Below, one piece after another: positions 1-64,000 of a DNA stretch of 64,000 nucleotides. Position 1 is the first letter of the stretch. Each line of letters opens with the position of its first letter. The translations under genes were made by a program, and so were the position numbers. Below the pieces are notes generated by a model. It did not search any database. It saw only the letters and a list, made by a program, of their open reading frames with translations, and was not told where the DNA came from. The stretch lies in the NCBI GenBank assembly GCA_965200245.1, contig CBDATS010000004.1:1376001-1440000 (forward strand). Direction: 5' to 3'. The DNA comes from a bacterium. GTDB lineage: Bacteria; UBA8248.

Positions 1-2
1 AG

Positions 3-623
3 AACACGCACAACCAGGGCGGGGGCCATGTGTTCCCCCTCGAACAACTTGATGAGTTGCGCACCTTCTCAAGTGAGCAAAAAATCCCACTTCACATGGA
101 TGGTGCCCGCATATTCAATGCCATCGTCGCCTCCGGCGTTCCCCCGAAGGAATGGGCGAGGCGCTGCGATTCGATGTGCTTTTGTTTCTCCAAGGGATTG
201 GGCTGTCCGGTGGGTTCGATTCTGCTCGGAGAGAAAGTGTTCATCCGGGAGGCACGCCGTTACTGGAAAATGTGGGGAGGCGGCTGGCGTCAGGCGGGGA
301 TGCTTGCCGCCGCAGGTCTCCATGCGCTGGAACATCATGTGGATCGCCTGGCGGAAGATCACGCAAATGCCCAGCTTTTCTCCGAACTCACCGCTGGAAT
401 TCCGGGCATTCGACCTGTCCATGACACCACGCCCACCAACCTTGTGTTTCTCGACGTATCGGCGACCGGCAGGACGGCGTATCAGATCAACGAGGCGATG
501 ATGGAAAAAGGCGTCGCCTTCTCCGTTCCGAACATGAAGGTTCTTCGCGCCGTCACCCACCTGGATGTATCGAGAGAAGACGTGCAGTCCGCCGCTCGGA
601 TTCTGGCGGATTCGGTGAAATGA
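3..623 (+). CDS. ltaE: Low-specificity L-threonine aldolase (5'-truncated by the window edge)
   Basis: Motifs NTHNxGGG, LHMDGARIFNA, CFSKGLGCPVGS (PLP Lys), GGGWRQAG and RAVTHLDVS. Confidence 0.9.
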   Translation, partial: NTHNQGGGHVFPLEQLDELRTFSSEQKIPLHMDGARIFNAIVASGVPPKEWARRCDSMCFCFSKGLGCPVGSILLGEKVFIREARRYWKMWGGGWRQAGMLAAAGLHALEHHVDRLAEDHANAQLFSELTAGIPGIRPVHDTTPTNLVFLDVSATGRTAYQINEAMMEKGVAFSVPNMKVLRAVTHLDVSREDVQSAARILADSVK

Positions 624-1402
624 ACTCAAGGGCTCGGGTCACCGTTCTGGGCTGTGGCACTTCCACTGGCGTTCCTTCCATCGGGTGCACGACAGCTGCA
701 TGTCTTTCGGATGATCCCAGGAACAAGCGGCTGCGACCGAGCATCATCATCGAGCACAACGGGCGAAACCTGCTCGTCGATACGGGTCCCGACTTGCGCG
801 AGCAGGCACTCAGACACGAGATAACCCGGGTGGATGCCGTGGTCTATACCCACTATCACGCCGACCACACCCATGGCATCGACGATTTGCGCGCCTTCAA
901 CTTCCTGGTGAGAAAACCGATTCCCTGCTATGCCTTTCCCAATACAGTGAGGATTCTGCGCCAGAATTTTAGCTACATATTCAATGATGCGAGGGACTAC
1001 AGTGGTTTCAAGCCGCAACTCATGCTGACGGAGGTCGGGGAGTCCAGCTTCGGGGCGGCCGGCATCGACGTCATACCATTCGAACTCGAACACGCCGGAA
1101 TGAAAGTGATGGGCCTGCGGGTGGGAGATTTCGCCTATGCGACGGATTGCAACGCGATTCCGGAAAAATCCATGGAAATCCTGAAGGGAGTACGTATCCT
1201 CATCCTGGACGCCCTGCGCCACAGGGAGCATCCCTCTCACTTCACGGTTGCCGAGGCGCTGGAAATCGTCGAGTCGCTCAAGCCCGAGCAGACGTATTTC
1301 ACCCACACCAATTTCGAGCTGGAATACTACGAAACGAATCGGAAACTGCCCGGCGGCGTGGAACTCGCCTATGACGGACTGAGTTTCGGCATCTTCCTGT
1401 AA
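620..1402 (+). CDS. MBL-fold metallo-hydrolase, PhnP-like phosphodiesterase
   Basis: LGCGTSTGVP, DTGPD, THYHADHTHGIDD and LAYDGL; 4-bp ATGA overlap with ltaE. Confidence 0.85.
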   Translation: MNSRARVTVLGCGTSTGVPSIGCTTAACLSDDPRNKRLRPSIIIEHNGRNLLVDTGPDLREQALRHEITRVDAVVYTHYHADHTHGIDDLRAFNFLVRKPIPCYAFPNTVRILRQNFSYIFNDARDYSGFKPQLMLTEVGESSFGAAGIDVIPFELEHAGMKVMGLRVGDFAYATDCNAIPEKSMEILKGVRILILDALRHREHPSHFTVAEALEIVESLKPEQTYFTHTNFELEYYETNRKLPGGVELAYDGLSFGIFL

Positions 1403-1410
1403 TAGTTGCG

Positions 1411-2238
1411 CTATACGTCGCTGGAGTCTTCCGGAATTTCTCCTGTCTCGTCATCCATGCGGCTTGCACTCGCCGTCTGGCTCAGGTCCGAAAACAGGAG
1501 ATATCCAGCCAGATAGTAGGAGATTGAGGTCACCATCACGCCCGTCTGCAGAAGGACCTGGCCCAGAAGGCCTCCTCCGAAAATTCCCTGTATCACCTGC
1601 CAGAGTATGAACCAGACCAGCAGGTAGGTCATCACCAGTACAACGATGGTTCTCTCCCCTCCACTCGATACCACGCCCGCACGGCGAAAGGCCTGGGCGA
1701 AGTCGTCACCATAGAGCAACGCGGTCAAGGTGCAGAAATAATACCGAACCGCCGGCGTGAGAACGAGAAAAACCGTGACGGCGAAGGCAAACGGAAGGCT
1801 GATGGGCGAGTCTCCGAACAGAAAACCGAAGATGAACAACGCGGTCGCAAACCCGACAACACCCAGCAACTGCAGGCCGAAGGTATATGCCAGATCCACC
1901 TTGGCGACGGACTTCAGACGGTTCATCGCCTCGGCAATGTCCCAAACGGCCCCATCGCCCACGCGCTCGGACTCCACACGCAGAATCAGGAGAATGAACA
2001 GGAACACCTGCAATACGCGCAAGAGAAGCTGGGAGGCGATCATGAGAGGAAAGAGCAGCGTGAGGTTCGCCTCGGGTTCCATCAACGATTTAATCGAGGG
2101 GTGTACCGAGAGCGCAATCATGGAAACGGGCACGTAAATCGCGACGAAAAGGCGGGTTATTTGCGCAAAATCCTTCGCATGGTTGCGAACGCCGTACTCG
2201 ATATATCTGGACAACGGGCCCACGGCTGTATTTTTCAT
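1411..2238 (-). CDS. Hypothetical multi-pass membrane protein
   Basis: 275-aa ORF with about 6 hydrophobic segments and an acidic tail; fills the gap between flanking genes. Confidence 0.7.
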   Translation of the reverse strand: MKNTAVGPLSRYIEYGVRNHAKDFAQITRLFVAIYVPVSMIALSVHPSIKSLMEPEANLTLLFPLMIASQLLLRVLQVFLFILLILRVESERVGDGAVWDIAEAMNRLKSVAKVDLAYTFGLQLLGVVGFATALFIFGFLFGDSPISLPFAFAVTVFLVLTPAVRYYFCTLTALLYGDDFAQAFRRAGVVSSGGERTIVVLVMTYLLVWFILWQVIQGIFGGGLLGQVLLQTGVMVTSISYYLAGYLLFSDLSQTASASRMDDETGEIPEDSSDV

Positions 2239-2422
2239 TTCAAAAACAAACCCTTAGAAGAATATGGCCGTTCGTGCCGGCATTGATCTCCATCCTCTAG
2301 GAGCGATACACTAAGAGTAGAGTTCCACCGCGCCTCGAATCGCGAGACCGCCCGGGATAGCCGCCCCCCAATCGACAGAGTTCACTATACTCGCTCATGA
2401 TGAGGAATAGAAGGCAAGCCCC

Positions 2423-3211
2423 ATGAGTTTGGAGACAATGGTGACGAAAGGCATTTGCATTCTCGGCCGGCGCGCGATAGGAACCGTCGCCGGGATGGGA
2501 AGCGCCGCGGTCTTTTTGCTCGAGTCCCTCCGGTGGATGTTTGCGCCTCCCTGGCGATTTTCGCTCCTTACCCGCCAGATATACATCATCGGCACGGGTT
2601 CGCTCTCTATCGTTTTGCTGAGTGGTCTGTTCACCGGAATGGTACTGGCCCTCCAGGGAATCTACGCATTCAGAAAATTCGGTTCTGAAGCCTTCCTTGG
2701 CCCGGCGGTCGCCTTCAGCCTCATCCGTGAACTCGGACCCGTACTCACTGCCCTGGTTGTCACCGGAAGGGCAGGATCCGCCATGACGGCCGAGATCGGC
2801 ATCATGCAAATCACCGAACAGGTGGATGCCCTCAAGAGCATGGCGGTAAACCCCCTGCAGCGCCTCGTCTCTCCCCGACTGCTGGCGGGCGTCATAGTAT
2901 TTCCCCTGCTGACGGTGCTTTGCGACCTCATTGGCATATTCGGGGCCTATCTCGTGGGCGTGGAACTGATGGGACTGAGTTCCGGCACTTTTTTCGGGGA
3001 GATGCAGGACAAGATCGAGATGGCCGACATCGAAGTAGGCTTGTGGAAATCGATTGTCTTCGGCCTGATCGTCACATGGGTTTGCTGCTATAAAGGGTAT
3101 CATTGCGGCCACGGGGCCGAGGGGGTGGGCAAGGCGACCACCTCGGCCGTGGTGCTGTCTTCCGTCCTGATCCTGGTGGGTGATTATTTCCTCACTTCGA
3201 TTCTCATCTGA
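2423..3211 (+). CDS. mlaE: MlaE lipid-asymmetry ABC permease
   Basis: RELGPVLTALVVTGRAGSAMTAEIG, EQVDAL and GAEGVGKATTSAVV. Confidence 0.93.
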   Translation: MSLETMVTKGICILGRRAIGTVAGMGSAAVFLLESLRWMFAPPWRFSLLTRQIYIIGTGSLSIVLLSGLFTGMVLALQGIYAFRKFGSEAFLGPAVAFSLIRELGPVLTALVVTGRAGSAMTAEIGIMQITEQVDALKSMAVNPLQRLVSPRLLAGVIVFPLLTVLCDLIGIFGAYLVGVELMGLSSGTFFGEMQDKIEMADIEVGLWKSIVFGLIVTWVCCYKGYHCGHGAEGVGKATTSAVVLSSVLILVGDYFLTSILI

Positions 3212-3226
3212 AGAAGGAACGGAATC

Positions 3227-3676
3227 TTGTACCGTAAAAACGTGGAATTCGGTGTCGGCATATTCGTTGTGGCAGGAATTCTGGCGCTCGCCTATCTTTC
3301 GATCAATCTCGGCGGTCTGGATATCTTCGATGACGGTGCGTATGAAGTCTCAGCCAGGTTTACGACCGCGACGGGCCTGAGACGAGGCGCCTCCGTGGAA
3401 ATGGCGGGCGTGCGCGTCGGACGGGTTAGCGAAATCTCCCTCGACGGGGAAGATGCGAAAATCACGCTGCGCATTGATGAAAACCTCAAACTCTCGCGGG
3501 ACTCCATCGCCTCCATTCGTACGAAAGGGGTCTTGGGTGATAAGTACGTGAGCATCAGTCAGGGAGGATCGGAGAAAATCATCCCCCCGGGCGGGTCGAT
3601 ACGCGAGACGGAACCACCGGTTGACATCGAGAAACTCATCGGAGACTTTATTTTCGGCAATGTGAAGAAGGAATAA
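3227..3676 (+). CDS. mlaD: MlaD MCE-domain protein
   Basis: N-terminal TM segment, GLRRGASVEMAGVRVGRV, IRTKGVLGDKYV; TTG start. Confidence 0.92.
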   Translation: MYRKNVEFGVGIFVVAGILALAYLSINLGGLDIFDDGAYEVSARFTTATGLRRGASVEMAGVRVGRVSEISLDGEDAKITLRIDENLKLSRDSIASIRTKGVLGDKYVSISQGGSEKIIPPGGSIRETEPPVDIEKLIGDFIFGNVKKE

Positions 3677-3841
3677 AGGGGCATCGACGCCGGAAAAATG
3701 TCTCGGGACATGCGTTGCGCTCTTTCGTTATGAGGCTTGGCAGGGGCTCCGGAACCGGAGGGTCACGATATATTTCGAGCTACCAGATCCTTCCTGTATT
3801 CGCCAATCCCGGACTCTGACCTCGTAGCAACAGGAGAATCC

Positions 3842-4447
3842 ATGCTTTTGGAAAAACGTTTACCACCGTTTATAGCCGCCTTCCTCGCGTTCGCTTTTCT
3901 TGCTTCACCCGTCCAGGCAGGCGAACCAACCAAGGTGGTGCGCCTGGGAATAACCGGGGTGGTGGATATTCTTCGTCAACCCGATTTGAAGGTCCCCGAG
4001 AAAAAGGTGGAGCGCAGAAACCGAATACGCAAGGTCATCCACAGGTATTTCGATTTCGAGGAAATGTCGCGGCGAAGCCTGGCGAGGGCATGGAGAAAAC
4101 GAACGGCTGAGGAGAAGGCCGAATTCATCGATCTTTTCAGCTATCTGATGGAACGCAACTACGCCAATACGCTGGAAAGCTATACGAATGAGAAGGTCGT
4201 CTACGGCAAGGAATCCATAGACGAGGAATTCGCCAGGGTTGACACCGTCATCGTTACGTCGGACAGGAAAGAGGTCGCCGTCGTCTACAGACTCCACAGG
4301 GTCAAGGGTGAATGGCGTGTCTACGACGTTCTGGTGGAGGGCGTGAGTCTCGTGAAAAACTATCGCGACCAGTTCCGTTCCATCATCCGGAGAACTTCCT
4401 ACGCCAACCTCGTGAAAATCCTCCGGGCCAAGCGAGACGAGGGCTAG
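3842..4447 (+). CDS. mlaC: MlaC/Ttg2D periplasmic phospholipid shuttle
   Basis: Signal peptide, FDFEEMSRRSL, WRVYDVLVEGVSLVKNYRDQF; start chosen at ATG 3842 after AGGAGA. Confidence 0.88.
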   Translation: MLLEKRLPPFIAAFLAFAFLASPVQAGEPTKVVRLGITGVVDILRQPDLKVPEKKVERRNRIRKVIHRYFDFEEMSRRSLARAWRKRTAEEKAEFIDLFSYLMERNYANTLESYTNEKVVYGKESIDEEFARVDTVIVTSDRKEVAVVYRLHRVKGEWRVYDVLVEGVSLVKNYRDQFRSIIRRTSYANLVKILRAKRDEG

Positions 4448-4775
4448 TGGGGTCACCCGCCGCGGGCGGTCTTCCCGGCATGCGGGGAAGCGGGTATTTG
4501 CGATTTATCTCCGCATGGTTTCGAAGCCCCATCGCCTCTCTCTGTACGATGAGAAAATATCGGTAGCGCTCTGCCTCATCCATCGCTTGATGAAGCGTGC
4601 CCTCAAGTCTTTCCCTGATTTTATCGCAGAGTTCTCCTCCCTTCTCCCACGCACGCCAGGCGGCCCACGCCCTTTGATGACGCTTGGAGAATTCGCTGCC
4701 GATGCGGCCTAGAGAGGAGGCCATTTCCTCGGCTATCTCGCGTTCCACGGCCAAGGGCCTGAATTTTCCGTTCAT
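4383..4775 (-). CDS. Conserved hypothetical protein (DUF6665-like)
   Basis: EIAEEMASSLGR...YFLIVQREAMGLRNH pattern; starts directly after the MFS gene stop; 3' end overlaps mlaC. Confidence 0.55.
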   Translation of the reverse strand: MNGKFRPLAVEREIAEEMASSLGRIGSEFSKRHQRAWAAWRAWEKGGELCDKIRERLEGTLHQAMDEAERYRYFLIVQREAMGLRNHAEINRKYPLPRMPGRPPAAGDPTSPRLAWPGGFSRGWRRKFSG

Positions 4776-4779
4776 GCCT

Positions 4780-5964
4780 TTATGCCGTCTCCCTGGGCAA
4801 TCCGAAAGAGATGAACGAACCGACGATGCCGAACGCCATGCATACCAGTGGCAGCGCCGTTTCCACGCCGATGTAATCGGCCAGACCGCCCACGGCAATC
4901 ATTCCGATGCTCGCCACGAACCAGACCACGCCCAGCATGAAACTGCTCACCAGGGCGGCGTGCTCGGGGGCGATCTCCTGGGCGTACGTCACGGAAACCC
5001 CCATCTGCGCATAAAAAGCCGCGCCCGAGAGCATGACGAAAATGGTGCGCCAGGGCTCGTCGAACAAAAAGACAAGGCCCAATGCCGGCGTGCCCATGCA
5101 AATGGCCATGATCGTCACGATCCGTCTGCCAAATATGTCGGATAGATGCCCGCCGTAGATGCCGCCCATCGCCGCCGCGACCAAAAACAGGGTGATTGCC
5201 GTACCACCCGCGGCCAGCGAACCACCCTTGGCGATAATATATATCGGCAAGAAAACCTGCACCGTCATCGTCACCGTCGTACGGCACAAGTTCACGAGCC
5301 ACAACAGAAACAGCGGCCGGAACACGAGCCTAAGCATCTGAATCGTCTGCATGAAGCTCTGTGGTTTGGAGGATTTGCCCGTGTCCTGAATGGGTGGAGA
5401 GATGAAGAACAGGGGAACTCCGATGATGATGCCGACGAGGCTCGCGTAGGGCATGGTATCTATGCCCCATTTCGTGACGATGAACGTCGCCATTCCCGAA
5501 CCCAATCCCACGCCCAGACGGCCACCGGCAATGTAGAGCGACATGCCGAACCCTTTTCTCGCGCCGGCGGACTGGCCGGCGATGACCGACGCGACGGGAT
5601 GGAAACAGGCAGAACCCGAGCCCGCGATCAGCATCAGCAGCATGAGGAGCCAGAAATTCGGCATGTAGAGCATGAACGCCAAAAGCGCACCGCCCAGCGG
5701 CCCGAGCGCCAGAAACCATCCTTTCTTGAACCTGTCGGCGAAGTAGCCAAAAACGGGCTGACCCACGGCGCCCGTGACGGAAAGCGTGGTGGCCAGAAGG
5801 CCCGCCAAGCTCAAAGGCAGGTCCAGTCGCTCGACGATGAGGGGAAGTAGCGGGGGGAGAAAGCCGAAATAGCTGTCGTTCGCCACATGGGCGACGATGA
5901 GCAGGGAGATTCTTCTTTTCTTGAGGCGCTCTGGAACCGCGCCTGCTACGGTCGTATCGCTCAA
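4780..5964 (-). CDS. MFS transporter, Fsr-like
   Basis: HVANDSY, QPVFGYFADR, GSACFHP, GGHLSDIFGRR; about 12 TM segments. Confidence 0.85.
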   Translation of the reverse strand: MSDTTVAGAVPERLKKRRISLLIVAHVANDSYFGFLPPLLPLIVERLDLPLSLAGLLATTLSVTGAVGQPVFGYFADRFKKGWFLALGPLGGALLAFMLYMPNFWLLMLLMLIAGSGSACFHPVASVIAGQSAGARKGFGMSLYIAGGRLGVGLGSGMATFIVTKWGIDTMPYASLVGIIIGVPLFFISPPIQDTGKSSKPQSFMQTIQMLRLVFRPLFLLWLVNLCRTTVTMTVQVFLPIYIIAKGGSLAAGGTAITLFLVAAAMGGIYGGHLSDIFGRRIVTIMAICMGTPALGLVFLFDEPWRTIFVMLSGAAFYAQMGVSVTYAQEIAPEHAALVSSFMLGVVWFVASIGMIAVGGLADYIGVETALPLVCMAFGIVGSFISFGLPRETA

Positions 5965-6027
5965 AAAGTTCTCCGAAAGTAAATCTCTGGAATCAGCCCG
6001 TCTGAACAGGGCACGGATTGAAGGCGA

Positions 6028-8673
6028 TCATGTCATCTTCTGGATCAGTCCGGGAACTGCCGCGAGGGCTTCATCCACTTTTTCGACGTCCTTGCCGCCC
6101 GCCTGCGCAAAGTCCTGCCGCCCGCCGCCTCTGCCGTCGACAATAGAGGCCACCTCCTTCACCAGATTCGCGGCGTGGACGCGGGGGGCGAGGTCTTTCG
6201 TTACGCCCGCGGCGATGGTGACCTTGCCATCCGTCACGGCAGCGACCACTGCGACACCGCTTTTCAGCTTGCCCTTCGCCGCATCGACGATACCCCGCAA
6301 TTCGCCTGCCTGAAAACCATCGCGCCGCACGGCTATCAGCTTGACGCCGGAAACCTCCCGGGCTTCCGAAGCCAGATCGTCCATTTCGTCGCGCGATTGT
6401 CTCTCGCGCGATTCCCTGAGTTCACGCTCGAGTGTCTTCACGCGATCAAGCAGGCGTCTCACCCGCTCGACCTCCTCGAGCGGCGCCGCTCGTGTGAGTT
6501 CTCCGATCTCGGAAAGAACGTGTTGTTCCCTGCGGGTCTGGAGGAGTGCCCCCTCCCCCGTCAGGGCTTCGATGCGCCGCACGCCCGAGGCCACGCTGCC
6601 CTCGTGCAGGATGCGGAAAAAGCCGATGTCTCCCGAGGCGCGCGCGTGTGTGCCTCCGCAAAGCTCCATGCTGAAATCGCCCATGGAGACGACCCGCACA
6701 TCCTCGCCGTAGCGTTCACCAAAGAGTGCCGTCGCCCCTTCGGCCAGCGCGTCGTCTATCGACATGTGGCGGGTCTCCACCCCGGTGTTCTCACGAATGC
6801 GCTCGTTGACGATGTCCTCCACGCGTTCGCGCTCGCGCGTCGTCATCGCCGCGAAATGGGTGTAGTCGAACCGCAGCCTCTCGGGCGATAGGTGGGAGCC
6901 GGCTTGTTTTACGTGATCACCCAGAACCTGACGCAATGCGTATTGTAACAGGTGGGTGGCCGAGTGGTTTCGCCTCAGGAGGAGACGCCTTTCTGCGTCG
7001 ATTCGCGCGGTGATGTCTTGTCCTTTCCCGAGAGTTCCTTCCGTCACCTTCACGTGGTGGACGTACACGTCGGGAAGCGGCTTTTGCGTATCGAGTACGA
7101 CAGCAGCGCCATCGGCCCAGGAGAAACCGCCCCTGTCGCCTTCCTGCCCGCCCGCCTCGCCGTAGAAAGGTGTCTTGTCGAGCACGACGCGTACCTCTTC
7201 CCCAGGGCCAGCCTCATCACGCAGCGCGCCGTCAAGGATAATGGCACGCACGCAGGCTTCCTGCTCATCCTTTGCATAGCCTGTGAACTCCGTCGTGCCC
7301 GCCGCATCGCGCACATGATGCCAGACTGCATCGACGGCGGCTTCGCCCGACCCCTTCCAGTGGGCGCGGGCGCGCTCACGCTGCTGCTCCATCACCTCGC
7401 CGAAACTACCCTGATCTATTTCGAGACCGTGGAAAGCGGCCGTCTCCACCGCCAGATCCCACGGATAGCCGTAGGTATCGAGCAGGGTGAACACTTTCCT
7501 GCCGGGAATGACTTCGCTGCCCGATGACTTCACTTCTTCCGCGAGCGCATCCATGCGCGGCTGGCCCTGCGCCAGTGTATTGGCGAACCTCTCTTCTTCG
7601 GCCAGCGTGACGCGGGAGATGTAGCCCAGGCTCTCTCTCAGTTCGGAAAAGGCGTCTCTCATCATCTCGGCCACCACGCCGGCTGTCTGATACAGGAACG
7701 GTCCTTCGATACCCAGCATCCTGCCATGGCGCAAGGCGCGCCTCGCCACGCGCCTCAGCACGTAGCCGCGGCCCTCGTTGCTCGGCAGAACGCCGTCCGC
7801 CACTAGGAAACTGACCGCGCGAACGTGGTCCGCGATGACGCGGAACGAAACATCGCTCGGCGCATCACTGCCGGTGTACTTCTTGCCGCAACGCTCTTCG
7901 ACCGAATGAATAAGCGGCATCAAAAGATCAGTGTGGTAATTGCTGTCTTCTTTTTGCACCACCGCCGCAAGGCGTTCCAGCCCCATTCCCGTATCGACCG
8001 AGGGCTTGGGCAGTGGCTCCATCTTTCCCGAAGCCTCCCGGTTGAACTGCATGAACACGAGGTTCCAGAGTTCAAGGTAGCGGTCCCCATTCTCATCCTC
8101 TTGCCCGCTGCCCGGCGGCGCGCCGACGATGTGATCCCCCTGGTCGTAGATGAGTTCCGAACACGGGCCGCAAGGTCCGGTCTCTCCCATCGCCCAGAAA
8201 TTATCCTTCTCGTCCATGCGGACGATGCGTTCAGGCGGCACGCCCACGATGCGTTCCCAAAGCTTCGCCGCCTCGTCGTCCTCCCGGAAGACGGTGATCC
8301 ACATGCGAGACCCATCGAGACCCACGCGATTCACCAAAAACTCCCAGCCGAACTCGATCGCCTTCTCCTTGAAATACTGGCCGAACGAGAAGTTGCCCAG
8401 CATCTCGAAAAACGTGTGGTGCCGGGCCGTTCTTCCAACGTTTTCAAGGTCGTTGTGCTTGCCGCTCACCCGCAGGCATTTCTGGGAAGTCACCGCTCTT
8501 GAGTAGTCGCGTTTCTCCAGGCCCGTGAACACGTCCTTGAACTGCACCATGCCTGCATTGGTGAACAACAGGGTGGGATCGTTCATGGGCACGAGGGAGG
8601 AACTGCGGACGATCCGGTGCTCCTCGTCGGCGAAGAACTCAAGAAATTTCTGGCGGACCTCATTGCCCTTCAT
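6028..8673 (-). CDS. alaS: Alanyl-tRNA synthetase
   Basis: DPTLLFTNAGMVQFK, HHTFFEMLGNFSFG, DTGMGLER, NHSATHLL, ELCGGTH, GGGRQDFAQAGG. Confidence 0.98.
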   Translation of the reverse strand: MKGNEVRQKFLEFFADEEHRIVRSSSLVPMNDPTLLFTNAGMVQFKDVFTGLEKRDYSRAVTSQKCLRVSGKHNDLENVGRTARHHTFFEMLGNFSFGQYFKEKAIEFGWEFLVNRVGLDGSRMWITVFREDDEAAKLWERIVGVPPERIVRMDEKDNFWAMGETGPCGPCSELIYDQGDHIVGAPPGSGQEDENGDRYLELWNLVFMQFNREASGKMEPLPKPSVDTGMGLERLAAVVQKEDSNYHTDLLMPLIHSVEERCGKKYTGSDAPSDVSFRVIADHVRAVSFLVADGVLPSNEGRGYVLRRVARRALRHGRMLGIEGPFLYQTAGVVAEMMRDAFSELRESLGYISRVTLAEEERFANTLAQGQPRMDALAEEVKSSGSEVIPGRKVFTLLDTYGYPWDLAVETAAFHGLEIDQGSFGEVMEQQRERARAHWKGSGEAAVDAVWHHVRDAAGTTEFTGYAKDEQEACVRAIILDGALRDEAGPGEEVRVVLDKTPFYGEAGGQEGDRGGFSWADGAAVVLDTQKPLPDVYVHHVKVTEGTLGKGQDITARIDAERRLLLRRNHSATHLLQYALRQVLGDHVKQAGSHLSPERLRFDYTHFAAMTTRERERVEDIVNERIRENTGVETRHMSIDDALAEGATALFGERYGEDVRVVSMGDFSMELCGGTHARASGDIGFFRILHEGSVASGVRRIEALTGEGALLQTRREQHVLSEIGELTRAAPLEEVERVRRLLDRVKTLERELRESRERQSRDEMDDLASEAREVSGVKLIAVRRDGFQAGELRGIVDAAKGKLKSGVAVVAAVTDGKVTIAAGVTKDLAPRVHAANLVKEVASIVDGRGGGRQDFAQAGGKDVEKVDEALAAVPGLIQKMT

Positions 8674-8741
8674 ATGCTGATTTCTCCAAATGATGCCCTG
8701 AATCGTGAAAATCACTGCGGCGAGACGAGCGCCGCTTCGCT

Positions 8742-10361
8742 TCAGATAGCGACGTCTTGTTGATACAGGCCGAAAACCTCGCGCATGGTGTCCGAGATCT
8801 CCCCGACCGTGGACTCGGCTTTCACCGCCCTAAGGATGTAGGGCAGAAGGTTATCGTTACTTCTCGCCGCGTGACTCAAGGCGTCGAGCGCTTCGCTCAC
8901 TCGATCGGCGTGGCGCCGTATCCTCAGCGAGGTCACGCGTTCTTTTTGTTCTCCCTCGACTTCCGGACGAATCTGGAGCGTCGATATGCGCGATTCTTCT
9001 TCTTGCTGGTAGCGGTTCACTCCGACGACGACTATCTTCCCTTCATCGACGAGCCGCTGGTAAGCGTAGGCACTTTCCTGAATCTGGCGCTGCACCCATC
9101 CCGTCTCGATGGCATGAAGCATACCGCCCGAATCGTCGATCTCCTGAATGATCTCCGCCGCCCGTGAGGCAATCTCCGACGTCAACGCCTCAATGGCGTA
9201 CGCACCACCGCACGGATCCGCCACGTTCGGCACATTCGACTCCTCGGCGAGTATCTGCTGGGTTCTGAGCGCGAGTCTCGCTGCATCTTCCGTGGGAAGG
9301 GAGAGGGCCTCATCCATCGAGTTCGTGTGAAGCGACTGCGTGCCTCCCAACACGGCGGCCATCGCCTGAAGGGCGACGCGCACGACGTTGTTTTTCGGTT
9401 GTTGCGCCGTCAGTGCGCTGCCAGCGGTCTGGGAATGGAACCGCAGCATGCAGGCCTTCTCGGAACGTGCGCCGAAGCGTTCACGCATGATCCGCGCCCA
9501 GAGCATGCGCGCAGCGCGAAACTTCGCGATTTCCTCCAGAAAATGATTGTGGACGTTGAAGAAAAACGAGATGTGCGAACCGAGTTCATCCACTTTCAGG
9601 CCTGCAGCGACCGCGGCCTCCACATATGCGATGGCGTTTGCCAGCGTGAAGGCAACCTCCTGAACGGCTGTGGACCCTGCCTCGCGGATGTGGTAGCCGC
9701 TTATGGATATGGCGTTCCACTTCGGAACCCTGTCCTTGCAGAACTCCATGGTATCGGTGATGAGGCGCAGGCTTGCCTCGGGCGGATATATATAGGTTCC
9801 GCGCGAGATGTATTCCTTTAAAATGTCGTTTTGCACGGTTCCCCTGAGCGCCTCGGAAGGAATGCCGTGTTTTTCTGCCACCGCGACGTACAGGGCCAGC
9901 AGGATAGGGGCGGTAGCGTTGATGGTCATCGAAGTGGAAATCTTGTCCAGCGGGATGTCATCAAGCAGAATCTCCATGTCCTCGATGGAGGCGATGGATA
10001 CCCCCACGCGGCCCACTTCGCCATACACCAGGGGGTGGTCCGGGTCGTAGCCTATCTGGGTGGGGAGATCGAACGCCACGGAAATCCCCATCTGCCCGTG
10101 ATCGAGGAGGTAGCGGTAGCGGTGGTTGCTCTCGCGCGCGCTGCCGAAACCGGCATATTGGCGCATCGTCCAGAGCCTGTCCCGGTACATGTTCCTGTAG
10201 ATGCCGCGTGTGTAGGGATGCGCCCCCGGCTTCTCGTCGAGGTTTCGCGAATCTTCCTCACCCGGACCGAAATACGCCGGCAGCGTGATACCGGAAAGGG
10301 TGGCTCTACCCTCCTCCTCACTCCAGGCCATTTGGGCCGTGGCGATACTCGGCTCACTCAT
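8742..10361 (-). CDS. Methylmalonyl-CoA mutase, large (substrate-binding) subunit; no B12-binding domain
   Basis: [46 protein letters not shown]. Confidence 0.9.
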
Positions 10362-10559
10362 CGTGAGAAACCTCTGCAAAGCGAGAATATGTATGCATCT
10401 TTATTTCAGGGAGGTACAAAATATCATATTCGTGCGCTATCAAGCCAGCTTTAAGGCATCGCCGGTATCCGGCAAGATGAGACTATGGCAGGCACATGCG
10501 TCGCCTCCTGAAAATTTCCCGGAAATTCCAAAATCGCGTGATTTGGGGTAAACTAGGGC

Positions 10560-11165
10560 ATGGCTACCTACCGCTTGCCCCTGTTTCCGCTTCAAATCGT
10601 CCTTTTTCCGGGTCAGCAACTGCCCCTGCACATTTTCGAGGAGCGCTACAAGACCATGATCGGCGAGTGCATCGAATACGAATCCCCCTTCGGAATCGTA
10701 CTTGCAGGGGAAAGCGGCATTCACAAAGTCGGATGCACGGCCCGTATCTCTGAAGTTGTCGAAACATTTCCCGACGGCAGGATGAACGTCCTCGCCCTGG
10801 GCGGACAGCGTTTCGAGTTGTTTCGCGTCTATGATACCCAGCCCTATTTCGAGGGGGAGGTGAGCGATTATCATGACAGGGAAGGGGTCGACCCCACGGA
10901 ATTGTGCCAATTGGTGTGGGAGGCTCTCGAAAAAAGCGATCCTCCCCGATTGAATCTGTCCGAGGATTTGTTGGAGGATCCGTTCCTCTTCTCATTCGCC
11001 GTCGCCGGGGAACTCAAGATGCCACTTCGGGAAAAGCAAATTTTCCTGCGTTCGAGTTCTCTCGAATGGCGGCTGAAGCGGCTGATCGCGTATCTCAGAG
11101 AAGACGAACACCGGAAATTCGACTATGCCGACCACGAGAAATCCGCCCACAGAAACGGACATTAA
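10560..11165 (+). CDS. LON peptidase substrate-binding (N-terminal) domain protein
   Basis: LPLFPLxxVLFPGQQLPLHIFEERY; VGCTARI. Confidence 0.85.
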   Translation: MATYRLPLFPLQIVLFPGQQLPLHIFEERYKTMIGECIEYESPFGIVLAGESGIHKVGCTARISEVVETFPDGRMNVLALGGQRFELFRVYDTQPYFEGEVSDYHDREGVDPTELCQLVWEALEKSDPPRLNLSEDLLEDPFLFSFAVAGELKMPLREKQIFLRSSSLEWRLKRLIAYLREDEHRKFDYADHEKSAHRNGH

Positions 11166-11203
11166 TGCATTTCAACCGTTGATGGGAAAGCCTGGGCAGT
11201 TCG

Positions 11204-11989
11204 CTATCGTTCTCCTTCCAGCACCTGGACGCGCTCGACAGAAAACGCCCTTCCGGTATCGGGGTCTATCTCGACGAGCACACCGTTCAACTGTCCCTCC
11301 CCCCCAGCCACTTCGAAGCGACGCGGAAGCCCGGTTATGAATTTTTCGAGAACGATCTCCGTCTTCATCCCGATAATGGAGTTGCGAGGCCCCGTCATGC
11401 CGACATCCGTGATAAAGGCCGTTCCCTTGGGCAGTACTCGCTCGTCCGCCGTTTGAATGTGGGTGTGCGTGCCGAAGACGGCACTTACGCGGCCGTTGAG
11501 ATGCCAGCCCATTGCCACCTTCTCACTCGTGGCCTCCGCGTGAAAATCGACAATGATCATCTTCGTCTCACGGCCTACGCTTTTGATGAGACTGTCGGCT
11601 TCCCGGAAAGGACACTCGATGGGCGGCATGAAGACGCGACCCATGAGGTTCAAGACGGCGAGGCTTCCCTGTTCGGTTTCGAGGACGAAGATACCCTTGC
11701 CCGGCGTTCGGGGAGGGTAATTGCCGGGTCTGAGCAGACGCGGTTCACGCAGAATGAAATCGGACGTCTCCTTGCGGTTCCAGATGTGATTCCCCGATGT
11801 GATGACGTCTGCGCCTGCATCAAGCAGTTCATCCACGTGGGAGTTGTTGAGCCCGAAGCCGCCGGCCGCATTCTCTCCGTTGATGACGCACACGTCCACC
11901 CCGTGTTCTTGCTTGAGCGTGCCCAGATGGGTACAGGCCATGCGGCGGCCCACCTTGCCCGTGACGTCTCCGACAAACAGGAGTCTCAA
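11204..11989 (-). CDS. ymdB: YmdB-like metallophosphoesterase
   Basis: GDVTG, NGENAAGG, TSGNH, DFHAEATSEK, GTHTH, TDVGMTG; downstream of rny. Confidence 0.92.
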   Translation of the reverse strand: MRLLFVGDVTGKVGRRMACTHLGTLKQEHGVDVCVINGENAAGGFGLNNSHVDELLDAGADVITSGNHIWNRKETSDFILREPRLLRPGNYPPRTPGKGIFVLETEQGSLAVLNLMGRVFMPPIECPFREADSLIKSVGRETKMIIVDFHAEATSEKVAMGWHLNGRVSAVFGTHTHIQTADERVLPKGTAFITDVGMTGPRNSIIGMKTEIVLEKFITGLPRRFEVAGGEGQLNGVLVEIDPDTGRAFSVERVQVLEGER

Positions 11990-11996
11990 GACGACC

Positions 11997-13580
11997 TCAA
12001 CGCGCGGTGGCTACGTGGCGGGTCTCACGGATGACGGTGACGAGTATCTCACCCGGATAAGTGCGTTCACTCTCGATTCTCTTGGCTATATCACGCGCCA
12101 GGAAAGTGGCCTGCGAGTCGTTGACCTCATCGGGCAGGACCGACACGCGAATCTCCCGGCCCGCCTGGATGGCGAAGCACTTCTCCACGCCCTTGAATGA
12201 TTCGGCGATCTTCTCCAACGCCTCCAGTCGCTTGATGTAGCTCTCCACCATTTCGCGCCTGGCTCCCGGCCGGGCGGCGGAAAGCGTATCGGCCGCCTTC
12301 ACCAAGATGGATTCGATGCAGTTCGCCTCCTCGTCCTCATGGTGAGAGACGATGGCGTTCAAGACCTCGGGCGGTTCGTTGTAACGCTTGGCGATGTCAA
12401 AGCCGATCTGGACGTGGGAACCCTCGACCTCATGCGTCGCCGCCTTGCCGATGTCGTGAAACAAACCTGCCCGCTTTGCCATTGTGGGGTCGATGCGCAA
12501 CTCGTCCGCCAGCATGCCAGCGAGATAGGCCACCTCTTTTGAGTGCATGAGCGCGTTCTGGCTGTAACTCGTGCGGTACTTGAGCCTCCCGAGCAGGTTC
12601 ACGAGTTCGGGATGCACATCGCCGACTCCGAGTTCCATGATGGCCTCCTCGCCCGCCCGGCGTATCTGGGAGTCGATGTCTCTTTTCGTCTTGTTGACAA
12701 TGTCCTCGATGCGACCCGGATGGATTCTCCCATCCTGCACGAGTGCCTCGAGCGCGAGGCGTGCCGTCTCTCGGCGCACCTTGTCGAAACCCGAAACGAC
12801 GACGGCCTCGGGCGTGTCGTCGATAATCACGTCCACCCCTGTTGCCATCTCAAGGGCACGTATATTTCTCCCTTCACGGCCGATGATGCGGCCCTTCATC
12901 TCATCGGTGGGCAAATCCACTACGCTAACCAGGTTTTCTGCCACGTGTTCGGAGGAAAAGCGTTCCACGGCCAGGGCGAGTGTGTTTTTCGCCCTGGTCT
13001 CCGCGGTATTCCTTGCCTGGCGTTCAAGACGCTGTACCTCGGCGGCGATATCCTGTTTCGCCTCCTCCATGAAGCGATCCATCAGTTCTTTTTTCGCGTT
13101 CTCGACGCTGAGGCCGGAGATTTCCTCGAGTTTTCTGATCTCCTCCTCCTGCAACTGCCTGTAGCGCGCCTCCTCGCGCTTCAAATCCTGTTCCTTTTCG
13201 CTCAAGTCGGCGGCGCGACGCTCAAGCGCCGCTTCCTTGCCTTCCAGGTTTTCACGACGCCTGTCCAGCACCTCTTCGCGCTGGTTCACCCTTTGCTCGA
13301 GTTTTTGCAACTCATCCACACGGGATTTGTTCTCCCGCTCAAAGCGTTCTCTCTCCTGCAGCAACTCTGCCTTGTGTGCGACTTGTGATTCCTGAATCTT
13401 TTGAGCGAGTTCCTTGGCCGCGCTATCGTTCACCTCCTGAATCCGCTTGTCGGCGTCCGCCTCCATGCGGTCCATCGTCTCTTCATGCCGGCGTTGCATC
13501 GCCCGCTTGCTCAACAACACTGCCAAGCACACGAGTACGACGGCAACAACAGCTATTTGCCACAAAGCCACGTTATCCAT
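11997..13580 (-). CDS. rny: Ribonuclease Y
   Basis: N-terminal TM, coiled coil, KH domain ([14 protein letters not shown]), HD domain (HDIGK), [10 protein letters not shown]. Confidence 0.97.
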
Positions 13581-14208
13581 ATTCGCCTCCTGGGGCCATA
13601 TATTCACGTGAGAGGCATCGCAGCGCCTCCCGATCGGTTATCACCCAATCAACGTTGACATCCCATGCGTCGTGTTTCCAGGATTCGCCATTGAGCAACT
13701 GAAACCTGAACCCGGCGCCCACCAGAATAGGGGCGGAGCGCTCCGAGCCGTCACGATGCCCCTGAAAGGTGCGGTCGTAGTATCCGCCGCCGGTTCCCAG
13801 CCGGCCGCCATACAAATCGAACGCAAGGCCGGGGATCACGACCACATCAAGTTCGTTCACATCCAGGGGGGGAATATTGCGGATGGGTTCTGGAATTTGA
13901 AGCGTGCCCGGCTGAAGTTCCGATTCAGGGTCATTCACCGGACAGAAGTGTAAAATTTCTTTCCCCACACGGGGGAAGAAATATGTCCTTTTCGCATTGC
14001 TGCCTTCACTCCAGAGCGACGAAAAATCCATCTCGCCGCGAACCGCCGCATATATTCCGACCCTGCGCGCGCCCATGAATGCAAGAAAAGAATCCAGGCG
14101 CCGTCCCGCCAAGTGGTTCAACACACTGGCCTCGGCAGGGGAAAATCGTTCTCTCATCTCCTTCATTTTCAGCCGAACATCCCGTTTCCTGGTTTCTGAT
14201 TCGGCCAT
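13573..14208 (-). CDS. 5-formyltetrahydrofolate cyclo-ligase
   Basis: IPGLAFDxxGGRLGxGGGYYDR; [11 protein letters not shown]. Confidence 0.9.
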
Positions 14209-14291
14209 GAACCCTCTTTCAACGCCAAACCCGAGTCCCTTGCGCGCGAGACCGGAAATATCGACCGCAGACTCAGGCGCTATGTCAGTAA

Positions 14292-14471
14292 TGACCCCGC
14301 CTTGTGCCGTGTGAAGTTCGCTTTGAACCCAGCTTTCGCCAGGTGGGCGTCCACATCCATGGCTTTAGGCCGAAATCCCCGAGAGGAATAGCTCACCACC
14401 GTGGGGCAGGACTCCCGTTACAATAGTACTGGGTCAAAATGCTTTGCCCCATCACGTACACGGCAGGGTCA
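14292..14471 (-). ncRNA. ssrS: 6S RNA (SsrS)
   Basis: About 180 nt in the classic zapA-6S-ygfA position. On the minus strand the 5' end UGACCCUGCCGUGUACGUG pairs with the 3' end CACGGCACAAGGCGGGGUCA, and inner UUUGACCCAG pairs with CUGGGUUCAAA. Confidence 0.85.
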
Positions 14472-14547
14472 AAAACAAAAGAGCATTATGACACTAAAAC
14501 CAGGGGATGAATACAGGGAAAAACTACTGCGTGGAGAAAACGATTGT

Positions 14548-14826
14548 TCAGCGCGCTTTTCTCACCATCTCCAGCAAAGAATCAGCGCGTTGGGAGAGGA
14601 CTTCCTCACTTCGTTGTTTCTTTTTTCTCTCCTCGAACAACTCGTTGGCGATGTTCATTGACGCCAGCAATGCGACCTTTATCGGATCGTTCGACTGACG
14701 TGAGACCTTGTGAATTTGAGAATCCACATATTCGGCGAGTTGCAACGTGTAACCCGTGTCGGCCGAACTTCTCAGGTTCAGGGAATGACCAAATATCTCT
14801 ACCACGAATGTATTCTCCCCGGCCAT
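14548..14826 (-). CDS. zapA: Cell division protein ZapA
   Basis: VEIFG..L, LAEYVD, VALLASMNIANEL; synteny with 6S RNA. Confidence 0.88.
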   Translation of the reverse strand: MAGENTFVVEIFGHSLNLRSSADTGYTLQLAEYVDSQIHKVSRQSNDPIKVALLASMNIANELFEERKKKQRSEEVLSQRADSLLEMVRKAR

Positions 14827-14870
14827 AAGCAGTCTCCTTATTGCCGTTATCCTCTATATCCTGCGACGAA

Positions 14871-15125
14871 CTACTCAATGTGCGTCAGAATCTTCTCCAC
14901 ACGCTCCCGAACATCGGCCAGTTCTTTTTGAAGCCGTGTGTTCTCCGCCTGACATTTTGCCAATTCGTCAGCCTGGACGCGCACGGACTGGGATTCGGTG
15001 CGGGCCTCTTCCTTAAGATTTTGGAGTTGCGTCTCCAACTCCGCACGTGAACCCTTCAGGGCGTTACGTTCCTCCAAAAGATTCGTGAGCGCGGTTTCAA
15101 GGGCATTTAATTTATCGATGACCAT
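14871..15125 (-). CDS. ZapB-like coiled-coil protein
   Basis: 84-aa all-coiled-coil ORF between pheT and zapA. Confidence 0.65.
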   Translation of the reverse strand: MVIDKLNALETALTNLLEERNALKGSRAELETQLQNLKEEARTESQSVRVQADELAKCQAENTRLQKELADVRERVEKILTHIE

Positions 15126-15215
15126 TCAGCCACTCTTTCCAAGGGCGAAAAAAACAATTTCGACAGTACGTTGAAATAATTTTAGGTTCGGACATAATCG
15201 GTGTCAAGGAAGCCA

Positions 15216-17627
15216 TCATGAGCGCAGCCGCGCACCCAGTCGCTCGCCCAACGCCCCGACAATTTCATCGAACGCTTCGCCGACTTGTTCGTCGGTGAGT
15301 GTGGCCTCAGGATTTCGGAACACAAGCGAATAGGCCAGACTTTTCTCTGCCGAGGCCTTGAGAGCAGCGTCCTGATAGACATCGAACAGATTCACCGACT
15401 CGAGCCAGTCTCCCCCCGACCGGCGTATGAGTTCTTCTACCTCACCATTGGTCCGTGTTGTGTCCACCACGACCGCCAGATCGCGCAGTGAGGCCGGGTA
15501 CCTCGGCAAGGGATTTAATCGACGGGGAGCGGTTTCGATTTCCGACAATGTGCCGAGGCTAATTTCGAAAGCGGCCACACCCGTCTCGATGTCCCAGATG
15601 GCCATCGCCTCTTGCGCCACCAGACCGACGTGGCCAAGCGTCGCATCGCCGGCGAGAATCCTGGAAACCGCCGATGGTGCCCAACCCGGAGCGGTTTCGA
15701 CCGGCTCGAACAGGAGATTCTCCAGCTTCAGGGATGCGAGAAAGCGCTCGAGCACCCCTTTGAGTTCGGACAAAGCCGCTGGAAGCGACACGCCATCTCC
15801 TGACGCTGTGTCACCGCCACTGACACCCCCCAGTCGCAGCACCTGCTTCGGCAAGGTTTCTCCATCCGATGGATGAAACGTGCGTCCCAGCTCAAACAGG
15901 CGTATGTCGCTTGTGCCGCGGCTCAGGTTGTGTGCCACATTCGCGAGCAAGCCCGCGAGCAGCGTGGTTCTGAGCACGTCCATCTCGCCGCTCAGGGGAT
16001 TGCGCAGTGCCACCATCTGCTCATCGCGCCATCCCATGCGCCCCAGATCCCCTTTGCTCACGAAGCTGTAGTTGAGCGCCTCGCTGAAGCCTCCGGCCAC
16101 CATGAACCTTCGTGCCTGAAGTTCCAGCTTGCGGGTGCGCGTAGGCCTTGCGGGAGGGCTTCCCGAAGCTGGGAGAGTGGCGGGTATGTTCTCATAGCCC
16201 ACCCTTCTGCCTACCTCTTCGATGAGATCGATTTCGCGCTCGATGTCGGGCCGGAAAGTGGGAACCTCGACACTGAAGATGTCTTCTTCCTGCTCGTTTA
16301 CGATAAGTCCCAGGGATTCGAGACTCTGTCTCACCCGGGGGCCTTCCAGGGGAACGCCGAGCAGCCTGGACGCACGTGCCACCCGAATCGGCACCAGCCG
16401 GGGCAAAATAGGCGTGGGATGTATATCCACCACACCCCGGGCGACTGCGCCGCCCGCAGTCTGGCGAATGAGTTCGATGGCCATATCCGCCGCTCGCACC
16501 GTGCCCGAGGGGTCCACGCCCCTCTCGAAGCGATACGACGCCTCGGTCGACATGCCCAGACGCCTGCGGGTGCGGCGGATGGTCTGGGGTGTGAAATAGG
16601 CGCTTTCCAGCAGGATGTCCCGGGTGTCATCGCTCACCTCGGAATAGAGTCCCCCCATCACGCCACCGATGGCGACGGGCTTTTCACCGTCACAGATCAT
16701 GAGGTCTTCACAGTCCATCCCGCGCTGTTGGCCGTCGAGCGTGGTGAAGGGGCCGTCGTTCTCCTCCCAACGTCTCACGATGATTTTATGCTCAGCGAGG
16801 CGGTGCAGATCGAACGCGTGGAGCGGCTGTCCGAGTGAGAGCATCACGTAGTTCGTCACGTCGACCACGTTGTTGATCGGCCTCATCCCAGCCGCACGCA
16901 GACGCCGTGCCATCCATCCGGGCGATGGGCGGATTTCCGCGTCTTGGATGATGCGGGCAGCGTAGCGAGGACATTTGTCCGGCTCCCAAATCTCCACCGC
17001 ACATACCGACGCGGCGGAAGTTCTCTCATCCTCTTCGACGGAAATCTCAGGCGACTTGAGCGAAGTTCCCAAAAGAGCCGCCGCCTCACGCGCCACACCG
17101 ATGACAGAGAGACAATCCGCGCGGTTCGGCGTGATCGAGATGTCAAAAATCACGTCGCTCAGACCCAGGAACTTCGCAGCGTCTGCTCCTATCTCCTGTT
17201 CTTTGTCAAGCAACATGATGCCGCCATGATCCCTCCCCAAACCGAGTTCGCGTTCCGAGCAAATCATCCCTTCGCTCTGCTCGCCGCGAATCCTGGCCAC
17301 TTCGATTTTCATCCCGCCGGGCATCCGCACCCCGGGTGTGGCCAGCACGACGCGCTCTCCCGCCGCGACGTTGGGCGCACCGCATACCACGGAATGCTCC
17401 CCCGCGCCGTCCGCCACGCGGCAGATTTTCAACCTGTCCGCATTGGGATGGGGGTCGACCGACATGATTTCAGCCACCACGAGCCCCTCGAACGACGCAT
17501 CGGGCCGTTCGAGCGCCTCGACCTCGAGACCGGCAAGCAGAAGCCCGTTCGCCAGCCGATCGGGCAGTTCGGGGTCTTCCATATCCAGGTCGATGAAATC
17601 GGCGAGCCATTCCAGGCTAATCCGCAT
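15216..17627 (-). CDS. pheT: Phenylalanyl-tRNA synthetase beta subunit
   Basis: HPNADRL, VVCGAPN, ITPNRADCLS, INNVVDVTNY, RFERGVD, DLIEEV, FDX-ACB C-terminal domain. Confidence 0.98.
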   Translation of the reverse strand: MRISLEWLADFIDLDMEDPELPDRLANGLLLAGLEVEALERPDASFEGLVVAEIMSVDPHPNADRLKICRVADGAGEHSVVCGAPNVAAGERVVLATPGVRMPGGMKIEVARIRGEQSEGMICSERELGLGRDHGGIMLLDKEQEIGADAAKFLGLSDVIFDISITPNRADCLSVIGVAREAAALLGTSLKSPEISVEEDERTSAASVCAVEIWEPDKCPRYAARIIQDAEIRPSPGWMARRLRAAGMRPINNVVDVTNYVMLSLGQPLHAFDLHRLAEHKIIVRRWEENDGPFTTLDGQQRGMDCEDLMICDGEKPVAIGGVMGGLYSEVSDDTRDILLESAYFTPQTIRRTRRRLGMSTEASYRFERGVDPSGTVRAADMAIELIRQTAGGAVARGVVDIHPTPILPRLVPIRVARASRLLGVPLEGPRVRQSLESLGLIVNEQEEDIFSVEVPTFRPDIEREIDLIEEVGRRVGYENIPATLPASGSPPARPTRTRKLELQARRFMVAGGFSEALNYSFVSKGDLGRMGWRDEQMVALRNPLSGEMDVLRTTLLAGLLANVAHNLSRGTSDIRLFELGRTFHPSDGETLPKQVLRLGGVSGGDTASGDGVSLPAALSELKGVLERFLASLKLENLLFEPVETAPGWAPSAVSRILAGDATLGHVGLVAQEAMAIWDIETGVAAFEISLGTLSEIETAPRRLNPLPRYPASLRDLAVVVDTTRTNGEVEELIRRSGGDWLESVNLFDVYQDAALKASAEKSLAYSLVFRNPEATLTDEQVGEAFDEIVGALGERLGARLRS

Positions 17628-17659
17628 CGGGTTTCCTCATTGTGCGCGGGATTCCAAAA

Positions 17660-18766
17660 TCAGAATTGCCGCAACATTCTCAAATCGTTTTCAAAGAAAA
17701 GTCGGATGTCGCTGATGCCGTAGCGCAGCATGGTGATGCGTTCCACCCCCAGACCCCAGGCGAATCCGGTCCATCGCTCGGGGTCATATCCCACCGCTTC
17801 GAATACTGCCGGATCCACCATGCCCGCACCGAGGACTTCCATCCATTCCCCGTCCGCCACATGTTCGCTGGCGATGTCCACCTCGACGCTCGGCTCGGTG
17901 AAGGGGAAGAAACTGGGCCTCAGTCGCACGCGGTACTCCGGTCCGAAGATTTCACGTACGAAAGCCTCAAGCGTCCCCTTGAGATCTGCGAACGTGACAC
18001 CCTCATCGACGTAGAGACCCTCTATCTGGTGAAACATGGGTGAGTGCGTGACGTCGGCGTCGCAACGGAAAACCTTGCCGGGTGCGATGACCTTCACGGG
18101 CGGCGGCTGGCTTTCCATCACCCGAATCTGGACGGGCGAGGTGTGCGTGCGCAAAAGAGCGTCGCCGGTGAGATAAAACGTATCTTGCATATCGCGAGCG
18201 GGGTGATCCTTGGGGATGTTCAGGGCCTCGAAGTTGTAATAGTCGAGTTCTGCCTCAGGGCCTTCGGCTACGGAATAGCCCAGGCGCGTGAGCACCTCGA
18301 TCAAATCCTCCATCGTCTGGACGAGGGGATGCTCGTGGCCGATGAGTGGTGCACGTCCGGGAATCGTGAGGTCGAGTCGTGATTGGGCGGCGACATCGGC
18401 GGCCCCGAGAATCTCGTTCGTTCGCTGTTCGATCAACTCACACAACGCGCCACCCGCTTCCCTGTTTTTCAGGCTCTCGCCGAGGACGCGGTACGCTTCG
18501 ATTATCTTGTCCCTGTCATTTTCCCTGATGGCAGAGACGCTTGCCTCGATGTAGGCGCGAATGGAGTTGGCCAGAGGCCCGACGATGCGCTTCTCCTGCG
18601 CTGACAAATCCTTGAGACCCCGCATCACTTCGTTGAGCACACCGCCCTTGCGGCCCAGATAGCGGATGCGCACTGCCTGGGCCGCCCCCGCGTCGCGGGC
18701 AGTCCAGGCGTCCGACAACGCGCCTGAGGATTCACGGATAATGTCGACAAGCCGGTCTTCGCTCAT
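17660..18766 (-). CDS. pheS: Phenylalanyl-tRNA synthetase alpha subunit
   Basis: HPARDMQDTF, LRTHTSPVQ, FHQIEGL, FPFTEPS, GLGVER. Confidence 0.97.
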   Translation of the reverse strand: MSEDRLVDIIRESSGALSDAWTARDAGAAQAVRIRYLGRKGGVLNEVMRGLKDLSAQEKRIVGPLANSIRAYIEASVSAIRENDRDKIIEAYRVLGESLKNREAGGALCELIEQRTNEILGAADVAAQSRLDLTIPGRAPLIGHEHPLVQTMEDLIEVLTRLGYSVAEGPEAELDYYNFEALNIPKDHPARDMQDTFYLTGDALLRTHTSPVQIRVMESQPPPVKVIAPGKVFRCDADVTHSPMFHQIEGLYVDEGVTFADLKGTLEAFVREIFGPEYRVRLRPSFFPFTEPSVEVDIASEHVADGEWMEVLGAGMVDPAVFEAVGYDPERWTGFAWGLGVERITMLRYGISDIRLFFENDLRMLRQF

Positions 18767-18801
18767 GTCTGGTTCTCAAGTCCCATCCATTCGGGCAACA
18801 T

Positions 18802-18832
18802 AAAAAAGGCTCCACCCGGCAGGGTGGAGCCT
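18802..18832 (-). terminator. Rho-independent terminator after rplT
   Basis: 11-bp stem AGGCTCCACCC/GGGTGGAGCCT with a 4-nt loop, followed by a U-tract on the minus strand. Confidence 0.85.
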
Positions 18833-18851
18833 GAAGCACTTCTCCCTGGCT

Positions 18852-19208
18852 CTAGGCGGCTTGCGCCTTGGCGATTTCCACGAGTTTGCCGAAAGCCGGG
18901 GGATCATTGATCGCCATATCGGCCAGTATCTTGCGGTTCACTTCCACGCCCGCTTGGCCCAGTCCCCAGATGAAGCGGTTGTAGTTGAGGCCATGCAGCC
19001 GGGCCGCCGCATTGATGCGCACATTCCAGAGGCGCCTGAACTCGCGCTTGCGTACCCGGCGGTCACGATAGGCGTAAGCGCGGGCGCGGTGCACGGACTC
19101 CCGGGCGGAGCGAAAGCGTTTCGAGCGCGCGCCCCGAAAGCCCTTCGCTTCCTTGAGAAGCCTGCGATGTCTCTCCCTGCCCGCCGGTTTTCCTGTCGAA
19201 CGCGGCAT
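18852..19208 (-). CDS. rplT: 50S ribosomal protein L20
   Basis: [34 protein letters not shown]. Confidence 0.98.
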
Positions 19209-19441
19209 GATTCTGTTACTCCCTCAACGGTGATTTTCTTTCATAGCCCCGGAGTCCGCCCGGAATTTTCAAACAATCCCGGCGACCGACCGAGGGGGAC
19301 TATACCCCCACGGACAAATGACCGCAAGCCCGATGCGTCGGAAAAAAAGAGCGAACTACCTTTATTTGACCACCGGATTGCTCATCTGCCTCCCGATCCG
19401 GGGAAACGACGGAGGTGCCTCAACGATGTGTCGCGAAAAGG

Positions 19442-19639
19442 CTACATATAAGGAATGAGCCGCTTGATCATCTTCGCGCCCGTGGGATTCGCGATGGTGC
19501 TGTGGCGTAGTTCCCGTTTTCTTTTCGTCGTCTTCTTCGTCAGGATATGACGGTGATGGGAGCGGTTGCGCCTCACCTTGCCCGTGGCCGTGATCTTGAA
19601 GCGCTTGGCTGCTCCGCGATTCGTCTTCATCTTAGGCAT
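19442..19639 (-). CDS. rpmI: 50S ribosomal protein L35
   Basis: [21 protein letters not shown]. Confidence 0.98.
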
Positions 19640-20336
19640 CTTCTTTCACTTCTCCTTCGGGTTTCTTTTTCTCCGCTCCCTCGTCCGGGCCGAGTTCAAT
19701 CTGTGCTCCCTTGAGCGCATCGGCCAGAGGGGTCGTCAATTTCCCTTCGTCCATCGAGACGCCTTCTGCTTTCCGGCCCGATTTCTTTCGCGGCGTTGTA
19801 TCCTTTTTGGGCGGTTTTGTCGATTTCGGCGCGAGCACCATCGTCATGTTACGGCCTTCGAGGTTGGGAAACTGCTCCACCGTGCCGATTTCGATGAGTT
19901 CGTTCGCCATTCTTTCCAGTAGTTTTCGGCCTAGTTCGGGGTGCGTCACCTCGCGGCCGCGGAACATTATGGTGACTTTCGCCTTGTTGCCGTCGTTCAG
20001 AAAACGCTCCGCGTGTTTTCTCTTGATCGCGTAGTCGTGCTCTTCAATCTTGATGCGAAGCTTGACTTCTTTCACCTCTACCACGCGCTGTTTCTTCTTG
20101 GCTTCCTGTGCCTTTTTCTGCTGAGTGTATTTGTAGCGGCCCAAGTCCATGATTTTGCATACGGGCGGGTCCGCGTTGGGAGAAACCTCGACGAGATCGA
20201 GATCCCGGTCTTCGGCAGCTTCCACCGCCTCCTCTGCGGTGAGAACGCCGAGCTGCTGGCCGTCCTCGTCGATGACACGCACCATCGGCACGCGAATGTC
20301 CCGGTTGGCTCTTGGGCCCGTGGCAGTCGGGTGGAT
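19632..20336 (-). CDS. infC: Translation initiation factor IF-3 (probable ATC start; an in-frame ATG at 20363 is the alternative)
   Basis: [32 protein letters not shown]; AGAGGA-6 nt-ATC right after the thrS stop. Confidence 0.93.
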
Positions 20337-20346
20337 GTCCCGTCCT

Positions 20347-22242
20347 CTAAAGCGTGAGGCCATATCCGACCGCTCCCGTGGTGAGTGATTTCGTTTCGAT
20401 GTCGCTTCGCATTCTCTGCATAAGTTCCTCCAGTGAAATGGATCCCACGTCGCCTTGTTCACGAAGCCTGAGGGACACTCCCCCTGTTTCCGCCTCGCGG
20501 GCGCCGAGGATGAGCATATACGGTATCTTGTCTCTCTGAGCTTCCCTTATTTTATACCCAATCTTCTCGTTTCGGAAATCCCCTTCGGCGCGGATACTTG
20601 CGGCGAGCAGTTTGCGCTCCACCTCACGGCCGTAGGAGATGGAATCGTCGGTGATTGTCATGATGCGTGCCTGTTCGGGCGCGAGCCACGTCGGGAACGC
20701 CCCTGCGTAGTGCTCTATCAGTCCGCCCACGAAACGTTCCATCGAACCCATTACGGTTCTGTGGATCATCACGACCTTGTGACGCGCGCCATCGGCGCCG
20801 ACATAGTTGAGGTCGAATCGCTTGGGCAGGTTGAAATCGAATTGAATGGTCGGGCCTTGCCAGCCGCGTCCGAGAGCGTCGCGCATCTTGATATCGATTT
20901 TCGGCCCGTAGAACGCCGCCTCGCCCTCGATGCGCTTGTAGGAGATGCCTCGCTTTTCGAGTGCCCTGGTGAGTGCCGCTTCCGCCGCTTCCCAATCCCC
21001 GACCACGCCGGCGTACTTGCTGAAATCAGAACTGTCGTGCACCGAGAGTTCGGTCTCGAAATCCTCGTAGCCGAACGTATTGAGCATGAAATGGGCCAGA
21101 TCGATGACGCCCAGCACCTCGTCTTCGGCCTGTTCCGGCGTGCAAAAGATGTGCGCGTCGTCCTGGGTGAAGCCCCGCACCCGGAGCATGCCATGCAACG
21201 CGCCGCTTCGTTCGTAGCGGTAGACTGTACCCAGTTCCGCCAGGCGGTAGGGCAGATCGCGGTAGCTGTGGATCTTCTGCTGGTAAATCAGGATGTGGCC
21301 CGGGCAGTTCATGGGCTTCAAGACGTATTCATCCTCGTCGATGTTCAGCACATACATGTTTTCCCGGTAGAAATCATAATGCCCGGAAGTCTTGAAGAGC
21401 ACGTCGCGCGTGATATGGGGGATGGAGACGAGTTGGTAGCCGCGCTTTACGTGTTCATCCTCCCAAAAGCGCTCGATCACCTTCTTGACGGTCGTGCCCC
21501 GGGGTTGCCAGTAGATGAGACCACCGCCCGCGCCCTCATCGACCAGGAAGATGCCGAGTTGCTTGCCGATGACGCGGTGATCTCTCTTTTTGGCGTCCTC
21601 GAGTTTTTGCAGTTGGTCGGCCAGTTCTTCTTTGGTCGCGAAGGCGGTGCCATAGATGCGCTGGAGCATCTTGTTCTTCTCATCGCCGCGCCAGTAGGCA
21701 CCCGCCACACTCAGGAGCTTGAAGTTGCGCAGCCAGCCCGTGCCTGGAACGTGTGGCCCCCGGCACAGATCCACGAAGTCGCCCTGGCGGTAGATGGAAA
21801 GCGCCTCGTCTTCGGGTAAATCGTGAATCATCTCTATCTTGTAGCTCTCGCCCCTTTCCTCGAAAAGGGCCAGCGCATCCTCGCGCGAGATGTCCTCGCG
21901 CTCGATGGCGTATTTCTTCTTGGCGAGCTTTTTCATTCTTGCCTCGATCGTCTTCAAGTCCTCGGGCGTGAAGGTGACGTCGATGTCGATGTCGTAATAA
22001 AACCCGTTTTCGATCGGAGGGCCGATGGTCAGTTGTGCGTTCGGGTAAAGTTCCTGCACCGCTTGGGCCATGAGGTGCGCCGTGCTATGGCGCAGTATCT
22101 CCAAGCCCTCCTCGGAATCGAGCAGGATGAACTCCGGTTTGGCGTCGTCGGGAAGACCGCATTTCAGATCAACGGGTTCTCCGCCAATCTTCAGCGCGAT
22201 GACATCTTTGGGAAAGTCTTTTCGCTTGGTTTGCTGGGACAT
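20347..22242 (-). CDS. thrS: Threonyl-tRNA synthetase
   Basis: RHSTAHLMAQAV, DLCRGPHVP, KPMNCPGH, RVRGFTQDDAH, AFYGPKID. Confidence 0.98.
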   Translation of the reverse strand: MSQQTKRKDFPKDVIALKIGGEPVDLKCGLPDDAKPEFILLDSEEGLEILRHSTAHLMAQAVQELYPNAQLTIGPPIENGFYYDIDIDVTFTPEDLKTIEARMKKLAKKKYAIEREDISREDALALFEERGESYKIEMIHDLPEDEALSIYRQGDFVDLCRGPHVPGTGWLRNFKLLSVAGAYWRGDEKNKMLQRIYGTAFATKEELADQLQKLEDAKKRDHRVIGKQLGIFLVDEGAGGGLIYWQPRGTTVKKVIERFWEDEHVKRGYQLVSIPHITRDVLFKTSGHYDFYRENMYVLNIDEDEYVLKPMNCPGHILIYQQKIHSYRDLPYRLAELGTVYRYERSGALHGMLRVRGFTQDDAHIFCTPEQAEDEVLGVIDLAHFMLNTFGYEDFETELSVHDSSDFSKYAGVVGDWEAAEAALTRALEKRGISYKRIEGEAAFYGPKIDIKMRDALGRGWQGPTIQFDFNLPKRFDLNYVGADGARHKVVMIHRTVMGSMERFVGGLIEHYAGAFPTWLAPEQARIMTITDDSISYGREVERKLLAASIRAEGDFRNEKIGYKIREAQRDKIPYMLILGAREAETGGVSLRLREQGDVGSISLEELMQRMRSDIETKSLTTGAVGYGLTL

Positions 22243-22339
22243 AAACGGGCGTTGGCTGGCGCCGCAATCTCCTCTGGAAGTTCCTCGAATCGCTATCCTT
22301 GCGATGTGGCAGCGATTCGCCCCACCGTCAATTCCATCA

Positions 22340-22414
22340 TGGTAGGCGCGGGCGGTTTTGAACCGCCGACCTCTTGCGTGTCAAGCAAGCGCTCTCCCCC
22401 TGAGCTACGCGCCT
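22340..22414 (-). tRNA. tRNA-Val(GAC)
   Basis: Minus strand AGGCGCGTAGCTCAG...CTTGC-TT-GAC-AC-GCAAG...GGTTCAAAACC...GCGCCTACCA; cloverleaf with encoded CCA. Confidence 0.95.
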
Positions 22415-22604
22415 TCGTCCGGCATATCCGGTATAGCGAGATGATAGGAAAGCGCTCGGCGTATTGTCAACGCGCGCCTTCCACACGCAAATGAAAAAAC
22501 GCATTCGGCGAAAAACCAGCCCGCCCGCAAGCCTCCCCGTGGCGAACCATACGCCCGGAAGCCCCCGGAATGCCCGCTATATGACAACTGATGCGGCAAA
22601 CGGG

Positions 22605-23846
22605 TCAACTCGCTTTTTCATAGACGAGCAGCGGATTTTCCTTTTGCGCCACTACGTTTTCGTTGATGATGATTTCCTTAACGCCCACCATGCCCGGCAG
22701 CTCATACATCGTATCGAGCATCAAATCCTCAATGATGGAGCGAAGCCCGCGCGCGCCGGTGTTGCGCTCGAGTGCCTTTTCGGCGATGGCAACAAGCGCC
22801 CCTTCCGTGAACTGCAAGGTGACGCTCTCGAACTCCACGAGCTTGCGGTATTGCTTGACGAGGGCGTTTTTCGGTTCGGTCAGAATGCGCACGAGCGCGT
22901 CGCGGCCCAAATCGTCGAGCGTAGCCACGACGGGCAGGCGGCCCACGAACTCGGGAATCAAACCGTACCTCAACAGATCCTCGGGCGTCACTTGGGCGAG
23001 CAGTGCGCTCAGGGAATCTTCCTTCTCGTTCTTGAGACTGGCCTCAAAGCCCATTCCCATCTGACCGACTCTTTTCTTGATGATTTCATCGAGACCCACG
23101 AACGCTCCGCCGCCGATGAAGAGAATGTTTGCCGTGTCGACACGCAGGAACTCCTGGTGGGGATGCTTGCGTCCGCCCTGGGGCGGCACGTTGGCCACCG
23201 TTCCCTCGATGATCTTTAGCAGGGCCTGCTGTACGCCTTCGCCGGAAACGTCTCTCGTGATGGAGGGGTTCTCGCTCTTTCGGCTGATCTTGTCGATTTC
23301 GTCAATGTAGATGATGCCGCGCTCGGCTTTCGTCACGTCGTAATCGGCCGCCTGCAGGAGCTTGAGAATGATGTTCTCCACGTCCTCGCCCACGTAGCCG
23401 GCCTCGGTGAGAGTGGTGGCGTCGACGATGGCGAAGGGCACGTCGAGAAGTCTTGCGAGGGTCTGGGCCATGAGGGTCTTGCCCGAGCCAGTGGGGCCGA
23501 CAAGCAGGATGTTGCTCTTCTGCAGTTCCACGTCGTGTAAGTCGATTTGCGCCTCCACGCGCCGGTAATGGTTATAGACGGCAACGGAGAGCGATTTTTT
23601 CGCCTTCTCCTGACCCACGATGTGCTCATCAAGGATGGCCTTGATCTCGGTTGGCTTGAGGAGGGTTTTCCTTTTCTTCTTCTGCTCCTCGTTCCATTCG
23701 TCCATCATGATTTCCTGGCACAACTCCACGCACTCGTCGCAAATGTACACGTGCGGCCCGGCGATAAGCTTCTTCACCTCCTCCTGGCTTTTTCCGCAGA
23801 ACGAGCAACGAAGGGTTTCTTTTTTTTCTGAGGCTCGCCTCGCCAT
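22605..23846 (-). CDS. clpX: ATP-dependent Clp protease ATPase ClpX
   Basis: CSFCGK zinc finger, [32 protein letters not shown]. Confidence 0.98.
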
Positions 23847-23898
23847 CGTTCATTCTCCCTCGGTGAAGAGCGTTTCGGGAAATGGAACCGGCCCCGGG

Positions 23899-24549
23899 CT
23901 AGGAGCCATTGTTTTCCTGATTCTGTCCATCGTCCATGCCTTCACCCGACATGAGGTTCGATGAATCGGTGCGGGCGATGATTACATCGTCGAGCAGGCC
24001 GTATTCCCTCGCCTGCTCGGCGGTCATGAAATTGTCCCGATCGGTATCTTGCTCGATTTTCTGGATTGGCTGGCTGGTGTGTTTCGCGAGTATCTCGTTG
24101 AGTTCCTCGCGCATGCGGAGAATCTCGCGCGCCTGGATGTCGATGTCGCTCGCCTGGCCTTGCACGCCGCCCAGGGGCTGGTGAATGAGAATGCGCGAGT
24201 TGGGCAGGGCATAGCGCTTGCCTTTGGCACCCGCCGTCAGTAGAAGCGCACCCATGCTCGCTGCCTGGCCAATGCAGATGGTCGAGACGTCGGGCTTGAT
24301 GTACTGCATCGTGTCGTAGATTGCCAGGCCCGCAGTAACGGACCCGCCGGGGCTGTTCACGTACATTGCGATGTCCCGGTCGGGTTCTTCCGCCTCTAGA
24401 AAAAGCAGCTGGGCTGTCACGAGGTTCGCGATGGTGTCGTCTATCGCCGTGCCCAGAAAGATGATCCTCTCCTTGAGCAGGCGGCTGTATATGTCGTACG
24501 CCCGCTCGCCTCTGTTTGTCTGTTCCACCACCATGGGTACAAGTGCCAC
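23899..24549 (-). CDS. clpP: ClpP proteolytic subunit
   Basis: [32 protein letters not shown]. Confidence 0.98.
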
Positions 24550-24552
24550 TGT

Positions 24553-25929
24553 TTATCCATCCTCTTTCGAATCGCCGTCTACGGCGCGCTCCGCCCCCGC
24601 TCCCTCCCCGGAGTCGTGGGAATGCGCGTCGTGATCGGCGGCATCGTGAACGTCGAGTTCCACGTCGGCCTGATCATATAGCCAACTCACCGTCTTGTTG
24701 TAGTTGATGTTCGAGACGAGCGAGGCCATCGCCCCGGTTGTCATCAGTCTCTCGCGAAGTTTCTCGGGCGTCATTCCGTAGCGCGCGGCCGAGATTCGAA
24801 TCTGCGCCTCTATCTCCTCGCCACTCGCCTCGATTTCCGCCGTCTCGCGGATGCGCTCAACGAGGATGAGCCTGCGAACCTGTTCCTCTGCGCGTGGCCT
24901 TACCTCCTCGCGCAACTCCTCGATCCTGGCTTCCGAAAGTTGAACGTCTGGGTTTTCCTGACGAAGGCGGCGTTCATACCCACGAATCTGCTCATCCGCC
25001 TCCCCCTTGACAAGCGTGGGAGGAACTTCGAAAGGATGTGCCTCCAGCAACGATTTCAGCAACTCGGATATCCCCTGGTTGCGTACGTTTGCATCCTCCA
25101 TGGATTCCATCTCTTTTGCGATGTCGGCCCGCAAATCCTCGGTGCTCGTGTAGCCGCGGCCCAGGGATTTCACGAACTCCTCGTTGAGTTGTGGTGGATG
25201 CGGCTCCTTGACTTCCTTGAGATGCAAGTGGAACCTCAGGCTCTTGCCCGCGATGTTGGGCGATGCGCCCTCGGGAACGTCGATGTCTACGTCCTTTTCC
25301 TCTCCTCGCTTCATGCCGACGAGGGCGTCGCTCAACTCTTTTTCGCTCTCATCGCCCCCGATCATGAGTGCCTGGTTCTCCCCACGCGTACCCGGCACGG
25401 CCGTATCGTCTTCGAAGCCCTCGATGTCGAATAGAACGTAGTCGCCCGTCCTGGCCTCTCTCTCCACATCCTCGAAGGCGGCGGCGCGCTGGCGGAGGGC
25501 TTCGATCTGTTGATCGACCATCTCTTCCGTCACGTTGTGGCGATGAACCTTGACCTTGAGACCCTTGTATTCGCCGAGCTTGAAGGGGGGGATGACCTCC
25601 ACCGTCGCCCTGTACGTCAACTCGGGCGCGTCGTCGTCCATATTGATGTCAGTCACATTGGGTTCGCCGACCGGGCGCATGCCCCTGTCCTCAAGCAAGC
25701 TGCGGTAGGAGGTCGAAATCACCCGGTTCAGGACTTCGGCCTGCACCTCCTCGCCGTAGTAACGCTCAAGCACGCGACGGGGGATTTTTCCCTTCCGGAA
25801 GCCCTTCATCTTCACGCGCCCCGAGAGCCGCCTGTAGGCGCGATCCATCTCGTCGGTGACCTCCGTACGCGGAACGGCGACTTCGAGACGCTTCGTACAG
25901 GCGTCGATGTCGCTTACTGTGCCGGTCAT
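24553..25929 (-). CDS. tig: Trigger factor
   Basis: GFRKGKIP ribosome-binding motif; tig-clpP-clpX synteny. Confidence 0.95.
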   Translation of the reverse strand: MTGTVSDIDACTKRLEVAVPRTEVTDEMDRAYRRLSGRVKMKGFRKGKIPRRVLERYYGEEVQAEVLNRVISTSYRSLLEDRGMRPVGEPNVTDINMDDDAPELTYRATVEVIPPFKLGEYKGLKVKVHRHNVTEEMVDQQIEALRQRAAAFEDVEREARTGDYVLFDIEGFEDDTAVPGTRGENQALMIGGDESEKELSDALVGMKRGEEKDVDIDVPEGASPNIAGKSLRFHLHLKEVKEPHPPQLNEEFVKSLGRGYTSTEDLRADIAKEMESMEDANVRNQGISELLKSLLEAHPFEVPPTLVKGEADEQIRGYERRLRQENPDVQLSEARIEELREEVRPRAEEQVRRLILVERIRETAEIEASGEEIEAQIRISAARYGMTPEKLRERLMTTGAMASLVSNINYNKTVSWLYDQADVELDVHDAADHDAHSHDSGEGAGAERAVDGDSKEDG

Positions 25930-25984
25930 ACATCACTCTCCAGAATCAAAACAGCAGTCAAAATCACGCGAAAAACTTGCGCCC

Positions 25985-26070
25985 TGGTGCGAAGGGGGGG
26001 ACTCGAACCCCCACGCCCGAAGGCACTGGATCCTAAATCCAGCGCGTCTACCAAATTCCGCCACCCTCGC
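25985..26070 (-). tRNA. tRNA-Leu(TAG)
   Basis: Minus strand GCGAGGGTGGCGGAATTTGGTAGACGCG-CTGGA-TT-TAG-GA-TCCAG, long variable arm, GGTTCGAGTCC...CACCA; typical position upstream of tig. Confidence 0.95.
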
Positions 26071-26242
26071 ATCCTCCTGGCGAGCAAAGGCATATGCTCA
26101 AAACCACTTGCAAACCCACCGCCCGCAGAGAGTCCCCGGACCGGGATTACGCGCCTCTCAATCTAGTCGTACACAGGCGGGCCGTCAACGGGGAATCCCG
26201 ATCACGCTCATCCTCCGGCAAAAGAAGTGGAAAATCCCGGAC

Positions 26243-29200
26243 TCAAAGGCGAACAGCGCCCGACGGATTTCCACTTCCGGGAGTCGATTCCGCCTCGCGT
26301 CTTTGACGTGAGACCTCGTAGTTCAAGGAAGAAGCGAGCCAGCGCTCGACAAAGGCGGGTTCCATGCCTTTTCGTCTGGCATAGTCGCGCACTTGATCCT
26401 TCCCGATTCTGCCCACGCCGAAATACCTCACCTCGGGATGGGCGAAATACCACCCGCTCACCGAGGCGGCGGGCCACATGGCGAAGCTCTCCGTGAGCTT
26501 CACGCCCGCATTGGCGTCTGCGTCGATGAGGTCGAAGAGCGTCTGTTTTTCGGTATGGTCCGGGCACGCCGGATAGCCCGGCGCGGGGCGGATGCCTCGG
26601 TATTTTTCCTTGATGAACGCCTCGTTGCCCAACTCCTCGTCCCGGGCGTATCCCCATAATTCCTTGCGCACACGCTCATGAAGGCGCTCGGCAAACGCCT
26701 CGGCCAGCCTGTCGGCCAGGGCCTTCACCATGATGGCGCTGTAATCGTCGTTCGCCCGTTCGTAGGCGCCCGCCGCCTCGTCGACGCCCAGCCCTGCTGT
26801 AACAGCAAAGGCGCCGATGTAATCCACTATCCCGCTCTGTTTAGGTGCCACGAAGTCCGCCAGGCACATGTTCTCTGCGCTCGATTTACGCATCTGCTGG
26901 CGCAGGAAACGGGCCACGGCGACCACCTCGTTTCTTTCTGTATCTACATAAATCTCCACGTCGTCGCCCACCGAATTCGCCGGGAACAGGCCAATGACCC
27001 CCTTGGCACGAAGTGAGTGCTGCTCAATGATGCGCTCGAGCATCTCCTGTGCGTCCTGATACAGGCCGAGCGCGGCTTCTCCCACAACCGGGTCCTTGAA
27101 TATTGCGGGGTATGTGCCACTCAGCTCCCAGGTCCGGAAAAACGGCGTCCAGTCGATGCGATCCCGCAAGTCCGCCAGCGGGTAGTCTACGAACACCCGA
27201 ATTCCCTGAACGCTCGGCGCGGGAGACGCTCCGCCCGCCCAATCGATTCGCAGACGGTTCTCGCGCGCTTCTTCGATCGTGCAGAACTCCGTGTGGACGC
27301 GCCGCGCCTCGTGGCGTTCGCGTACGGTTTCGTATTCCTCTCGTCTTGCGGCGAGAAATTCCTCGCGCATCGAATCACTCATGAGGCTTCCCATCACGCC
27401 CACGCTCCTCGAGGCGTCCTCCACGTAGACCGTCGGCCCGCTGTAGTCCGGCGCAATCTTGACGGCGGTGTGCGCCCTGGAAGTCGTCGCGCCGCCGATG
27501 AGCAGCGGAATATCGAAACCCAAACGTTCCATCTCGCTTGCCACGGTCACCATCTCGTCAAGCGAGGGGGTGATGAGGCCACTGAGCCCGATGACATCCA
27601 CCCCTTCCTCACGGGCGGTCTGTAAGATTTTCGTGCAGGGGGTCATGACGCCCAGGTCGATGACCTCGTAGTTGTTGCACTGGAGCACCACGCCCACGAT
27701 GTTCTTGCCGATGTCGTGCACATCGCCTTTCACGGTGGCGAGAAGCACCTTTCCGTTCGATGTCTCCTCACCCTCCACCTTTTCCGCCTCCAGGAAGGGA
27801 ACCAGGTGGGCGACGGCTGTCTTCATCACCCGCGCGCTCTTGACCACCTGGGGCAGAAACATTTTTCCCGAGCCGAAAAGTTCGCCCACGACGTTCATGC
27901 CATCCATCAGCGGACCCTCGATGACCTTGATGGGATGCGCCGACGCGAGGCGAGCCTGCTCGGTATCCTCCACGATGTATTGTGTGATTCCCTCCACCAG
28001 CGCGTGGGCGAGGCGCTCATTCACCGGCCGTTCGCGCCAGGCGAGATTATCGGCGCGCGATTTCGCCTGGCCCTTCACTCCCTCGGCCACCTCGAGGAGG
28101 CGTTCTGTAGAATCCGCGCGGCGGTTCAGGAGCACATCCTCGATTCGTTCAAGCAGATCTTCCGGAATCTCCTGATACACCGCGAGCTGGCCCGCGTTCA
28201 CGATGCCCATGTCCATACCGTTCTTGATGGCGTGATAGAGAAACGCGGAGTGCATGGCCTCGCGCACGCCGTTGTTGCCCCGGAACGAGAAGGAGACGTT
28301 GCTTATCCCTCCGCTCACGAGTGCGCCCGGGAGTTCTTTCTTGATGCGGGCTACCGCCTCGAAATAGGCGGCGGCGTATTCGTTGTGTTCCTCGATGCCG
28401 GTGGCGACGGCGAAGATGTTGGGGTCGAAGATGATGTCGCTGGGTGCCAGACCCACTTCGCGCGTGAGGACCTCATAAGCCCGTTCGCAAATCTCGAACT
28501 TGCGCTCCGCGCTCTCCGCCTGGCCCTGCTCGTCGAAGGCCATTACCAAAACGGCCGCGCCGTAACGCTTCGCGAGCCGTGACTGCTTGATGAAGGGCCC
28601 CTCGCCTTCTTTCAAACTGATGGAATTGACAATGGACTTTCCCTGCAGGCACTGAAGACCGGCCTCGATGACCTCCCACTTCGAGGAGTCGATCATCACC
28701 GGCACACGACTGATATCGGGTTCCGCGGCAATGAGCCTCAAGAAGATGACCATTGCCTCCCTTGAATCGAGCATTCCCTCGTCCATGTTCACGTCGATGA
28801 GTTGCGCGCCGTTTTCCACCTGCTGGCGGGCGACTTCGAGCGCTTTTTCGTAATCTTCCTCGCGGATGAGCTTGGCGAAGCGCGCCGATCCCGCCACGTT
28901 GGTGCGCTCGCCCACGTTCACGAAACCCGTCTCGGGACCGATGTTCAAGGGCTCGAGACCGCTCAGGCGGCAGCGCGGCGGAATTTCAGGGATCCGGCGC
29001 GGGGCGAAACCTTTCACTGCTTCCTTGATCGCACGAATGTGCTCGGGCGTGGTGCCGCAACAGCCACCTACTAGGTTCAGAAAACCGCTGCGGGCGAATT
29101 CGGCGAGCACCTCGGCCATGTAGGCGGGCGTGTCGTCGTATTCACCGAACTCGTTGGGAAGGCCTGCATTGGGATAGATGCTCACGGGAACGTCGGCCAC

Positions 29201-30004
29201 GCGGGAGAGTTCACGTATGTAGGGACGCAAATCCTCGGCCCCTAGGGCACAATTGAGTCCCACGCACATGGGCCTGTAGCCTGCAACGGAGTTCCAGAAT
29301 GCTTCCGTCGTCTGGCCCGAGAGGGTGCGCCCGCTCGCGTCTGTGATGGTTCCCGAAATCATGACGGGGACGCGGTACCCCTCGTCCTCGAAAAACTGCT
29401 CGGCGGCGAACATGACGGCCTTGCAATTGAGGGTGTCGAAGACCGTCTCGACCAGGAGCAAGTCTGCGCCGCCCGCCAAGAGTCCGCGAATCGAGGTGGT
29501 ATAGGCCGCCACGAGTTCTTCGAAACTGATGTTTCTGAATCCTGGCTCGTTTACCTTCGGCGAGATGGAGGCGGTGCGGTTCGTGGGTCCCATGACGCCT
29601 GCCACGAAGCGCAGTTCCCCCGGATTCGCACACTCGAAGTCGTCCGCAGCCTCCCTGGCGATGCGTGCGGACGTCTCGTTCATCTCGTAGACCATATCCT
29701 CCATCTGGTAGTCCGCCATGGAGATGGCCGTCGAGTTGAACGAATTGGTCTCGATGATGTCCGCACCCGCTTTGAGGAAATCGTCGTGAATGCATCTTAC
29801 GACATCGGGCTGTGTGATACTGAGCAGATCGTGGTTGCCCCTCAAATCGCAGGGATGATCGGCGAAGCGCTCGCCCCTGTAGGCGATCTCGCTCAGTTTC
29901 TCGTTCTGGAGCATCGTGCCCATCGCGCCGTCGATGATCACGATGCGTGACGCCAGAAGATCATAAAGCGCGTCTATGCGTCTGCTTCTCGCTGGGGTTT
30001 CCAT
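26243..30004 (-). CDS. metH: Cobalamin-dependent methionine synthase
   Basis: [33 protein letters not shown]12 motif, [12 protein letters not shown]. Confidence 0.98.
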
Positions 30005-30135
30005 AAGCCGTCCCGAATCAACCTTTTAAAGACCAGAACCCGGACCAAAGGGGGGTTATAAGCGATTTTCCGGCGCGAGAAAAGCGTGAAAATTTCAAAT
30101 CGGGATTGTGAAGGAATCGGAGCAGCCTGAACTGA

Positions 30136-30945
30136 CTACCCCTCGTGGTTCACCTCTTCCTCGATGAAGGCGTAGGCGTTGTGGTCGTGGATGGATTCGA
30201 AATTCTCCACCTCCACCTGGAACCACTTGATGCGCTTGTCGTTTCTGAGCAGCAACGCCGCTTCGCGCACTACATCTTCCACGAAGCGAGGGTTGTCAAA
30301 AGCCGTCTCGGTGACGAATTTTTCGTCCTCGCGCTTGAGGATCGGGTAGAGTGCGCAGCTTCCTGCGCTCTCGGCGATCTCGACGAGTTCCTCGATCCAG
30401 AACTCGCCGTCAAAGCGTACCTTGATGCACACGTGTCCCCGCTGGTTGTGCGCCCCGCGCAGGCTGATCTCCTTCGAACACGGACAAAGGGTGGCGATGC
30501 GTACCATGATGCTCAGGACGAAGTCGTCCACCGCGCCCGCTGAGGCCTCGAAACCGCATTCGAGCGCCATCAGCCCCTCGGCACCCGTGACCGGAGCGGC
30601 CTTGTGCATGAAGTAGGGAAACGTGACGGAGAAATGCGCCGTCTGCGCGTCGAGACGCTCGCGAATTGTCTGGAGGAGCGAGGGCACGCTGTCTACGCCT
30701 ATGGCGTCGGTGTGCTCGTTCAGCACCTCCATGAAGCGGCTCATGTGGGTGCCCTTGAAGTGGTGCGGCAAATCCACGTACATGTTGACATTGGCGATAG
30801 TATGCTGGGCGTCCTTCGCCCGATCCTTCACCACGATGGGATAGCGGATATTCTTCACCCCCACCTTGTCGATCTTGACGTTGCGCTCATCCGAACTCGC
30901 CTGCACGTCGGCGAGGTCGGCCGGCTCCGCCGGAAGGCCTGACAT
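30136..30945 (-). CDS. folE2: GTP cyclohydrolase IB
   Basis: DVQ, KGTHMSRF, TLCPCSK, GAHNQR, NPRFVED, ESIHDHNA. Confidence 0.95.
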   Translation of the reverse strand: MSGLPAEPADLADVQASSDERNVKIDKVGVKNIRYPIVVKDRAKDAQHTIANVNMYVDLPHHFKGTHMSRFMEVLNEHTDAIGVDSVPSLLQTIRERLDAQTAHFSVTFPYFMHKAAPVTGAEGLMALECGFEASAGAVDDFVLSIMVRIATLCPCSKEISLRGAHNQRGHVCIKVRFDGEFWIEELVEIAESAGSCALYPILKREDEKFVTETAFDNPRFVEDVVREAALLLRNDKRIKWFQVEVENFESIHDHNAYAFIEEEVNHEG

Positions 30946-31061
30946 CGAATCTCATCCTTTCCGCTCTGTCTGGCAGAACATTCATTCAAGCGGCTTAATA
31001 CGGGTTCTCGTTATTTCCGGCACCGCCCCGAGCGCCGAATGAAAGCGGGGGGAATTTAGGA

Positions 31062-31415
31062 CTATTTCTCGGGAGATTCTCTTCTGATGCGCTCAATCTT
31101 GGCCATCTTCCCGGAAACTGCCTCGCCCAGTTCTATCCCCCGTGCGTTGGCGTAGTTTATGAGGGCGATCATCACGTCCGCCGCCTCGTCCGTATAGGCC
31201 GCCCGTTCCACCTTGCGGCCTTTCCATTCCTTTTTCTCCAGATTCGCGAGTTCGCCCGTCTCACCCGCAAGCTCCAGGGCGAAAAACTTGGGCTCGCGCT
31301 CCGGGAACGCCTCTTGCTGATACCGCGCGAATTCGGCCTGCAGGGTGTTGAGCCCCTCGTAGGAGCGCGGCAGCTTAGGCGTGTCCACGCCATTCACCGG
31401 AACCGTTCCCTCCAT
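31062..31415 (-). CDS. MazG-like nucleotide pyrophosphohydrolase
   Basis: ELAGETGELAN...DEAADV acidic motif; start uncertain (31415 or 31397). Confidence 0.75.
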   Translation of the reverse strand: MEGTVPVNGVDTPKLPRSYEGLNTLQAEFARYQQEAFPEREPKFFALELAGETGELANLEKKEWKGRKVERAAYTDEAADVMIALINYANARGIELGEAVSGKMAKIERIRRESPEK

Positions 31416-31631
31416 GCAAGTCCGGGAATCGAGTAACCTTCCGCCGTTGCGCCCTGTCGGGCACGCGGAATGCAAGTCTCTCACTCAGGACCAGAGGCGT
31501 CAATCAGCGGGCGTGGATCTCGATTGACGCCGAATGCGCCAGATTTTACTCTCTCCCCCAAGGTTTTCATCATATCGACTGACATGCGGGCGTGAAGATG
31601 TCCGCGAGCACCCAAACGGAGGGAAGTCCCC

Positions 31632-32627
31632 TTGCCCAACATCGATCTGCATCACCACATCTACAACCCCGAAGCGGAAGCGCTCGCCGCGAAAGAACGC
31701 GAAAGACGCCCCCAGCACGCCGACAGTTTCGAGGGCTTCTTTCCTCCTGTCTCCTCGCGCTACAACGCGAAGATGACGGAGGAGAACTGGGGCGTGCAAC
31801 TCGCCGACGCGGACCGCAAGCTGAGCGACATGAAGGCGGACAGGCTCGACATGGCACTGGTTTCCCCGCCACCGCCTACTTTCTACTACTGGATCGGCGG
31901 TGCGGCGGGCGAGGAAATTATCCAGATACAAAACGACGGCGTCGTCGATTTCTGCAACAAGAACGCCGCGCACTTCCGGGGACTGTGCAACCTGCCCATG
32001 CAAAACGGGGGCGAGGCTGCCGCTGCAGAACTCGAACGCGCGATGGGCAAGGGCCTGCTCGGTTGCATCATCTCCGATCGCATCGGCTCCCATGCACTGG
32101 ACGAGCCCCAGTACGAGGTGTTCTGGGCGACGGCAGAGCGACTCGGCGCGCTGGTGTTCATTCACCCCGATTTCGCGGATCTCAAGGCCCTGTTCCCCTA
32201 TTACATGGCGAACTGCGTCGGCAACCCGCTATCCACCACCGTCGCCGTAACGCGGCTTATTCTTTCGGGCCATTTCGAACGCTACCCGAACCTTCAGCTT
32301 CTGCTCGCCCACGCGGGCGGAAACCTCCCCTGGTCGATCGGTCGCATCCAACACTGCTGGAACGTGCGACCGGAAACCAAGGTGCACACGCCGCATCCGC
32401 CCCGTCACTACTTCAGGAACCTCTATTTCGACGTCATCACCTTCAATCCCTCGGCGCTCAAGTGGATGGTCGACGAAGTGGGGGCCGACCGCGTCGTGTG
32501 CGGCACGGACTATCCCTACGACATGATGCAGCAGCGCGTCGTGGATTTCGTCGAAGGGGCGGGACTCACGGAAGAGGCGCAGAATAAAATTCTTCGCGAG
32601 ACGCCTGCCAGGCTCATGAAGTTGTAA
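31632..32627 (+). CDS. Amidohydrolase_2 family protein (ACMSD-like decarboxylase/hydratase)
   Basis: IDLHHH, FIHP, AHAGGNLP, LYFD, GTDYPYDM. Confidence 0.85.
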   Translation: MPNIDLHHHIYNPEAEALAAKERERRPQHADSFEGFFPPVSSRYNAKMTEENWGVQLADADRKLSDMKADRLDMALVSPPPPTFYYWIGGAAGEEIIQIQNDGVVDFCNKNAAHFRGLCNLPMQNGGEAAAAELERAMGKGLLGCIISDRIGSHALDEPQYEVFWATAERLGALVFIHPDFADLKALFPYYMANCVGNPLSTTVAVTRLILSGHFERYPNLQLLLAHAGGNLPWSIGRIQHCWNVRPETKVHTPHPPRHYFRNLYFDVITFNPSALKWMVDEVGADRVVCGTDYPYDMMQQRVVDFVEGAGLTEEAQNKILRETPARLMKL

Positions 32628-32735
32628 GGGACGCGTCGGTGCACGGACCGGCCGACTGAAGGAGATACGATACGACGTGCAGGAGCCCGTCCACGAGGAT
32701 GACTCGCCGAAACCATTACGAGCGGAGGATTCGAC

Positions 32736-33908
32736 ATGTACATCGCCACGAAGGACGTCATACTCCCCACCACCATCACGGGTTCCCTGCCTCGGCCGGC
32801 CTGGTTCCGCCAGAACATCGGTCGCAGAACATTCAGAGAAGCGATGATTGACGCAGAGTTCCGGGAGCAGTACCTCGACAACGTATCCTGTGTCGTCCGC
32901 GATCAGGAACGTGCGGGGCTGGACATTGTGACGGACGGTGACGCGCGCTTCGACACGAATGTTGGCGGGCGCGACTGGGTGGGCTACATCGTCGACAGGC
33001 TGAGCGGCTTCTCGGGCCATGAAACGTCAAGAAGCCATGCCACCTGGGGCGGCTCCGTGCCCGGCGAGATCATGTTCGAGGTGCTCGAAGCCCGGATGCT
33101 GCCGAAGGTGACCTCGAAGGTGGGCGAAGGCCCGCTCGAATACGCGCAGATGTGGCGCTGCGCGCAGGCGATGACGGAAAAGCCGCTCAAGTTCGGCTCC
33201 ATAAGTGCGGATTGCTTGGAGTCCATCGTCTCGAACGAGTTTTACGACGACAGGCGCGATCTTTGCCTCGACCTGTGCGAAATCCTGCACGCCGAATTCC
33301 ATCGACTGGCGGCTGCCGGCTGCCAGATATTTCAGGTGGAAGAACCCTGGGTGCACCGCTTCGATTTTCATGCCGAGGATTCGGAGATGTCGATGGAGTT
33401 CTACGTCGAGGCGTTCAACAAGAGCGTGACGGGCCTGAGAGACAAACTGGAACTCTGGTGTCATACCTGCTGGGGGAATCCGGCGCAGCAGCGGTTTTAT
33501 GAGTCTTCGAAGAGCTATGCGCCCGCTCTCGAATACATGAACGAGTTGGACGTGGATGTGCTTACTTTCGAGTGTGCGAGCACGGGTGGAATGGACCTGG
33601 ACGAAATCGGAAGGCGCATCACCAGACCCAAGGTGGCCATCGGTGTGATCAACCACCGGGGACTCCAGGTGGAACGCCCCGAAGAGGTGGCCGCCCTAAT
33701 CCGCAAGGCGCTCGAGACGATTCCCGCCGAGCGGCTGTGCATCTCCACCGACTGCGGCTTCGGGCGCGAGGGCATGAGTCGCCGACACGCGTTCTACAAG
33801 ATGGTGGCACTGTCCCGCGGGACGAATATGGTGAAAAAGGAACTTGGCCTGCCGGAGACCTACATATCAGCCACCGACGGGGCGTTTACGCTGAGTGATG
33901 AGGATTAG
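32736..33908 (+). CDS. Cobalamin-independent methionine synthase II-like (MetE C-terminal only) zinc enzyme
   Basis: TTITGSLPRP, GLDIVTDGD, HTCWGN, TFEC, TDCGFG zinc ligands. Confidence 0.82.
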   Translation: MYIATKDVILPTTITGSLPRPAWFRQNIGRRTFREAMIDAEFREQYLDNVSCVVRDQERAGLDIVTDGDARFDTNVGGRDWVGYIVDRLSGFSGHETSRSHATWGGSVPGEIMFEVLEARMLPKVTSKVGEGPLEYAQMWRCAQAMTEKPLKFGSISADCLESIVSNEFYDDRRDLCLDLCEILHAEFHRLAAAGCQIFQVEEPWVHRFDFHAEDSEMSMEFYVEAFNKSVTGLRDKLELWCHTCWGNPAQQRFYESSKSYAPALEYMNELDVDVLTFECASTGGMDLDEIGRRITRPKVAIGVINHRGLQVERPEEVAALIRKALETIPAERLCISTDCGFGREGMSRRHAFYKMVALSRGTNMVKKELGLPETYISATDGAFTLSDED

Positions 33909-35743
33909 GAAGCCGGATCTGCGTTTTTGGCCTCTGCTATCTCCAATGCGGCGCGAAGTTCGTCTCCGCCGATTGTTTCCTGATCCAGCAGGCGTGTGGT
34001 GAGGGATTCCAGATCGTCTCGCCTCTGGGTCAATATGTCCGTCGCGCGCGCATAGGCGCCGGCCAGAATTTTTTCCACCTCCTCATCCACCTCGTGCATG
34101 GTCGCCTCGCTGATGTCGAGATGGGACGCGCCGTTCATGCTCCCGCCCAGGTAGAGGGGACGCGAGGCGTCTCCCATGGCGCGGGGACCGAAGCGTTCGC
34201 TCATGCCGTATTCGGTCACCATCGAGCGGGCCATGTCTGTGGCACGCTGCAAGTCGTTCTGTGCGCCCGTGGAGACTTCCCCGAAAACTACCTCTTCCGC
34301 TGCGCGGCCCGCCAGGAGGACGGCGATTCTGTCGTCGATCTCTGTTTTCGAGAGCAGGTAGCGATCCTCGACGGGGCGCTGGAGGGTGTAACCCAGGGCA
34401 GCGAGGCCCCTCGGGATGATCGAGACCTTCTGCACCGGGTCCGCCGTTCCCACGAGTTCGGCCACCATGGCGTGGCCTAACTCGTGATAGGCCACGCGGC
34501 GGCGTTCCTCGCTCGTCATGACACGCGAGCGCTTCTCGAGACCCGCCGCCACGCGCTCGAAGGCTTCCTCGAAATCGACCATCATCACGGCGTCGCGATC
34601 ATGGCGCGCTGCGAGGAGGGCGGCCTCGTTCGAGAGGTTGGCGAGATCCGCCCCGGACAAGCCGGGTGTCATCTCGGCGAGTCTTTCGATGTCCACGTCC
34701 TGGCCCAGCACGAGTGTCTTCGTGTGCACATTGAGGATGTGTCTTCTGCCGCTCAGGTCCGGCCTGTCGACCAGCACCTGCCTGTCGAAGCGCCCCGGAC
34801 GCAGGAGGGCGGGGTCCAGTATCTCGGGGCGGTTGGTCGCCGCCATGATGATGACCCCTTTTCTGGTGTCGAAACCGTCCATCTCGACCAGGAGTTGGTT
34901 TAGCGTCTGCTCGCGTTCATCGTGTCCGCCCGCGAGATTTCCCACTCCGCGCGCCTTGCCGAGGGCGTCCAGTTCGTCCACGAAGACGATACAGGGGGCC
35001 TTCTCCATGGCCTGTTCGAACAGATCGCGTACGCGCGCCGCGCCAAGGCCCACGAACATCTCCACGAACTCGGACCCACTGATGCTGAAGAAAAAGACCC
35101 CCGCTTCTCCCGCCACGGCTTTCGCCATGAGCGTCTTTCCGCATCCGGGAGGTCCCACCAGCAGAACGCCGCGCGGAATCTTGCCACCGAGGCGCAGGTA
35201 GCGATCCGGATTCTTGAGGTAATCCACCACCTCGGCGAGTTCCTCCTTGGCCTCGTCCACCCCCGCGACATCCGGGAAGCGTACACCCACTTCCTTTTCC
35301 GCAAATATCTTCGCCTTGTTCTTGCCGAAGGCCATCACCCCCTGGCCGGGACCCATGCGGCGCAGCACGAAGGCGTAGATGGCGAAGAGTATTGCCAGCG
35401 GCAGTACCCAGGTCGTGAACATCTGCACCAGCCAGGGCGGCTCGAACTGGCCCTGGAAGGTGACGCCCGCGTCTTCGAGCAGCTTGATAAGTTCGGGATC
35501 CGCCACCTTGGCGGTCTCGAAGAACCTTTGCCGACCGTTCACGTCACGTCTTTTCAAAACGCCCTGCAGCCGGTCGCCCCGGATGTCGACGCGTTCCACG
35601 CCGCCGTCCTTGAGCATGGCGCGGAACTCGTTGTAAGGGATGCGCTGGTAGTGCGCACCCTGGAAGAAAAGCGTGTGGATAAGTGACATGATGACGAAGA
35701 TGAAGAGAAAATACCCGATGGAAAACCGTGTTTTCTTGTTCAA
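33905..35743 (-). CDS. ftsH: ATP-dependent zinc metalloprotease FtsH
   Basis: Two TM segments, [31 protein letters not shown]; TTG start after GGAGG. Confidence 0.95.
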
Positions 35744-36077
35744 CGTCCCCCTCCTTCGGGGAAAAGCGGCAGGCGCACCGGCGACCGCTTGAGCCTTGCG
35801 AACGCCTTGAGGTGAGCATATCAAATCAGAAGACGCAGGTGAAATTCATCAGCCCCAAGGGAGAGTGTCCCTAGGATGACTGAATCACAAACGAGGCGAT
35901 TCAGGGAGCGGTTTCGTCAGCGGCCAGTAAATGTTGATTCGCCTTCAGGATGAATATATCCGAGTGCTTGAAATCGAGTGCCCGTGCCACCTTTCACCAC
36001 ACCCCTTCCCCCTTGCGCATATCGCCCCGTTCGTCTTTAATGAGGAACCTGGTTATCCACCCCATACTGGAGCGATT

Positions 36078-36731
36078 ATGCGAGTATCGGATGAGTTCGA
36101 CAGGCCGCCGGGCCCGCTGTTCGGGCTTTGGAGTACGTTCTACATCGACAGGCTGAAGTTTGCGAAGCGGATGCTCATGGGCTACCGCAAACAGAGAAAA
36201 GAAGCGTTCCGCGACACCCTCAAGCCGGGTGAGTCGATGCCCGACGTGAAGCTCAGGACCACCGAAGACGTCGCGTTCGATTTGTCTGATTTCTTCGGGA
36301 AGAAGAACATCGTCATCGAGTTCGGGGCCATCACGTGACCCCCCTACCGCCGGCAGGTGGCCGGCGTCGAGGAGTTGCAGGAAAAATACAGGGATGAGGA
36401 TGTGGTCTTTTTCGTCGTCTACTCCAAGGAACCCCACGCGGGCGAGACGAGCCACTTCAGGAAATACGCGCAGCACACCTCCTATGAGCACAAGAAACAA
36501 TACGCGCAGGAACTTGTAGAGGAATTCGGGATGAAGGTACCGGTCCTCATCGATGATCTGGACGAGAGTGTCGTGCATGCCTTCGGGCGTATGCCGAACA
36601 TGACGTTCATCGTGGACAAGGAAGGGCGAATCGCCTACAAATCCGACTGGATGGAGACGGCGCGCGTCGAGAAATTGCTTGACGAACTGCTGGCTGAGCA
36701 AAAGGCCGGGGCGTCGGCTTTGGCCAATTAG
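36078..36731 (+). CDS. Iodothyronine deiodinase-like / thioredoxin-fold selenoprotein (Sec at TGA 36336-36338)
   Basis: ORFs 35931-36338 and 36357-36731 are in the same frame. Readthrough gives IEFGAIT-U-PPY...VYSKEPH, matching the deiodinase FGSxTUPPF and VYIxEAH motifs. A SECIS-like hairpin follows, and selA/selB are in the window. Confidence 0.88.
36348..36366 (+). promoter_or_regulatory. Bacterial SECIS-like element
   Basis: Perfect 7-bp stem CGCCGGC/GCCGGCG with loop AGGTG; 16 nt separate the UGA from the loop. Confidence 0.8.
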
Positions 36732-36781
36732 AAGATACTCCCGCCCTTCCCGGGAGGGGGCAGCGTTATACGAGGACGCAC

Positions 36782-36812
36782 GGGCGGTCCATGCGGCGGG
36801 CCGCCCTTTTTC
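36782..36812 (+). terminator. Probable Rho-independent terminator
   Basis: GGGCGGTCC-loop-GGGCCGCCC followed by T6. Confidence 0.7.
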
Positions 36813-36839
36813 ATCCGCATTATGGGGGGATGAGCGAAA

Positions 36840-37967
36840 TTGACCTCCACGGAATACGCATGGTTTCTGCCGACGGGAAGGTATGGAGACGGCCACACGA
36901 TCAACGCCAAAACACCCGAGCGTCCCCCGACAGTGGAATATATGAGTGAAGTCGCACGCGCGGCGGAAGCGGCGGGTTTCGTGAATCTTCTGGTGCCGAC
37001 AGGTTCTCATTGCCTCGACGCCTGGATGATCACCTTGGCCGTCGCACAGCACACCGGGCGCATCAAGTTCTGCGTGGCCTTCCGGCCCGGGCTTGCGAGT
37101 CCCGTGTTCACGGCCCAGCAAGCGAACACCTATGACGCCGTAACGGGCGGGCGGCTCACCGTAAACGTGGTAACGGGTTCCACACCCGTGGATCAGAGGC
37201 GCTACGGCGACCACCTGGCCCACGCGGAACGCTACGCGCGCACGGAAGAGTTTCTGGACGTCGTGAAGGCACTCTGGACGAGCGATGAACCGGTGAGCTA
37301 CGCGGGAGAATATTACCAGATCGAGAACGCCACGCTGTACGCCAGGCCCGTCTCGAAGCCCCATCCCACGATATTTCTGGGCGGAAGCTCCGACGCTGGC
37401 CGACGCGTGGGTGCCAAGCACGCCGACGTGCACATGATGTGGGCAGTGGCTCTCCTCCAGGTCGCAGAGGATGCCGCCGACATGCGTCGCCGCGCGGAAG
37501 AAGCGGGGCGGGGGGATAAGCTGCGCTTCGGCCTGAGACTCCACGTGATGTGTCGCGAGACCAGGAAAGAGGCCCGTCGCGCGGCGGAGGCGCTGCTTGA
37601 AAAGAGCGCGCTCGAGAACACGAGGATGTGGGCCGACCAGCGAAATCTCTCCGAAAGCGAGGGACAGCGCCGCATGAACGAACTCTACGAGAGCGGTTCC
37701 CCCTGGCTTACGGATACCCTCTGGATGGGCGTGAACAAGGTACGATCGGGTGCTGCGGCCATGCTGGTCGGTACGCCGGAGATGGTGGCCTCGGCACTCA
37801 GGGAATACGTGGACCTTGGCGTTCGCAATTTCATCCTCTCGGGCTGGCCGCATTTGGAAGAAGCCGAGATTTTCGGGCGCGAAGTGATGCCGCTCCTGAA
37901 AGACACGAACCCTGCACGGCTCGAATATTCCGAGAATCAAACCGAGCCCTCCTCCCTCATGGCATAA
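36840..37967 (+). CDS. LLM-class flavin-dependent monooxygenase (SsuD-like)
   Basis: WFLPT, AEAAGF..LVPTG..CLDAW, GGRLTVNVVTG, GGSSDAG, FILSGWPHLEEA. Confidence 0.88.
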   Translation: MTSTEYAWFLPTGRYGDGHTINAKTPERPPTVEYMSEVARAAEAAGFVNLLVPTGSHCLDAWMITLAVAQHTGRIKFCVAFRPGLASPVFTAQQANTYDAVTGGRLTVNVVTGSTPVDQRRYGDHLAHAERYARTEEFLDVVKALWTSDEPVSYAGEYYQIENATLYARPVSKPHPTIFLGGSSDAGRRVGAKHADVHMMWAVALLQVAEDAADMRRRAEEAGRGDKLRFGLRLHVMCRETRKEARRAAEALLEKSALENTRMWADQRNLSESEGQRRMNELYESGSPWLTDTLWMGVNKVRSGAAAMLVGTPEMVASALREYVDLGVRNFILSGWPHLEEAEIFGREVMPLLKDTNPARLEYSENQTEPSSLMA

Positions 37968-37976
37968 GGACGAACG

Positions 37977-38666
37977 ATGAACTGCCGCGTCTTCGACACC
38001 CGCGAGATAGACCACCAGCAGATATACCGCCTCCTCATCGGATCGGTCGTCCCCCGGCCCATTGCCTGGGTGAGCACAAGAAGCGCTGAGGGCGTGGCGA
38101 ACCTGGCGCCCTTCAGTTTTTTCACCATGGTGTCGCACCACCCGCCGATGGCGTCGATATCCGTCGGCGAGCGCGAGAAAAAGCCCAAGGACACCGCGCG
38201 CAATATTCTGGACACCAAGGGCTACGTCATCCACACGGTGGTGAACGGCTGGGAGGAGGCGATGAACATTTGCGCGGGTAACTACGCGCCTGAGGAGAGC
38301 GAGTTCGAGGCGGCGGGACTTGAGATGGTTCCTTCGGATATTGTAGACGCACCGCGCATCAAGGACGCCCCTGTGGCGATGGAATGCCGCTTCGAGCGCA
38401 TGATTTCCTTCGGCCAGGAATGGGTGACGCACCTCGTTATCGGAGAGGTACTGCGCTGGCACGTGCGCGAGGATTTGATACTTACCGATGAGGAGAAGGT
38501 ATACATCGACCCCGCGAAACTACAGCCTGTGGGCAGGCTGGGCGGTCCCCGGTACTGCCGCACACAGGACATCTTCGAGATGCAGGCCCCCTACATCCAG
38601 CCCGACAGGGTACACCCCAACGACCCCGCGCAGAACGATATCCAGCCCGCGAAACAGGGTTCCTGA
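37977..38666 (+). CDS. Flavin reductase family protein (DIM6/NTAB)
   Basis: VVPRPIAWVST, NLAPFSFF, KDTARNI, VGRLGG..Y. Confidence 0.88.
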   Translation: MNCRVFDTREIDHQQIYRLLIGSVVPRPIAWVSTRSAEGVANLAPFSFFTMVSHHPPMASISVGEREKKPKDTARNILDTKGYVIHTVVNGWEEAMNICAGNYAPEESEFEAAGLEMVPSDIVDAPRIKDAPVAMECRFERMISFGQEWVTHLVIGEVLRWHVREDLILTDEEKVYIDPAKLQPVGRLGGPRYCRTQDIFEMQAPYIQPDRVHPNDPAQNDIQPAKQGS

Positions 38667-38779
38667 ATGGCGAAGCGACGGCGCTGAGCTGCCCCCTTGC
38701 GTACGAGTTTGAGCGCCGAGTATCATTTCGCGGAATTCGATGAAATCCGTTTCCCCATTCTCGGTGAAGCCACGAGGAG

Positions 38780-39256
38780 ATGAAGATGAAAAAAACCATT
38801 TTGGCCACACTGGTTTTAAGCATTGGCCTTGCCCTGGGCGTCGGGGCCGAGAAGGCCTGTGCGATGGACGACGCCGTCTCGAAACATATGATCGCGCAAG
38901 CCAAGCTGACGGCGCACTTCATCGCGGCAGCCGTCAAGGCGGGCATGGGCAAAAAAGAGATTAACGCCGCTCTCGCCAAGGTGGCGAAAGAATCGGCGAT
39001 ATCGGAATTCTGGATCAGCGACGAGAAAGGCAAGATAGAATTCACCAACATTCCGGGCACGGGTTTCAAGTTCCCCACCGACGTGAACGCCAAGACACAG
39101 GCTGCGCCCTTCGCCGCGCTCTTGAGCGGGGGGAAGAAGGTCGTCGTCTAGGGCTTTCAGCCGCGTGAACTCGACGCCAAGCCCTTCAAGTACGTGGGCG
39201 TGGCCGGTGTGGACAAACCCCGCATCGTCTAGGTCGGCGTGGCGGGCAAGAAATAG
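38780..39256 (+). pseudogene. Secreted sensory-domain-like protein interrupted by two in-frame TAG codons
   Basis: Signal peptide, EFWISDEKG and QAAPF. The frame continues past TAG 39149 and TAG 39230 as GFQPRELDAKPFKYVGVAGVDKPRIV*VG to a final TAG at 39254. Confidence 0.72.
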
Positions 39257-39294
39257 GGCGTTCAAGTCCAGCACTTGGAAAGAGTCTTTGATAC

Positions 39295-39954
39295 ATGAGC
39301 ACGTTGAATGAAAACCTGATCCGCGAGATGGCGGCGGAAGCGCTCGACGTAGAGATCGTCGCTTCTAATCCCGTCGAGCAGTTCCGCCGCTGGTATGCGC
39401 AGGCGAAAAGTGCTGCGATCCCGAGAGAAGACGCGATGACGCTCGCCACGGTGGGGCCTGACGGTGCGCCCGCGGCGCGAATCGTGCTGTACAAGGATCT
39501 CGCAGACCTAGGCTACGCGGAGCCTGATTTCCCCTTCTTCACGAACTATGAGAGCGACAAGGGCGAACAACTCGCGCGCGACGCGAGAGCCGCTCTGGTC
39601 TTCCACTGGAAACCGCCCGCCCGGCAGGTGCGCGTAAAGGGTGTGGTGGAGAAACTGCCCGAGAACATATCGGACGCCTACTTTGCCACCCGCCCGCGTG
39701 GCAGCCAGATAGGCGCGTGGGCGTCGCCGCAGAGCCGCGTGGTGGCGGACCGCGCCTTCATCGAAGCGCAAGAACGTGCCTACGAGGCCGAGTTTCTTGG
39801 CCGCGACGTGCAGCGTCCCCCGCACTGGGGCGGTTACGTCTTAAAGCCACATTGCGTCGAGTTCTGGCAACACAGGGACAGCCGCCTCCACGACCGCGTG
39901 CGCTACACGCTGGAAACGGGAGGCGCGTGGCGGATCGAAAGACTTGGGCCATAG
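39295..39954 (+). CDS. pdxH: Pyridoxamine 5'-phosphate oxidase
   Basis: AMTLAT, ARIVLYK, FTNYESDKG, RPRGSQIGAWASPQS, EFWQ..RLHDR. Confidence 0.95.
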   Translation: MSTLNENLIREMAAEALDVEIVASNPVEQFRRWYAQAKSAAIPREDAMTLATVGPDGAPAARIVLYKDLADLGYAEPDFPFFTNYESDKGEQLARDARAALVFHWKPPARQVRVKGVVEKLPENISDAYFATRPRGSQIGAWASPQSRVVADRAFIEAQERAYEAEFLGRDVQRPPHWGGYVLKPHCVEFWQHRDSRLHDRVRYTLETGGAWRIERLGP

Positions 39955-40143
39955 AAGACAAAAAGGCCCAGGGGGCCTCTTGTCGATCGGGCAAGTCCCG
40001 ATTTTTGATATGGACAACAAAATCCAGTTACAGGTGAAAAGAGATTGCAGCCCAAGAGGTTACAGGTTGCATTCTGGTCAGGTTCGTCTGCCCTCGACAC
40101 AGAGATATCCAGCTTCTCTGCGGGAAGGGGGAACGATAGGCAC

Positions 40144-40872
40144 TTAGCCTGAATCCTGCGCCTTTATCCCCTGAATTCCCCATGATGTGTCCTTGGCCGT
40201 TACGAAGACGTAGTCCTCATCACCCACGATTTCGGCGGAGTGGACGACGTTCGCGGGCATATGGGCGATGTCACCCGTGGTGATCGTCGTGGACTCGCCA
40301 CCAATCGTCATCCGGCAAGCGCCCGAGAGGACGATGGCGAACTGCTCGTTGGGGTGGGAATGCGGCTCGGCCTTGCCGCCAGCGGGAATGCGCATTTTCC
40401 CGAAGATGATTCGCTCGCCCGTCACCCACGCGCCTTCGGTCGGGCTGTAGTCTTCTCCGGCGAGGCCCTTTTCCATAACTTCGGTGTCGTAGAAGTAAGG
40501 AACGTGTTCGGTGGTCTGTTTCATCTCGGTAGGCGTACCTTCAATGGTGGTGGCGGTGTCTTTCGCCACGATGAACTCGTAATCCGTATCGCCCAAAACT
40601 TCCGCCTCGTGCACGGCGTTCGCGGGCCGGTAGGCAATGTGGCCGGGTGTGAGAACGTGCACATCGCCTTCGATATTCAGGCGAGTACTGCCGGCCAGAC
40701 AATACCCGAACTGTTCGTTCGCGTGGGCGTGTGCGCTGGAGCGCGTGCCCGCGGGCATGCGCATCTTGCCGAAGATGAGCCGCTCGCCTGTCACCCACGC
40801 GCCCGCCGCCGAACTGTAAGCCGCGCCTGCGAGATTTTTTTCCATTTCGTCCGTCTTGTAGAAATACGTCAT
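40144..40872 (-). CDS. Bicupin protein (two tandem cupin domains)
   Basis: Two repeats of GAWVTGER.IFGKMR.PAG...H.H.NEQF...PAN.VH.AE. Confidence 0.85.
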   Translation of the reverse strand: MTYFYKTDEMEKNLAGAAYSSAAGAWVTGERLIFGKMRMPAGTRSSAHAHANEQFGYCLAGSTRLNIEGDVHVLTPGHIAYRPANAVHEAEVLGDTDYEFIVAKDTATTIEGTPTEMKQTTEHVPYFYDTEVMEKGLAGEDYSPTEGAWVTGERIIFGKMRIPAGGKAEPHSHPNEQFAIVLSGACRMTIGGESTTITTGDIAHMPANVVHSAEIVGDEDYVFVTAKDTSWGIQGIKAQDSG

Positions 40873-41174
40873 CGTCTTGATCCTCTCCCCAAATAATCAC
40901 CCACAAAGAACTAAGCGAAGAATATCGCCCATCCGTGCGCACCGGGCAATGTCCGGGGTGTTTGGGAATAGAGATATGGTGGAAAACCGAACGCGTTTAA
41001 TCGAACTATTGCCAGAAGGCCGGATTCATGTCTGTATCTTTCTCTAAAATTACGAGGGCAAATGCAGCGATTTGCGAGAGGAGATTTTCCGGGACGTGCC
41101 ACGACCCCAAGTGCATAATTCGCCGGAACCCGGGCAGGGTGATTCTTCAGGGGTTTGCTTGTCAATGTTACGAG

Positions 41175-42341
41175 TCAGACAATGCCTTCATCGCGGAGGC
41201 GGACTATCTCTTTCGTATCGTAGCCCAACTCTGTGAGAATCCCTTCGGTGTGTTCGCCCAACCCCGGCGAAGGATTTGAAAAATAAGGGATTTCTCCACC
41301 GAACGTTACCGGCGATGCGGGCATTAGGCCCGGCCCTGCGACTGGATGGTCGACCTCCACGAAGGCCTCCGGAAAGCGTTCTTTCACTTGCGCTACGTCG
41401 TTGATGGCGCTCACCGTAACGCCTTGAGGAATAAGGTGTTCCTCCCACTCGGCGGTTGTCTTCCGGGTGAGAATTTCTTCCAGAATCACGCGCAGGACAT
41501 CGTCGTTCGCTACGCGATCCTTGTTTTCAAGGAAGCGGGCGTCATCCGCAAGCTCAGGTCTTTCAAGTGCTTCGACGAACACACGGTAGCGGTTCGTGTT
41601 CGAGATCGCAACGTATATGAGGCCGTCCCTGGTGCGGTAACCTGAAAAAGGAGAGACCACAGGATGCGAGAGGCCCTCCGGCATAGGCACTGTGCCAGTG
41701 ACGGTGTGGCGTGCTACGGGGTTTTCCATGATATTCACGGTCGCGCCCATCATCGAGGCGTCCACGCGCATCCCTTCACCTGTCTGTTCCCGTTTCAGGA
41801 GAGCGGTGAGAATCCCCGAGAGCAGGTAGAGACCGCTTGTCACGTCGACGATTGACACGCCCACGCGCACAGGCGCTCCTCCCACAGGACCCGTCACACT
41901 GATTAGGCCTCCCGCGGCCTGCAAGAGACTGTCAAAAGCCGGGCGTGCGGCATTCTTCCCACTCCGACCGAAGCCGGACACCGATCCGTATACGAGCCGG
42001 GGATTTTCGGCCTTGAGCACCTCCCAGCCGATTCCCAATCGCTCCATCACCCCGGGGAGGAGGTTTTCCACCAAAACGTCCGCTTTCCGACACAGTTTTT
42101 TGAACACTTTCACGCCATCTGATTTCTTGAGGTCGATCGTGATGGAACGCTTGCCCCGGTTCAGGCTCATGAAGTAGCTGCTCTCACCGTTCTTGAAAGG
42201 ACCGATGGCGCGGCTGTCCTCTCCGCCGGGACGTTCCACCTTGATGACCTCGGCGCCATAACCGGCGAGATAAAGTGACACGATGGGGCCAGCGTTGAAC
42301 TGGCTGGCATCAATAACCTTAAGGCCCTGGAGAAGCGTCAT
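41175..42341 (-). CDS. CaiB/BaiF family III CoA-transferase
   Basis: AGP...GAEVIKVE, LNRGKRSITIDLK, ADVLVEN, VSGFG, PGLGEHT. Confidence 0.92.
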   Translation of the reverse strand: MTLLQGLKVIDASQFNAGPIVSLYLAGYGAEVIKVERPGGEDSRAIGPFKNGESSYFMSLNRGKRSITIDLKKSDGVKVFKKLCRKADVLVENLLPGVMERLGIGWEVLKAENPRLVYGSVSGFGRSGKNAARPAFDSLLQAAGGLISVTGPVGGAPVRVGVSIVDVTSGLYLLSGILTALLKREQTGEGMRVDASMMGATVNIMENPVARHTVTGTVPMPEGLSHPVVSPFSGYRTRDGLIYVAISNTNRYRVFVEALERPELADDARFLENKDRVANDDVLRVILEEILTRKTTAEWEEHLIPQGVTVSAINDVAQVKERFPEAFVEVDHPVAGPGLMPASPVTFGGEIPYFSNPSPGLGEHTEGILTELGYDTKEIVRLRDEGIV

Positions 42342-43117
42342 CGGATGGGTGATTGCTCCCTAGCGACGGTTCCCGGTGGATTTTGAGGTCGTTTTTTTCT
42401 GGTGGTTTTGGAGGAGAGGTTCGTAGTACTTCCACTTTTCGCTCTGCTTGCGGACTTGCCATCGCTCGTTTTCTTCTCTGCCGGGACGTTTCCTCTGGAC
42501 CGCGTTCGCTTTTTCTGTGTCCCAGCTTTTGGGAGAGCTTTCTTTTTCCTTTGTGCTTGCCTTTTGCCGCCTGGCTTTTGATCTTTCATATTCACAGTTT
42601 CGGCAGCCTGTTTCTCTTCTTCCGCAGTCGAAAACACGGGTTTTCTGCGCCCAATCACCAAGCGGAATGCGTAGCCCACCTGGGTTTCATGCCATTCATT
42701 CTCTCCGAGATCCTGCAACACAAGTTCGACCGGTGAACCGGGAACCAGCATGTCACGATACCCTTCCCAGCCGATCAGGTGGGAATTTATTTTTATGCCC
42801 TCATCAAGGAGAATCACTGCAGAAACATGCTCCGCATCTCCATCCAGGGAAGAATGCGTAATTGTGGCCGAAAGAAGTTTCCCTTTTCCGCTCAAAAACA
42901 CCTCGCTCGTACTGCGCGGACAGACCGGATTGTCGCAAGTAGTTTTCGAGCCGGTCTTGGGAAAAAAATACTCTTCGCATTCCTTGCAAACGGACCCGAT
43001 GAGCTTGGGTTTCTGGCGAGAATTCCTGGGAATCGTAAAAACATCGCGCATGAACGGAACTACAACTTTATTTTTGTCGGGAATAAAAATGGAAGGCTTG
43101 TCTTGGGAGGAATTCAT
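42338..43117 (-). CDS. DUF35/ChsH2-like Zn-ribbon plus OB-fold protein with a Lys-rich C-terminal tail
   Basis: LIGSVCKEC..YFFP...CDNPVC, LSGKGKL, GSPVELV..GYAF; basic low-complexity tail. Confidence 0.7.
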   Translation of the reverse strand: MNSSQDKPSIFIPDKNKVVVPFMRDVFTIPRNSRQKPKLIGSVCKECEEYFFPKTGSKTTCDNPVCPRSTSEVFLSGKGKLLSATITHSSLDGDAEHVSAVILLDEGIKINSHLIGWEGYRDMLVPGSPVELVLQDLGENEWHETQVGYAFRLVIGRRKPVFSTAEEEKQAAETVNMKDQKPGGKRQAQRKKKALPKAGTQKKRTRSRGNVPAEKKTSDGKSASRAKSGSTTNLSSKTTRKKRPQNPPGTVAREQSPIR

Positions 43118-43423
43118 AAACTACCCTGCCTTCGAAATTTCAAGTGTAATACGGAATAAGCGAAATATAAACAGCTACTTAAAACATTCAGACTAGAATG
43201 GGTTCCGATGGCGAACCCTAGCAGGGGGTTGCTTTAGTGTCAACATGAATCAAGGTGACAGAAATTTCTGGATACCAAATGATTCACGTTCTCGAATCGC
43301 AATATCCAGTCTGTTGGCTTCGATGGACGCAATGGCAGTTAAGCTGGCCTTGATTTTGATGACTTGACCACTCAAATCCTGCAATCTTATAGTCATGTGT
43401 CGTATTGAGATAAAGGATGCAGT

Positions 43424-44866
43424 ATGGTTTCTCCACACACCCAGATTTTTCGATCCAAACTGCTCCGGTTTTTGCCCTCTGTGGATGAAATCGTCACACG
43501 CATAAAAAATGACGGCGAGAATAGCGCATCGGATGTTGCTATATCCGAAGCAGTCAGAAAAGCAATCGAAACGAAAAGATGTCAGCTGCTTGGACAAAAG
43601 AGCCCGGAATTCGAAAGCACCATGGAAATTTCTGCGATATCCGAGCAAACGATTCGAGATACTGTTCTCCACGACGCAAAACAAATCCTCTTGGCGAATA
43701 AACAGCCCAGCTTGAAAAAAGTCATCAACGCGACGGGAATTGTACTGCACACAAATCTGGGCCGGGCCCCGTTGAGTGACGCTGCAAGGACGGCACTGCA
43801 TGAAGTAGCCGGAGGATATTCAAATCTGGAATTCGATTTACACCAGGGAGTGAGGGGAAAAAGAGGGGCCGAAATAGAATCCCTTCTTTGCCGATTGACG
43901 GGAGCGGAAGCAGCATTGGTTGTCAACAATAACGCTGCCGCCGTGATGTTTGCGATTCATACGATGGCCCATTCCACTGAAGTGATCGTTTCAAGAGGGG
44001 AACTTGTTGAAATCGGTGGTTCTTTCCGCATTCCTGACATCATGCGTCAAAGCGGAGCAAAATTAGTAGAAGTAGGGACAACGAACAAGACAAGGATATC
44101 CGACTACCGCAACGCCATTACCCAGAATACGGGTTTATTGCTTAAAGCGCACCCAAGCAATTACCGGATTCTCGGCTTTACGGAAAGTGTATCCCGCGAT
44201 GAACTCGCCGAACTCGGAAGGGAAGCAATTTTACCCACCCTGGAAGATCTCGGGAGCGGTTCGCTTGTTCATATTGACGGTCTGCCACATGAGCCCACCG
44301 TCCTGGAATCGGTACGCTCGGGAATAGATATTGTTACCTTTTCCGGGGACAAGCTCCTCGGTGGCCCACAAGCCGGTATTGTCGTAGGCAAGGCCATGTG
44401 GGTGGAGAAAATGAAAAAACACCCCCTCATGCGGATCCTCAGGCTGGACAAACTCACGCTTGCCGCCCTGGAAGCAACACTCCGGGTCTACCTCGATCCC
44501 GAAGCTGCCCGAAACCAGATTCCAGTTCTTCAGATATTGTCCGCCAGCCGGGAAAAACTGAAAAGCCAGGCTGAATCTTTGATCAGTTGGATGGGAGAAG
44601 ATGTTTGTTCCGTACTAGGTGCGGAGATAGAAGGGACGTCGGGAAAGGTCGGTGGCGGAGCCATGCCCCTGGCGGAACTCGATAGTTACGCCGTCATCCT
44701 GTCTCCCCGAAACTTTTCCGCTAAATCTCTGGAATCCAGATTGCGCGATGGTGTTCCTCCTGTCGTAGCGCGCATTCAAGAGGATAAAGTGATATTGGAT
44801 TTGCGGTGTATCAGGGAAGATGAAGTCAAGGTATTGGCTGATATTCTTCGCGAACTCGCTACATAA
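43424..44866 (+). CDS. selA: L-seryl-tRNA(Sec) selenium transferase
   Basis: VINATGIVLHTNLGRAPL, VNNNAAA, SRGELVEIGGSFRIP, SGDKLLGGPQAG. Confidence 0.97.
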   Translation: MVSPHTQIFRSKLLRFLPSVDEIVTRIKNDGENSASDVAISEAVRKAIETKRCQLLGQKSPEFESTMEISAISEQTIRDTVLHDAKQILLANKQPSLKKVINATGIVLHTNLGRAPLSDAARTALHEVAGGYSNLEFDLHQGVRGKRGAEIESLLCRLTGAEAALVVNNNAAAVMFAIHTMAHSTEVIVSRGELVEIGGSFRIPDIMRQSGAKLVEVGTTNKTRISDYRNAITQNTGLLLKAHPSNYRILGFTESVSRDELAELGREAILPTLEDLGSGSLVHIDGLPHEPTVLESVRSGIDIVTFSGDKLLGGPQAGIVVGKAMWVEKMKKHPLMRILRLDKLTLAALEATLRVYLDPEAARNQIPVLQILSASREKLKSQAESLISWMGEDVCSVLGAEIEGTSGKVGGGAMPLAELDSYAVILSPRNFSAKSLESRLRDGVPPVVARIQEDKVILDLRCIREDEVKVLADILRELAT

Positions 44867-44931
44867 TCTCTGGCTTGATGACATAATGTTTTTCTGAATA
44901 ACCCGAAAAATAATCAGGAGGTAATATTCCA

Positions 44932-45735
44932 ATGCCTACCGTTAATTCCGACGGCGTCGCCATAGATTACGAAATCATCAATCCCCAGCATAGCGGTACG
45001 CCTGTATTCCTGATCAGCGGATTGGGAGGAGTTCGTGCATCATGGACGGAGCAAATCAAGGCCTTTTCTGCCGATAGACCCCTCATCCTTCACGACCACA
45101 GGGGGACGGGAAAAAGCGAAAAACCCAGCGGGGTTTACAGCGTCCCCAACATGGCGAAAGACATAACCGCGATCATGGATGACCTTGGAATGGGAAAGGC
45201 GCACCTCGTCGGAAGCTCAACCGGGGGTGCCATCATCCAGGTAATGTGTCTCGATCATTCAGACCGCGTTCAAAGCGGTTCAATCGTGAGTTCCTGGCCC
45301 AGGAGCGATGAGTATTTCATCCGCCAGTTCAGAGTACGCAAAGAAGTTTTGCTGGAGATGGGCTGGGACTTTTACACGAGATATTCCACGATTGCATTAC
45401 ACAGCCCCAAGTTCTTCACCGACAATTTCGAGGAAATCCAGGCACGCGAAAACCTGTCGATCGCTAACGCGCCTCCGGCAGAGGTTATGGCCGAGAGAAT
45501 CGATTGCATCATCGCGCATGACCAGTTGGGCCGTTTGGGGCAAATCGGGAACCCGGTTCTGGTGGCTGTTGCAAGAGACGACATCGTCACTCCTCTGTAC
45601 TACTCTCTGCAATTGAGGGACGCTATCCCCGGTGCTGAATTGAAAATTTTCGACGAAGGCGGACATTTCGTTTATCTCGAGAAACCGGTTGAATTCAATG
45701 AATCCATCCTGGAATTCATTCACCGTCATGACTAG
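44932..45735 (+). CDS. Alpha/beta hydrolase (RutD-like)
   Basis: DHRGTGKS, GSSTGG nucleophile elbow, GGHF. Confidence 0.85.
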   Translation: MPTVNSDGVAIDYEIINPQHSGTPVFLISGLGGVRASWTEQIKAFSADRPLILHDHRGTGKSEKPSGVYSVPNMAKDITAIMDDLGMGKAHLVGSSTGGAIIQVMCLDHSDRVQSGSIVSSWPRSDEYFIRQFRVRKEVLLEMGWDFYTRYSTIALHSPKFFTDNFEEIQARENLSIANAPPAEVMAERIDCIIAHDQLGRLGQIGNPVLVAVARDDIVTPLYYSLQLRDAIPGAELKIFDEGGHFVYLEKPVEFNESILEFIHRHD

Positions 45736-45783
45736 TCCTTGGTTTGGTGTATCGCCTGTCAAACATAAAGGCGAATCTCTCTT

Positions 45784-47694
45784 ATGAAACATGTCGTCAT
45801 CGGAACCGCTGGCCACATTGATCATGGCAAAACCTCTCTGGTCAAAGCGTTGACTGGCACAGACACGGACCGTCTCAAGGAAGAAAAAGAGCGCGGCATC
45901 ACCATCGAGCTTGGGTTCGCCGAATTGATTCTTGGAGATACCCATGCAGGCATCGTAGACGTTCCGGGTCATGAGCGATTCGTGAAAAACATGTTGGCTG
46001 GAGTCGGAGGCATAGATTTGGTCATGCTGATCGTCGCCGCCGATGAAGGCGTCATGCCGCAGACGAGAGAACATTTGTCCATTTGCCGGCTTCTCGGGAT
46101 CAAAACAGGCCTGATCGTGCTGACCAAAACAGATCTGGTCGAGCCGGAATGGGTTGAACTCGTCACAGACGATATACAGGACTTTGTAAAAGATACTTTC
46201 CTGCAAGATAAACCGGTCGTGCCGGTTTCCGCACATACAGGAGATGGACTGGAGAATCTCAAGAACACTTTGGTGGAAATCGCGAACCAGACGCCCGCAA
46301 AAAATGAAACCGGCATTTTCCGCATACCGATTGACCGCGTATTCACGATGCGCGGATTCGGCGTGGTGACGACAGGTACCTTGTTCAGCGGCAGCGTGGC
46401 CGTAGGCGAGCAGGTTGAAGTCTATCCCAAGGGTCTTCCGGCGCGCGTTCGTGGTTTGCAGGTCCACGGGGAATCTGTGGAAAAATCGACAGCCGGCCTC
46501 AGGACCGCTGTCAATCTTCAGGGTCTTGAACGCACCGAGGTGTTCAGAGGGGACATCATCGGGCATCCTGACGAATTGAAAACAACGTATATGCTGGACG
46601 TTCATTTGGAACATCTGGCCGACGCCCCCCGCCCCCTGAAAACCCGCGATCGTATCCGCTTCCACTCTGGCACTGCTGAAATCATGGGGAGGATATCCCT
46701 TATCGGGCAGGACCTGCTTGAACCGGGAGACAACTCATTCGCTCAAGTACGGCTGGAAGAACCGATTGTCGTCCTGCCCCGGGACCGATTCGTGATCAGG
46801 AGCTACTCGCCGATAATCACGATAGGCGGTGGGGAAATCCTGGACATCATGCCCCGCAAGCATAGACGGTTACGTAGTTCGTCCATGAATCACCTGGACT
46901 CACTTTATCACGGGGATGAGACGGAGAGGTTGCTTATCCTGATTCAGGATGCGCGATTGGACGGAATCGAACTCGCCGATCTGACGGGCCGTCTGACGCT
47001 CAAACCGAACGACATCAACAAGGAAATCCAGGAACTGTCCAGACAGCGCAAAGTGAAAATTATCGACCAAACCAGTTTCTTGGTCATGACAGCGGCACAT
47101 TTCGAAACCGTCCAGAAAAACATCCTCTCCTTCTTGAAGGAATATCACGCCAAGAATCAACTTCGCACGGGTGCTCCAAGAGAAGAGGTTCGCGGCAAGG
47201 CTGGCAATCTGCATGAAAAAATCTTCGGAATTGCCCTTAAAGATTTGAGCGAATCAAGCGAAATCGTTGAAAACGGTGCCCTCCTCAGGCTCTCATCCCA
47301 TTCCGTAGAGATCGACGAGACGCTCGGAGAAGTGAAAACAAAACTGGAATCCATTTTTCAAAACAGTCGTTTTCAGCCCCCATCCTTGGAGGCCGCTTTC
47401 TCACGGGGCGGAGGTAACGGCAGTTCAAATCAGAACGCTTTGCAGATTCTTGTCGACGAAGGAGTTCTGCTGCGCCTTAAAGACAATATTATCTATCACC
47501 GACAGGCATTGAAGGAAGCAGAAAACCTTCTCCGGGAACATCTGTTGCGCAACAACGAAATCACGGCGGCGGAATTTCGGGATCTATTGGGCATTACAAG
47601 AAAACATGCCATACCTTTGCTTGAATATTTTGATACAGCGCGAATCACGCTAAGGGTGGGAGACAAAAGAGTACTTCGATCAAGTTCAAGATAA
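45784..47694 (+). CDS. selB: Selenocysteine-specific elongation factor
   Basis: [20 protein letters not shown]-terminal winged helix ending [19 protein letters not shown]. Confidence 0.97.
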
Positions 47695-47715
47695 ATCCTT
47701 CATAAGGAATCAAGA

Positions 47716-48903
47716 ATGCCTCTCGACAAAAGCAGGATACAACGCCTTCGTTCTGACGTTCCGGCTCTGGAAAATCAAATCTACGTCAATTGGGGAGGCG
47801 GCGGGCCATCCTCGAAATCGCTTCTTCTCGAAATGGACAAGTTCACGAAACACGAACTGGAACTCGGTTCGTTTCACCCGAAAATCAGGAATGAAACCAC
47901 CAGGGCACTGGGACGAACTCGAGAGAGTTGCGCAAAACTCATCGGCGCAGAGACCTCGGAAATAGCACTGACGAGCAATACAACCGTTGGAATCAATATC
48001 GCGGCGGCCGGACAGGAATGGAATGCCGGGGATGAAGTACTCGTATCGGATCTGGAGCATCCGGGTGGATATTTGCCCTGGCTCGTTTGGCGGAAGAGAT
48101 ACCCGATCAAGGTAAAACTATTCAAGACAGGTCAAGATGATGATGAACTGATTGGAAATCTGGAAGACGCCATCACCCCGAAAACCAAGGTGGTTTGTGT
48201 GAGCCACGTCTCCTGGCTGAACGGCAGGAGACTTCCGCTAGCGGAAATTGGCCGGATCTGCGGCTCGACAGGATCGCTCCTCATCGTAGATGGAGCCCAA
48301 TCCGTCGGACACATACCGGTCAACGTCAAAGAAGCCGGCGTAGACGTCTACACGATATCGGGCCAGAAATGGCTGATGGGTCCGGATGGCACCGGTGCCG
48401 TATTTATCAGGCGCAGTGCAGGAAAAAAGATTCATCTTTCGGCCGCAAGTTTTCGCACGGCACAAAAAAAGAGATTAAAAACCCTGTCCTTCACGCCGGA
48501 GACGAGCGCCATACGCTTTGAAGTCGGCACTCTGAATACGCCCGGTTTCCTGGGTTTCCGCGCCGCGGTCGAACATTTCAGGAGAACGGGGCCCGTATCC
48601 ATCGAAAAGAGGATTCTGGCACTGGCGAATCGCCTGTTGTCCCGGGCACGTCCAATCAGGAATGTCGAAGTCATTACGCCCGAAGGAGAGGCCCAGTCCG
48701 GTCTCGTCTCTTTTCGGATTCAGGGTGTTGAATCTCAGAAAATTGTGGACAGGCTTTACAGAAAACATCAAATCATTCTGAGAGCGGTGGTAACGGAGCC
48801 TCCCGCCGTGAGGGTTTCCATTCATTACCTGAACACGGAAGAAGAAATGGACTTGATTGCAGACGCGATTTCCTCTTTGGCGGCAGGCAGGGGGAAAAGG
48901 TAA
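47716..48903 (+). CDS. Class V PLP enzyme, cystine C-S lyase/CefD-like
   Basis: YVNWGGGGP, SDLEHP, DGAQSVG, SGQKWLMGP, RFEVGT, RVSIHYLN; no RxGxHC persulfide Cys. Confidence 0.8.
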   Translation: MPLDKSRIQRLRSDVPALENQIYVNWGGGGPSSKSLLLEMDKFTKHELELGSFHPKIRNETTRALGRTRESCAKLIGAETSEIALTSNTTVGINIAAAGQEWNAGDEVLVSDLEHPGGYLPWLVWRKRYPIKVKLFKTGQDDDELIGNLEDAITPKTKVVCVSHVSWLNGRRLPLAEIGRICGSTGSLLIVDGAQSVGHIPVNVKEAGVDVYTISGQKWLMGPDGTGAVFIRRSAGKKIHLSAASFRTAQKKRLKTLSFTPETSAIRFEVGTLNTPGFLGFRAAVEHFRRTGPVSIEKRILALANRLLSRARPIRNVEVITPEGEAQSGLVSFRIQGVESQKIVDRLYRKHQIILRAVVTEPPAVRVSIHYLNTEEEMDLIADAISSLAAGRGKR

Positions 48904-48913
48904 ATCCCCAAAG

Positions 48914-48947
48914 AAAAAAGGCGGCGGTAAGGCAACCGCCGCCTTTT
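48914..48947. terminator. Bidirectional Rho-independent terminator
   Basis: AAAAAAGGCGGCGGT-AAGGCA-ACCGCCGCCTTTT between convergent genes. Confidence 0.85.
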
Positions 48948-48963
48948 CAGTTCAACTCGGGCG

Positions 48964-49704
48964 TTATTTTTTCAGCGTCACGTTCACGGCCGTAGCGGCG
49001 CCACCCTTTACCGTCACCTTCATGGATTTTTTGCCTAAAACCTCGTGCCAAATATCCATGGTGTAAGAACCCGCGGGAACATCCTTGATCTCGAATTTCC
49101 CCCCGGTGCCCGTGATGCCGACGTATGGATTTCCCGCCACGACAATATATCCCGCCATCCAGTTATGTACGTCACAAGTCACTTTCATGATACCGGGCTT
49201 CTTGAAGTAGCGTGTCGACATTCTCAGTTTTTTCTTGAATTTAGGCTGCGCGATATTGGCAACCGAGTTGCCCGTTTTGCCGGGATGGGTGTGGACATTG
49301 TGGAGAATTTTGTCACTGTTTTTCATCAACAGTTTCGTCTTTGGCTTCATCACGACCACGCGGGGCAGGTAAACGCATCCTTTTTGGTCGACAGTCGCTT
49401 TTTTCTGGCTCTTCGACCATTTTTTGCCGGATTTCACGCCTTTCAAGGAAACAACGGCCCAGGCCACACCGCCGTCTTTCACGACCAAACTCTCATCCAT
49501 AATCGGTTGCTTCGCGCAAACTTTCTTGTCCTTGTTCACAGACAGGGTTTTGGGTTTTGGGACAGCGCCATCGAATTTGATTGTTCCGGTAATAGACCCC
49601 CCACCGCTTACCTTACCTTCCTTATAAGCATTCGCGGAACCAGCCAACGCGATGCTCAGGCACATCGCAAAGATCAAGCACAGTGAAAAGCGTTTGGGAA
49701 TCAT
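48964..49704 (-). CDS. Secreted protein with carboxypeptidase-regulatory-like and cupredoxin-like features
   Basis: Signal peptide, DQKGCVYLP, NSDKILHNVH, TCDVHNWM, VPAGSY..WHE. Confidence 0.75.
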   Translation of the reverse strand: MIPKRFSLCLIFAMCLSIALAGSANAYKEGKVSGGGSITGTIKFDGAVPKPKTLSVNKDKKVCAKQPIMDESLVVKDGGVAWAVVSLKGVKSGKKWSKSQKKATVDQKGCVYLPRVVVMKPKTKLLMKNSDKILHNVHTHPGKTGNSVANIAQPKFKKKLRMSTRYFKKPGIMKVTCDVHNWMAGYIVVAGNPYVGITGTGGKFEIKDVPAGSYTMDIWHEVLGKKSMKVTVKGGAATAVNVTLKK

Positions 49705-50846
49705 ACCTACTCCTCTCAAAGAATTTTTCAGGTTGGCAGTTACTTTTTTTTCAAAGCGCGGGTAATCATTCGCACGCATAATACAGGCTGTCTCAGCTAC
49801 GGAACCTCCAAGATTGACTTCCAGTCAAACCGGAACCACCGGAAATCCTCATCTGCCTCATTCAAGTAATGCACCTTTCATTTTAAGTCAACCCTCTCGT
49901 TAGTTGACTTGGCGATTCGCCTGAGTTCATTGTGTCGCAGGAGTGAATGCGGTCGTGAATGAGAGCGAAAATCCCGCCTTCAGAAGAGACCGACCCTTGC
50001 GGACTCCAAGGTATTTTCAGTGAGACAATGGTCATGTGAAAGTTCCACTATTCTGCAATCCGCTTTTTTCCTGGTTCTGCCCGGCGTTGTTTTTCCCCGG
50101 GCCACGGCACGGCGCACCACACCAGTTCCATAGCTTATATCGACCAGGAAGTCGGCAAAGTCGAAACAGGAAACTTCGAGATACGACAGACCGCCATGCC
50201 GCCGAAATTGCGAAAACAAGGAAACACCCCAAAACCCATTGAACAGACGCACAAACTTCTGTCTCGATTCACGCATCGCTTTGAGGTACGAATACGGGAT
50301 CAGAAAACCGGAAAGCCGCTTACAAAAAATCTGGCTGTGAAGCTGGGATTCACCCACAAAGAATGGGAAAGAACCTTCACGCTTGAAAGGTTTCGGAAGG
50401 ATAAGCGAGAGATTTACGGCAAAAACGTCAAACTGGGCGAAAAAGGCGCATACACCATCTCGACCACCATATCCGGTCTGGTGACTCATCCCGTAAGAGC
50501 GCGGTTTTCTTTCGATTTCGACCCGGAATCCGTAAAGGGCGTGATGCGAGATCTGGAAAAAATCCTGGCGATCCTTGGCCGGGAAACGCTTGTCTTGGAT
50601 CTGGACGGCGAGTTGATTCCTCGCCCCAACGAACGCTACATTCAGCGATTGACCGAAAAATTCGGGAATTATCTACTTGAATCCGCAAGTCTGAATATCC
50701 TGATTTTGCGTTTTCCGGGTGTATCGTTTTGCGTCACAGACGGAATTACTGCCAGAACCAGTGTATGCGCCGCCTTCTTCCATTCAACCCATAGACCAAC
50801 TCTGAGAGTAACTCGAAAATGGGCATTTTCGTATATAGTTCCCGTT

Positions 50847-51110
50847 TTACACATGATTGGGAACATCGCCCCAGTATGCGCCTTGAGCAGCTTCCAGTTC
50901 TTCCTCGGTGAGCCGGGACGAAGGCGGAAGGACGAGATAGCTGTTCTCGGCGTCGTCTTCCATCACATGCAGGTTGGAAGTCTCCGGCACCGCGATTCCG
51001 AACTCCCCGGATACCACGGCCCTCGGTTCGGAGATAAGACGGGCACGGAACTCCTCGCTGTCGCCTGCCTTCCCGATCAGGTGCTCGCGCATCCCGGAAA
51101 GAGATTTCAT
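50847..51110 (-). CDS. NHLP (nitrile hydratase-like leader peptide) RiPP precursor, 87 aa
   Basis: KAGDSEEFRARLISEPRAVV...LHVMEDDAENSYLVLPP..LTEEELEAAQGA leader; putative core YWGDVPNHV; AGGAG RBS upstream of the ATG. Confidence 0.87.
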   Translation of the reverse strand: MKSLSGMREHLIGKAGDSEEFRARLISEPRAVVSGEFGIAVPETSNLHVMEDDAENSYLVLPPSSRLTEEELEAAQGAYWGDVPNHV

Positions 51111-51191
51111 TTTGGTCTCCTTTCCTGGAGAAATGAGTATGGGTTGATACCCCGATGTTTTCGCTTTTTTTTGCATCGTCATCATGAGCAG

Positions 51192-51219
51192 GGTATAGGA
51201 TATTCCGACGGGAAAGCAA
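51192..51219 (-). promoter_or_regulatory. Possible sigma70 promoter inside the cassette, facing the NHLP gene
   Basis: Minus strand TTGCTT-N16-TATACC, about 80 bp upstream of the NHLP start. Confidence 0.35.
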
Positions 51220-51729
51220 GAAATTTTCTGGCGTTTTCTCGTGAGGAACAGGCTTCCTCCCGGAAGCCCGTCCGTATGTTCCCCGATCTCCCGGGAAACC
51301 GGCGGCCGAAGTATCCGTTTTTCCAGAATTCAGGGAATAAGACTTGTGGAATTAAGTATGTAATTCCCAAAAATTCAGATATTTTGTCCCGTGGATATCG
51401 AACCTCAGGGAAGGAGAAGCGCAGGAACTGTATGATGACTTGACCCGAAAACTACTCGACCTCGCCGATACCATGAAGAAAAACGCCAAAAACCCGATTA
51501 CGATCAGCTCGCCGGCAACCTCGCCACCGCCAGAAACCTTTGCTCGCAATGTCACCATATCTTTCAGGAAGCGGATTCAACCGGAAAACCCGTCAAGTTG
51601 CCTGCTTCGCCATCGAATCGATAGTCCGACCGCTCAAATGCCGTGATGTTTGCAACATGCCGGACTCTGGGGTATTCCTTTTCCCGAAACGGCTTATCGC
51701 CGATACGTTTGTTTTTTCGTGGGTGAATT

Positions 51730-52578
51730 GTGAATCTGAACCTCAAAGACGCAAAGATGCCCGAAACGCTTGATGGCTGGGCTATCCTGCATCATATTTT
51801 CAGGGTGAACTGGCCCGCCTGGAACCGCTTGGCCAGTGCCCGCCAACACCGCATCCTGGACGAAGCGACAGAACACTTCGCCTCAATCGCACGGCCTGAA
51901 TCCGGGGAAAGCGCTCTTTTCAGCCTTTTGGGCCACAAGGGAGACCTGCTGTTTCTCCATTTTCGGCCCACGCTCGATGCGCTGAATGAAGTCGAACTCG
52001 GTTTGCGTCGGCTGGCACTTGCAGAATACATGGAGGAAACCACTTCCTACCTCTCGTTCCTGGAACTCGGCCTCTATGAAATGACCGTGAAACTTCACTC
52101 ACAATTCGTGGATCAGGGTCTCGAACCGGGAAGTGACGATTGGAAGTCGAATTGGGCTAGGGAAATGGACAACCAGCGCGAACGCATGAAAGAGCGCCTC
52201 TATATGGACATCCCGAAAACCAGATACCTGTGCTTTTACCCAATGAACAAGCGAAGGGGCGAGCAAAAGAACTGGTACGGCCTGACCATCGAGGAGCGAC
52301 AGCAAATGATGCGCGAACACGGCTTTGTGGGCAGACGATACGCCGGGCGCGTTCAGCAAATCATCACGGGCAGCATCGGCTTCGACGACTGGGAATGGGG
52401 CGTCTATCTGTTCTCGAAAGATCCACTTGTCTTCAAGCGTCTCGTATACGAAATGCGTTTCGATGAGGCCAGCGTCTGGTATGGCGAGTTCGGTCCGTTC
52501 TACGCCGGGTTGCGCGTCATGACACATCATCTGAAAAGCATTTTCCGCGGCAAGGTGCCCTCCCTCGAAGCGCCCTGA
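51730..52578 (+). CDS. Coproheme decarboxylase / chlorite dismutase family protein (ChdC/HemQ-like)
   Basis: PETLDGW, LGHKGDL, CFYPMNKRR..NWY, MMREHG, GSIGFDDWEWGV, YEMRFDEAS. Confidence 0.88.
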   Translation: MNLNLKDAKMPETLDGWAILHHIFRVNWPAWNRLASARQHRILDEATEHFASIARPESGESALFSLLGHKGDLLFLHFRPTLDALNEVELGLRRLALAEYMEETTSYLSFLELGLYEMTVKLHSQFVDQGLEPGSDDWKSNWAREMDNQRERMKERLYMDIPKTRYLCFYPMNKRRGEQKNWYGLTIEERQQMMREHGFVGRRYAGRVQQIITGSIGFDDWEWGVYLFSKDPLVFKRLVYEMRFDEASVWYGEFGPFYAGLRVMTHHLKSIFRGKVPSLEAP

Positions 52579-52607
52579 AGCGCACGATTTCAAAAAACAG
52601 GCCCATC

Positions 52608-53492
52608 ATGGCGAACATTCTCATCGTGGGTAGCGGTTATGTCGGCTCGGCCCTTGGGGCGATGCTCGCCGAGGAGGGTCATCTCGTTTGGGGTATGCGC
52701 AGAAACCCCGAATACCTGCCGGAATCCATCAAGCCGCTGAAGGCGGACATCCACGACAAAGACCTGAGTGTTCTCCTGCCCGAGGGTCTCGATTTCATTT
52801 TCTATGCAGTTGCATCGGGTGGAGGCGGCGAAGCGGGCTACCGTGCGGCATATTCCGAAGGCCCCGAAAACCTCATCAAGGCGATTGACTTGAAAGGAGA
52901 AAATCCCAGGAGAATTTTCTTCACATCGAGCACGGCCGTCTACTCGCAAACAGACGGTAGCCGGGTGAATGAGTTATCACCCACGCGGCCGACCCACTAC
53001 TCTGGCCGCATCATGCTCGAAGGGGAACGCGTCTTTCTCGAAAGCGATCATCCTGCCACCGTCGTGCGCTTGGCAGGCATTTGCGGCCCCGGCCGGACAC
53101 GCCTGATCGATTCCGTCCGCGAAGGCAGGGCCGAAGTCCATGGGGGCCCGCCCCGGTTCACGAACCGAATCCATCGAGAGGACTGTGCAGGTGCGCTGGT
53201 GCACCTCATGAAGATGGGCACACCTGATGAGATATACATCGGCGTCGACGATGAACCAGCCGACCGCCGCGAGGTGCTGAACTGGCTCGCGGATCGGCTA
53301 GGTGCCCCGCGTCCGAACGAAACCACTGCGATCGATACCGCCTCCACGCGCGCGGCGACGAACAAGAGATGTTCGAACGCGAAGCTCAAGGCCGCCGGCT
53401 ATCGCCTTCGCTACCCTTCCTACCGGGAGGGCTACGCCGAAATGATCGCGGAGATGACAACTACATTGCCAGATCAGAAATCAGCTATCTAG
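52608..53492 (+). CDS. NAD(P)-dependent epimerase/SDR (YeeZ-like)
   Basis: GSGYVG, TSSTAVY, TNRIHREDCAG, KRCSNAKL. Confidence 0.85.
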   Translation: MANILIVGSGYVGSALGAMLAEEGHLVWGMRRNPEYLPESIKPLKADIHDKDLSVLLPEGLDFIFYAVASGGGGEAGYRAAYSEGPENLIKAIDLKGENPRRIFFTSSTAVYSQTDGSRVNELSPTRPTHYSGRIMLEGERVFLESDHPATVVRLAGICGPGRTRLIDSVREGRAEVHGGPPRFTNRIHREDCAGALVHLMKMGTPDEIYIGVDDEPADRREVLNWLADRLGAPRPNETTAIDTASTRAATNKRCSNAKLKAAGYRLRYPSYREGYAEMIAEMTTTLPDQKSAI

Positions 53493-54175
53493 CAATACCC
53501 GCAACTCCTTCCTCAGTTTTTTCAGGGAATCCGGGTCGTTGCTATGGTAATAGCCTCTGATGGTGAAGTTCCTGTCGATGAGCACGAAACGTGAACTGTG
53601 GGAGATCAGGATTCCCGGCGTCTTTTCTCCACCCTGATGACCGGGATGATGAGCGTGTGCGCTGGGCAGAAGAAGCCGGAAAACCGCCCGCCGATGGAAC
53701 CCGGGGAAATCGCTGCCTGTTTCGTCGCATAGCTCAGGCGAAAGCCGTTGAGTGCCAGATCTTTGATTTCCTTTTCTTTGCCCGTCAGGAAAAACCACCG
53801 CCCCCTGTCCGCGCCGAACTTGCGCGCATAGGTCGCGAGTGCCGCCGCCCGGTCATAAGCGGGGTCGGTGGTGATGGATACCTGCCGGAAATCCTTCTTA
53901 TCCGAGAACGCCTGCTGGAGCTTGCGCATCTCCACGCTCTGGAGGGGACAGGTATCCTCACACCGCGTGTAGATGAAGTCCGCCACCCAGACTTTCCCGC
54001 GCAGGCGCTCTCTCGCGAAGGCTTGGCCCGACGCGTCAACCAGTTCAAAGTCAGGTAGTTGCGAGTATACAGGCAGGTTTTCGTAAATATTTCGCTCAAG
54101 CCATCGCCAGGCAGGCGCACCCGCCAGCACAACGAGAACGCCCAGTGTTGTCAACAGAATCATGCGCCGCACCAT
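53481..54175 (-). pseudogene. SCO1/SenC copper chaperone with an internal frameshift
   Basis: The N-terminal part has DFIYTRCEDTCP and SITTDP..D. The C-terminal part (ISHSSRFVLID...IRGYY) is in another frame, with the switch near 53660-53730. Confidence 0.8.
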
Positions 54176-54487
54176 CTGTGGATCTCCAGGAATACCCCAT
54201 CAAAAACAGGTGCTTCCGCCAGAGCGCATTCTGGCAAAATGCATGCTCGCATGCAAAGCACATCCGGAAGGATTTTATCACCGCAACTCCTCAAAACCCG
54301 TAAATTTGCCGTCATCCCGATAGTCGCGCGTGCTGTGGCTGAATTTCCCTGTACCGTAATTCGTCGGTGTCAATTCTCAAGAGAAAAGTGCGGAACCACT
54401 CGGATCCATAATCATGGGCGCATTCTCCCCTCCTCCCGCTACCGCAAATGTGGGGGAGATGCGCTGCCTGTCAAGCCGGGGGCTGAC

Positions 54488-55252
54488 TTATTCGTGTGTC
54501 ATGGAAATCATGTAACGCCGCATGAGCCTGTGGATTGTCACTTGGAAGAGTTGATCTGTGATGAGGCCGAACCCCCCCAGCATCAAAAACCCGACGAACA
54601 TCTCCGCGGGCGCGATGATGTTCGTGCTTTGCATTATGAGAAAGCCGATGCCTTGGTCCGCAGCCAGCATCTCCGCGGCCACGACGCCCATGAAGGAAAA
54701 GCCCAATGCGATCCTGAGCCCTGTTAGGATATGGGGCCAGGCCGATGGCAGGACGACGCGCACGAAGATGTCCCGCTTTCGTGCGCCCAGGCAAAGGGCG
54801 GCACGGACACGGATCTGGGGAATGGAGAGAACGCCTGCCGCGGTGTTGAACAGAACTGCGATTCCCGCGGCGTAGGAAATGATGAAATACTTTCCGATCT
54901 CGCCGATGCCAAAGATCGAGACGACCAGCGGTATGAGCGCCACCGGCGGGATGTTCCGGCAAAACTCCAGGGGCGGTTCGATGAGGTCCCGGGCCAGACG
55001 AATCGCCCCGGTCGCCACACCGACCACGATTCCGATAAAACACCCCAAGGCGTACCCGAGAATGATGCGCCTCAGGCTCGCTCCGAGGTGGGCGAACAAT
55101 TCGGTGTTCCAGGTCATCTCGGCGAGTTTTTGGGTCACCGAGACGGGAGAGGGAACGATCGCGGCCTCGAAGAAAGTCCCGCTCGACGCCCACCAGAGGC
55201 CGATGAACACCAGGATCGAAACCGACAGCCTCGCCCATTTGTCCGTATACAC
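54488..55252 (-). CDS. NitT/TauT-family ABC permease
   Basis: NIPPVALIP, AALCLGA (EAA loop), LTGLRIALG, VVAAEM; GTG start after GGAGG. Confidence 0.88.
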   Translation of the reverse strand: MYTDKWARLSVSILVFIGLWWASSGTFFEAAIVPSPVSVTQKLAEMTWNTELFAHLGASLRRIILGYALGCFIGIVVGVATGAIRLARDLIEPPLEFCRNIPPVALIPLVVSIFGIGEIGKYFIISYAAGIAVLFNTAAGVLSIPQIRVRAALCLGARKRDIFVRVVLPSAWPHILTGLRIALGFSFMGVVAAEMLAADQGIGFLIMQSTNIIAPAEMFVGFLMLGGFGLITDQLFQVTIHRLMRRYMISMTHE

Positions 55253-55275
55253 TCGTTCCGACCTCCCTTTCGGTC

Positions 55276-56043
55276 TCAGTCGAACGCGGCCGTTTGCAGC
55301 ATGTAGCGCCGCATGAGCCTGCCGATAGTGAACTGGAAGGCGCGATCCGTGATAAGCCCTATCAGGCCCAGGAGAAACAGGCCTGAGAACATCTGTTCGG
55401 GAAGCAGCATGTTCCGGCTTTGCATGATGAGGTAGCCCACGCCGGACTCGGCCGCGATCATCTCCGCGGCCACCACCCCCATGAACGCGAAGCCGAGCGC
55501 GACCCGCAACCCGGTGAGAATGAACGGCCAGGCCGAGGGTAACACCACGCGCAGGAATATTTCCCAATGCCCCGCGCCCAGACACATGGCCGCGCGGACG
55601 CGAATCTGGGGAGTGGACGCCACTCCTGCTGCGGTGTTGAAGACGACCGGAATAATGGTCGAATAGATAATGACGAAATACTTGCTGGGTTCATCCAGGC
55701 CGAAGGCGTTCACCGCCAGAGGGATGATGGCGACCGGTGTGATGTTGCGCACGAACTGCAGGGGCGGTTCGAGCATGTCTTGGGCAATCCGTATGCGCGC
55801 GACAGCGATGCCCGTCAGAATCCCTAGAATGGACCCGAACGCGTAACCGACGATCACACGCCGGAGGCTGGCCCAGGCATGAAAGAGTATCTCGCCCTCC
55901 GCCGTCATCTCCCAGAGGTTCACGGCCACCTTGTGCGGCGGGGGCACCAAGATCGGGTTGAAAAGCGTGCCGCTGCTCAGCCACCAAAGGGCGAGTGCCA
56001 CAACGACCGAGAATGTTCTCCATAAGGCCTTGCGAGCGTTCAC
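55276..56043 (-). CDS. NitT/TauT-family ABC permease
   Basis: Paralog of the neighbouring permease with the same motifs. Confidence 0.9.
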   Translation of the reverse strand: MNARKALWRTFSVVVALALWWLSSGTLFNPILVPPPHKVAVNLWEMTAEGEILFHAWASLRRVIVGYAFGSILGILTGIAVARIRIAQDMLEPPLQFVRNITPVAIIPLAVNAFGLDEPSKYFVIIYSTIIPVVFNTAAGVASTPQIRVRAAMCLGAGHWEIFLRVVLPSAWPFILTGLRVALGFAFMGVVAAEMIAAESGVGYLIMQSRNMLLPEQMFSGLFLLGLIGLITDRAFQFTIGRLMRRYMLQTAAFD

Positions 56044-56825
56044 CGCGCACGCATCCTCTGTACTTCTTCGTCGATGAGCGACTCGACCCGGCTGTACATG
56101 GCGGCGAAATCGGGGTTCGATGGAGAACGGGGTTCTTCCAAGTCGATCTGAAAGACCTCCTTGATTCCCGCCTCCGGCCCTGCGGTCATCACTGCCAGGT
56201 GGGTACTCAACAGGAGCGCCTCGAAGATGTCGTGGGTGATGTAGAAAATGGTCTTGCCCGTATCGGCCCAGATTTTGCGGAATTCGACCTGAAGGTGTTT
56301 TTTCGTGATCGCGTCGAGCGCAGCGAAAGGCTCGTCCATGAGCAGGATGTCCGGATCGTTCGCCAGCGCACGGGCGATCTGGATGCGCTGCTTCATCCCG
56401 CCCGAGAGTTCGAAGGGAAACTTCCCGCCATCGTCGTCGAGACCCACGAGCCGAAGATACTTGTCAGCCCGCTCCTTGCGCACATGGGCGCTCAGGCGGG
56501 CCATTTTCGGTCCGAACTCCACGTTTTCGCGCGCGTTCATCCAGGGGAAGAGGGCGTTGCTGACGTCCTGGAATATGACTGTCCTGTCCGTTCCGGGTCC
56601 GGTGACGGGCTTGTCGTCGAGAGAAACGTCTCCCGTCGTGACTCCTTCAAAACCGGCGACGATGTTGAGAAGGGTGGATTTACCACACCCGCTTGGTCCG
56701 AGGAGGGTGAAAAATGCCCCTCGCTCCACTGACAGGGTGACACCTCGCAACACCTGCGCGACGCCCCCGTCGGCTCGGGTAAAATTCTTGCCCACACCCT
56801 CCAGGCGTAAGACCCGCCAATTCAC
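56040..56825 (-). CDS. NitT/TauT-family ABC ATP-binding protein
   Basis: GPSGCGKST, LSGGMKQR, LLMDEPFAALD. Confidence 0.93.
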   Translation of the reverse strand: MNWRVLRLEGVGKNFTRADGGVAQVLRGVTLSVERGAFFTLLGPSGCGKSTLLNIVAGFEGVTTGDVSLDDKPVTGPGTDRTVIFQDVSNALFPWMNARENVEFGPKMARLSAHVRKERADKYLRLVGLDDDGGKFPFELSGGMKQRIQIARALANDPDILLMDEPFAALDAITKKHLQVEFRKIWADTGKTIFYITHDIFEALLLSTHLAVMTAGPEAGIKEVFQIDLEEPRSPSNPDFAAMYSRVESLIDEEVQRMRAR

Positions 56826-56896
56826 ACCGCCTCCCCGTCCCCGCCCCGGCCGCTTTGCTGGCCGGAGGCAGGGGAAACCGCGTTTGATCCCAGCGT

Positions 56897-57886
56897 CTAT
56901 TTGACGAGTTTGGAACTCACCGACTTCAGACCCCTCGTGTCAAAGAGCGCGTTCCAGTTCACCTTGGCCTTGGACTTGCCCTTGGAGATCATGAAATTGT
57001 TGAGATCGTTCATGTCTTTTCGGAATTGCGGCGTATAGGATACGTCCATGTTCATGACCCGGATCATCCGTTTGGCCTTGTCCGCGGGAACCTTGAACTC
57101 CTTGCCCACAATCTTCGCTGCTTCGTCCAGGTTCTTCGCGGAAAATTCAGCTCCCTGCATGGTCCCCTGGATGAGAGCCGTCACGGCGTCGAAATCATTG
57201 TCGATGAGATCCTTGCGGGTGGACGTGACCATATATTCGGTGAAGAAACCCCTGCCCGTGCTCAGGATGTGCACCTTTTTCGCTCCCGAAACCTCGACCG
57301 ACCGCCATCCGAAGGGTTGCCAGATGGTAAAGCCGTCCAGGTCGCCCCGGTCGAGGGCGACGACCATCTCGGCCGGCTTGACGTTCTTGTACTTCACGGC
57401 GGAGAGCTTGACGCCGTTCGCGTCGAGATACTTGGCCGCGAAAAACTCCGAAGTCGTACCCAGCCAGACACCCATCGTCTTGCCGATGAAATCCTTGGCG
57501 CTCTTGATCGACTTCTTGGCGACCACCACCGAAAGATCAGTGTAGTGCGCGGAGGGATGGACCCCTACGATCTTTCCTTTGGTCTGGAGCCAGGTGCGCA
57601 CGGCGGGCCAGTCCCCCGTGTTCACGAAGTCCCCGCGTCCTGCGATGAACGACTGGGCGGCGACGCCGCCTGAGGTGAAGTGCTTGAGTTTCACGTTGAG
57701 TCCCAGCTTCTTGTAGAAGCCTTTGTGGACCGCCGTCACGATCGGCGCGAACTGGGGCGTGGATCCGATGAGATAGGTGTACTGCGACTTCTTGGGGGCC
57801 GCTCCCGAGGGAACGGCCACAACCAGGGCGAAGGCCACCAGTAGAATCACCACAAATAAGCGCTTCATGCTTGCCGTGTGACACAT
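56897..57886 (-). CDS. NitT/TauT (SsuA/THI5-like) ABC substrate-binding protein
   Basis: Signal peptide, KGFYKKLGL, GTTSE, WQPF; start at 57886 or 57868. Confidence 0.88.
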   Translation of the reverse strand: MCHTASMKRLFVVILLVAFALVVAVPSGAAPKKSQYTYLIGSTPQFAPIVTAVHKGFYKKLGLNVKLKHFTSGGVAAQSFIAGRGDFVNTGDWPAVRTWLQTKGKIVGVHPSAHYTDLSVVVAKKSIKSAKDFIGKTMGVWLGTTSEFFAAKYLDANGVKLSAVKYKNVKPAEMVVALDRGDLDGFTIWQPFGWRSVEVSGAKKVHILSTGRGFFTEYMVTSTRKDLIDNDFDAVTALIQGTMQGAEFSAKNLDEAAKIVGKEFKVPADKAKRMIRVMNMDVSYTPQFRKDMNDLNNFMISKGKSKAKVNWNALFDTRGLKSVSSKLVK

Positions 57887-58059
57887 AGCTCAACCTCCTT
57901 GTTGTGATTGTCTCGAAAAAAGAGCATCGACTGGAATTTCCTCGATCGTACGCATAAACCCGAAATTGCGATTATCCGACGAGGCCGCCGTGAAGCGACC
58001 ACCTGTACCCGTGAAACATACGTGTTTCGTGCAGTGCTTCGCCTTCCTCCCATACAAAG

Positions 58060-59415
58060 TCAGAGCGTGACCGTGCTCCGCCGTTGCTGTTCGATCTTCC
58101 GCTGGATATGGGGGAGGATTTCCTCCCTCGGCCTGCCGCAAACGTCGAGCAGCAAGCTCGCGTAGACCTTCGTGGTATGGTAGAGATCCTCTAGGCTCAC
58201 GTGCTCACCGATGTTCGGGTCCCACCCGGGCACTCCTGATCGCGTCCTGCCGGAGGGTCCGTAATTGAGGGCGGGAACGCCGTAGCGCGTGATATGGGAG
58301 GCGTCCGATATCCAGCCCTCCGTCACCGTTTCCGGATCCTGGCCGTGCACCGACTTGTGGGCGCGCTTGATGGCGCCGTAGATGTATTCGTCTTCTTCGA
58401 TTTCCGCGCCCGGGTTGGACATGTACATCTCTAGATCTACCTTGAGTTCGGGATCTCCCGCCTTGATCTCTTCGATGATGTCCTCTATTTCCCGCTTGAT
58501 CTCCAGGGGGTGCTGCCTGGGAATGAGGCGCGTATCCAGATACAGGTTGCAGAAAACGGGGGTACGGCTGCACCGCCAGGGCCAGCCACCCTCGATGGCC
58601 GCCAGGTTCACGTTTGCGTTTGAATTTCCGTAGGGGTGCGCTTCGCGGTACCTGGGCGCCCAGCGCTCCAGGGCGTCGAGGATTTTCTTCATCTTCAAAA
58701 TGGCGTTGACCGCGTTGTGCGCGTAGGTCGTGTGGGCCGGCGTCCCGTATACGGTGATCTTGTGATAGACGTAGCCCATGTGGCCGAGAACCACCCGCAT
58801 CTCCGAGGGCTCACCAATGACTGCCATGTCGGCAGTGCCGCCGTGCGTGGCCAGGTAACAGGCACCGCATCCACCACCCCGGTAGTGCTTGCCTTGGTAT
58901 TGGTCGACCGCGCCCATCTCGATCTCACCGCCCACCGCGGCGGCGGTGACGTTTCCCTTGAGTTTCACGCCAGCGTCCTGGATGGCGTTGAGGGCCTCGA
59001 CATAGCAGGCGATCGCGCCCTTCATGTTGTAGATGCCCAGGCCGTATATCCATTCCTCGCCCGTGGAGGGGTCTGTCTCGCTCCAGGCGTGGGGTTGATA
59101 GGCGGGGAGCTTGGGTAGGCCGGGCTCCTTGCCTGAGTAGGAAGTATCGATATGGCCGCAGAAGAGAAACTCGATTCCTGTGCCGTCGCCCTGCAGGGTA
59201 CCCAGCGCGTTGAATCGATCCGTCTCGAACTCCTGGAGGCGTGAAGTAAGCCCGATGGATTCGTAATGGTCACCGAGGAAGTGAGCGATCTCGCTCTCCT
59301 CCCCCGTGGGGCTCCAGATGTCGACCAGGTCCATTCCCAGTTTCTTGAGACGCCCTTTGTCGATTGCCGCCCAGACTTTCTCCCGATGCTGGTCCATTCC
59401 CGTCGTCTGTTCCAT
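58060..59415 (-). CDS. M20 family metallopeptidase/deacylase (ArgE/DapE-like)
   Basis: SPTGEE, CGHIDT, GLGIYNMKG, GEIE, GEPS, SDA, YGP. Confidence 0.85.
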   Translation of the reverse strand: MEQTTGMDQHREKVWAAIDKGRLKKLGMDLVDIWSPTGEESEIAHFLGDHYESIGLTSRLQEFETDRFNALGTLQGDGTGIEFLFCGHIDTSYSGKEPGLPKLPAYQPHAWSETDPSTGEEWIYGLGIYNMKGAIACYVEALNAIQDAGVKLKGNVTAAAVGGEIEMGAVDQYQGKHYRGGGCGACYLATHGGTADMAVIGEPSEMRVVLGHMGYVYHKITVYGTPAHTTYAHNAVNAILKMKKILDALERWAPRYREAHPYGNSNANVNLAAIEGGWPWRCSRTPVFCNLYLDTRLIPRQHPLEIKREIEDIIEEIKAGDPELKVDLEMYMSNPGAEIEEDEYIYGAIKRAHKSVHGQDPETVTEGWISDASHITRYGVPALNYGPSGRTRSGVPGWDPNIGEHVSLEDLYHTTKVYASLLLDVCGRPREEILPHIQRKIEQQRRSTVTL

Positions 59416-59659
59416 ATGCCCTCTCCTTCTCCCGACCGGGCGAAAGCCCGGTGAATACGGCCTGCGAAGAGACGACGGCGATAACGGGGCCCTGCACTTG
59501 AAGCCGAAACAAGGTAAATACACGACCCCGCCCCGATCCCTCATCGGGCGCTCGCAATCTCAAGCGCACTTTATCTTGTAGATGCTCTCGATCCTAGCAA
59601 AATATATGCGTGAGTCAAACCACGGTGAAATTTGGTAGTGCCTCAGATTGAAAATGAGA

Positions 59660-59911
59660 TTATGCGTTACGTATTTCGTCCATGAGATCGCGGCCCTTCT
59701 GCGTCAATCTACTTACCCTGCAAGCGACTAATCTAGAAGATTCATCTATACCTGTAGTTAGCGGAGATTCGATAAGGCCCTCTTTTTTCATTAGGTCAAT
59801 ATGTCGCGTAACTTCTTTTCTGTTGTATTTACCTAGAGATTCAGGGCTGATACATCCATCCTCGTTTCCTTCGGCGCTCAAAAGGATTTGCCTGACGAGT
59901 TCCATATCCAT
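59660..59911 (-). CDS. DUF2513-like small winged-helix protein
   Basis: DMELVRQILL...HIDLM..EGLIE...RLTQKGRDLMDEIR; AT-rich. Confidence 0.7.
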   Translation of the reverse strand: MDMELVRQILLSAEGNEDGCISPESLGKYNRKEVTRHIDLMKKEGLIESPLTTGIDESSRLVACRVSRLTQKGRDLMDEIRNA

Positions 59912-60007
59912 AATTGGCTCTTCCTATGTGTTGGTAATTTAGCAAGGTATAAAATCCTCCGAAATTTCTGACTTTTCCGAAATCCCGGATCGCCGAGGCT
60001 CCGGTTC

Positions 60008-61279
60008 TCAATTCGGAATGTAAGCTGCAAGCGATGCCAGAATCCGGCATCCGGGAACGGGCATCGGGGTGGCGGTCTGTGCGCTGGTGTTCACCGGCGG
60101 AACTTCCCCGAATGCGCCGCCCCATACCTCGAAAGCGCCGTGCAGATCGCTCATGTCGTGGAATACGGTCTGGCTTCTCACGACGTTGGAGAGGTTCCCT
60201 CCCGCTGCGCGGCAAATGGCGTCGGCGTTCTTAAGTATGTATTCGGTCTGGCGCCTTATCGGTGAGGAATGCCATGGGAGCTTGGGGTTCACGCGAACTT
60301 CCGGCGCGAGGCCGTTATCGTCTGCGGCTATCTGTGTGGAAAGCCAAAGATAGGGGCCCGTCTTGACGGCATGCGGTTCATGGAAGAGGGGCGCCGGGAC
60401 GTCGGGTGCTGTAATCGTTCGGCGTTCCAGCCCGCCGTCCGGGCGCAGGGCCATGGAACTGACTTCAATGCGGGCACCGCCGATGGCCAGATCGTCGCAG
60501 GGAATGATGCTGCGTGCGGGTGCCTCGTCCGGGAAGAATTCGCGCCACACGTGATCCACCGCCGGAATATCCTCCATGTGGGTGAGGTAGACCGAGGTCT
60601 GGACGATGTTTTCAAGGTCGAGGCCCAGTTCGTTCAGCACCTCCCGTTTGGTACGGAGGATGTATTCGGTCTGGCGTTTGATGGCGGACTGGTGCCAGAA
60701 GGTCGGGTCGACCCGGGCGTCGGGATGAATCCCGGTCGCGTAGTCGGTGGCGATCATGCCCGGCATCAGCACGAAAGGCCCGGCGGACTGCGCCGCAGGG
60801 TAGCCGGTCAGGGACTTGGGCACGATTTCGAGATCGTGTGTCTGTTTTTCCCATCCTGATTCAGGTCTGAGTGCAAACCCGTCACATACGATGAGCGCAT
60901 CGGGCGCTTCCAGCGCTTTTGCCACCACCCGCGTGCTGGTCGGATGCGCCTTGGCCATGTAGGCCTGCCTTGTCGCGGAATACCACGCGGCCTGTTCGCG
61001 GCCCGTGATGAACTGCTCGATGCGGATGAGGTCCTCGAACCCGATACCTGCGCATTCGAGGATTTTCCCCATTCGCCCGAGTATGACGTGAGTTTGCCGC
61101 GCCATAGGCGGAGGACCCGCGAACGGATTGTCGGGATCCACGGCGGCCTCGGGCGCGACGCCAGTGGTGTAGTCCGTCGCCATTTGCCCGGCGAAGAATA
61201 GCAGGTGTTCGGTCTCTATCGCCTCGGACTGCGCTTTTGGGGAGGCGGGGCAACCTTGTGGAGCGATCACGCGCTTCAT
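60008..61279 (-). CDS. Rid (YjgF/YER057c/UK114) family protein with three tandem domains
   Basis: Three repeats of about 140 aa, each with G/T-Q/M-(M/I)A-x-D...RQT..IL; the middle one has PARS..IEV. Confidence 0.8.
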   Translation of the reverse strand: MKRVIAPQGCPASPKAQSEAIETEHLLFFAGQMATDYTTGVAPEAAVDPDNPFAGPPPMARQTHVILGRMGKILECAGIGFEDLIRIEQFITGREQAAWYSATRQAYMAKAHPTSTRVVAKALEAPDALIVCDGFALRPESGWEKQTHDLEIVPKSLTGYPAAQSAGPFVLMPGMIATDYATGIHPDARVDPTFWHQSAIKRQTEYILRTKREVLNELGLDLENIVQTSVYLTHMEDIPAVDHVWREFFPDEAPARSIIPCDDLAIGGARIEVSSMALRPDGGLERRTITAPDVPAPLFHEPHAVKTGPYLWLSTQIAADDNGLAPEVRVNPKLPWHSSPIRRQTEYILKNADAICRAAGGNLSNVVRSQTVFHDMSDLHGAFEVWGGAFGEVPPVNTSAQTATPMPVPGCRILASLAAYIPN

Positions 61280-61453
61280 CGTGTCTCCTCGAATGGGTTT
61301 TGTGAAATTCATGATACCACGATGCGAGCGCGTGCAACACCTCATTGAACGCGGGTTCGATGGTCAATAACACCCGTCCCGTGTATATATTCCGGCATCC
61401 GAACCGCCGTTTGCCGGGAGCGTGCCGAGTCCATGAGGCAACGATAACAGGGA

Positions 61454-62002
61454 GTGTCGATGAAGGCCGATTCGAAAGTGGGGCCGCTCGTCCGTAACGC
61501 TACAGAAGCAGATCTAACCGCCATTCGGGAGATTTACGCCCACCACGTCCTGCATGGCGTGGCCTCGTTCGAGGAACAGCCGCCCGCTGTTGACGAGATG
61601 CGTCGCCGCTTTCGCGCCATTCAGGAGAGGGGCCTCCCCTATTTTGTGGCGGAGTTCGAAGGCGTCGTGCGGGGCTACGCTTACGCGGCGCCCTACCACC
61701 AAAGACCCGCCTACCGCCACAGCGTCGAAAATTCGGTCTATGTCGAGCGCGGTTTCTTGCGCCGGGGCCTCGGTGCGGCGCTGCTGGAAAGACTGATCGA
61801 ATCATGCGCTCGATTGGGCTTGCGACAGATGGTCGCCGTCATCGGCGACTCGGCGAATGCCGCTTCCATCGGGTTGCACGAGCGCGCCGGCTTCCGGCTC
61901 GTCGGCAGCCTGCAGTCGGTCGGTTTCAAGCACGGCCGATGGCTCGACTGCGTGATCATGCAGCGCCCCCTAGGTGAGTGCGACGAGACTTTGCCGACTT
62001 GA
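61454..62002 (+). CDS. GNAT N-acetyltransferase (phosphinothricin/YncA-like)
   Basis: IYAHHV..ASFEE, RPAYRHSVENSVYV, NAASIGLH, GFKHGRWLD. Confidence 0.9.
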   Translation: MSMKADSKVGPLVRNATEADLTAIREIYAHHVLHGVASFEEQPPAVDEMRRRFRAIQERGLPYFVAEFEGVVRGYAYAAPYHQRPAYRHSVENSVYVERGFLRRGLGAALLERLIESCARLGLRQMVAVIGDSANAASIGLHERAGFRLVGSLQSVGFKHGRWLDCVIMQRPLGECDETLPT

Positions 62003-62324
62003 ATCGCACCGCGGGAACATCGAGTGGCTACAAGGGAACGCGGCGCGGCGAAGATGGATATCCCTCCGAGCGACACCAGTCCGACACGCTCCGCATATGG
62101 GTTTATCGCTTCCAAGTCCAGGTTGCCGTCGAAGATTGCCGCGACAAACCGGGCACTATCACCCCGTAGAGTCTCGCCGCCGCACCCATGCCCGAAACCA
62201 CGCCGAAAAAGGCGCAAGATATACCATCTATACGGTGGTGAGACTGCCGAAAGCGTCTTCCGCACAGCGGCGGGGGTTGTATTTCAACCAGGTTGGCCTT
62301 GCTACATCTTGAAATTCATTCCCT

Positions 62325-63941
62325 TCAGATTCCCAGCAGAGGTTTCGCAACCTCTCGCGCCTGATCCAGGTTTTCGAGGATGCGATCGGGCGGCACCTCG
62401 CGCAGGATGTCGAGCGCTTCCAAGGTCTCCGCCACGTTCCCCGAAAGTCCGATGACGATGGATTCCGTTCCCTCCTCGGTGGCGACATCGATGAGTTGCT
62501 TGATGACCATGGCGGCGCTGTCGTCGATGTAGGTGGCTTCCTTGAAATTGAAGATCACGACCTCGTGATCCTTGATGTCGAGGCTTATCGTCCGCACCAG
62601 TTTTTTGGACGACGCGACGGTGAAGCTTCCCCGGAGCGCTACCATGCCGACGCGCGCCTCGAACGGGTCGACCCCTTCCACTTCTTCTCCCTCGTATAGG
62701 AACATTTCATCCAGCAGGGGCACGGAAACCACACTGTCGAGTTCCATATATTCGAGTTGTCCCGCGTGAGCCATACCCGCGACGATGAGACCAATTGCCA
62801 CAGCACTTATGAGGTCGACGAACACCGTGAGGAGCAGTGTCGTCAATAGAACGAAAAGATACTCGCGCCGGATACGGTGGAGGCGGGTGAGCAGGTGCCA
62901 GTCGATGATGTCCCACCCCACCTTCATGAGTACGCCTGCAAGAGCGGCGATCGGAATCGACTCGACGTAGGGTCCCAGACCCAGCAGGATCGCCAGCAGA
63001 AACACCGCGAATATCGCCCCCGCCGCCCGGGTCTGCCCGCCCGATCGGATGTTGGGCACCGTGTAGACCGGGGTACCCGCGCCGGGCAACCCGCCGATGA
63101 GACCTGCCGCCGCGTTTCCCACGCCTTGGCCGATGAGTTCTCGGTCCGGGTCGTGGCTCGTTCGGGTGAGCGAGTCGGCCACGAGGCAGGTGAGGAGGCT
63201 CACCACCGAACCGATGAGGGCAAGGATGAGCGCGGGCTCCAACGCGCGCACCAGAAAACTGAGTGAGGGCAGCCCAATTTGCAGGCCCGGAAGACCCACC
63301 GGCACTTGCCCGATGACGGGCGCATCATGGAGGAACAAGATGCCAATGGGCGTGCCCGCGAGAAGTCCCACAAGGGGAGTGGGGAATATCTTTCGGAACC
63401 GCGGCGGCCAGAAGATGGCGACGCCGAGCGTTACAACGCCGACTCCCAAAGCGTCCCAGTTGATTTTGGCCAGCGCTTCCGGAAGTGCAAGAATCATCCC
63501 CACGGCCCCGCCGGGTGCAGGGGCCGATCCCAAAAAGGGCAAGACCTGAATCGCCATCACGAGGACGCCGATGCCGGACATGAAGCCCGAGACGACCATG
63601 TAGGGCGTGTAGGCCACGAAGCGACCGAGCTTCAACACGCCCAGAAGCGCCTGGAGGAGACCGCCCATCACGACAACCGTCAAGGCTTCTGTGAAGTTAT
63701 CCGCATAAGTGGTGATGATGACCGCCATGACGATGGCCATCGGCGCCGTGGGGCCGGAAATCTGGGTCCGCGTGCCGCCGAAGACCGCCGCGAAAAACCC
63801 CACCGCTATCGCGCCGTAAAGCCCCGCCGCGGCACCCATCCCGGATGCAACGCCGTAGGCCAGCGACAGCGGCAGGGCCACTACCATGGCAGTGACGCCA
63901 CCGAACAGGTCTCCGCGAAACGTATCGAAATCGTATTTCAC
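62325..63941 (-). CDS. SulP/SLC26 anion (BicA-like bicarbonate) transporter with STAS domain
   Basis: GDLFGGVTA..VALPL, QISGPTAPM, RELIGQG.GN, STAS YIDDSA; start uncertain near the window edge. Confidence 0.92.
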   Translation of the reverse strand: MKYDFDTFRGDLFGGVTAMVVALPLSLAYGVASGMGAAAGLYGAIAVGFFAAVFGGTRTQISGPTAPMAIVMAVIITTYADNFTEALTVVVMGGLLQALLGVLKLGRFVAYTPYMVVSGFMSGIGVLVMAIQVLPFLGSAPAPGGAVGMILALPEALAKINWDALGVGVVTLGVAIFWPPRFRKIFPTPLVGLLAGTPIGILFLHDAPVIGQVPVGLPGLQIGLPSLSFLVRALEPALILALIGSVVSLLTCLVADSLTRTSHDPDRELIGQGVGNAAAGLIGGLPGAGTPVYTVPNIRSGGQTRAAGAIFAVFLLAILLGLGPYVESIPIAALAGVLMKVGWDIIDWHLLTRLHRIRREYLFVLLTTLLLTVFVDLISAVAIGLIVAGMAHAGQLEYMELDSVVSVPLLDEMFLYEGEEVEGVDPFEARVGMVALRGSFTVASSKKLVRTISLDIKDHEVVIFNFKEATYIDDSAAMVIKQLIDVATEEGTESIVIGLSGNVAETLEALDILREVPPDRILENLDQAREVAKPLLGI

Positions 63942-64000
63942 GCGCTGCTCCCCCTTCGTGTATTTCATCACTGAAAATGCGTTTGAGCGTTTTTTCACAG

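Follow-up and report, generated by a model that had tools for sequence, protein, structure and literature searches.

A mobile cassette with IS1595-like ends carrying an NHLP-leader RiPP precursor gene, and its copies in the genome of a sponge-associated bacterium

Structure of the element and its insertion site

A 705-bp element lies at positions 50664-51368 of the window, by which we mean the whole stretch of 64,000 nucleotides that was analysed, and it interrupts a gene on the plus strand. The inverted ends of the element are 29 nt long and identical at 24 of 29 positions, and between them a gene for a RiPP precursor is encoded on the minus strand. The locus comprises the following features.

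50196-50663, plus strand: portion of the host gene 5' of the insertion, 156 codons, without a family match (open reading frame and profile search)
50656-50663, no strand: left copy of the target-site duplication, AAAAATTC, identical to 51369-51376 in 8/8 positions
50664-50692, plus strand: terminal inverted repeat on the 3' side of the precursor gene, GGGAATTATCTACTTGAATCCGCAAGTCT (repeat search and end profile)
50743-50814, minus strand: nested 72-nt palindrome of paired IS256-type ends in the 3' untranslated region (from the sequence)
50820-50843, minus strand: internal IS1595-type end, GGGAACTATATACGAAAATGCCCA, 3 nt past the stop codon
50847-50876, minus strand: stop codon and predicted core YWGDVPNHV, following ...AAQGA (hypervariable segment)
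50877-51110, minus strand: NHLP leader with LxxxxL motif (RLTEEEL), matched by TIGR03793
51117-51121, minus strand: ribosome-binding site AGGAG, 6 nt ahead of the ATG, kept in 8/8 aligned copies
51191-51219, minus strand: promoter-like TTGCTT-17 nt-TATACC, assigned from conservation in 8/8 copies
51340-51368, minus strand: terminal inverted repeat on the 5' side of the precursor gene, GGGAATTACATACTTAATTCCACAAGTCT, given as the reverse complement of 51340-51368
51369-51376, no strand: right copy of the target-site duplication, AAAAATTC (sequence read)
51377-51646, plus strand: 3' part of the host gene (blastx, frame 1 then frame 3)

The arms of the element are the longest inverted pair listed by the repeat search (32 nt, 81%), the duplication is among its direct repeats, and each end occurs a single time in the window at up to three mismatches, with matches in 0 of 100 shuffled sequences. 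The segment, its 24/29 ends and its perfect 8-bp repeat had been described in an initial annotation made from the sequence alone, and all of them were re-read at the same coordinates. That annotation had also proposed that deleting the segment restores the host frame and that it is a true insertion, and this is borne out by the host parts at 50196-50663 and 51377-51646, which join in frame, and by orthologues in congeneric genomes. A break of these orthologues at the insertion codon, between KF and RY, had been named as an observation that would speak against an insertion; they are unbroken there in 7/7 loci (L033-L039), in all of which the N-terminal match ends at the base adjoining the start of the C-terminal match, and in three of the seven the alignment reads ...AEKF/RYFVPWISNLREGEAQ... 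across the site. Near 51487-51497 the host gene contains an additional frameshift that had been overlooked. DNA contigs of two studies span the right junction with zero differences (X1 record 8, X3 record 16). Contigs from RNA libraries were indistinguishable from carried-over DNA, with a leader-to-flank depth ratio of about 43 compared with about 30 in DNA runs; in addition, the RNA runs X6 and X7 had zero cover across 51099-51700, the contigs at the left junction extended just 30 nt into the element, below the 31-nt minimum, and no contig joined across the empty site, and the RNA runs were counted neither for nor against expression or fixation.

Neither the list of open reading frames nor family profile searches revealed a transposase within 50664-51368, and the element is therefore non-autonomous. 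It does not represent a MITE in the strict sense of a small non-coding element, since an intact 87-residue gene with expression signals is aboard. Downstream of this gene, the palindrome at 50743-50814 folds into a long hairpin, which we describe by its palindromic sequence and without a claim on energy, because equally good folds were obtained in 9 of 200 shuffles (z = -1.95). In congeners, the same 50 nt serve an IS256-type transposase gene as its left end, and a comparison of the element DNA with 40 relatives returned matches at about 102-152 only, which correspond to this IS256-type end and not to the cassette. A coding function of the 50-nt motif was ruled out, as its frames are short and shifted. 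The internal end next to the stop codon shows two differences from the 24-nt consensus typed for PF12762-encoding elements of congeners at their ends. No Rfam family matched over 50500-51500 at E<=1, a terminator scan found none, and an outward-facing promoter-scan match inside the left end was set aside as a single match against 0.6 expected by chance.

The passenger gene encodes an NHLP precursor

NHLP leaders are substrates of proteusin and other RiPP maturases. The passenger gene (50847-51110, minus strand) encodes 87 residues, and the 86 that follow the first methionine match TIGR03793 with 59.9 bits (cut-off 50.9, E 1.6e-16) and PF02979 with 36 bits (cut-off 27.2). These profile matches and the AGGAG located 6 nt upstream agree with the initial description of an element that lacks a transposase and holds an intact NHLP gene with its own ribosome-binding site. 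The leader ends in a Gly-Gly-type motif, as do those of the paralogues, which have GG, GA or GS ahead of their cores, and cleavage would accordingly be predicted between ...LEAAQGA and YWGDVPNHV. The role of the LxxxxL motif in the leader is described in PMC10858898. A promoter had been considered possible; the block TTGCTT-17-TATACC, a putative promoter to judge from its conservation, is kept in 8/8 copies, but the consensus promoter scan did not flag it. A homologue search with the precursor scored 12 candidates, of which nine passed, eight of these from the same genome; the word index of this search is coarse for short proteins, so the result has little bearing on how rare the precursor is.

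A family of copies specific to one genome

The absence of the ends elsewhere had been named as an outcome that would contradict mobility, and it did not occur: 30 ends were found in the genome (assembly 95.8% complete, contamination 8.11%) at up to two mismatches, whereas a reversed control pattern gave 0. The 705-bp query has 55 matches across the genome, and among the 46 matches listed in an end-profile search, 35 have E<0.01. Eleven cassettes of 599-1005 bp are complete from end to end, and all 11 carry NHLP cargo with different cores (12 genes in total), which removes the possibility of a one-off capture. The target duplication is identical at 8/8 positions in three of them, at 7/8 in three and at 6/8 in two, and is not recognisable in the other three. 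Copying has been recent, as three cassette pairs are 99-100% identical across 692-1004 nt and share no similarity in their 600-bp flanks. The expansion is specific to this genome, which has 35 NHLP matches compared with 0-7 per congener; in the 22 congeners, end matches numbered 0 in 19 genomes and 1, 1 and 3 in the others, and in these three the same ends surround other, non-NHLP cargo. Viral contigs gave 0 matches to the end pattern.

Not all paralogues are mobile cassettes, because many of the NHLP matches are one-ended or without ends: 11 have only the upstream end, one only the downstream end and 15 neither, and about 26 of the 39 matches of this count lie outside intact two-ended cassettes. 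For ten one-ended copies, a second end was sought by the flanking 8-mer and as a degenerate end with up to nine errors within 2.5 kb, and none that was convincing was found. It could be argued from this that the paralogues were spread by segmental duplication and that the "ends" are a regulatory palindrome around each gene, as the 11 upstream-only repeats always lie 240-430 nt before the gene and the duplication is missing in 3/11 two-ended copies. However, the element sits precisely within a conserved reading frame with an 8-bp duplication, the unrelated flanks of identical copies start exactly at the ends, the same ends bound a transposase-encoding element as well as unrelated cargo in congeners, and the ends are better conserved than the coding leader. 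A regulatory palindrome is thus strongly disfavoured, and transposition of a cassette is the reading that we follow.

Among the eight unique two-ended copies, the mean pairwise identity is 0.88 for the left and 0.90 for the right end, 0.78 for the 5' untranslated region, 0.76 for the leader and 0.43 for the core. Leaders are conserved and retain both the GG/GA site and the LxxxxL motif. Cores are short, have a high content of Tyr, Trp and Asp, and are unlike one another. About 22 distinct cores of this kind are predicted in the genome, one of which, EWVWH, also occurs in an independent metagenome protein (P0074) with a differing leader. A diversity-generating retroelement was considered as a source of core variation and is unlikely, since core lengths differ. 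The precursor is intact in six of the eight copies and disrupted or read through in two; one disrupted copy has nonetheless transposed, which makes mobility independent of the cargo.

The position of the internal end raises the question of a composite origin, in which a miniature element of about 185 bp, extending from the internal to the outer end, landed behind a gene with a solo upstream end, and the present copies were spread mostly by recombination between the pieces. The internal end is found 1-3 nt past the stop codon at five loci, which represent four distinct copies since two of the loci are identical duplicates; in one further copy it overlaps the end of the reading frame, and in the two identical disrupted copies it follows 247 nt past the stop. 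Moreover, copy C15:389741 is without the internal part, one-ended copies are present, and similar cores of the type xYDPFGGxxP stand behind two leader subtypes. Against this, the duplications match at the outermost flanks and identical cassettes are met in full length (692-1005 bp) between flanks that are unrelated, from which it follows that the whole unit moves. We therefore give very little credence to the composite scheme, landing and recombination taken together, as the account of the present copies; as an origin it is compatible with cassette transposition and does not replace it.

Relationship to IS1595 elements and the question of the transposase

Elements of the IS1595 family (ISNwi1 group) typically generate 8-bp duplications, have ends of the form GGnnATTAT and carry passenger genes. 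The cassette may belong with the ISNwi1 group of the ISfinder scheme. No PF12762 DDE transposase lies inside it, and it has in common with PF12762-encoding elements the 8-bp duplication and the type of the ends. A relationship to the IS1595 family had been suggested from the beginning, and it is substantiated by two elements. The first, on metagenome contig L133, is 1823 bp long, and its ends are of the type seen in the cassette and fit the same 26-nt pattern. It is flanked by an 8-bp duplication, CAAATTTA, and encodes a transposase with 149.8 bits to PF12762 and an IS1595 zinc ribbon. The second, L060 in a congener, has ends that coincide with those of the cassette in the first 13 nt and in CAAG at positions 23-26, an 8-bp duplication, TTTGCAAA, a PF12762 match of 137.2 bits and a SocA/Panacea passenger. 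A 262-bp element with the same ends and without cargo was also seen in a gammaproteobacterial MAG.

The one intact PF12762 gene of the genome (137.3 bits, 40% identical to that of L133) is encoded on C14, an IS-dense 10-kb contig of uncertain ownership. Its ends have only the first 9 nt in common with the cassette, and the ends paired at 1703 and 7627 may not belong to one element, because other DDE transposase genes lie between them. An autonomous element with identical 29-nt ends was found neither in the assembly nor in the 22 congeners, and seven stretches of species-representative genomes contained no confirmed transposase carrier with the same ends. With regard to a cognate transposase, which had been sought for this cassette, a PF12762 protein does accompany this end type on L133, but the assembly lacks an autonomous element with identical ends, so that it is by inference that we assign mobilisation to a transposase acting in trans.

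From these observations we think it probable that the element is a non-autonomous mobile insertion cassette of the IS1595 family, which amplifies and scatters RiPP precursors by means of a transposase in trans. An IS1595-family DDE transposase would bind the ends of about 29 nt, and copies would land in AT-rich 8-bp targets, often (A)AAATTC. Repeated rounds would have amplified the cassette in one sponge-associated species, with leaders, ends and 3' parts remaining alike and cores diverging. The passenger would travel as a self-contained unit consisting of the promoter-like region, ribosome-binding site, NHLP leader, short core and 3' hairpin.

Export and maturation machinery

Outside the cassettes, the genome encodes a dedicated NHLP-type export system with a C39 peptidase ABC protein and, as putative components, a second ABC protein and an HlyD protein. 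The gene at C8:222519-224708 matches TIGR03796 over C8:222528-224672 with 902 bits (cut-off 853.3) together with Peptidase_C39 (112.9 bits), and its neighbours have matches below the cut-offs to TIGR03797 (683.9 bits, cut-off 709.4) and TIGR03794 (81.9 bits, cut-off 156.2). None of the cassettes contains a maturase. Assembly-wide searches for SPASM radical SAM (TIGR04085) and YcaO (PF02624) proteins found none at E<=0.001, and a LanC-like search gave no match but is uninformative, as its control likewise matched in no genome. At the site where congeners have a srp-type YcaO cluster, all that this genome retains is a fragment of an NHLP gene and a partner gene interrupted by an in-frame stop. 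By the searches for SPASM radical SAM and YcaO proteins, the cassette precursor does not qualify as a proteusin in the strict, polytheonamide-like sense, for which a radical SAM epimerase or another maturase would be expected. PMC10858898 uses the term broadly for any precursor with an NHLP leader, and the name then fits.

Two other gene products come into consideration for modification. A P450 gene (C2:3836-5128) directly adjoins an NHLP gene with the core NLYY in this genome, and in congener G002 a P450 gene adjoins an NHLP gene with the core IYY; the leader encoded next to the P450 is 45% identical to the cassette-borne leaders, and it is this identity, with the make-up of the cores, that makes the P450 a candidate for acting on cassette-borne precursors. 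An uncharacterised protein family, encoded at C2:5675-6748, C2:7329-8597 and C5:367036-367992, adjoins non-mobile NHLP genes of the genome and has no relative in Pfam, NCBIfam or among PDB sequences. The pattern of its invariant residues might suggest a fold like that of ABBA prenyltransferases, a guess that we do not count as evidence.

It had been proposed that the precursors are matured by a distant gene cluster. The exporter fits this proposal, but the YcaO or SPASM radical SAM enzymes of such a cluster were not found, and what most likely takes the place of the "distant cluster" is the C39/ABC exporter of the NHLP type, to which the P450 and the NHLP-adjoining family may be added. This single exporter would most likely handle all precursors, its C39 domain cutting after GG/GA and freeing peptides of 3-15 residues rich in Tyr, Trp and Asp, which the P450, the NHLP-adjoining family or both may modify before release.

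One may ask whether the cassette is purely selfish, with the NHLP gene as an accidental, disused passenger and the core variety as neutral decay. A cassette with a disrupted precursor has transposed, as its copies C4:570771 and C8:198493 are 99% identical and have unrelated flanks; no maturase resides in the cassettes, and the NHLP-adjoining srp-type YcaO cluster of the congeners was not found in this genome. Neutral decay does not readily account for 6/8 unique copies with an open precursor, conserved leader, LxxxxL motif and GG/GA site, nor for cores that vary in length and yet are free of stops and have a Tyr/Trp/Asp-rich make-up in common. The core EWVWH is identical in the metagenome protein despite a diverged leader, ribosome-binding site and promoter-like block persist in 8/8 copies, and the C39/ABC exporter is retained intact, and we consider a disused passenger unlikely. 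A functional cassette could go further and act as a generator of peptide libraries, in which promoter, leader and core are copied as one and each core is free to evolve while one export and maturation apparatus is shared; this we put forward tentatively, as a possibility with somewhat less in its favour than against it. In such a scheme, the internal end abutting the stop codon may even have a role in core replacement. If it is true, families of RiPP precursors would have a new way of expanding and diversifying, one with an explicit mechanism, and a sponge symbiont may thereby gain variable signalling or antagonistic peptides.

Relation to known systems

Mobile insertion cassettes (MICs), such as MIC231 of the Bacillus cereus group, consist of IS-type ends with a target duplication around passengers, lack a transposase and are presumed to be mobilised in trans. 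To our knowledge, MICs are known in single or few copies and carry enzymes or resistance genes. The present element has the same layout, with inverted ends of the IS type, a target duplication, a passenger gene and no transposase. It differs in its cargo, a RiPP precursor gene that brings its own expression signals, and in its number, since one chromosome contains at least 11 copies with both ends (30 ends in all) and with diversified cargo. The range of MIC cargo is thereby widened to a gene that supplies a biosynthetic pathway with its substrate, as opposed to a resistance gene or an enzyme. With passenger-carrying IS1595 elements it shares the 8-bp duplication and ends beginning with GGGAATTAT; in contrast to these, the transposase is absent from the cassette. 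Cassettes with qnrS2 or qnrD are further examples of MICs (PMC3913671, PMC5444012 and PMC2600179). A published description of a mobile cassette with a RiPP precursor was not found in the literature.

In marine cyanobacteria, the prochlorosins are made from many scattered ProcA genes that are served by one ProcM. In both systems, many precursor genes are scattered over one genome, NHLP/Nif11-type leaders are long and conserved, cores are hypervariable, and the functions for maturation and export are encoded elsewhere. They differ in that no LanM was found here, and likewise no LanC by the search whose control matched nowhere, and in that the copies described here are bounded by transposon ends and target duplications, which provide a concrete mechanism for the copying of precursor genes; no such mechanism was found described for prochlorosins in the literature. 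While the expansion of RiPP families with conserved leaders and variable cores has hitherto been put down to unspecified duplication, the marks of transposition seen here, namely ends, duplications, identical copies and an interrupted gene, make the mechanism testable.

For SrpE and the srp cluster of sponge microbiomes, a leader of the NHLP ("proteusin") type that contains an LxxxxL motif is likewise described (PMC10858898 and PMC12426817), and the host of the cassette is also sponge-associated. The srp-like cluster of the congeners has the precursor core LCCCW in 12/13 loci and LSCCW in 1/13, and the cassette leader is only 32-38% identical to these precursors. In place of a fixed LCCCW, the cassettes have hypervariable cores that lack Cys; the search of this genome for YcaO found none, and the cassette precursor is encoded by a solitary, mobile gene. 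Precursor libraries could be retrieved from metagenomes by means of the conserved ends, which provide a simple sequence handle.

Cores that are very short and contain much Tyr, Trp and His, and a P450 gene adjoining the precursor gene, here that of an NHLP precursor, recall the P450-cross-linked biarylitides and cyptides. The known precursors of these classes are tiny or have short leaders, in contrast to the NHLP leaders found here. The approximately 22 predicted cores are defined targets for peptidomics, and they could be expressed heterologously together with the neighbouring P450 and the NHLP-adjoining family.

Insertion of the cassette

The segment interrupting the host gene has the architecture described in the initial annotation, a bounded 705-bp element with inverted ends and a perfect 8-bp repeat, and both the sequence and a repeat search confirm it. 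The features are as follows:

50656-50663 and 51369-51376: 8-bp target duplication, AAAAATTC (sequence, repeat search)
50664-50692: left end, GGGAATTATCTACTTGAATCCGCAAGTCT (sequence)
51340-51368: right end, reverse complement GGGAATTACATACTTAATTCCACAAGTCT, 24/29 identical to the left end
50743-50814, minus strand: 72-nt palindrome, a back-to-back pair of IS256-type IS ends
50820-50843: internal IS1595-type end, GGGAACTATATACGAAAATGCCCA
50847-51110, minus strand: NHLP precursor gene, 87 aa

The repeat search also listed the duplication, and the cassette arms are the longest inverted pair of the region (32 nt, 81%). Neither end has a second match in the window at ≤3 mismatches, and none of 100 shuffled sequences matches. 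The proposal that deleting the segment restores the host gene holds as well: after removal of the cassette and one repeat the frame 50196-50663 resumes at 51377, and in all seven congeneric loci the gene is uninterrupted there, the match to its upstream part abutting that to its downstream part base to base (orthologue alignment ...AEKF|RYFVPWISNLREGEAQELYDDL...). The cassette is a true insertion. The host gene had no family match in profile searches, and relative to its orthologues it shifts frame near 51487-51497 (blastx frame 1, then frame 3), explained by post-insertion decay or by a homopolymer error of the assembly.

Public runs containing the stretch are sponge metagenomes of two studies, plus runs under one coded organism label. 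In each study, DNA contigs span the right junction with no difference (record 8 of run set X1, record 16 of X3), and no contig joined across the empty site was seen among the public-run contigs. Contigs, not reads, of RNA libraries cover 50365-51097 with a leader-to-flank depth ratio that resembles the DNA runs, so this cover does not show expression.

Cargo and anatomy of the cassette

The passenger is a genuine NHLP precursor. The 87-aa product reaches 59.9 bits against TIGR03793 (curated cut-off 50.9) and also passes Pfam NHase_alpha, AGGAG lies 6 nt 5' of its ATG, and ORF calling and TIGR/Pfam profile searches found no transposase ORF inside the cassette; an intact precursor gene with its own ribosome-binding site and no transposase is thus borne out. 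The suggested promoter stood in part: a TTGCTT-17-TATACC block is conserved, but the consensus promoter scan did not flag it. The cassette qualifies as a mobile insertion cassette; the class of strict MITEs was rejected because it codes for protein.

In gene direction the order is upstream end, TTGCTT-17-TATACC block, AAGGAG, ATG, leader, variable core, stop, internal end, palindrome and downstream end. Four distinct copies, from five loci of which two are identical duplicates, have the internal end 1-3 nt past the stop codon; it overlaps the ORF end in another copy, and lies 247 nt past the stop in two identical disrupted copies. Only positions ~102-152 of the element match other genomes, because the palindrome shares a 50-nt IS256-type end; in congeners an IS256-type transposase gene has these same 50 nt as its left end (loci L040-L048), and a similar back-to-back end pair stands alone in one congener. 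The copy at C15:389741 (contig and position in the same genome; 599 bp) has neither internal end nor palindrome, so the 3' part seen today was probably added later.

The IS256-type IS behind the palindrome is abundant in the genus, its transposase gene starting MH(E/K)DTTIPF.NPAFRDELSELVREGAQRII, and further palindrome/IS256-type sites in this genome lie at C4:590319, C4:706371, C4:1055335, C5:733779, C5:817630 and C8:133045.

A family of recently copied cassettes

That the ends recur was confirmed genome-wide (15 contigs totalling 3.68 Mb; completeness 95.84%, contamination 8.11%), with 30 matches to the end pattern at ≤2 mismatches and none to the reversed control. In this genome the window occupies C4:1376001-1440000. 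The 705-bp query gave 55 matches, six of full length, and an end-profile search gave 46 hits (35 at E<0.01); pairing them yielded 11 end-to-end elements 599-1005 bp long, with 13 ends left solo. At strict element boundaries the 8-bp flanks of these 11 agree at 8/8 positions in three (AAAAATTC, AAAATTCA, TATTTATT), at 7/8 in three, at 6/8 in two and at ≤4/8 in three; several target sites resemble (A)AAATTC.

Three element pairs are 99-100% identical over 692-1004 nt. Duplicated strain contigs could produce such pairs, but the 600-bp flanks share no sequence, which rules this out, and the pairs are fresh copies at new sites. Comparison of the eight unique copies shows the ends to be most conserved (mean pairwise identity 0.88-0.90), followed by the 5' untranslated region (0.78), leader (0.76), 3' part (0.66) and core (0.43).

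The predicted presence of other precursors with different cores between the same ends was found in a genome-wide search, as every one of the 11 two-ended elements carries an NHLP gene. TIGR03793 has 39 matches, 34 of them above the cut-off; 12 sit between two inward-facing ends (one element holds two genes), 11 have an upstream end only (200-430 nt 5' of the gene, 724 nt for a second gene), one has a downstream end only and 15 have none. The leaders fall into few subtypes that keep ...RLTEE(Q/E)L...(GG/GA), and are followed by about 22 distinct cores of 3-15 residues. Tyr, Trp and Asp are frequent in these cores, and Cys is missing from nearly all; examples are YWGDVPNHV, YYDWDDAF, EWVWH, GYLWPY, APWYNDGWPE, QYDPFGGRIP, YGDGYWGA, GDPWYWRD and NLYY. 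The precursor is intact in six of the eight unique two-ended copies; one is broken by an insert of ~240 nt and one reads through its stop. An independent metagenome protein (P0074) combines a diverged leader with the core EWVWH of copy C5:368709.

The ~240-nt insert is common to two otherwise different cassettes (C8:198493-199450, C4:570771-571728, C2:243327-244331 and C15:315994-316998), in or just 3' of the core, and breaks the precursor in one.

The finding is real, and the reading of mobile precursor cassettes is supported. The novelty lies in the combination: a RiPP precursor as the passenger of a cassette that has multiplied and diversified inside one genome. The full-text literature, taken as main texts outside subscription journals, yielded no published account of NHLP or other RiPP precursors, prochlorosins included, on transposable or miniature inverted-repeat elements. 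For prochlorosins, judged by titles and abstracts, no mobile-element mechanism was found, whereas the copies described here carry transposon ends.

Kinship of the ends to IS1595 elements

Judging by its ends and duplication size, the cassette derives from the IS1595 family, the one named in the initial annotation. The 26-nt end pattern matched 12 stretches of JGI metagenome contigs, and one contig (L133) holds a complete 1823-bp IS1595-family element, finishing at locus position 3481, in which both ends fit the cassette pattern. It has an 8-bp duplication (CAAATTTA), a 305-aa transposase (149.8 bits for PF12762, the IS1595 DDE domain, plus an IS1595 zinc ribbon) and a 169-aa passenger without family match. 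A 2877-bp element of the genus (L060) has ends GGGAATTATATACGAGATTACCCAAG, a perfect 8-bp duplication (TTTGCAAA), a transposase of 137.2 bits and a SocA/Panacea passenger; its ends share the first 13 nt, and CAAG at 23-26, with the cassette end type (GGGAATTATATAC form of congeners), and of these 13 nt, 12 and 11 are present in the two ends of the window cassette itself. Together, these transposase elements with like ends argue that the cassette end type belongs to IS1595-family elements. With one genome per species the pattern gave only seven stretches, none with a confirmed transposase, and viral contigs gave no match.

The search for an autonomous element with the same ends succeeded in the metagenome with L133, but no transposase partner with cassette ends was found in the genome itself. 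PF12762 is detected at E≤1e-10 in 18 of 23 genomes of the genus and has five matches here, one complete (C14:2196-2633, 137.3 bits); that element begins GGGAATTATACGG..., has 9 nt in common with the cassette ends, and its transposase is 40% identical to that of L133.

The short contig C14 (C14:1-10152, L031; 10 kb) is crowded with transposase genes, of which one is IS1595-type and two are DDE_Tnp_1-type, and has IS1595-type ends at 1703, 3231 and 7627. Either a collapsed repeat or another organism in the bin may be its source.

The same 26-nt end bounds a cargo-free miniature element of ~262 bp (first 262 nt inward from 3530) in a gammaproteobacterial Oxydemutatoraceae MAG (L054, OZ245010.1), with two more solo ends on that chromosome, so the end type crosses phyla.

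Expansion confined to one genome

The expansion is specific to this genome: 19 of 22 congeners have no match to the end pattern and the other three have 1, 1 and 3, and NHLP matches at E≤1e-8 number 35 here versus 0-7 per congener. The ends in the three congeners bound different, non-NHLP cargo in single-copy cassettes whose small ORFs have no family match:

L052 5057-5785 (G022:C1:1637057-1637785): 729-bp AT-rich element, 7/8 duplication
L150 (G012): 1090-bp element, non-NHLP cargo
L151 (G006): ~900-bp element, non-NHLP cargo

Unrelated cargo between the same ends indicates that the end system is a general cargo platform in the genus.

Exporter and candidate partners

The genome encodes a single NHLP-type exporter with a C39 peptidase domain (TIGR03796, 902 bits, cut-off 853.3), adjoined by a second ABC protein (TIGR03797, 683.9 bits, slightly below cut-off) and an HlyD-like protein; SPASM radical SAM and YcaO proteins were not found in this genome. 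In congeners the same exporter stands beside an srp-type cluster encoding an NHLP-leader fusion, a desaturase-like protein, YcaO, a 372-aa protein of unknown kind and an NHLP precursor; the order in L125 (G020:C1:1410001-1426000), L126 (G013:C4:3522001-3538000) and loci L096-L124 is ABC, ABC, NHLP-leader fusion, desaturase/GlnE-like, YcaO, partner and NHLP gene. Of 13 loci, 12 have the NHLP core LCCCW and one has LSCCW. LCCCW is the core reported for SrpE in the sponge srp cluster, where, according to two papers (PMC10858898, PMC12426817), YcaO forms thiazolines and the leader motif LxxxxL engages the enzymes. At the corresponding site of this genome (C8:216-219 kb) only remnants are left, a fragment of an NHLP gene together with a partner gene that contains an in-frame stop, and YcaO is absent. 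Identity of the cassette leader is 45% with the P450-adjacent leader, 41% with a second native one and 32-38% with SrpE-like leaders.

The P450 gene (C2:3836-5128) has a one-ended cassette on one side and, on the other, a non-mobile NHLP gene (C2:5280-5558, core NLYY), and in one congener (L140, G002:C1:3708491-3712510) a P450, an NHLP gene (core IYY), a partner, an HlyD-like ORF and a C39-type ABC ORF follow in a row, the last two named by eye from translations. This neighbourhood suggests a P450-modified NHLP peptide.

The partners, 340-420 aa long, form an unnamed family; databases contain about 70 members, and Pfam, NCBIfam and PDB sequences offer no relatives. They adjoin non-mobile NHLP genes of three kinds in this genome and in congeners, including the srp-type cluster, and we regard them as a candidate new RiPP partner or maturase. 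Members are located at:

C2:5675-6748, C2:7329-8597, C5:367036-367992, C8:325395-326573: this genome
C4:1314992-1315969, C8:216389-217393: this genome, with in-frame TAG
L125 4419-5537: congener

Their invariant residues (alignment A1) include E47, D58, E111, D113, R183, E248, H304, K306, K328 and Y330.
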